Assembly (NCBI RefSeq): GCF_039794105.1
Contig: NZ_JBDIWA010000009.1
Coordinates: 342-32,341, forward strand
DNA: 32,000 nucleotides
Origin: Candidatus Kuenenia sp.
GTDB lineage: Bacteria > Planctomycetota > Brocadiia > Brocadiales > Brocadiaceae
Direction of reading: 5' to 3'
The position numbers and the translations under genes are program-made. How positions within the stretch are numbered: position 1 is the first letter of the stretch; each line of letters begins with the position of its first letter. Shown here one piece after another: positions 1-32,000 of this stretch. The notes under the pieces were generated by a model. It was not told the DNA's origin and did not search any database. It was given only the letters and a program-made list of their open reading frames with translations.

Positions 1-1413
1 AGCATACTCGTACCTCCTCCCGGCCTCTCTTACAAAGAAAGAATGGACATTGGCAGGCACATAGCCAATCAGCTTGGTCCTTACATGCAGAAAGATCATA
101 ACGGATTCCCCGGAATAAGTGATGTGTTTTATATCGGGGCGGACAGAAGTATGATTTTTGGCGCAAAATGCATGCATGAAGAACGCGCCGGAGAACTAGT
201 GCCTTTGTTTATGCAAACAATCCAATCCATTCCCGGGATGTACGGTGTAAGCATGCAGGCTGGCATTTTTGAAACAGGTATTGGGGAAGGGCGTACCATC
301 GAAGTGGATATCAGCGGCAGCGATATTCATCAAATTGTACAAGTGTCAGGAACCATGTTCGGAATGATAAAGAAAGAACTTCCTGACGCCCAGATCAGGC
401 CGATACCCTCACTCGAAATCCTTTTTCCCGAGTTAAAAATAGTGCCATCAAGAGACCGCCTCATGGCTGCGGGGATGAATACTAATGAACTTGGCATTGC
501 CCTGGACATACTGATGGATGGAAGGAAGATCGGATATTATAAACAAGAAGGGCAAAAAAAGATTGACCTTATCGTTAAGGCGTCTGATGAAACTATTCAT
601 ACACCAGAAATATTATATAACGCGCTCATTTCTCTTCCCAATAGATCTGTAGTGCCGGTATATTCCCTCTCTCAGCTTCAGCGAACAACCGGCATTACTC
701 AAATCCGGCACCTGGAAAGGGACCGTACAATAACACTCCAGGTGACCCCTCCCGAAACGATTCCTCTGCAGGAAGCAATGGAGATCATTGACGGGACGGT
801 GTTGCAAACACTAAAAGAACAGGACATGCTTCAGGGGGTAACCATAAGATTGTCCGGTGCGGCGGATAAACTTACCACAACAAGAAAAGCGCTGCAATGG
901 AATTTTGCCCTTGCAATTGTTATTACGTATTTATTAATGTCCGCCTTATTCGGGAACTTTATCTACCCCTTAATTATCATGTTTACCATTCCTCTTGCCG
1001 CAGCAGGGGGTTTTATCGGGCTTAGATTGGTCAATGCATGTATTGCCTTACAGCCTTTTGACATTTTGACCATGCTAGGCTTTGTAATTCTTATCGGTGT
1101 TGTTGTTAATAACGCTATTCTCATTGTATATCAGGCGCTGAATAATGTTCGTTTTCAGGGGATGAACTATCATGACGCCGTAATTGAGTCAACGAGGACA
1201 AGGTTAAGGCCGATATTTATGAGTGCATTTACCAGTATATTCGGCATGCTTCCCCTTGTCATCGCGCCAGGCCCAGGTTCTGAATTATACAGAGGATTGG
1301 GTAGTGTAATGCTTGGCGGGCTGGCATTTTCGACAATTTTTACTATCTTCATCATCCCCGCCATTCTCATGTTTGCCATAAGAATGGAAAAGACGGAGAA
1401 TACGCAAAGCTGA
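1..1413 (+). CDS. RND (AcrB/HAE1-type) efflux transporter permease, C-terminal part; 5' end lies outside the window
   Basis: Frame 1 is open from base 1 with no stop before the ATG at 43, so the gene starts upstream of the window. The translation has a periplasmic porter-like segment followed by a hydrophobic multi-TM C-terminus (FGNFIYPLIIMFTIPLAAAGG, LIGVVVNNAILIV, RLRPIFMSAFTSIFGMLPL) typical of AcrB-family pumps. Confidence 0.85.
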   Translation, partial: SILVPPPGLSYKERMDIGRHIANQLGPYMQKDHNGFPGISDVFYIGADRSMIFGAKCMHEERAGELVPLFMQTIQSIPGMYGVSMQAGIFETGIGEGRTIEVDISGSDIHQIVQVSGTMFGMIKKELPDAQIRPIPSLEILFPELKIVPSRDRLMAAGMNTNELGIALDILMDGRKIGYYKQEGQKKIDLIVKASDETIHTPEILYNALISLPNRSVVPVYSLSQLQRTTGITQIRHLERDRTITLQVTPPETIPLQEAMEIIDGTVLQTLKEQDMLQGVTIRLSGAADKLTTTRKALQWNFALAIVITYLLMSALFGNFIYPLIIMFTIPLAAAGGFIGLRLVNACIALQPFDILTMLGFVILIGVVVNNAILIVYQALNNVRFQGMNYHDAVIESTRTRLRPIFMSAFTSIFGMLPLVIAPGPGSELYRGLGSVMLGGLAFSTIFTIFIIPAILMFAIRMEKTENTQS

Positions 1414-1440
1414 TCGTGCCGTTTATTTATCGCTTTTATG

Positions 1441-2508
1441 GTATCTATTCAGCGAAAATAATTTAGAATTTACTTGACAGATAATATGAGAAAAGCAGGT
1501 AGCAAGGATGGTTAGCGATATATAGGGTTGCAGATGCGGTCACCGCAGTCCATAGGAAGTCTTTACAAAGAGAGGCGTGGGGTCTGTTCAGTGATAGAAT
1601 TTCGAGCCTTTGTGGTGTGTTATAGAGCGAAAGAAAAGGGTGAAAAAACCTGTGGTATAATAGATGCAGTAGATAATTTCAGGCTAATTATACAGGTATC
1701 ATCCATTGACGATAGAGAATATAGACGTAGACGCAACACTCCGGAAAGTAGAGAAGCTACTTTCTGAAGAGAAAGGGCTGTCACCGGCGGTGAGGTCAAT
1801 GATAGAGTTGTTGGTATTATCGATAACACTGCTGGCAGGACGTCTGAACCGGAACAGCCGCAACAGCAGCAAGCCGCCCTCAAGTGATCCGAATCGCAAG
1901 AGAGAAAGCAAGGCGAAGGGTGAAAGGAAGGCAGGCGGGCAAAATGGCCGTGATGGAGTAACGCTCAAAAAGGTAGACAATCCTGATGAGGTGGAAGTAA
2001 TAAAAGTAGACCGGAGGAAGTATCCGCGCAGCAAATACAAGGTGGTAGGTTACGAAGCACGCCAGGTGTTTGATATAAAGATTTCGCGTGTAGTAACGGA
2101 GTATCGTGCAGAGGTAGTTGAAGATGCGAAAGGGAATCGGATTGTAGCGTCATTTCCGGAAGGGGTAACAAAGGCGGTGCAGTATGGTCCGGATTTGAAA
2201 CGGAATCTTCTGGAACGATTGAGGAAGTATGAGGGTGATGTGCTGAGGTTTATGGACAATAAAAATGTCCCCTTTACGAACAATTTGGCAGAAAACGATA
2301 TCAGGATGACGAAGGTTCAGCAGAAGATATCTGGCTGTTTTCGTTCTTTGGAGGGAGCGAAAATTTTCTGCCGCATTCGTAGTTATCTCTCGACCTGTCG
2401 AAAACAAGGGGTAAATTTGAGCCGGGCATTACAGATGCTATTCCGTGGTGAATTGCCTGATTTTGCTAGCTCGTAGCGACAGTGGGTGAAAATACGCTGA
2501 ATAGATAC
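1441..2508 (+). mobile_element. Non-autonomous IS66-family-like element bounded by 14-bp perfect terminal inverted repeats
   Basis: GTATCTATTCAGCG at 1441-1454 is the exact reverse complement of CGCTGAATAGATAC at 2495-2508. The pair brackets the truncated transposase ORF. No target-site duplication is detectable (CTTTTATG vs AACATTTT). Confidence 0.6.
1706..2476 (+). pseudogene. IS66-family transposase with an in-frame internal deletion; the catalytic DDE core is missing
   Basis: The 256-aa product (TTG start) has an N-terminal helical region with NSRNSSKPPSSDP. It joins directly (at about ...VQYGPDLK|RNLLERL...) to the IS66 C-terminal region PFTNNLAENDIRMTKVQQKISGCFRS..GA..FCRIRSYLSTCRKQG. 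Full-length IS66 transposases are about twice this length and contain a DDE/CWAH region that is absent here. Confidence 0.65.
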
Positions 2509-2573
2509 AACATTTTAGTTTTTCGAAAAAGCAGAATGCTCTTTCCCAAGTTCCACAAACTGGGTCAAATGTT

Positions 2574-2608
2574 CAATATTCAATTCTCAATTCTCAATTC
2601 TCAAATTG
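2574..2608. repeat. Heptamer tandem array, 5 x 7 bp (CAATATT, CAATTCT x3, CAAATTG)
   Basis: Read directly: three perfect CAATTCT units at 2581-2601 with one degenerate unit on each side. A 10-bp inverted repeat flanks it (AATGTTCAAT 2568-2577 / ATTGAACATT 2635-2644). Confidence 0.9.
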
Positions 2609-2782
2609 TTGCTCATTTGCCTCTATTCTTTTACATTGAACATTGAATATTAATTTTTAAAAAGGTACTATGGCGCAGTTTTCACAGATACAAATATCAA
2701 TTCCGGGGCATTGCTTCCCGGGAAATTCATTTGATGTAAATGACAATGTTAAGGGAAAGTTTTAATAGTTAATGGGGATATT

Positions 2783-4447
2783 ATGCGAAGAAGAAATATA
2801 TTTGACAAAATAGCAGCAGTCGTGCGTGGGACAGAGAAAAGATTTACAGAAAAGCCATGCCTATTTACGGCACTTTATCGTTTGCTCATCGTGTCAGCCC
2901 TTTTTTTTTGCAACGGAAGGATGGTCTTCGGAGAGGCAAAAAACGTGGACGAGAAATTGCCTCAGGCGGTATTGTCTTCATCAGTTGAAATGCATTCAAA
3001 TCTGAAGTTTATGAATATCGGCCTGAAAGACAGCATTGTATATGCATTAAAAAATAATTTTGATATTGAGATATCACGGTTAGATACGAAGGCAAGAGGC
3101 CACGACATTGCAATAGAAAAGTCAGTATTTGATCCTACCTTAGAGATAACAGGAGGCATTGATAATAGAAAAATACCCATCAACAGCGTACTGGTAAGTG
3201 GAGAAACCACTACCGAGATAACTCCTTTTGTTTCTGAAGGAAAGACGGGGAATGCTGTCTTACGATCCCTGATACCTACAGGCGCGACTCTTTCTTTAGA
3301 ATACAATTTATTTCGGGAATTTGTAGATCCGCAGGCGTTTACGTTGCTTACTCCAACGTATGAAAATTACATAGAAGCAAAGATTACGCAGCCTTTGTTA
3401 AAAGGAGCCGGCTGGTTTTATAACAGGAGCCCCATTTATATTGCCAGAAATAATAAAAAGATATCAATTGCACAATTTAAAAGCACTGCTATTGAGGTTT
3501 CTAATGCTGTTCAAGAGGCCTATTGGAATTTCGTAAAGGCAATTGAGGACTTGAAAGTAGCAAAAAAATCCCTGGAACGAGCGGAAGATTTACTGCGGAA
3601 GAATAAAATAGAGGTAGAATCAGGAACCCTTGCACCCATCGAAATTATTGAAGCAGAATCGGGGGTGGCGTCACGGGTTGAAGCAATAATTTCCGCTGAA
3701 AATACAATCAGAGACAAAGAAGATGAATTGAAAAGGATTATGAATCTAGCAGACAGTGAAATTATTTCTGATGTGGAAATTGTTCCCGTTGACAAACCAA
3801 CATTCGAGCCGAAAGAAGTTCCGCTGAAAGAGACTATTAAAATTGCAATGGAGAAGCGTCCTGAATTAAAGGAATTGCAAATAGAGGTCGAAAATGCAGG
3901 CATGGAAGTAAGAAGGAAAAAAAATGAACTGTTTCCCCAATTAGATCTTACCGGTGGAGTTCGTTATTCAGGGCTTGGGGGTACCCCTGATGGTGCACAT
4001 GACTCTACATTTTCAGAGGATTTTCAGGGAGAATTTATCACACTGACCCTTGAAATTCCTATCGGTAACAGGGCAGCCAGAAATGACTACAAAAAAGCAA
4101 AACTTGGTAAAGAACAGTCTGCCCTGAATGTGAAAAAGAAAGAACTGGATATTGTTGTAGAGGTGAGAGGGTCTGTTCGTGAAGTAATGACGAACATTGA
4201 AAGGGTTATGGCCACCAGAAAGGCGAGGGAATTAGCACAAAAAAGACTGGAAGTCGAAGAAAAGAAATATAGCGTGGGACGATCAACCAGTCTGGAAATT
4301 CTCCGTGCCCAGGAGGATTTAGCTACCGCAGAAGGGAATGAAACAAAGGCGCTCACTGATTATGAAATATCTCGTGGTAGTCTCGAAGCAGCAAAAGGAA
4401 CGATTCTCGATGCCTATAATATTCAGGTAGAAGAGGACATTACATGA
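2783..4447 (+). CDS. TolC-family outer-membrane efflux protein
   Basis: 554 aa with a hydrophobic N-terminal signal-like segment. It has two long alpha-helical/coiled-coil repeat halves rich in A/E/K/L, as in TolC/OprM-type proteins, and lies downstream of an RND permease. Confidence 0.8.
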   Translation: MRRRNIFDKIAAVVRGTEKRFTEKPCLFTALYRLLIVSALFFCNGRMVFGEAKNVDEKLPQAVLSSSVEMHSNLKFMNIGLKDSIVYALKNNFDIEISRLDTKARGHDIAIEKSVFDPTLEITGGIDNRKIPINSVLVSGETTTEITPFVSEGKTGNAVLRSLIPTGATLSLEYNLFREFVDPQAFTLLTPTYENYIEAKITQPLLKGAGWFYNRSPIYIARNNKKISIAQFKSTAIEVSNAVQEAYWNFVKAIEDLKVAKKSLERAEDLLRKNKIEVESGTLAPIEIIEAESGVASRVEAIISAENTIRDKEDELKRIMNLADSEIISDVEIVPVDKPTFEPKEVPLKETIKIAMEKRPELKELQIEVENAGMEVRRKKNELFPQLDLTGGVRYSGLGGTPDGAHDSTFSEDFQGEFITLTLEIPIGNRAARNDYKKAKLGKEQSALNVKKKELDIVVEVRGSVREVMTNIERVMATRKARELAQKRLEVEEKKYSVGRSTSLEILRAQEDLATAEGNETKALTDYEISRGSLEAAKGTILDAYNIQVEEDIT

Positions 4448-4451
4448 TGTA

Positions 4452-4478
4452 AGGCACATAGAAGAATTTAATGTGCCT
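4452..4478 (+). terminator. Possible intrinsic terminator after the TolC-like gene
   Basis: 8-bp stem AGGCACAT/ATGTGCCT with an 11-nt loop, starting 5 nt after the stop codon. The downstream tract is only moderately T-rich. Confidence 0.4.
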
Positions 4479-4668
4479 GTAATTGTCCTTTCTGCCAAGG
4501 CGAGAAATCCTAAGATTCCTCACTTCGCTCAGTCTCCAGCAAAGATAAGGAACGGTATGTAAGGATCTGGATAGTTTCCCGAAAAATACCTTCTTTAAAT
4601 GATGCGTTGAAAAAAACGGGGGTAAGGTTTTGAAGGACATTTGAGCAGGGATATGCATTTTAAATAAA

Positions 4669-4754
4669 TGCCAGAGGTGGGACTCGAACCCACACCACCG
4701 GTGAAGATGACCAGATTTTGAGTCTGGCGTGTCTGCCAATTCCACCACTCTGGC
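4669..4754 (-). tRNA. tRNA-Leu (anticodon CAA), class II with long variable arm; CCA not encoded
   Basis: The reverse complement reads GCCAGAG-TG-GTGG..CAC-G-CCAGA-CTCAAAA-TCTGG-(long variable arm)-GTGGG-TTCGAGT-CCCAC-CTCTGGC-A. This gives a canonical cloverleaf with a T-loop GTTCGAGTC and a CT-CAA-AA anticodon loop. Confidence 0.9.
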
Positions 4755-4863
4755 ATTATTTAATCCAGTATAATATTTTCCCGTAAATTATCAATGGATA
4801 TTTTTTGTTTTGTGCACTTAGATTGCTTCGTCAGAATCCTTTCCGGTTTGACCGTAACCCCCT

Positions 4864-5685
4864 CTATTGCTCCATAGGTTTTTTATAATACTGCATCGCC
4901 TCGGGTATTTTTTCTCTTATCTTCCTTATTCTGGTATCGTCAGAAGGATGGGTGCTCATAAATTCAGGAACTGTTTCGCCATTCTTCGTATCTGCCATTC
5001 TCTGCCAGAAGTCTACCGCATGATGAGGGTCGTATCCCGCCATAGCCATAAAAATCAGCCCAAGATGGTCTGCCTCGCTTTCATGAAGGCGACTATAAGG
5101 AAGCATTACGCCGTATTGACTGCCATACCCATATGCGGCGGAAACAACTTGTTTTGTCATATCCGATTTGCCGCTTAAAGCAACAGAAAGCGCTGTTTCT
5201 CCCATTTGTGCCATTAATTCCTGACTCATTCGTTCATTACCATGTTTTGCAACTGCATGCGCCACCTCATGTCCCATAACCACCGCGAGGCCGTTTTCAT
5301 CTTTTGTTACCGGCAATATTCCCGTATATACCACTACTTTTCCGCCTGGCATTGCCCAGGCATTCACATCGTTACTTTCCACAAGATTAAATTCCCATGC
5401 ATAATCCTTTAACTCATGAGACATGTTGTTTTGTGCAAAGTATTGCTCTACAGCGCCTTGTATCCTTTTCCCAACCTTTTCCACCATGTTGGATTCTTCC
5501 TGGTTTTTGCTCAACTCGTTGGTTTTAATAAATTCCTGATATTGTTGGAAACTCATGTTAAGCATTGTTGATTCGGGAATAAAGCTCACTTGTTTTCTGC
5601 CGGTGATGGGTACAGAACTACACGATAAACAAAAAAAGGAAATGAGTATTAAGAAATAAGAAATGGTTTTTTTCTGAAAGTGCAT
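4864..5685 (-). CDS. M48-family zinc metallopeptidase, probable lipoprotein (YcaL/LoiP-like)
   Basis: Signal peptide with a lipobox-like FFCLSCSS. HEVAHAV (HExxH) zinc motif and downstream ESEADHLG, typical of M48 peptidases. Confidence 0.85.
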   Translation of the reverse strand: MHFQKKTISYFLILISFFCLSCSSVPITGRKQVSFIPESTMLNMSFQQYQEFIKTNELSKNQEESNMVEKVGKRIQGAVEQYFAQNNMSHELKDYAWEFNLVESNDVNAWAMPGGKVVVYTGILPVTKDENGLAVVMGHEVAHAVAKHGNERMSQELMAQMGETALSVALSGKSDMTKQVVSAAYGYGSQYGVMLPYSRLHESEADHLGLIFMAMAGYDPHHAVDFWQRMADTKNGETVPEFMSTHPSDDTRIRKIREKIPEAMQYYKKPMEQ

Positions 5686-5702
5686 TTTGCTGCTCCTTGT
5701 TA

Positions 5703-7271
5703 TTAAACTTTATTATTCATCGCTATATTTCTCCCAGGATTTTCAGTTTCTTTTTCAATCCTGGGGAACAATGGCTTCCCCTTTTTTACGATAACGCCGC
5801 TTTTTATGACCTGCTGATATTCCAGGCAAGGGGATTCATTGTTTTCCAGAATACCAAGTTGTTTTTGTATTTCAATACAGGTGTTTGGCATAAAAGGGTA
5901 AATAAATATTGAAATATCTTTGATTGCCTTTGCCAGCGAACTGATTATATTTTTCAGTTGAGGTCTGTAGGCGCTCGTTTTTGCAAGCACCCATGGTTTT
6001 TTTTCTTCAATACATTTATTTGCGCTTCCCACAAACTCCCAGATTGCTTCCAACGCTTTGCTAAATTGAAGATTGTCCAATTCCTTGTTTATTTTACTGC
6101 GGGTATTCTGAGAGATTTCCTTTAATACATCGTCTTTCTCTGAATATTCAGGTATTACTGCATCGAAATATTTTTCAATCATGGTGAGTGTACGTTGTAG
6201 CAGGTTACCCAGGTCATTGCCAAGGTCAGAATTAATCCTGTTTATTAAAGCGGTGTAGGAAAAATTGCCGTCGGATCCGAAAGGAACTTCTCTGAGGATG
6301 AAATACCGGTAAGCATCCGTACCATAGATTTGGATAATGTTTAATGGGTCTATTGCGTTTCCCAATGATTTGGAAATCTTTTGCCCTTCAATGGTCCACC
6401 AGCCGTGGGTAAAGATTTTAAAGGGTAATTCTATGTTTAATGACATAAGGATTGCCGGCCAGATTGCCCCATGAAACCACAAGATTTCTTTTCCTATGAT
6501 ATGTACATTTGCCGGCCAGTATTTCTGGAATAGCTCCATATCATCATCATAGCCCAGAGCCGTTATGTAGTTTAAAAGCGCGTCTATCCAAACATATATT
6601 GTGTGCATAGTATCCATGGGCACTTGAATTCCCCAGGTTACTGCAGATCTGCTTATGCTGATATCTTCAATATGAGAGGTTATTCTTTGGAGTATTTCAT
6701 TTCTTCTTGATTCAGGTTGAATAAATTCCGGATGCTTATCATAGTGTTCAATAAGCGGTTTTTGATATTTTGATAACCGAAAGAAATAATTTTTTTCTTT
6801 TACTTTTTCTACATTGCGTTTGCATTCCGGACACCTTCCTTCGTCGAGTTGCGTTTCTGTCCAAAAGCTTTCACAGGGAACGCAGTATCTTCCTTCGTAT
6901 TCTCCAAGGTAAATATCGTCGTTTTCGAATAACTTCTGAAATATCTTTTTGACACGTTTAACATGCCGTTCGTCGGTGGTGCGTATGAAGTCGTCGTTGG
7001 AAATATTGAGATTTTTCCACAGATCTTTGAACTTGCCTACAACCATATCGACAAAATCATTAGGTGCTTTGTTGCAGGCTTCGGCGGCCTTTTGAATTTT
7101 CTGCCCATGTTCATCTGAACCGGTCAAAAAGAATACGTCATATTGCTGCAACCTTCTGTACCGGGCTAAAACATCTGCGGCTATGGTAGTGTAAGAATGT
7201 CCGATATGAGGTATATCATTTACGTAATAGATAGGTGTGGTAAGATAAAAAGACTGCCTACTCATGACCAC
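5703..7271 (-). CDS. metG: Methionine--tRNA ligase
   Basis: TTPIYYVNDIPHIGH (HIGH motif), KISKSLGN (KMSKS motif) and a CVPC...CPEC zinc knuckle. 522 aa with no C-terminal Trbp111-like domain. Confidence 0.95.
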   Translation of the reverse strand: MVMSRQSFYLTTPIYYVNDIPHIGHSYTTIAADVLARYRRLQQYDVFFLTGSDEHGQKIQKAAEACNKAPNDFVDMVVGKFKDLWKNLNISNDDFIRTTDERHVKRVKKIFQKLFENDDIYLGEYEGRYCVPCESFWTETQLDEGRCPECKRNVEKVKEKNYFFRLSKYQKPLIEHYDKHPEFIQPESRRNEILQRITSHIEDISISRSAVTWGIQVPMDTMHTIYVWIDALLNYITALGYDDDMELFQKYWPANVHIIGKEILWFHGAIWPAILMSLNIELPFKIFTHGWWTIEGQKISKSLGNAIDPLNIIQIYGTDAYRYFILREVPFGSDGNFSYTALINRINSDLGNDLGNLLQRTLTMIEKYFDAVIPEYSEKDDVLKEISQNTRSKINKELDNLQFSKALEAIWEFVGSANKCIEEKKPWVLAKTSAYRPQLKNIISSLAKAIKDISIFIYPFMPNTCIEIQKQLGILENNESPCLEYQQVIKSGVIVKKGKPLFPRIEKETENPGRNIAMNNKV

Positions 7272-8139
7272 AATCCTCTTTGCAGGATTGAAGACAATCG
7301 CTTTTCCCCTTCTGGGCGGGTGGTGCAGGTTTATTTTGTACCACCCTGGTTATCTCTTTGGTGGAAACTGTAAACCGGCTTCCGTTTTCCAATTCCACAG
7401 TAACCTGTTGCTGCAAAATATCGTGGTTGATTATTTCTCCAATGCCTTTTGCGGTTTTCACGGAAGTTCCTTTTTTAGGAAGTCCCTGTTTTAACTCTTC
7501 ATAAACGCGGTCCTCGTAGCGCAGACAACACATCAGCCGGCCACATCTCCCTGATATTTTAGAGGGGTCCAGGGTGGCTTTTTGGTTTTTTGCCATTTTC
7601 ATCGTAACCGGTTCTAAGTTTTTCAGGAAAGACCGGCAGCATAGTTCCTGCCCGCAGTGTTCGTAATCCGCCAAAAGCCTTGCTTCATCGCGTACGCCAA
7701 TTTGTTTCAACTCTATTCGCGCCTGATATTCTTTTGCAAGATCCTTTACCAGTTCTCTGAAATCAACGCGTCCATTGGCAAGAAAATAAAAAATGATTTT
7801 TTTACTCCCAAATAAGTGCTCTACGTATGCAAGTTTCATGAGGAGTTTATGTTCTTTCATCTTCATTTGGCAAAATTTCGATTCACTTGGGATGGTTTCC
7901 TGGTCTATTTTTTTCTGCTTTTCTTTATCCTCCGGTGTTGCTTTTCGCAGTACTTCCCCAAGATATTCGACGGATGCATCATCTTCTATTTCACGTACTT
8001 TAGCAATAACAGTGCCAAATTCTATTCCTCTGTGAGAGCGGATGATCACCTCGTCACCCCTTTTTATTGAGTTCATTGGCGCAAAAAAATCTCCGGTATT
8101 TTTTAATACGCCGTATCGAATGGTTAAAATTTGTCGCAT
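7258..8139 (-). CDS. ricT: PSP1 domain protein (RicT/YaaT-like)
   Basis: PSP1 C-terminal-domain-like region (RIELKQIGVRDEARLL..YEHCGQELCC..FL, GRCGRLMCCLRYE). Overlaps the metG start by 14 nt. PSP1-metG adjacency is common in bacteria. Confidence 0.8.
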   Translation of the reverse strand: MRQILTIRYGVLKNTGDFFAPMNSIKRGDEVIIRSHRGIEFGTVIAKVREIEDDASVEYLGEVLRKATPEDKEKQKKIDQETIPSESKFCQMKMKEHKLLMKLAYVEHLFGSKKIIFYFLANGRVDFRELVKDLAKEYQARIELKQIGVRDEARLLADYEHCGQELCCRSFLKNLEPVTMKMAKNQKATLDPSKISGRCGRLMCCLRYEDRVYEELKQGLPKKGTSVKTAKGIGEIINHDILQQQVTVELENGSRFTVSTKEITRVVQNKPAPPAQKGKSDCLQSCKEDCGHE

Positions 8140-8182
8140 ATAAATCTATCGGGGCAAAGCCTCGTACCTATAAAAAGTGTGT

Positions 8183-8240
8183 GAAACCACAGATTTTACG
8201 GATTACACAAATTATTGAGATTTTTCTTTGTGAAATCAGC
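8183..8240. repeat. Short copy of a dispersed mosaic repeat (shares end modules with 26676-26783)
   Basis: Begins GAAACCACA..ATT..AC.. and ends GAAATCAGC, the same termini in the same orientation as the longer copy upstream of gltX. Lies 44-101 nt upstream of the ricT start. Confidence 0.5.
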
Positions 8241-8743
8241 GCAATATGCGGTACTCGTAATTTTTTCTAAAACGTAACTCTTTTGTGAATATAAAACGCA
8301 GATACCGTTTTTAAATAGAAGTCTGCATTCCGCAATAATGAAACATCCATAGCCTTAAGGCGCAAATGGAATAAAATTTTCCGTATCACTTTAATTTTCT
8401 GGCAACAATTTCCCCTATTACGGAAACATTCAGGTAAAACGCATAAATATGAGTGAATAGTAGCAATTGCATTGCCTAATGTCAAGTTATAACGCTTTAT
8501 TTGATTTTATGTAATTACTTAATAGAAACACACTTGCATTAATTATTTTAATTATGATATGATAATTTTTCGTAAAAAAAACCTGCAATTTCACAACAAC
8601 GGGATTTTCGGGGTTTTACCTTCTCGCACATGGGGAGTGGTATGCAATAGAGGGCAGTGCTATTGAATCACATATAGAAGAACGATTCGTGAATAGAAAG
8701 ATGTGAGGAAAATGATTAGTGATTTTTTTGAGAGGAAACACAA

Positions 8744-9301
8744 ATGAAGAGATTTTCTATTTTTATATCATTTATAATGTTCATCATTATCAGTAGCAAT
8801 ACTTTATTTGCTCAGGATGTATCAAATAAGGTGCAGTTGCTAGAAATTGTCATTTCAAATCTGGTATCCCGGATAGAATCACTTGAGAAGCGCGTTAATG
8901 TGCTGGAAAAACAGCTTACGGGTGCTGCTGGTGTAGCAGCGCCATCCGGTGAAGCGCCGAAAAAAAAGATGGATGCTGAAGTGCATCGTGAGGATTTTGT
9001 TGCCGCACCTGTTATGGTGGGATATGAGGATCTTGGGAACGGATTTTTTGCCAGAAATGTACGTTTTAGTCCTTTTGGTGAAAACGTGTTATTAACAGGG
9101 GAAATCACAAACAAATCCGGCAAAAATTACCGCTTTGCAAAATTTAAATTAAGCATTTACGATGACCGGGGCGTTTTTTTAAAAGAAGAGGAGTTTTCTA
9201 TCCCTGATATTCCGAACGAAAGCACAGAATCTTTTGAATCGATGATTGTCGGATTACCATCTGCTTTTATAAGTAAATATGAAATACGGTTCGCTAAATA
9301 A
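8744..9301 (+). CDS. Secreted hypothetical protein (signal peptide, coiled coil, C-terminal beta-rich domain)
   Basis: SD-like GAGAGGAAA upstream. N-terminal signal peptide ending LFA-QD. Heptad-like LLEIVISNLVSRIESLEKRVNVLEKQL. The C-terminal segment with KFKLSIYDDRG is reminiscent of FxLYD-type domains; the function cannot be assigned. Confidence 0.6.
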   Translation: MKRFSIFISFIMFIIISSNTLFAQDVSNKVQLLEIVISNLVSRIESLEKRVNVLEKQLTGAAGVAAPSGEAPKKKMDAEVHREDFVAAPVMVGYEDLGNGFFARNVRFSPFGENVLLTGEITNKSGKNYRFAKFKLSIYDDRGVFLKEEEFSIPDIPNESTESFESMIVGLPSAFISKYEIRFAK

Positions 9302-9419
9302 AATACCTCATTGAATAGCTCCGTCAGAGTAAACATTCATTAGCCGAGGGCACACAAAAGGGCATGAAAACATTTATTTATTTGGATATTTGACCCTACT
9401 TCCGTACCGATACTATACT

Positions 9420-10430
<1,011 letters not shown>

Positions 10431-10550
10431 TTATGAAGAGGTGGTTGCATTTCCATTCAGCCTCCCTTGAAATTAATGTGCTCTTAAGTGAAGGAGCAGA
10501 ATCCGCATAAAGTTATGATTTTACGTAGAAAGAAAACTACATCCTTTTTT

Positions 10551-11162
10551 TCAGAAACGTACATACCCGTTTTCTTCGAGGTATTTTAAAATAGCCATGG
10601 TTGATTCTTCTACCGGCATTAGCGATGTATCAATGGTCAGCTCGGGGTTGGAGGGTTCCTCATAAGGCGCAGATATACCCGTAAATTCTTTTATTTCTCC
10701 AGCCCTGGCTTTTTTATAGAGACCTTTTACATCGCGTTGTTCGCACACGTTAATCGGACATTTTACATAAATTTCTATAAATTCCCCTTCGTTCTGCAAT
10801 TTCCTCGCATTATCTCTGTCTTCTTTATAAGGAGAGATAAAGGCGGTTATTGTTATTATATTTGCGTCAGTAAAAAGTTTGGCGACCTCTCCAATACGCC
10901 GAATATTTTCTGCGCGGTCTTCGGGAGAAAACCCAAGGTTCTTATTAAGGCCGTGGCGTATATTGTCGCCATCGAGGATATATGCCTGATGTTTATTTTC
11001 AACAAGAGCGTGTTCAAGCTCTACGGCAATGGTAGATTTCCCAGACCCAGAAAGACCCGTGAGCCAGATAGTGACTCCCTTTTGTTTCATCATCTCTATT
11101 CTGTGCGCCTTTGTAATCTTGCCATGATGCCATTTTATGTTCGTAGCCTTCTGGTCTGACAT
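10551..11162 (-). CDS. cysC: Adenylyl-sulfate (APS) kinase
   Basis: [13 protein letters not shown]-loop, [17 protein letters not shown] motifs, about 200 aa. Strong SD AAGGAGA upstream. Confidence 0.95.
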
Positions 11163-11614
11163 TTCATCTCCTTATTGATAAGCGAAAGTATTAAATAATT
11201 AAAGTATGAGCCCCCTGCTGGCGACCAAATAAATTCATGGATTCAGACGGCAAGAACCCGCCGTGATTGACTCATTTGAATTTGAAAATGTTGCGTGACT
11301 GTTGCACTTGTTGGCAGTAATTTCATGCTGCACGGTTGAAAACAAATTTCCAAACAAGATAAATGTTTTATGGAGTACATAATTGATAAAATGAAGTTTT
11401 GTAAATACTATAGAACCTATTGTAAAAATGCAAACTTTTTTCACCTGTATTTGTCGCAGAATAAGAATAGTTGGAGGTTTTTTCCCTGAAGAATGTTCTC
11501 TTTCATTCTGACAAATATTTGATACTATGAGATTACGCTTCGTTTTCGGTAAAAGCAGTAAACGTGTATTAACAAATATCTTCAAAATTACAACATGTAA
11601 GGAGGGGCGCGAGT

Positions 11615-12247
11615 ATGAATAATTATTTGATTCCGTTATTTATATTAATTGTTTTAGGAATAAATGGCGCATTGTGTGGTGAAAGTAAAAATAGCGATAG
11701 TGATACAACTCATGAAAAATATGAAAGGGCTACCTTTGCCGGGGGTTGTTTTTGGTGTATGCAGCATCCCTTCGACCAATTAGAGGGCGTGATTTCCACT
11801 GCTGTAGGATATACCGGCGGCAATGTTGAGAATCCTGCCTATGAGGAGGTATCTTCCGGCAGGACGGGCCATGCAGAAGCGATAGAGATCCGGTATGACC
11901 CCTCGCTCATTTCTTACGCGTCTCTTTTGCAAGTATTTTGGAGAAATATTGATCCTACTGCAATGAACAGGCAATTTGCTGACGTAGGGTCTCAATACCG
12001 AACGGCAATCTTTTATCATACGGAGGAACAGAAAAATCTTGCCGAGTCGTCAAAAAAAGAGTTGGAGAAATCGGGAAAATTTAATAAGCCAATTGTCACG
12101 GAAATTGTGCCTGCTTCGGCATTTTACAAGGCGGAAGATTATCATCAGAAATATTATGAGAAAAACCCGACACAGTACAACAAGTATAAATATGGATCTG
12201 GAAGGGAGCGGTATTTAAAAGAGACGTGGGAAAAGGACGCAAAGTAA
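11615..12247 (+). CDS. msrA: Peptide-methionine (S)-S-oxide reductase MsrA with N-terminal signal peptide
   Basis: GGCFWC active-site motif, GYTGG, GHAEA. The N-terminal hydrophobic leader MNNYLIPLFILIVLGINGALCG suggests export. SD AAGGAGG upstream. Confidence 0.95.
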   Translation: MNNYLIPLFILIVLGINGALCGESKNSDSDTTHEKYERATFAGGCFWCMQHPFDQLEGVISTAVGYTGGNVENPAYEEVSSGRTGHAEAIEIRYDPSLISYASLLQVFWRNIDPTAMNRQFADVGSQYRTAIFYHTEEQKNLAESSKKELEKSGKFNKPIVTEIVPASAFYKAEDYHQKYYEKNPTQYNKYKYGSGRERYLKETWEKDAK

Positions 12248-12291
12248 AATAGCGTTTCTCTGTGTTCTTCAATGAAATAGTGTTTTTTGTT

Positions 12292-14118
12292 TTATTCTAC
12301 CGTCACGCTCTTTGCCAGATTTCTTGGTTTGTCCACATCGCAACCACGTAAGACTGCCATATGGTATGCAAGTAATTGGAGGGGAATTACCGAAAGAATT
12401 GGTATCAGAACGCCTGTAGTTTCCGGGATATGGAATACATGATCAACCTTTTTGGCAATTTCTCTGTCACCTTCCGTTGCAATTGCAATGACTTTTCCAC
12501 CCCTTGATTTCACTTCTTCAATGTTGTTGAGTATTTTTCCATACGTACTGTCTTTTGTTGCGATAAATATTACCGGCATATTTTTGTCAATAAGGGCAAT
12601 GGGGCCGTGTTTCATTTCAGCCGCGGGATAGCCCTCTGCGTGGATATATGAGATTTCCTTTAATTTAAGGGCGCCCTCAAGCGCTACGGGATAGTTGAAT
12701 CCTCTACCAAGATAGAGGGCGTGGTTAGTGTGTTTGTAGATTTTCGCGATTTCACCTATTTCCTTTTCTCTGTCGAGAATGGTTTGTATCTTATCAGGGA
12801 TAGTCCTGATGGCGGAAATCATTTCAGGCGGAATGGCATAGTCTTTGTTTTTCAGGAGCAGCAGGTAAAGGGAAAACAAATAGAACGCGGCTATCTGTGC
12901 AGTAAATGCCTTTGTGGATGCAACCCCTATTTCCGGGCCGATATGCAGGTAAATTCCCGATCCTGCCTCACGGGCAATGCTGCTTCCGACAACATTGCAG
13001 ATAGACAGCATTGCTGCCCCCTTTCCCTTTGCCTGGCGCATAGCCGCCAATGTATCCGCTGTTTCCCCCGATTGACTGATGGCGATTACTATGGTGTTCT
13101 TTTCTATAATGGGATTACGATAACGAAATTCAGATGCATATTCCACTTCGACGGGAAGCCTGACCAACTCTTCCAGCATATACTCTCCGACCAATCCGGC
13201 ATGCCAGGACGTTCCGCACGCAATAATGATAATCCGTTTTGCTTCTAAAAGTTCTTTTTCCCGGTTAATGAGCCCGCCTAATTTTATCGGACCGCGGTTT
13301 CCGTCCACCCTACCTCTCATAAGGTTGAGGAGCGCCTGGGGCTGTTCGTGGATTTCTTTCAGCATGAAGTGTTTGTAACCGCCTTTTTCGATCATATCAA
13401 TATTCCACAACACCTCTTCCGTTTTTTTATAGGTAGGGATATTTTGTATGGTCTTTGTTTTGTAACCTTCGGGAGTGAGGATTGCTATCTCATTATCATC
13501 CAGGTACATTACTTCCCGTGTATGTTCCAGTGAGGCGGACACGTCAGAAGTAATGAAATATTCATGGTCGCCAATCCCCAGTATTAACGGCGATCCATTT
13601 CTTGCCGCTACGATTTTTTCGGGATCTTTTGAAGAAATAGCTGCAAGTCCATACGTTCCTTCCACTTTCTTCAGGGCTTCCATGACAGCGGTTTCAAGAT
13701 TATCCCGGTAATGTTCCTCGATAAGATGTGCCAGCACCTCGGTATCTGTTTGGCTTTTGAATGTATGGCCGTTTTGCTGCAATTTTAGTTTCAAATAGTC
13801 ATAATTCTCAATGATCCCATTATGCACCACTGCGATTTCGTTATGGCAATCAAAGTGGGGATGCGCATTTTCAAAAGTCGGTGCACCATGGGTCGCCCAT
13901 CGTGTATGAACAATCCCTGCATGTGAAATACAGGCATGACCACTTAATTTTTCTTCCAGCATTGCAATTTTTCCAACAGCCTTCTCGCAGCGCAGGGAAC
14001 CGTTTTCAAAAAAGGCAATCCCGGAAGAATCATAGCCGCGATATTCCAGCCTTTTGATGCCATGCATCAAAACATTGAGGGCATTTTTAGGTCCAATATA
14101 CCCGACAATTCCACACAT
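12292..14118 (-). CDS. glmS: Glutamine--fructose-6-phosphate aminotransferase (isomerizing)
   Basis: MCGIVGY N-terminal nucleophile, two SIS domains, C-terminal ...KPRNLAKSVTVE, 608 aa. Confidence 0.97.
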   Translation of the reverse strand: MCGIVGYIGPKNALNVLMHGIKRLEYRGYDSSGIAFFENGSLRCEKAVGKIAMLEEKLSGHACISHAGIVHTRWATHGAPTFENAHPHFDCHNEIAVVHNGIIENYDYLKLKLQQNGHTFKSQTDTEVLAHLIEEHYRDNLETAVMEALKKVEGTYGLAAISSKDPEKIVAARNGSPLILGIGDHEYFITSDVSASLEHTREVMYLDDNEIAILTPEGYKTKTIQNIPTYKKTEEVLWNIDMIEKGGYKHFMLKEIHEQPQALLNLMRGRVDGNRGPIKLGGLINREKELLEAKRIIIIACGTSWHAGLVGEYMLEELVRLPVEVEYASEFRYRNPIIEKNTIVIAISQSGETADTLAAMRQAKGKGAAMLSICNVVGSSIAREAGSGIYLHIGPEIGVASTKAFTAQIAAFYLFSLYLLLLKNKDYAIPPEMISAIRTIPDKIQTILDREKEIGEIAKIYKHTNHALYLGRGFNYPVALEGALKLKEISYIHAEGYPAAEMKHGPIALIDKNMPVIFIATKDSTYGKILNNIEEVKSRGGKVIAIATEGDREIAKKVDHVFHIPETTGVLIPILSVIPLQLLAYHMAVLRGCDVDKPRNLAKSVTVE

Positions 14119-14138
14119 ATACGATTTCCTCTCCTGGG

Positions 14139-15146
14139 TTACGATGTATGCATTACTTTTTTAATCGCCTGATACATTTCGGGCAGTTTTCTCAATAACA
14201 CCTGTATTCGCTTTTCTTCATGTATCGCCTTTGCCGGAGCACCCCAGACAACAGCGCCCGGTTTGAGGCTTTTATAGACCTTCGATCCTCCCCCGATAAC
14301 GCAATTATCCCCGATTATTGCATGGTCAGTAATGCCTACGTCTTCGGCAACCATAACATTTTTACCGATTTTTACGCTGCCGGCAATTTTTGCATAGCCT
14401 ACAAGCATTGTATTATCCCCGATTTCCACATTATGCGCGATATGCGAATGATTGTCTATTTTTACGCCGTTTCCGATGATTGTTTTATCAATGGCGGCGC
14501 GGCAAACAGTTACCATTGATCCGATTTCTACATCATCACCAATTTCCACCGTTCCGATTTGGGGGATCTTGATGTGCTTTTTTTCCATTTGCAGATAACC
14601 GAAACCATCATCGCCAATAACACTGTTACAATGAATAATTACCCTTCTGCCAATACTACATTTTTCCCTGATAGAGACATTCGCATAAATAAGGGCATTG
14701 TCTCCGATCTTGCAATCCTTTCCAATAAACGTACCGGGATAAATGACAACATTGTTTCCAATTACAGCGTTATCTTCTATCACAACATACGCGCCAATAG
14801 ACGCATCCTTGCCAATTGCAGCGCTGCTGCTGATAATTGCAGAAGGATGGATGATTGCCTGGCGGGCAAATCTCTTTTTTGCAGCATCGCCCAGGAGGAG
14901 GGTAAATGCAAAAAACGGATTTTGCAGTATGATGCAGGGTTTTTTTAAGGCGGGAATTTCCCGATGTACTACAAATGCAGAAGCCTGAGAAGACTGAGAC
15001 TGCCTGATGAGCGTATCATTTTTAACAAAAGAAATATCACCTTCCCTCGCATTTTCAATGCCGGCAATACCGGTAATAACGGTTCCCCCCTCGCCAAGGA
15101 TTTTGCCACCTATGATTGATTGAATTTGGTGTAGGGTGTATTTCAT
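14139..15146 (-). CDS. lpxD: UDP-3-O-acylglucosamine N-acyltransferase
   Basis: N-terminal LpxD-type domain followed by a long left-handed beta-helix of hexapeptide repeats (IGxxxxIxxxxxIG...), 335 aa. Confidence 0.9.
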   Translation of the reverse strand: MKYTLHQIQSIIGGKILGEGGTVITGIAGIENAREGDISFVKNDTLIRQSQSSQASAFVVHREIPALKKPCIILQNPFFAFTLLLGDAAKKRFARQAIIHPSAIISSSAAIGKDASIGAYVVIEDNAVIGNNVVIYPGTFIGKDCKIGDNALIYANVSIREKCSIGRRVIIHCNSVIGDDGFGYLQMEKKHIKIPQIGTVEIGDDVEIGSMVTVCRAAIDKTIIGNGVKIDNHSHIAHNVEIGDNTMLVGYAKIAGSVKIGKNVMVAEDVGITDHAIIGDNCVIGGGSKVYKSLKPGAVVWGAPAKAIHEEKRIQVLLRKLPEMYQAIKKVMHTS

Positions 15147-15323
15147 GATGTATGGACAAAGAAGCCTATTTTTCTAAAAATATTTAAAGACTTCCGTTAT
15201 TAAATTATTTCACTAATTCAAAGAAAACACATGACGTGATGAAAAATCGGTTTAAAATTGATGTAAACAAAAAACGAAATATATTGACAGGGGAATGATT
15301 GCGGAGTGTTGATACGTTCATAT

Positions 15324-15358
15324 GACAATTGACAATTGACAATTGATAATTGATAATT
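15324..15358. repeat. Heptamer tandem array, 5 x 7 bp (GACAATT x3, GATAATT x2)
   Basis: Read directly. Same unit length, same copy number and the shared CAATT core as the array at 2574-2608. It abuts the long palindrome at 15363. Confidence 0.9.
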
Positions 15359-15362
15359 GTCC

Positions 15363-15413
15363 AAACAAATTCTAATGACAAAATGCAAATCATTTTGTCA
15401 TTAGAATTTGTTT
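15363..15413. repeat. Perfect 23-bp-stem palindrome/hairpin with a 5-nt loop
   Basis: AAACAAATTCTAATGACAAAATG (15363-15385), CAAAT loop, CATTTTGTCATTAGAATTTGTTT (15391-15413). Lies 100 nt downstream of the fabF stop. One arm plus flank recurs at 25149-25200. Confidence 0.9.
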
Positions 15414-15512
15414 CGTATTTCATGATTCGAATTTCACGAATAAGTATTTTGACAAAAAGTGCAAAGAAATAACTTTTAAGGAACTATTGTTCCGCTTTTA
15501 ATACATTATATT

Positions 15513-16757
15513 TTATACTTTGCCAAGTATGATGGTCGCATTATGTCCACCAAAGCCAAATGAATTAGATAGTGTCTTCTGAATCTTTTTTTCGCGTGCT
15601 TCGTTAGGAACAAAATCAAGTCCAGAGCACTGCGGATCAGGGGTTTCATAATTTATTGTTGGGGGAATAATTCCCTCATTCAGTGCAAACGCACAAATGA
15701 TAATTTCTACGCTTCCCGAAGCACCAAGCTGGTGTCCTAGCATAGACTTGGTAGAACTCACGGGAATTTTTGAGGCATGGTCGCCAAAAACCTTCTTAAT
15801 GGCCACCACCTCTATCTGATCTCCAAGCGGAGTAGACGTCGCATGGGCGTTTATGTAATCTATAGATTCAGCGCCGCATCCGGCGTCGTTTAGAGCATGT
15901 GCCATGCACCGTATCGCTCCCTCGCCGTTGCTATTGGGAGCTGCAATATGGTATGCATCAGCAGTCATTCCGTATCCCAATATCTCCGCATAGATTGTTG
16001 CCCCTCTTTTTTTGGCAGCCTCCAGTTCTTCGATAACGACTATTCCCGCCCCTTCAGAGATGACAAAGCCGTCACGGTTTTTATCAAATGGACGGCTTGC
16101 TTTCTGCGGTTCACTATTGTGGGTAGACAATGCCTTCATTGCGCCAAACCCGGCTACAGCTAAAGGGGTAATAACCGCCTCAGAACTTCCTGTAATCATG
16201 ATGTCTGCGTCGCCTCTCTGAATTACCCGCACTGCTTCCCCTATGGAGATTACCCCTGTTGTGCAAGCGGCAACTACTGCAAAATTAGGGCCTCTTAAAC
16301 CATACCGGATTGCCGCATGTGCGGAAGCTGCGTTCGCCATTAGTTTAGGAACCATGAAAGGGGAAACCCTTGACGGCCCTTTATTTAACAGATTTTTGTG
16401 TTGCGCCTCAAATTCCAAAAGACCACCCATACCGGACCCTATAAAGACACCAACACGCGCGGTATCGATTGCGTCAAAGTTTAAACCCGCATCTGTTACT
16501 GCAATATCGGTCGCCGCTATCGCGAATTGTGAAAATCTGTCCAGTCTCCTGGCCTCTTTGGTATCAAGCCACTCTGCCGGGTTAAAATCGCTTACTTCGC
16601 CGCCAAATTTCACCTCAAATACAGTAGTATCAAAAGAAGTAATGGGTTTAATGCCGCTTTCACCGTTGCACAATGCAGACCAGAGTTCCTTTTTTTCTCT
16701 CCCCAGAGAAGTTATTGCTCCGGTCCCCGTAATGACGACCCTTTTTCTTCCATGCAT
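15513..16757 (-). CDS. fabF: Beta-ketoacyl-ACP synthase II
   Basis: KAS I/II fold motifs: AACTTG (active-site Cys), NAHATSTPLGD, GHQLGASG, C-terminal FGFGGHNA. The ATG directly abuts the acpP stop. Confidence 0.95.
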   Translation of the reverse strand: MHGRKRVVITGTGAITSLGREKKELWSALCNGESGIKPITSFDTTVFEVKFGGEVSDFNPAEWLDTKEARRLDRFSQFAIAATDIAVTDAGLNFDAIDTARVGVFIGSGMGGLLEFEAQHKNLLNKGPSRVSPFMVPKLMANAASAHAAIRYGLRGPNFAVVAACTTGVISIGEAVRVIQRGDADIMITGSSEAVITPLAVAGFGAMKALSTHNSEPQKASRPFDKNRDGFVISEGAGIVVIEELEAAKKRGATIYAEILGYGMTADAYHIAAPNSNGEGAIRCMAHALNDAGCGAESIDYINAHATSTPLGDQIEVVAIKKVFGDHASKIPVSSTKSMLGHQLGASGSVEIIICAFALNEGIIPPTINYETPDPQCSGLDFVPNEAREKKIQKTLSNSFGFGGHNATIILGKV

Positions 16758-16991
16758 TTATTTGTGTTCCTCTATATATTTAACTGCATCTCCCACCGTA
16801 CGTATTTTTTCAGCATCTTCATCAGGAATATTCATATCAAAGGCGTCTTCAAATTCCATAATTAGTTCCACTGTATCGAGCGAATCTGCGCCTAAATCAT
16901 TGATAAAGGATGTTTCAGGTGTTATCTGTTCCGCTTTTACCCCCATTTGTTTTGTGATAATTTCTCTTACTTTTTCTCCGACGGACGTCAC
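16758..16991 (-). CDS. acpP: Acyl carrier protein
   Basis: 77 aa with the [16 protein letters not shown] phosphopantetheine attachment motif (DSL). Confidence 0.95.
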
Positions 16992-17035
16992 GATTTTTAC
17001 CTCCTTGTTAAAGACAATTCAAATTTATTGCGCAA

Positions 17036-17956
17036 TTAAAGATCTGCTATTGTGCTAACACTTTTGACTTGCTGAGCAGGATCAATTTTTTTCATAAGTC
17101 CCGACAAGGTTTTTCCAGGCCCTATTTCATAAAATTGAGAAAATCCATCCTGTATCAGTTTCTGCATAGATTGATACCATTTGACAGGACTGTTTAGCTG
17201 TTTTATCAGAGCTGTTCTTATTTCCTCCGGATTGGAAACATACTCTGCGTTAATGTTTGCAACTACGGGAATTCCGGGTTTTGAGATAACCGTTGATTCC
17301 AGTTCGGAATAAAGCTTGTCACTGGCAGGAGTCATTAGGCCGGAATGAAATGCACCCTGCACTTTTAGCGGGATTACCATCCTGGCGCCTCTTCCTTTTG
17401 CCAATAGAGCCGCCCGTTCCAGTACATTTGATTCTCCTGATATTACTACCTGTCCAGGGCTATTATAATTTGCGGCGCAGATTACACCAAACGGTTTCAA
17501 TTCCCTGCAAATATGTTCTATTTTATCATCTTCCAGTCCAATGACAGAAGCCATTCCTCCGGAACTTTTCTCACAGGCCTCCTGCATATATGTACCACGC
17601 TTATACACCAGTTTTACCGCATCTGCAAAAGCAACAGAACCTGCCGATACATGTGCGGTGTATTCCCCCAAGCTCAGCCCGGCAACCGCATCACAGGTGG
17701 TTTTCTCAAAAAAAGAAATTTCCTTCAACACTTCAAGTATTGCAATGGAAGTCACCAATATAGCCGGCTGACTAAGAGACGTCTTGTTTAATTCCTCCTG
17801 ATTTCCCTCAAAACATAAAGATGCAAGGTCAAATCCTAACGCATCATTTGCCTGGTTGTAAATTTCGCGAGCTTCTTTGTATTCATTGTAAAAATCTTTC
17901 CCCATGCCCACCAATTGGGTACCCTGGCCGGGGAAAAGAAAGGCTGTTTTCCGCAT
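17036..17956 (-). CDS. fabD: Malonyl-CoA:ACP transacylase
   Basis: FPGQGTQ, GLSLGEY (active-site Ser), VISG and GAFHS motifs, 306 aa. Confidence 0.95.
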   Translation of the reverse strand: MRKTAFLFPGQGTQLVGMGKDFYNEYKEAREIYNQANDALGFDLASLCFEGNQEELNKTSLSQPAILVTSIAILEVLKEISFFEKTTCDAVAGLSLGEYTAHVSAGSVAFADAVKLVYKRGTYMQEACEKSSGGMASVIGLEDDKIEHICRELKPFGVICAANYNSPGQVVISGESNVLERAALLAKGRGARMVIPLKVQGAFHSGLMTPASDKLYSELESTVISKPGIPVVANINAEYVSNPEEIRTALIKQLNSPVKWYQSMQKLIQDGFSQFYEIGPGKTLSGLMKKIDPAQQVKSVSTIADL

Positions 17957-17962
17957 AATACT

Positions 17963-18958
17963 TTACCACCTAATAACACATGATCCCCACGTCAATCCTC
18001 CCCCGAAAGCTACCAACATCACTAAATCGCCTTTCCTGAGTCTTCCTTCCTGCTGCGCCTCATCAATTGCTATGGGAACTGAAGCAGAAGATGTATTCCC
18101 ATATTTATCAATATTTACAAATGCCTTTTCCATGGGCAGCTTCAGTCTTTCCATGGTTGCTTCAATGATTCTCAGATTGCTTTGATGGGGGATAATTAAA
18201 TCGATATCCTGAACAGCAAAACCATTTTTTTGTGCAGTTTCTATCACCAGGTTGGTAATGGTATTAATTGCGAGTTTAAAGACTTCTTTTCCTTTAAACC
18301 GGATATAATGCAACCTTTCTTGCACCGACTCTGTAGTTGCAGGGTGTTTTGAGCCGCCGCCCGGTATTATAAGTACGTCAGCATACGTTCCGTCAGAGAC
18401 CACTCGTGTGTCTAATATTTGATGTTTTTCCTTATTGTTTTGAAGTACGACTGCGCCAGCCCCGTCCCCAAACAAAATACAGGTAGCCCGGTCTGTATAG
18501 TCGGTAATCTTTGATAAACATTCTGCGCCCACCACTAAAACAGTTTTCGCAGCTCCCGAATTTATAACACTTTGCCCTATGGAAAGTGCGTACACAAATC
18601 CGGCACAAGCCGCTGAAATATCAAATGCGCTTGCATGGACAGCGCCAATTTGCTTTTGCAAACAACAGGAAGTGGAAGGAAAAAGGTAGTCGGGGGTAAT
18701 GGTGGAAGTAATAATCATATCGATTTCTTCCGCTGATATCCCGGCATTTTCTATTGCTTTTAACGAAGCTATGGCGCCAAGATCTGATGTTGTCACCCCA
18801 TTCTCAACAATACGACGCTCCCTTATTCCTGTCCGTTGCAGAATCCAATCGTCCGTAGTGTCTACCAATTTTTCCAGAGCATGATTGGTTAATATCTTTT
18901 CAGGAAGGTATGACCCCACCCCTGTTATCGATGCTATTTGATTTTGGTGTACGTTCAA
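17963..18958 (-). CDS. fabH: Beta-ketoacyl-ACP synthase III
   Basis: AACAGF active-site Cys, HQSN(L)RI and GNTSSASVP motifs, C-terminal GGGLTWG. Confidence 0.95.
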   Translation of the reverse strand: MNVHQNQIASITGVGSYLPEKILTNHALEKLVDTTDDWILQRTGIRERRIVENGVTTSDLGAIASLKAIENAGISAEEIDMIITSTITPDYLFPSTSCCLQKQIGAVHASAFDISAACAGFVYALSIGQSVINSGAAKTVLVVGAECLSKITDYTDRATCILFGDGAGAVVLQNNKEKHQILDTRVVSDGTYADVLIIPGGGSKHPATTESVQERLHYIRFKGKEVFKLAINTITNLVIETAQKNGFAVQDIDLIIPHQSNLRIIEATMERLKLPMEKAFVNIDKYGNTSSASVPIAIDEAQQEGRLRKGDLVMLVAFGGGLTWGSCVIRW

Positions 18959-18997
18959 TTTCTCATTGCCCAGAGAAGGTGCAAAGCCTTTAAAAAC

Positions 18998-20029
18998 TTA
19001 AGCAACTTCTGCCGTAAGTGTATTGGATTTTTCCAGTTCCGAAATAATATGCCCGTTAACTGCTGTTTTTGTTAATTTCAATGCCGCCTTTATGGCATTT
19101 TGTATAGCCCGCGCGTCAGATCTCCCGTGGCAAATAATACAAACGCCATTTACCCCCAGCAATGGAACGCCTCCGTATTCGGCAAAATCCATTTTTGCCT
19201 TTAACGATTGGAAAACCGGTTTGCACAAAAGCAGTCCAAGTTTTGCCCAAAACCTGTTCATCGATTCTGCTTTTATCGTGGTAAGAAGGTTCTTCGCCAT
19301 CCCCTCCGCAAATTTCAATATTACATTTCCCACAAACCCTTCACAAACGACGACGTCTGCCTTGCCATCAAATATCTCACGGCTTTCAATATTCCCGATA
19401 AAATTTAAATGTGAGTTGGAAAGAAGCGAAAAGGTTTCCCTGACCAGATCGTTTCCCTTTGCGTCCTCTTCTCCTATATTGAGAAGCCCAACCCTGGGAT
19501 TTTCTTTATTCATGAGGTGCTTGCAGACCGTTGACGCCATAATTCCATACTGATACAAGTGTAAAGGCTTGCAACTGATATTGGCGCCTGCATCGATAAT
19601 CAGACATGATCCATAAAGGGTGGGAAGGGATATCGCAATGCCTGGACGGCGAATGCCTTTCAATGTTTTCATATGTAGCATTGCCGCCGCTACCGTTGCC
19701 CCCGTATGCCCCGCACTGACGAGTGCATCAGCTTTCCCCTTAGCAACCAATTCAACACTTTGCGTAATGGAAGAGTTTATCTTTTGCCGTATGGAATGCG
19801 TTGCAGGATCCTCCATGCCGACTATTTGAGCCGCATGATGAATGGTTATATTTTTGGGAATGGTTCCGCCAAGATGTAATTCGTGTTTAATTCTGTTTTC
19901 GTCACCGACCAATATAATCTCAGCATCAGACACCTGTTGCGCAGCCAGGACAGAGCCTTTGACAATTTCTTGCGGCGCCTTATCCCCGCCCATGGCGTCT
20001 ACCGCAATCCTCATAAACTTACCTTTCAA
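18998..20029 (-). CDS. plsX: Phosphate acyltransferase PlsX
   Basis: RIAVDAMGGD start region, GHTGA and HGRS motifs. The true start may be the second Met (MRIAVD...), 15 nt downstream of the ORF-track start. Confidence 0.95.
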   Translation of the reverse strand: MKGKFMRIAVDAMGGDKAPQEIVKGSVLAAQQVSDAEIILVGDENRIKHELHLGGTIPKNITIHHAAQIVGMEDPATHSIRQKINSSITQSVELVAKGKADALVSAGHTGATVAAAMLHMKTLKGIRRPGIAISLPTLYGSCLIIDAGANISCKPLHLYQYGIMASTVCKHLMNKENPRVGLLNIGEEDAKGNDLVRETFSLLSNSHLNFIGNIESREIFDGKADVVVCEGFVGNVILKFAEGMAKNLLTTIKAESMNRFWAKLGLLLCKPVFQSLKAKMDFAEYGGVPLLGVNGVCIICHGRSDARAIQNAIKAALKLTKTAVNGHIISELEKSNTLTAEVA

Positions 20030-20246
20030 CAGAAATTACCTGCCTGCCCCGGTAATATCCGCAGTTATGGCATACTGTATGCGGTTGATTTACTTGTTTA
20101 CAGTGCGAACAAACATAACGTTTGGAGCGGATACGCCCCCCCTTTTCTAAATTTTTATCTAACGGAAAAACTGGAGCCGTAAGTTTATCGTGCGTACGTC
20201 TTTTACGTGTTCTTGAGTTAGAATGTCTCCTCTTTGGATTAGCCAT
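20019..20246 (-). CDS. rpmF: 50S ribosomal protein L32 (zinc-ribbon type, unusually long)
   Basis: MANPKRRHSNSRTRKRRTHDKL N-terminus and CSHC...CHNCGYYRGRQV zinc ribbon. Conserved rpmF-plsX arrangement. Confidence 0.85.
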   Translation of the reverse strand: MANPKRRHSNSRTRKRRTHDKLTAPVFPLDKNLEKGGRIRSKRYVCSHCKQVNQPHTVCHNCGYYRGRQVISVER

Positions 20247-20650
20247 TTAAAACCTCATTGTTAAAAATTTATTTAATAGTTTACACAGAACTGATTCAGC
20301 AATGCTGGAATATACATATAGTTATTTCACCGGATTTTGCCAATAATACCGGAAATACTTTCTCCCTGATGCGTTCATTTTATAGAAGCAGGATTATACA
20401 CATTATTTTTTAAATTAACAATACTATTTATAGGCGTCCGGCCTCAACACCGGCAAAATTTTACCAGTGCGGTGGTTTGCTTCCTTTTTGGAAAAAACAC
20501 AGATAATTACTATCACTGCAATGACAAAAAAAACTCAAGTCTTTGAAGTACAAAATTATATGTGCCAAAAGGACAAATTGCAAAAAAATTAAGGCAACAA
20601 TCTGGTTTTTTGAAAAATCTCAATAAAATTAAAGGTCGCCATCTTTTTAC

Positions 20651-23308
20651 TTAAGAAACCTTCTGCAGGATTTCTTTGCTGAACAACGTTTCGGCAAAAT
20701 CAAGCGCTTCGTCTAATTTACCAACCGCCTGTCCACCCGCTTGCGCCATCTCCGGTCTTCCGCCGCCTCCTCCGCCGACTATTTTTGCAACCTCTTTTGA
20801 GATATTCCCCGCATGCAAACCACGGGAAGCCAGGCCTGGGCTTAAAGAAATAATTACTATTACACGCCCATTCTGAACGCTTCCCAATGCTACTGCGGTT
20901 TCCTTTTCTGATTTCATCAGCATGTCCGCCGTTCTTCTCATATCATTCGCCGATGCATTATCTATTCTCTTTGTTATAATGTTAACGCCTGAAACTTCTT
21001 TTGCAGTCACGGAAAACGAATCAATTTTCTCCAGTAATTCTTTTTGCTTTTGTTTATGAAGTTCTTTGTGGAGTTTTTTTACTTCATTCAGGAGTTCCTG
21101 TGTTTTTGAAGAAAGATCTTCCTCGCACGCATTCAATATGCCGCACAATTCCTGAACAATCTCCTCCTTCTCCCTGTCCCTGGTTAATGCCGAAATGCCT
21201 GTGATCGCCTCTATACGACGTATTCCCGCAGCGACAGAGGATTCCCCGACGATTCTGAAGAGTCCTATTTCTCCGGTATTGTTTATGTGCGTACCGCCAC
21301 AAAGTTCCTTGCTAAAATCTCCGATGGAAACCATTCTGACCCGTTCCTCGTATTTTTCTCCAAAAAGGGCTACGGCTCCGGCATTTCTTGCTTCCTGAAG
21401 CGTTTGTTCTTTCACCGACACGGGCGCATTTTCCATTATTTTTTCGTTTACCAGATCCTCGATACGGTCAATTTCCTCCTTCGTCAAAGAGGAAAAGTGA
21501 TGAAAGTCAAAGCGTAGACGGTCCGGGGACACCATTGAGCCCGCCTGTTCTGCATGTCTGCCAATGACATTCCGCAATACCCAATGAAGCACGTGCGTCG
21601 CCGTATGATTTCTTTTTATTAAACCTCTCCTGTGCGTATCTATTCGCGCATCAATCATATCGCCCGTCCTCACTATGCCTTTTGTTATCTTTCCGATATG
21701 AATGATAAAGGAATCGTTCTTTTTTGTATCAGTTATACAAACATGAATCCCCTCCGATTCAAGGATTCCCGTGTCTCCAATTTGTCCGCCGGACTCACCA
21801 TAAAAGGGCGTCTGATCGAAAACTATCGATACCTCGCTTCCGGCTTCAGCCTTTTCAATAAGGTGGTCTCCCTGAACAATAGCAATGATCCTCGCACTGC
21901 ATGAATCCTTTTCGTACCCTAAGAATGTTGTGCCTTTTGATATCTCTTTAATCTTGCCCAAAAAACCGGCGTCAAATACCTGACCGGTCATAGAGGATGA
22001 CGACCTTGCCTGCATCCGCTGGCGTTTCAATTCCACTTCAACACCGGCGCTATCCATGGCAAAACCGTGTTCCCTGAGAATTAATTCGGTCATGTCCAAA
22101 GGGAAGCCATATGTATCATATAATTTAAAAGCCTCTTTTCCCGGAAGCTCTTTTATTTTATTCTTTTGCATTGTATCCATTAACTCTTTTAACCGTACCG
22201 TCCCCAGTTCCAGAGTTTCGAGGAATTTTTCTTCCTCGCTTTTTATGATCCTTGCGATATTCTCCCTGCGTTGTTTAATATCCGGATAATAATCCTGCAT
22301 AAGATCGCTGATAATTGGCACGAGCTTGTATAAAAAACATTCTTTTAAGCCAAGTTGCGCGCCATCACGGATAGCCCTTCTCAGTAAACGCCTTTCCACA
22401 TATCCCCGCCCTTCATTCCCTGGCAAAACGCCATCGGCAATGCAAAAAATACAGGCCTTTACATGGTCGGCTATCCGGCGCATACATACGGCGTTTTCTT
22501 TTTTATCATGATACCGCAGGTGTGTAATATCTTCTATCGATTTAATTACAGGGGCAAAAATATCTATATCGAAGTTTGTCGGCACTCCCTGCATAACACG
22601 CGCCATTCTCTCCAGTCCCATGCCTGTATCTACATTTTTGTTGGGCAATGGTTCCAGCCTGCCATCTTCTTTTCGGTCAAATTGCGTAAACACCAGATTC
22701 CAGATTTCGACAAAGCGGTCGCAATCGCAGGCAGGCTCACATTCTTCCCGGCCACAACCAACACCTGCTCCCTGGTCGTAAAATATTTCTGAGCAGGGGC
22801 CGCAAGGGCCGTTAGGGCCTTGTGCAGGGGCATTTGCAGGCCAAAAATTGTCATTTTCGCCGTAGGAATAGATTTTTGATTTGGAAATGCGGATATGTTT
22901 TTCCCATATTTCGTATGATTCGGGGTCATCTTTATACACACTGACAAAAAGTTTCTCTTCCGGTAATCTTAATTCCTGCACGAGGAACTCCCACGCCCAT
23001 GCAATGGTTTCTCTTTTAAAATAATCGCCAAAGGAAAAATTGCCCAGCATTTCAAAAAAAGTATGGTGCGAAGCCGTTCTGCCAACATTTTCCAAATCCC
23101 CCGTTCGAAGGCATTTTTGGCAAGTTGTCGCCCTTTTTATATTTAATCGTCCCTTACCAAGGAACATATCTTTGAACTGATTCATCCCTGCACCCGTAAA
23201 AAGAAGCGTAGCGTCTCCCTGCGGGACAAGCGAATCTCCTGGCCAGATTACATGGGATTTCTTTTCGAAGAATGTTAAAAATTTATTGCGAATTTCACCG
23301 GTATTCAT
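20651..23308 (-). CDS. alaS: Alanine--tRNA ligase
   Basis: 885 aa: class II catalytic core (FTGAGMNQFK), editing domain (HTATHVLH, CGGTH) and C-terminal DHHA1 domain with GGGGGGRPEMAQAGG. Confidence 0.97.
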   Translation of the reverse strand: MNTGEIRNKFLTFFEKKSHVIWPGDSLVPQGDATLLFTGAGMNQFKDMFLGKGRLNIKRATTCQKCLRTGDLENVGRTASHHTFFEMLGNFSFGDYFKRETIAWAWEFLVQELRLPEEKLFVSVYKDDPESYEIWEKHIRISKSKIYSYGENDNFWPANAPAQGPNGPCGPCSEIFYDQGAGVGCGREECEPACDCDRFVEIWNLVFTQFDRKEDGRLEPLPNKNVDTGMGLERMARVMQGVPTNFDIDIFAPVIKSIEDITHLRYHDKKENAVCMRRIADHVKACIFCIADGVLPGNEGRGYVERRLLRRAIRDGAQLGLKECFLYKLVPIISDLMQDYYPDIKQRRENIARIIKSEEEKFLETLELGTVRLKELMDTMQKNKIKELPGKEAFKLYDTYGFPLDMTELILREHGFAMDSAGVEVELKRQRMQARSSSSMTGQVFDAGFLGKIKEISKGTTFLGYEKDSCSARIIAIVQGDHLIEKAEAGSEVSIVFDQTPFYGESGGQIGDTGILESEGIHVCITDTKKNDSFIIHIGKITKGIVRTGDMIDARIDTHRRGLIKRNHTATHVLHWVLRNVIGRHAEQAGSMVSPDRLRFDFHHFSSLTKEEIDRIEDLVNEKIMENAPVSVKEQTLQEARNAGAVALFGEKYEERVRMVSIGDFSKELCGGTHINNTGEIGLFRIVGESSVAAGIRRIEAITGISALTRDREKEEIVQELCGILNACEEDLSSKTQELLNEVKKLHKELHKQKQKELLEKIDSFSVTAKEVSGVNIITKRIDNASANDMRRTADMLMKSEKETAVALGSVQNGRVIVIISLSPGLASRGLHAGNISKEVAKIVGGGGGGRPEMAQAGGQAVGKLDEALDFAETLFSKEILQKVS

Positions 23309-23311
23309 ACG

Positions 23312-24406
23312 TTAATTACTTTTCGCTCTCTTCGAAGGTGTGCTTTTTTCCGTACTTTCAGGGGGTTTTTCGGGAGGCTTTTGAGACGCCGCAGAAGGCA
23401 GTACTATTTTCAGGATTGATTGTTCAATTTCTTTCATCATTTCAGGATGTTCCGTGAGAAATTGCCTGGAATTCTCCCTGCCCTGCCCCAGCCGGGTTTC
23501 TCTATATGAATACCACGTCCCCGATTTTTCAATAATATTATGTTCAGCGCCAAGGTCAAGGACGTCTCCTGCCCGCGATATGCCTGTATTGTAAAGGATG
23601 TCAAATTCCGCTCTTTTAAAAGGCGCTGCAACCTTATTTTTTGCAATAGTGGCGCGAACTCTGCTTCCGATTATTGCATCGCCGTCTTTTATACTTCCAA
23701 TCCGCCGAATATCAACACGCACCGACGCATAAAATTTTAATGCCCTGCCTCCAGGCGTGGTTTCCGGATTTCCTCCATACATAACGCCAATCTTTTCACG
23801 AATCTGATTGATAAAAATTACGCTTGTTCTTGATTTTGAAATGCACGCGGTAAGCTTGCGTAATGCCTGCGACATCAGCCTTGCCTGTAATCCTATATGT
23901 GTATCTCCCATTTCTCCTTCAATTTCAGCACGTGGCACAAGGGCCGCTACCGAGTCAACCACTATTACGTCAACAGCATTGCTCCTTACGAGCAGTTCTG
24001 CTATCTCCAGCGCTTGTTCTCCGGTGTCTGGCTGATTGACCATTAAATCATTCAAATTTACACCCAATCTTTTTGCATATTCGGAGTCCAGCGCATGTTC
24101 AGCATCGATAAATGCAGCTACCCCGCCCCCCCTCTGCGCATTTGCGATAATTTGAAGCGTTAGGGTGGTTTTGCCCGAAGATTCCTGCCCGAATATTTCA
24201 ATGACTCTTCCGCGCGGAATTCCCCCCACGCCAAGCGCAACATCTAATGATAACGCACCGGTAGAAATTACGGGAACATCCAGTTTCGTATCGCCCCCTA
24301 ATTTCATTATCGTCCCTTTTCCAAACTGTTTATCGATGTGCGAAATTGCTCTCTCCAATGCTTGTTGCCGTTTTTCCTTATCAGGTATTTCTGTATTAGT
24401 AGTCAT
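23312..24406 (-). CDS. recA: Recombinase RecA
   Basis: [10 protein letters not shown] Walker [44 protein letters not shown]. The C-terminal tail is Pro/Lys/Ser-rich. No recX lies between recA and alaS. Confidence 0.98.
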
Positions 24407-24501
24407 ATTTGTAAGAGAAAGATAAAGTTATCGTTTATAAAAATAATATGATTTGCATGAGATAAATAAGAAATCTTTTTTTGATAGTAATATTATAAAA
24501 G

Positions 24502-25065
24502 TTACACAAAACGAATATTACTTACCCTTGTGTATATCGGCCCCTCCCGAGTGAGATCACTCTTCATTAACACCAGGTGATCAATGTTTTCTTGCCCAAA
24601 GGTAAATTCTCTGTATGAATGTACACACTCCACAAGTTTCTTTATATTTTTATGTGTTTTAACCCGCCCGACAGTAATATGCGCCTCAAATGTATGTTCA
24701 TCGTATGGTACTCCAAGCGCGGTTAAGTGCCTGTTTAATCTTTCATAAATAGAAGCCAGGGCGCCACTTGAATCCACAGCTCCGGCGAAGATTACACGCG
24801 GATATTTACCAGCGGGAAAAGTACCGGCGCCGCTATAGCAAATATCAAACGGTTTTATCTCAATGACAGATTGATGAATAACGTCAACAATCCCGTCAAT
24901 CTTCTCTTCATCAGTATTGCCAATAAATTTTATTGTAATATGAAGATTTTGAGGCGCCACCCATTTTACATCAGCAGAAGCCTTTTTAAGGTCGTTTTGA
25001 AAATGTAATACTTTTTCCCGGACCGCATCTGTAATCTCAATCGCAATGAAAAGCCTTACGCCCAT
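24502..25065 (-). CDS. thpR: RNA 2',3'-cyclic phosphodiesterase (2H phosphoesterase, LigT/ThpR)
   Basis: RLFIAIE start. Two HxT motifs (HITIKF and HITVGR) at the spacing typical of ThpR, 187 aa. Confidence 0.85.
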   Translation of the reverse strand: MGVRLFIAIEITDAVREKVLHFQNDLKKASADVKWVAPQNLHITIKFIGNTDEEKIDGIVDVIHQSVIEIKPFDICYSGAGTFPAGKYPRVIFAGAVDSSGALASIYERLNRHLTALGVPYDEHTFEAHITVGRVKTHKNIKKLVECVHSYREFTFGQENIDHLVLMKSDLTREGPIYTRVSNIRFV

Positions 25066-25148
25066 TCAAAATTGCCCTGAAAAAGAATAACGCCCCCCCC
25101 CAACATGTACAAAATAAAATTGAACCAAACAAACATGAAATAAAAAAT

Positions 25149-25200
25149 GCGAAATTCGAAGCACGAAATACGAAACAAATCCTAATGACAAAATGATTTG
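25149..25200. repeat. Inverted copy of the repeat at 15386-15437 (48 of 52 positions identical)
   Basis: The reverse complement of 25149-25200 (CAAATCATTTTGTCATTAGGATTTGTTTCGTATTTCGTGCTTCGAATTTCGC) aligns without gaps to 15386-15437 with 4 mismatches, counted by hand. Confidence 0.8.
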
Positions 25201-25241
25201 AAATGCTAAACAAGCGCAGCTTTCGTACTTTGATTACCGTA

Positions 25242-25270
25242 GTAGAGACAGGTTTTAAACCTGTCTCTAC
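25242..25270. repeat. Perfect 11-bp-stem hairpin GTAGAGACAGG-TTTTAAA-CCTGTCTCTAC, 11 nt beyond the gltX stop
   Basis: Read directly. There is no U-tract on the gltX (minus) strand, so it is called a repeat/hairpin rather than a terminator. Confidence 0.85.
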
Positions 25271-25280
25271 AGTATGTTTG

Positions 25281-26639
25281 TTACAACCCAACGACATTCG
25301 TGATACCGTCCAGGTTTTTAATGGTGTTTTCAAGCCTTTTAAGTGTGGTTTCTTTTCCAAGGAGTTCCATTGTTTCAAAGATACCAGCGCTGGCGCTTCT
25401 GCCTGTTATTGCAACTCTTATAGGTTGGGCGATTTTGGAAAAACCAATACCCGCTTTTGCGGTTAAATCTCTTAAACACCCTTCCAACCCTTGTCTGTCA
25501 AAACTGTTCAGGGGAGAAATCGCTGAATAAACCTCCTTTAATATTTCAGGAATTCCTTCTCTTTTAAGGAATTTATCTGTTGCTGCCGGATCATATTCAA
25601 CGGAATCCGTAAAGAAAAACCTCGTTTGATCAACCAATTCCTGGAGATTTTTAAACCGTTCATGGTACAATTCTATCAATCTGGACAGCCAATCTATTGA
25701 GATTCTCGTGGTATCGATATCCGATTTTTCAAAAAACAACCTGGCAGCAGCGGTAAGTTCTTCAATGGAGGTGTTTTTGATATACTGGCCACTCATCCAA
25801 TCTAATTTAGTATTGTCGAATTGCGCACTGGTTTTGTTCACGCGCTTTAAGGAAAATTTTTCAATCATTTCCTTCATCGATAGTATTTCCTGGTCGTTTC
25901 CCGGAGACCACCCCAGCAAAGCAAGGAAGTTCACAAGCGCCTGAGGCAAATACCCTTTGTCCCTGTATTCAGTGACAGACGTTGCCCCGTGGCGTTTGCT
26001 CAACCGGGAACCGTCTTCCCCTAAAATCATTGGAATGTGTGCATATTCCGGCAACCGTAATCCCATGGCGTTATACAGTGCTATTTGTTTTGGTGTATTT
26101 GAGATATGATCATCACCGCGAATCACATGGGTAATTTTCATATCAGCATCATCCACTACGCAAGCGAAGTTATAGCTGGGAAAACCGTCTGCCTTAAGAA
26201 TGACAAAGTCTTCAATAACAGCCGCATCAAATGTTATTGCGCCGTGAACAAGGTCGTTGAGTACGATAACATTATCTTGCATCTTAAACCGTATTGCAGT
26301 GCGCCCTTCCGCATCGGTGTCATAATATGCATTTCCCTGCGCTACCAGTTGTTCGGCATATCGTTTATATATCGGCAATCGTTGGCTTTGAAAGTATGGC
26401 CCTTCATCCCAATCCAAACCAAGCCATTTCATACTCTCTAAAATAGCTTGCGTTGCTTCTTTCGTAGAACGTTGCTGGTCGGTATCTTCAATCCGCAGGA
26501 GAAAAATACCGTTATTATGTCTTGCAAATAACCAGTTAAAAAGCGCCGTCCTTGCGCCGCCGATATGTAAATAACCGGTCGGACTGGGTGCAAACCGGAC
26601 TCTTACTCCTCCTGATATTACATCATCATTTTTATACAT
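25281..26639 (-). CDS. gltX: Glutamate--tRNA ligase
   Basis: VRVRFAPSPTGYLHIGGARTAL (HIGH) and LSKRHG (KMSKS-like). Start re-set to the internal Met (MYKNDDVISGG...) at 26639. The 49 codons upstream in the ORF track run through a dispersed repeat and read as junk (ICVICGFPFVICECLV). Confidence 0.9.
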   Translation of the reverse strand: MYKNDDVISGGVRVRFAPSPTGYLHIGGARTALFNWLFARHNNGIFLLRIEDTDQQRSTKEATQAILESMKWLGLDWDEGPYFQSQRLPIYKRYAEQLVAQGNAYYDTDAEGRTAIRFKMQDNVIVLNDLVHGAITFDAAVIEDFVILKADGFPSYNFACVVDDADMKITHVIRGDDHISNTPKQIALYNAMGLRLPEYAHIPMILGEDGSRLSKRHGATSVTEYRDKGYLPQALVNFLALLGWSPGNDQEILSMKEMIEKFSLKRVNKTSAQFDNTKLDWMSGQYIKNTSIEELTAAARLFFEKSDIDTTRISIDWLSRLIELYHERFKNLQELVDQTRFFFTDSVEYDPAATDKFLKREGIPEILKEVYSAISPLNSFDRQGLEGCLRDLTAKAGIGFSKIAQPIRVAITGRSASAGIFETMELLGKETTLKRLENTIKNLDGITNVVGL

Positions 26640-26675
26640 GGAATCTAGAACCAAGCACTCACAAATTACAAAAGG

Positions 26676-26783
26676 GAAACCACATATTACACAGATTAAA
26701 AAATTCGCCACAAGCTTACAAATGACTAATTTGTTTCGGATTTCACCATTAAATATTTTGCCAAAAAATGCAAAGAAATCAGC
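26676..26783. repeat. Long copy of the dispersed mosaic repeat, in the gltX 5' region
   Basis: It shares GAAACCACA...GAAATCAGC termini with 8183-8240. It shares AATTTGTTTCG-ATTTCA and TATTTTG-CAAAAA-TGCAAAGAAAT modules with 15401-15468. Confidence 0.5.
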
Positions 26784-27107
26784 CATAAGGTACTATGATA
26801 TAATTACGCCTGGGTAAGAAAAAGCTGGCTTTAGGGCAGGGTTGTTGTAATGTTACTACGTTAAACTGCTGCCGGTTTCCATTCTTTACGCTCCGTCAGT
26901 ATCTGGCAGTGAATATCTCAGGTGAAATACATAATTGAAAATATGATAACGAATTATGAATAATAGTGTCAAGCGTTTTATTAACCGGCAAAATGAGGCG
27001 GTAAAGATTACCGCAATTATTTCTGGTTGAATATGATATGTTATTTTATATTTACTTTTTTAGAAATTGTGATACCCTTAAAAATGTAAATTTTGGGAGG
27101 TTTTAGT

Positions 27108-28193
27108 GTGGAAAATTACATTTTAAGCCAGGCATTAGATTACACAAGCCGGGGGATAATGATCCAGGATGCACATCGCCGGGTTGTTTTTTTTAATCAT
27201 GCCTGCGAAAAAATTACGAAAAGAACCAAAGATGAAGTTGTCGGAAAGGATTGTGGTGATATTTTTAAGTGCCATACTTCAACGGGGTTATGTATAACGG
27301 ACAAGTGTTGTCCCGGTACAGAAATCCTGAATGGCCGTCTTTCTCAGGGTTCGCGGGAACTTTTGATTAACAGGGGCGATGACAGCGAATCATGGATAAG
27401 GGTAAATGTTTCCCCTATTAAGGATAAAGAAGGAAGGGTTACCCACATCATTTCTGTCATAGAAGATGTTAGCGAAGCAAAAAGATTTTCTGACGAAGTA
27501 CTCAAATCAAAAACACTATCTTCCCTTGGAACGCTCGCCTCTGAATTGGCGCATGAAATAAAAAATCCCCTCAATGCCATGAATCTTCAATTGTTATTGC
27601 TAAAACACGAAATCAATGATAGTTACGACAACGGCAATTCCCCAAAAAATGAATTGTTGAAAATTGTGACAATTGTTCAAAATGAAATTAACCGTCTCGG
27701 CAGTTTTGTGGAGGAATGTCTGCAGTTTGCAAAAACAGGCAAGCTAAGCAGAAGCTATGCAAACATTCGTGAAATGCTAACGGATATCATTGCCTTACTT
27801 ACTCCCCAGGCGCAACTCAATGGCATTCAATTGAAATTAGACGTAATGGAAAATATTCCCGCCCCGTATATTGACAAAGACAAGATAAAACAGGCAATAT
27901 TGAACATTCTTATCAACAGTATTGAAGCAATGCCTGACGGCGGGGAATTACATGTAAGCGCCAGCGGTGTAAAAGACGAAATTGTTATTGCCTGTCAGGA
28001 TACGGGACCAGGCATACCGGAAGAATTCAGGGAAAAGATATTTGATTTATTCTATACTACCAAGGATGGCGGCACCGGGATAGGCCTTTCTTCCGCGCAA
28101 AATATCATACAGAATCATGGCGGAATGATACGGCTGGCGACATCTGACGTTGGCAGTACATTTCTTATTACTATTCCTGTTAATCAGGATTAA
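27108..28193 (+). CDS. Soluble PAS-domain sensor histidine kinase (NtrB-like) with a Cys-rich PAS core
   Basis: No TM segments. PAS region with CGDIFKCHTSTGLCITDKCCPG. H-box ELAHEIKNPLNAM, N-box ILNILINSIEAM, G1 QDTGPGI, F/G2 FDLFYTTK..GTGIGLS. GTG at 27108 is preferred as the start (GGGAGG SD 7 nt upstream) over the TTG at 27093, which lies inside the SD. Confidence 0.85.
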   Translation: MENYILSQALDYTSRGIMIQDAHRRVVFFNHACEKITKRTKDEVVGKDCGDIFKCHTSTGLCITDKCCPGTEILNGRLSQGSRELLINRGDDSESWIRVNVSPIKDKEGRVTHIISVIEDVSEAKRFSDEVLKSKTLSSLGTLASELAHEIKNPLNAMNLQLLLLKHEINDSYDNGNSPKNELLKIVTIVQNEINRLGSFVEECLQFAKTGKLSRSYANIREMLTDIIALLTPQAQLNGIQLKLDVMENIPAPYIDKDKIKQAILNILINSIEAMPDGGELHVSASGVKDEIVIACQDTGPGIPEEFREKIFDLFYTTKDGGTGIGLSSAQNIIQNHGGMIRLATSDVGSTFLITIPVNQD

Positions 28194-28211
28194 AAAAGGG
28201 TTCATTACCTC

Positions 28212-29558
28212 ATGACAAAACCAAAGCTGTTAGTGGTTGAAGACGATAAAAATACCCTCGACGGATTGATACAGATTTTGAGAAGGGGCGGATATACCGC
28301 TTCCGGGGTCTCTTCCGGCTATGACGCCTTAAATCAACTCTCAAGGGAAAGCTTTGATATTGTTATAACAGACATGAAGCTTCCCGGTATGGGAGGGCTG
28401 TCATTGCTCCAGGAAATAAAGAAAAAAAACTCATCTATTGCCATTGTCGTTGTAACGGCGTACAGTTCTATCAAATCGGCGGTAAATGCGGTGAAACACG
28501 GAGCTGATGAATATTTAGCAAAGCCGGTAGACGTGGAAGAACTTGAATTGGTTTTGGAAAAACTTTGGGAGAAACAACAACTCGTAATCCAAAACCGGCT
28601 GTTAAAGGAAGAGCTGAAAGATAAGTATACATTTTCCGAGCTGGTGGGCGGCTCTCCGCAAATGCATCGGATTTTTAAACTGATTGAAGACGTTGCCCCC
28701 AGTACGGCCTCTGTTCTTATTATGGGAGAGACGGGAACGGGAAAGGAACTTGTAGCGCACGCCATACATTACAGGAGCGAAAGGGCCGGAAAACCATTCG
28801 TGGCATTGCATTGCGCCGCGCTATCTGAAGGAATTCTCGAGAGTGAATTATTCGGACACGAAAAGGGCGCCTTTACGGGGGCGATACAATCACGAAAGGG
28901 GCGGTTTGAACTGGCAGACGGCGGAACCCTTTTTCTGGATGAATTGGCAGAGATGAGCCTGAAAGTTCAGGTCAAATTGTTGCGCGTCCTGGAAAAAGGA
29001 GAGTTTGAACGTGTCGGCGGGGAAAAGACCATAAAAGTGGATGTGAGGTGTATTGCTGCAACAAACCGGAATCTTGAAGAGGAAGTCTCAGAGGGGAGAT
29101 TCCGGGAGGATTTATTTTACCGCCTCAACGTTATCTGCATCCAAATGCCCCCTTTGAGAGAAAGAAAAGACGATATTCCCATTCTCTCAAATTATTTTGC
29201 CGTTAAATATGCGAAGAAATACAAGAAAGAGATAAAAGGTTTCGACCCGGAGGCCATAAAAACGCTCTGTTCCCACCATTGGCAGGGCAATATCAGGGAA
29301 CTGCAAAATACCATAGAACGGGCTGTTGTATTGTGTAAAAGCGATACCATTTCCGTTGATCATTTGCCGGAGAGCATTATGCCGGACAATGAATATATCC
29401 CGGTAATTAAAATACCCATAGGCACTACCCTGAAAGAAGCCGAAAAAGAGATCATCCAAAGAACCCTCCAAATAACCAATGGCAGCAAACAATCCGCTGC
29501 AAAAATATTGGGCATATCTACACGAAAAATCGAATACAAAACCAAAGAATGGTGCTGA
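28212..29558 (+). CDS. Sigma-54-dependent response regulator (NtrC family: REC, AAA+, Fis-type HTH)
   Basis: Receiver DIVITDMKLPGMGG. Walker A GETGTGKE, GAFTGA loop (EKGAFTGA), Walker B LFLDE. C-terminal HTH QSAAKILGISTRKIEYK. Confidence 0.95.
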   Translation: MTKPKLLVVEDDKNTLDGLIQILRRGGYTASGVSSGYDALNQLSRESFDIVITDMKLPGMGGLSLLQEIKKKNSSIAIVVVTAYSSIKSAVNAVKHGADEYLAKPVDVEELELVLEKLWEKQQLVIQNRLLKEELKDKYTFSELVGGSPQMHRIFKLIEDVAPSTASVLIMGETGTGKELVAHAIHYRSERAGKPFVALHCAALSEGILESELFGHEKGAFTGAIQSRKGRFELADGGTLFLDELAEMSLKVQVKLLRVLEKGEFERVGGEKTIKVDVRCIAATNRNLEEEVSEGRFREDLFYRLNVICIQMPPLRERKDDIPILSNYFAVKYAKKYKKEIKGFDPEAIKTLCSHHWQGNIRELQNTIERAVVLCKSDTISVDHLPESIMPDNEYIPVIKIPIGTTLKEAEKEIIQRTLQITNGSKQSAAKILGISTRKIEYKTKEWC

Positions 29559-29559
29559 A

Positions 29560-29576
29560 TGCGAAAAAAATTCGCA
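29560..29576. promoter_or_regulatory. Candidate enhancer (UAS) site 1: perfect 17-bp palindrome TGCGAA-AAAAA-TTCGCA
   Basis: Read directly. It starts 2 nt after the regulator's stop codon, about 170 bp upstream of the -24 element. It has the TGC-N11-GCA geometry of NtrC-type sites. Confidence 0.45.
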
Positions 29577-29600
29577 CGTTTTGCCGGCATATAGTCAATA

Positions 29601-29617
29601 TGCGAAAATTTTTCGGA
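29601..29617. promoter_or_regulatory. Candidate enhancer (UAS) site 2: TGCGAA-AATTT-TTCGGA (one mismatch from palindrome)
   Basis: Same half-site as site 1. The centres are 41 bp apart (about four helical turns). Lies about 127 bp upstream of the -24 element. Confidence 0.4.
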
Positions 29618-29734
29618 AAAATCTGCTAACAACCCCTCTCAAATACTTATCCATCCTGTAACAAAAATATCACCATTGTTATAACTCTCATCATATCAGA
29701 TATTTATTTCAAAATAACAGACAGGCATTTTTTC

Positions 29735-29750
29735 AGGCACAACGATTGCT
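29735..29750 (+). promoter_or_regulatory. Sigma-54 (-24/-12) promoter: AGGCAC-AACGA-TTGCT
   Basis: Matches the TGGCAC-N5-TTGCW consensus except for the first T. The invariant GG (29736-37) and GC (29748-49) are separated by exactly 10 nt. It is on the same strand as the hemerythrin gene and upstream of it, directly downstream of a sigma-54 activator gene. Confidence 0.6.
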
Positions 29751-30033
29751 AGCGAAGTTCTAAGGTAGTTTGATATGTGTTGCGTCTTTGTTCCCCGCTG
29801 GTGGGGCATTAAAGCGAAGGAATAGGACTAGGATGAATGAAGCTTACCCTGTTTAGATAAATTAGTAAGCCTGAATATTTACTATGTTAATTATTTAACT
29901 GGGCAGGCGCACCCCATCAAACAAAAGTAAATACTATTGAATTGATGGGTTCACTCCGCTTCACCCATCCTACGGAATATCCAAAAAGTCGTTGGGTTTT
30001 TTAAGAGGAAATATTATTTAGGGAGATGGAGTT

Positions 30034-30441
30034 ATGCCTTTAATGACATGGAAAGATGAGTATAGTGTAAAAATTGCTGAGTTTGATGGACATCATAAGC
30101 AACTAATAGAAATGATTAATGATCTGGATGACGCTATGAGGCAGGGGAAAGGGAAGCTCGTTGTTGGTGAAATTTTAAAAAAATTAATAAATTACACAGG
30201 TTTCCATTTTGCCGCAGAAGAGAAGATATTTAAGCAACATGATTATCCGGAATATGTTGAGCACAAGGACAAACACGACAAGATGACGGCAAAGGTATTA
30301 GCGCTTCAAAATGATTACAATGCGGGAAAAGTAAGCTTAACCGTAGAGGTCTCAAAATTCCTTACCGATTGGCTAAATAAACATATTAGTGAAACGGATC
30401 AGAGGTATAGCAAACATCTGAACAGTAAAGGTATAAAATAA
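30034..30441 (+). CDS. Hemerythrin (bacteriohemerythrin-type di-iron O2-binding protein)
   Basis: 135 aa. MTWKDEYSVKIAEFDGHHKQL, HFAAEE, HKDKHD and WLNKHISETD supply the canonical His/Glu/Asp iron ligand pattern. SD GGGAGA 7 nt upstream. Confidence 0.9.
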   Translation: MPLMTWKDEYSVKIAEFDGHHKQLIEMINDLDDAMRQGKGKLVVGEILKKLINYTGFHFAAEEKIFKQHDYPEYVEHKDKHDKMTAKVLALQNDYNAGKVSLTVEVSKFLTDWLNKHISETDQRYSKHLNSKGIK

Positions 30442-30601
30442 GGGCGGATTATTTTAAGGAATTTAATGCTTTTTTGATCCATGTCTGAAGCAGGAAGGAG
30501 GTGTATTGATTAATTCAGTGCAGTATATTGTTAGTAATTCTTTGTTTGAATTTTAAGATATTTTGATAAATCTACATACTTTTTAGGAGGAGTTAATAAT
30601 T

Positions 30602-31312
30602 ATGGCTATGTCAACTGACGCATTTTTTGACAAACTGGAAGCAGAAGTTTTAAAACATCCGGCGGCTAACGACCACCCATATTTGCAAAAATTCAGAACA
30701 AAAGCGGATATGAAGGCGGTAAAATTATATGCGGAACAATACTATTGTTTTTCAAGGCATTTTTCACGGTATTTGGCTGGTGCAATTGCTATTTGTCCCG
30801 ACGAAGCAGGCAGGGCGCCTTTAATTAAGAATTTATTTGAAGAGTACGGCGGTAGAAGTGAAGAGAAAAAAGGCATGGATGCAGAACTTACCCACCCTGC
30901 AATCTTCCGCAGATTCTTAAAGGCGGCTGGCGTTAATACCGATCAGCAGGCATTGAACAATATAGTAATGCTGCCTGAGACAAAATTGTTTGTGGAAAAA
31001 TACCTGAACATTCATTATATGGATTATGTTGAAGCCTTGGGGGCATTGGGACCAGGGACTGAGTATATTGTGCCTACCATGTATCAGCCGATTCGTGAAG
31101 GCTGTAAACGCGCCGGATTAAATGATGATGCAGTGCTCTTCTTTTCTGCTCATATAGAATTAGACGTTGAGCATGCCGCAAACATCAGAAACTCTCTGGT
31201 ATTTTGCTCTAAAACAGAAGAAGAGCAGAGAAAAATAAGGAAGGGCGCTCTTGATTTCCTTGACGCAAGAACGGTATTGTGGGACGGGTTAGAGAAGGCA
31301 ACCAAATTTTAA
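30602..31312 (+). CDS. Heme-oxygenase-like fold protein (iron-containing redox enzyme family; CADD/PqqC-like putative di-iron oxidase)
   Basis: 236 aa, all-helical pattern: HPYLQKF..., NLFEEYGG, HPAIFRRFLKAAG, GPGTEY, and HIELDVEH (H-x3-D-x2-H), as in the second metal-ligand helix of CADD-type proteins. AGGAGG SD upstream. Confidence 0.65.
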   Translation: MAMSTDAFFDKLEAEVLKHPAANDHPYLQKFRTKADMKAVKLYAEQYYCFSRHFSRYLAGAIAICPDEAGRAPLIKNLFEEYGGRSEEKKGMDAELTHPAIFRRFLKAAGVNTDQQALNNIVMLPETKLFVEKYLNIHYMDYVEALGALGPGTEYIVPTMYQPIREGCKRAGLNDDAVLFFSAHIELDVEHAANIRNSLVFCSKTEEEQRKIRKGALDFLDARTVLWDGLEKATKF

Positions 31313-31384
31313 TCAAAAAATCTGCTGGTGCGCTATAACTATTCCAACCGTTAAATTTGTTAACCACAAGGAAAGGAGTATTTT

Positions 31385-32000
31385 ATGGGATCCTTGTTTA
31401 TCCCGAACAAATCAAGGGCCACAGGCACATGGACCCGTTTAGGCGATGAGGTATTGCCCCAAAGCGGTATGTGCGTTACGTGCCTGGATGGCTGCCCCGG
31501 ATATTGCGAAATTGGCAAATCCGCCTATAGGGGGCCTGAAGCGATTTATCCTGTGCCGTTTGGAGAAATTACCGCAGGGGCGCAAAAGGATTTCCCCGTT
31601 GATTTTTCTCATTTTAACATAACAGGCTCAATCACAGGACATCACCAAAAGGAATATGACCTGTTTACCAACGCCTGTATTGAAACGAAAATGGGGAGGG
31701 ACGGTGGACTAAAATTGCGTATCCCCATAATTTGTACAGGCCTTGGTTCAACAAAAATAGCCCAAACCCACTTTGAGTCTTTAGGCTCCGGCGCAGCTAT
31801 CTGCGGCACTGGCATTGTCCTCGGTGAAAATGTGGCTGCGATGGATGATGATTCAACCATAACGGACGGCAATGTTACAAACAGCCCGGAATTAGTGAGG
31901 CGTTTCAAATCGTTTAAGGATCATCAAAAGGATGGGTATGGATTTATTGCAATTCAGGCAAACCAGGAAGACTGGCGTCTTGGGGTATTACCCTACTCCC
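31385..32000 (+). CDS. Glutamate-synthase-related FMN-type oxidoreductase (GltB domain-2-like), N-terminal part; 3' end lies outside the window
   Basis: Not in the ORF track because no stop occurs before the window end. I translated 205 codons with no stop from the ATG at 31385 (AGGAG SD 6 nt upstream). It contains CVTCLDGCPGYC (CxxCxxxCxxxC) and IPIICTGLGSTKIA...LGSGAAICGTGIVLGEN, which resembles the substrate/FMN barrel of COG0069-type proteins. Confidence 0.5.
   Translation, partial: MGSLFIPNKSRATGTWTRLGDEVLPQSGMCVTCLDGCPGYCEIGKSAYRGPEAIYPVPFGEITAGAQKDFPVDFSHFNITGSITGHHQKEYDLFTNACIETKMGRDGGLKLRIPIICTGLGSTKIAQTHFESLGSGAAICGTGIVLGENVAAMDDDSTITDGNVTNSPELVRRFKSFKDHQKDGYGFIAIQANQEDWRLGVLPYS

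Follow-up and report, generated by a model that had tools for sequence, protein, structure and literature searches.

The window analysed here, a stretch of 32,000 nucleotides from Candidatus Kuenenia sp., ends in a locus that, on balance, probably represents a sigma-54 regulon built around glutamate synthesis and shared across the anammox bacteria (Brocadiales). Comparison of ∼ 45 related loci (47 for the promoter count) indicates that its conserved core consists of two genes, which code for a clade-specific heme-oxygenase-like dimetal protein (HDO) and a glutamate-synthase-type enzyme. We found no paper describing such an HDO/GltS-like module, which appears to be controlled by a sensor and a sigma-54 activator of its own. 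The pairing puts an 'aerobic' enzyme type, a di-iron protein of the O2-activating kind, beside nitrogen-assimilation genes in an anaerobe.

The locus is orthologous to kustd1397–1401 of K. stuttgartiensis. All features listed in the original prediction were recovered, and ORF and domain searches agreed with its identification of the kinase, activator, hemerythrin, HO-like and GltS-like genes. The last of these, which runs off the window, was completed to 525 aa by Logan contig L001 (100% identical to the window). The features are as follows:

27093..28193, + strand: soluble sensor histidine kinase (PAS, HisKA, HATPase_c) from ORF and Pfam searches, orthologue of kustd1397 'zraS'; the alternative start at 27108 is the gene call in contig L001
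28212..29558, + strand: NtrC-family sigma-54 activator (REC, AAA+ with GAFTGA, Fis-type HTH) from Pfam, orthologue of kustd1398 'zraR'
29560..29576, no strand: distal palindrome TGCGAA-N5-TTCGCA, TGCGAAaaaaaTTCGCA, 0 mismatches, predicted activator-binding site
29601..29617, no strand: proximal palindrome TGCGAA-N5-TTCGGA, TGCGAAaatttTTCGGA, 1 mismatch, predicted activator-binding site, 41 nt from the distal one
29735..29750, + strand: predicted -24/-12 sigma-54 type promoter, aGGCACaacgaTTGCt, from an exact pattern search (exact motif GGCACaacgaTTGC at 29736–29749)
29760..30033, + strand: leader of ∼ 274 nt, from the promoter to the hemerythrin ATG (about 275 nt had been predicted)
30034..30441, + strand: bacteriohemerythrin (NF033749), orthologue of kustd1399
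30602..31312, + strand: HDO, Haem_oxygenas_2 (PF14518), orthologue of kustd1400, annotated 'pqqC' in K. stuttgartiensis
31385..32000, + strand: glutamate-synthase-type FMN protein (PF01645), first 205 of 525 codons, orthologue of kustd1401

In ∼ 35 loci, spread over Kuenenia, Brocadia, Anammoxibacter, Scalindua and deep-branching Brocadiia, the HDO and GltS-like genes are direct neighbours with the same orientation, and the gene order is kept in lineages whose proteins are only 42–60% identical. Six loci from Scalinduaceae-type MAGs (L019, L021, L028, L029, L030 and L056) lack the 525-aa gene and carry a canonical 1530-aa GltB 3' of the HDO gene on the same strand; both kinds of pair are present in two MAGs. 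Certain genes are frequent neighbours: an imine deaminase of the RidA type and a fusion of glutamate dehydrogenase (GDH) with glutamate racemase are encoded downstream in Kuenenia and Brocadia, an aminotransferase upstream in Scalindua and citrate synthase upstream in L028. Core pair and neighbours taken together therefore make a role in glutamate/2-oxoglutarate nitrogen metabolism the most likely one.

The hemerythrin is a clear member of its family (NF033749, 153.6 bits versus a cut-off of 84), with the ligand pattern H, HxxxE, HxxxH, HxxxxD readable in the sequence. Its gene is confined to the window's Kuenenia lineage, K. stuttgartiensis included; neither L011 nor L012, the next closest genomes, carries it, nor does any further locus compared. 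The gene entered the leader recently, in the Kuenenia stuttgartiensis lineage, and does not belong to the conserved core. Thus, of the predicted association of hemerythrin, HO-like and GltS-like genes with an NtrC-type regulator, the pair and the regulator order recur elsewhere and the hemerythrin does not. Transcript data for the orthologous K. stuttgartiensis locus, rather than the window's own organism, likewise speak against the trio as a unit. Hemerythrin RPKM values are 28 and 23, compared with 203 and 695 for HDO, 232 and 662 for the GltS-like gene and 65 and 211 for the next gene; the last three co-vary, whereas hemerythrin, 7–30 times below HDO and the GltS-like gene, does not (PMC7438415 supplement). 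A single-promoter operon fails to explain these values, because the hemerythrin gene, although 3' of the promoter and 5' of the HDO gene, gives the less abundant transcript; a search for a further promoter or a terminator gave nothing above chance.

Analysis of the upstream region supports the predicted well-spaced promoter and paired palindromes. The motif GGCACaacgaTTGC has only two exact matches in the window, compared with 0.18 expected from shuffles, and ∼ 43 of the 47 related loci have a -24/-12 element 5' of the first HDO gene (background, 0.06 per 800 nt), although none was found in three Anammoxibacter-type loci (L004, L016 and L017). A further element of this type stands immediately 5' of the GltS-like gene in several Scalindua loci. 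The two palindromes are found ∼ 175 and ∼ 133 nt 5' of the -24/-12 element in loci of Kuenenia, Brocadia and Scalinduaceae; counted from the -24 element, the distal one falls at -172 to -177 in these three groups and the proximal one at -131 to -136 in several genera. In DNA alignments, Kuenenia relatives keep both palindromes and have a leader homologous to the first part of this one, which has no Rfam match and a folding z-score of -0.86. Many related genomes show the features in matching relative positions, so they are more than chance occurrences.

The kinase and activator genes lie directly 5' of the module in Kuenenia and in 10 deep-branching Brocadiia loci; kinase orthologues do so in L010–L012, L039, L042, L044 and L046–L049, and in L019 at a distance of 1.8 kb. 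The activator (Sigma54_activat, E 4.7e-73, plus Response_reg and HTH_8) is 54–91% identical to orthologues that adjoin HDO modules. The link between regulators and targets, previously deduced from position only, is thus supported by phylogenetic footprinting: promoter and palindromes are conserved across genera, as is regulator adjacency in Kuenenia and the deep-branching Brocadiia. The kinase was described as Cys-rich, and its PAS domain indeed has four Cys residues spaced C-x6-CH-x5-C-x5-C, three of them invariant in 12 of 12 orthologues and the fourth present in 8 of the 12.

We propose the following scheme. The PAS kinase with its Cys/His cluster would phosphorylate the NtrC-family activator, as its domain content suggests; the activator would then bind both palindromes and remodel sigma-54 RNA polymerase at the -24/-12 promoter. 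The predicted operon core couples an HDO with a complete 3-His/3-carboxylate dimetal site to a glutamate-synthase-type FMN enzyme, usually a 525-aa form that has lost the 3Fe-4S motif and, in some Scalinduaceae-type genomes, the canonical GltB. The 525-aa protein may be a ferredoxin-type glutamate synthase, or may reduce or oxidise a closely related imine, and the HDO may act on or with an amino-acid or imine intermediate of the glutamate pathway; alternatively, it could condition the glutamate-synthase-type enzyme according to O2 or redox state. The Cys-rich PAS domain points to redox, O2 or NO as the probable signal. Nitrogen starvation is probably not the signal: in K. stuttgartiensis the module was not induced by ammonium limitation, under which amt and PII genes rose 50–130-fold, and its change between nitrite-limited and ammonium-limited conditions was not significant (p 0.2–0.25) and opposite in direction to an Ntr response (PMC7438415). 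Of the readings offered originally, a divergent nitrogen-assimilation regulon gains most, given the replacement of the 525-aa protein by GltB in some loci and the glnA and ANTAR neighbours in Firmicutes, but not as a classical nitrogen-starvation regulon. A counterpoint is that it is not obvious what a dimetal O2-activating fold would do in the glutamate synthesis of an anaerobe.

The 525-aa protein exceeds the PF01645 gathering cut-off (42.9 versus 20.4 bits) over residues 290–396 only. It has an invariant N-terminal C-x2-C-x3-C-x3-C motif (C30, C33, C37 and C41) and invariant KWGQGAK and DGxGGGTGMSP motifs. The relation to the GltS FMN domain is remote (hhalign probability 30%), a PDB sequence search gave no match and Foldseek returned only generic FMN TIM barrels. 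Amidotransferase, central and GXGXG domains are missing, as is the Cx5Cx4C 3Fe-4S motif; since there is no amidotransferase domain, glutamate-synthase activity is a prediction from context, and we found no biochemical study of the family in the literature. Members are widespread (55% identical) in phyla without the HDO, where they are found beside glnA. In Desulfofundulus the family's gene has ANTAR regulators on one side and three glnA copies on the other, and is next to an archaeal-type split GltS; in Thermincola it is 3' of an ANTAR regulator, and in Aminicenantales 3' of a NuoE/NuoF-like module.

The HDO matches PF14518 (E 3.7e-30) and belongs to a clade found only in Brocadiales; two cluster representatives are >50% identical to it and the next 40%. 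Residues E81, H98, H184, D188 and H191 are invariant in the alignment and E154 nearly so, and the AF2 model (pLDDT 92.3) resembles BesC, HrmI and CADD in Foldseek (TM 0.75–0.84; profile match to BesC, 4e-22), so that the metal ligands expected of the HO-like protein are in place in a confidently predicted HDO fold. That fold and the complete site are compatible with O2 scavenging or detoxification, in which the FMN/Fe-S protein would oxidise glutamate or another amine, or take electrons from ferredoxin, and hand the electrons on to the HDO dimetal site, which would reduce O2; RidA would hydrolyse the released imine, the redox kinase would turn the unit on upon O2 intrusion and the Kuenenia hemerythrin would buffer O2. 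The conserved Cys cluster of the kinase PAS domain, the recruitment of hemerythrin into the same leader, the two hemerythrins near the Thermincola homologue and the flavoprotein that adjoins the sister-clade HDO all fit, and RidA 3' of the GltS-like gene (Kuenenia, Brocadia) suits imine-releasing oxidation better than reductive amination. Nevertheless, we consider this reading unlikely, weakened as it is by the glnA-linked family members in HDO-less phyla and by loci in which the 525-aa protein is replaced by GltB, which is no generic reductase. Moreover, a published account of how Scalindua handles O2 attributes this to a cbb3 oxidase and flavodiiron proteins, and no glutamate synthase or iron-containing redox enzyme comes up in its main text.

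Slightly less probable still is a role for the HDO as sensor or regulator rather than catalyst, in which it would register O2, NO or some metabolite (e.g. 2-oxoglutarate) through its dimetal site and then modulate or protect the glutamate synthase. Among more distant homologues outside anammox bacteria (34–43% identity), some are fused to HNOBA-HisKA-HATPase-REC-Hpt hybrid kinases and one to rubredoxin-like and PCP_red domains, although the HDO of such fusions might just as well serve as the output domain. Pairing with two structurally different glutamate synthases suits a role tied to the pathway rather than to one protein surface, and there is a weak match to the HamA-like family PF11251, whose members use 2-oxoglutarate (PMC12522199). 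However, no case of a stand-alone HDO as a sensor is known, and the characterised relatives found are all enzymes.

O2-dependent synthesis of a small molecule or cofactor, such as p-aminobenzoate (the CADD product) or an amino acid that has been N-oxygenated or cleaved into fragments, with the GltS-like protein as accessory reductase, is improbable. The closest solved relatives, BesC, HrmI and CADD, and a weak CADD-family match speak for it; the scores fall far below the cut-offs (TIGR04305, 70 versus 200 bits; BesC model, 62 versus 500) and the neighbours are primary nitrogen-metabolism rather than biosynthetic-cluster genes. A CADD-type p-aminobenzoate synthase is itself unlikely, since an invariant Leu occupies the position of Tyr27, the residue that CADD sacrifices, in the Chlamydia as well as the Nitrosomonas alignment. 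Finally, an adjacency without functional meaning, with regulators that control other genes and chance promoter-like and palindromic sites, is highly implausible: regulators and targets are apart in Brocadia and most Scalindua loci, but exactly those genomes conserve the positions of the promoter and both palindromes, and gene order withstands the protein divergence noted above.

Among known systems, the regulatory part resembles NtrB/NtrC, AtoSC and ZraSR of Proteobacteria (e.g. at the glnA and gltBD operons) in its soluble PAS kinase and REC/AAA+/Fis-HTH activator, in the two palindromes 100–200 nt 5' of a -24/-12 promoter and in having a glutamate-synthase-type gene among the targets. It differs in the Cys cluster of the kinase, in an HDO gene as the first conserved target and in its response to ammonium limitation; in the NCBIfam search the kinase fell below the equivalog cut-offs for AtoS, ZraS and NtrB and the activator below every one. 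A possible parallel is offered by Fe-S- or Cys-based PAS sensor kinases for redox or O2 such as NreB, which likewise have several close conserved Cys in a cytoplasmic PAS domain, but the Cys spacing of the Kuenenia kinase differs from that of NreB. The 525-aa protein shares with GltB and the archaeal-type split glutamate synthases the PF01645 domain, QGAK and DGGTGxSP motifs in register with E. coli GltB, a gene position that canonical GltB can occupy and, elsewhere, glnA as neighbour; it departs from them in its reduced domain content, in the Cx2Cx3Cx3C motif that stands in place of Cx5Cx4C and in its weak profile similarity. The HDO has the predicted helical HO-like fold common to BesC, HrmI, CADD, UndA and SznF and their Glu/His/Glu/His/Asp/His ligand set. 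However, it is only 19–24% identical to the characterised HDOs, forms a distinct Brocadiales-only clade, lacks the sacrificial Tyr of CADD and, unlike the HDOs of natural-product clusters, is encoded beside primary nitrogen-metabolism genes in obligate anaerobes.

The region contains five ORFs, all located on the + strand in the same orientation, with assignments that agree with Pfam and NCBIfam:

27093–28193, + strand: sensor kinase with PAS, HisKA and HATPase domains
28212–29558, + strand: REC/AAA+/HTH_8 transcriptional activator with a GAFTGA motif
30034–30441, + strand: hemerythrin
30602–31312, + strand: Haem_oxygenas_2 protein, a heme-oxygenase-like dimetal protein (HDO)
from 31385, + strand, leaving the window: glutamate-synthase-type (GltS-like) ORF, full length (525 aa) taken from a public contig

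All the features listed in the original prediction (ORFs, domains, palindromes, promoter and leader) were recovered, and the GltS-like gene, said there to run off the end, could be followed to 525 aa on the 100%-identical public contig L001. The three target proteins (WP_347273970-72) share their 90% clusters with their orthologues in K. stuttgartiensis. The gene order in K. stuttgartiensis MBR1 is identical, with recA, ligT and gltX preceding the regulator and target genes, which are labelled 'zraS' (kustd1397), 'zraR' (kustd1398), 'myohemerythrin' (kustd1399), 'pqqC' (kustd1400) and 'hypothetical, glutamate synthase' (kustd1401) (PMC7438415 supplement). The 525-aa protein was one of only two glutamate synthase candidates in that study and was termed hypothetical (PMC7438415); we found no mention of kustd1398–1401 or KSMBR1_1164/1165 in the literature searched beyond that paper. 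Just past the window end (L001 6210–6419), an ORF with 70 codons available overlaps the GltS-like stop codon. In this Kuenenia lineage it differs from the RidA-like gene of K. hertensis and Brocadia; no family was found for its 70 codons, and it is presumably the counterpart of kustd1403, whose RNA-seq values co-vary with those of the HDO and GltS-like genes.

Comparison of the window proteins with 57 loci by tblastn showed that the genes for the HDO and the 525-aa protein are adjoining and co-oriented in ∼ 35 loci from Kuenenia, Brocadia, Anammoxibacter, Scalindua and deep lineages; the latter carry two HDO paralogues in the order kinase, activator, HDO', HDO, GltS-like. In these 57 loci, hemerythrin is confined to the window's own lineage. 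In a DNA alignment with K. hertensis and a Planctomycetota MAG, the closest of the other genomes, conservation covers both palindromes, the promoter and the ∼ 45 nt immediately ahead of the HDO start codon, and the hemerythrin gene is seen to be a ∼ 600-nt insertion into the leader, best read as a recent addition in Kuenenia. Thus, the adjacency of kinase and activator to the target genes recurs in other genomes, whereas the trio of hemerythrin, HDO and GltS-like protein is not a conserved unit: the conserved unit is the HDO/GltS-like pair. The hemerythrin itself is a bacteriohemerythrin (NF033749, 153.6 bits against a cut-off of 84) with the ligand pattern H, HxxxE, HxxxH, HxxxxD, readable in the sequence as H20/21, H58, E62, H77, H81, H117 and D122. 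There is a second case of hemerythrins near this enzyme family in an unrelated phylum: in Thermincola (locus L059, 11695–13285), an ANTAR response regulator and two tandem hemerythrin genes lie ∼ 2 kb from a GltS-like homologue that has its own ANTAR regulator. No HDO/GltS-like pairing was found outside Brocadiales in five contexts of GltS-like homologues, and the GltS-like gene is absent beside the closest non-anammox HDO.

Six loci (L019, L021, L028, L029, L030 and L056) encode an HDO and lack the gene for the 525-aa protein. In all six, a canonical GltB of 1530 aa is encoded downstream of the HDO on the same strand; it has amidotransferase, central, FMN and GXGXG domains and shares 44% identity with its E. 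coli counterpart. Both types of HDO pair, one of each, occur in two MAGs. This HDO clade thus goes with glutamate synthases in general, which is the strongest argument that the 525-aa protein takes part in the synthesis of glutamate or in a closely related redox step on an imine, a role predicted from genomic context. Comparison of the six GltB-type loci with L035 and L052 showed that some Scalindua-type MAGs carry two HDO paralogues, one paired with GltB and the other with the 525-aa protein; L021 and L028 encode a ∼ 250-aa protein between the HDO and GltB. Other neighbours include an aminotransferase just upstream of the promoter in Scalindua loci, citrate synthase upstream in L028, and a RidA-type protein after the GltS-like gene in Kuenenia and Brocadia loci. 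In three loci the latter is followed by an unusual-looking 916-aa fusion of a Glu/Leu/Phe/Val dehydrogenase and an Asp/Glu racemase (L012 11512–14262, also L011 and L013).

The 525-aa protein matches PF01645 with 42.9 bits (gathering threshold 20.4), the match spanning only residues 290–396; its QGAK and DGGTGxSP motifs are in register with those of E. coli GltB. Pairwise alignment with the latter gave 28% identity over 160 residues, with KWGQGAK facing IKVAQGAKPGEGG and DGSGGGTGMSP facing GYDGGTGASP; hhalign against its FMN domain was weak (probability 30%). No amidotransferase, central or GXGXG domain was detected in the protein. With its 525 aa, without these domains and without the Cx5Cx4C 3Fe-4S motif, it is not a glutamate synthase large subunit (GltB or Fd-GOGAT). 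Four Cys residues (C30, C33, C37 and C41) are invariant at its N-terminus, and there is no Cys in the region of the GltB 3Fe-4S motif. Neither phmmer nor profile searches of PDB yielded a meaningful match, and Foldseek, run with a model of the 91% identical homologue P0045 whose N-terminal 100 residues are of low confidence, returned only generic FMN TIM barrels (TM 0.3–0.4). The family is very large and conserved: all but one of the best 8000 candidates scored were significant and, among the matches listed, homologues from Firmicutes, Aminicenantes, Omnitrophica and Armatimonadota are 54–56% identical to the Kuenenia protein. The gene lies amid ANTAR regulators, three glnA copies and an archaeal-type split GltS in Desulfofundulus, follows an ANTAR regulator in Thermincola and a NuoE/NuoF-like module in Aminicenantales, and precedes DAHP synthase and aminotransferase genes in a non-anammox member of the Brocadiia. 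These contexts point to nitrogen and amino-acid metabolism; the glnA neighbourhoods and the displacement by a canonical GltB suggest that the protein may form glutamate reductively from 2-oxoglutarate and either glutamine or NH3. A paper on C. thermocellum GOGAT, which deals with a multi-gene gogat cluster, contains nothing on this family.

Profile and structure searches of the HO-like protein, as called for by the original prediction, placed it among the heme-oxygenase-like dimetal proteins. Its AF2 model (pLDDT 92.3) has the predicted helical HO-like fold, and Foldseek matched it to BesC (TM 0.81), HrmI (0.83) and CADD (0.75; overall range 0.75–0.84), followed by PqqC and UndA; the family profile retrieved BesC (4e-22), CADD (5e-15) and HrmI (3e-11). 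Absence of the metal ligands would have spoken against the original prediction, but the alignment contains the full set of three His and three carboxylates: in 31 sequences, E81, H98, H184, D188 and H191 never vary and E154 is kept in at least 90%, all aligning with the ligand positions of BesC and CADD. The protein scores below the family cut-offs of CADD (TIGR04305, 70.4 bits against 200) and BesC, and the sacrificial Tyr27 of CADD aligns with an invariant Leu28 in alignments with the Chlamydia and Nitrosomonas CADD sequences, so that a self-sacrificing p-aminobenzoate synthase of the CADD type can be rejected. The 'pqqC' label of K. stuttgartiensis likewise does not hold, given the weak match to PF03070 (8e-7), the full metal-ligand set and the absence of pqq genes from all of ∼ 45 neighbourhoods; PqqC is a cofactor-less PQQ synthase encoded together with pqqABDE. 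Thus, by sequence and model, this is a bona fide HDO of a new clade, which may bind Fe/Fe or Mn/Fe and activate O2, and not an orthologue of CADD, BesC or PqqC.

Homologues of at least 51% identity to the HDO are almost confined to Brocadiales-type anammox bacteria and deep Brocadiia, one bin being labelled Thermodesulfobacteriota; an exhaustive search found only two cluster representatives more than 50% identical, the next being 40% identical. The closest stand-alone non-anammox HDO gene follows those for an acyl-CoA-dehydrogenase-like flavoprotein and a Crp-type regulator. In a 5.1-Mb genome, a second HDO paralogue (P0041; L009 10001–10804) is without the E154 ligand and ends in a Lys-rich tail. 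The genes preceding it encode a sulfite/nitrite-reductase-like protein, a PALP enzyme, a JAB peptidase and TusA, and there is no GltS-like gene in its vicinity.

The activator contains Response_reg, Sigma54_activat (4.7e-73), AAA_lid_14 and HTH_8 domains, which, with the GAFTGA motif in the AAA+ domain and the C-terminal Fis-type HTH, identify it as an NtrC-family bacterial enhancer-binding protein. It falls below the NCBIfam equivalog cut-offs for AtoC (470 against 714), NtrC (TIGR01818, 442 against 558.6) and ZraR (435 against 760), as does the kinase for AtoS (218 against 646) and NR(II) (96 against 240). Both proteins thus stay below all equivalog cut-offs for NtrBC, AtoSC and ZraSR, and the 'zraSR' names are only labels of similarity. 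In 12 orthologues of the kinase, three Cys residues of the PAS domain are invariant (contexts K-x-C, F-x-C-H and C-P-G) and a fourth is present in eight; such a cluster in a cytoplasmic PAS domain suggests that the signal may be metal, Fe-S or thiol redox. In Kuenenia and ten deep-branching loci, the module is immediately preceded by orthologues of the kinase (42–86% identical) and the activator (54–91%); in one Scalinduaceae genome they lie 1.8 kb upstream of it.

The sigma-54 promoter was defined as GG at −24 and GC at −12, ten bases apart, in a TGGCAC-N5-TTGCW-like sequence. Such an element, aGGCACaacgaTTGCt, is found at 29735–29750 (core GGCACaacgaTTGC, 29736–29749, + strand); the pattern has two matches in the window against 0.18 expected from shuffles. 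Two palindromes lie upstream at distances typical of enhancers (∼ 100–200 nt): an exact TGCGAA-N5-TTCGCA at 29560–29576 (−173) and a copy with one mismatch at 29601–29617 (−132). Of 47 related loci, which share descent and are not independent events, ∼ 43 were found to have a −24/−12 element 25–300 nt ahead of the first HDO gene when scanned with a simple consensus matrix (threshold at least 17.7 of 20). Elements scoring at least 18.4 occur only 0.06 times per 800 nt in 1.4 Mb of related loci, ∼ 40% of these occurrences being the HDO-upstream elements themselves; several Scalindua loci have a second element right before the GltS-like gene. In Kuenenia, Brocadia and Scalinduaceae, two positions relative to the −24 element, −172 to −177 and −131 to −136, are occupied by palindromes of the TGCGMAA...TTKCGCA type, even in genomes with the kinase and activator elsewhere. 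There, 12.3 kb contain 12 copies of the strict pattern, compared with 0.034 per kb overall, again counting loci related by descent. Since these sites have kept their positions while the proteins diverged to 42–65% identity, comparison gives good reason to believe that the orthologous activator and sigma-54 (rpoN is annotated in K. stuttgartiensis as KSMBR1_0181) would drive the module across the whole order; the regulator–target link, proposed from position only, thus gains support from gene order and conserved putative sites.

The best −24/−12 match of the window is TGGCACTGTTATTGCT at 8002–8017 (− strand; 20.2 of 20.5 on the matrix), within the 5' part of the ORF at 7258–8139 (− strand); either the true start of this ORF is further downstream or the match is due to chance. 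The leader between the promoter and the hemerythrin ATG is ∼ 274 nt long. An RNA element in it was rejected, as Rfam had no match in 29500–30700 and its folding was not better than that of shuffled sequences (z −0.86). Segments at 29913–29969 could pair into alternative hairpins that exclude each other (CCCATCAA with TTGATGGG, or GATGGGT with ACCCATC), with no U-tract following and no Rfam family match.

Expression of the orthologous locus is available from K. stuttgartiensis chemostats (PMC7438415).

Table. RPKM of the orthologous genes in K. stuttgartiensis under NH4 limitation and NO2 limitation (PMC7438415).
Gene; NH4-limited; NO2-limited
Kinase; 26; 27
Activator; 34; 49
Hemerythrin; 28; 23
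HDO; 203; 695
GltS-like; 232; 662
Gene after GltS-like; 65; 211

The genes for the HDO, the GltS-like protein and the next protein co-vary, whereas that for hemerythrin does not, which means that it is not simply co-expressed with the pair. We searched for a second promoter or a terminator between the hemerythrin and HDO genes, which could explain the low hemerythrin values, and found nothing above chance; the −24/−12 scan inside the hemerythrin gene gave weak matches only. The threefold change is not significant (p 0.2–0.25) and its direction is opposite to that of an Ntr response; in the same data, amt and PII genes rise 50–130-fold, and the authors report that no GS/GOGAT gene responds (PMC7438415). 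On these data, the module is not a regulon for nitrogen starvation. The suggestion of a divergent nitrogen-assimilation regulon is strengthened by the link to glutamate synthase, though not in the sense of a classical starvation response.

As a whole, the observation behind the original prediction holds and its interpretation is supported in part. Judging from the comparative sequence data, the module is best read as a sigma-54, enhancer-dependent glutamate synthase module conserved across anammox bacteria, with a novel HDO partner. More tentatively, and with the odds rather against it, the glutamate synthase of anammox bacteria could have the HDO as its obligatory and co-regulated partner, which would be a new role for the superfamily in primary nitrogen metabolism. 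The HDO may feed the synthase nitrogen from an anammox-specific intermediate or oxidise such an intermediate; alternatively, it may be an O2/NO-responsive switch or a protector of the glutamate synthase. The dedicated Cys-cluster PAS kinase would set the signal.

We consider three other explanations weaker than a glutamate synthase module with an HDO partner. Scavenging of O2, with the flavoprotein as reductase, would draw on the complete dimetal site and a fold known from O2-activating HDOs; the main text of a Scalindua O2 study does not mention these genes. A sensor function of the HDO could be argued from its non-anammox relatives (34–43% identity), which include fusions (P0169, P0205, P0179 and P0173) and hint at a signalling role for the subfamily. 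In some of these fusions the HDO domain forms the C-terminal part of a hybrid kinase with HNOBA, HisKA, HATPase, REC and Hpt domains, and one combines it with rubredoxin-like and PCP_red domains. O2-dependent biosynthesis, put forward by analogy with CADD-type enzymes, fits the relationship to BesC, HrmI and CADD, but p-aminobenzoate synthesis of the CADD type is rejected.

Anammox bacteria drive a large share of the global loss of fixed nitrogen and, to our knowledge, their nitrogen assimilation and gene regulation are poorly known. The locus offers a concrete predicted regulon with sensor, activator, two operator sites, promoter and targets, and would give the first physiological context to the very large "FMN-binding glutamate synthase family" of anaerobes. 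It also places an HDO in the primary metabolism of obligate anaerobes, of enzymological interest whether this reflects a new HDO reaction or a non-catalytic role. We found nothing relevant in the literature searched on an HDO combined with a glutamate synthase. As far as we know, HDOs have so far been described from O2-dependent natural-product and cofactor chemistry; each component of the module is of a known kind, while their combination and its regulation are undescribed.
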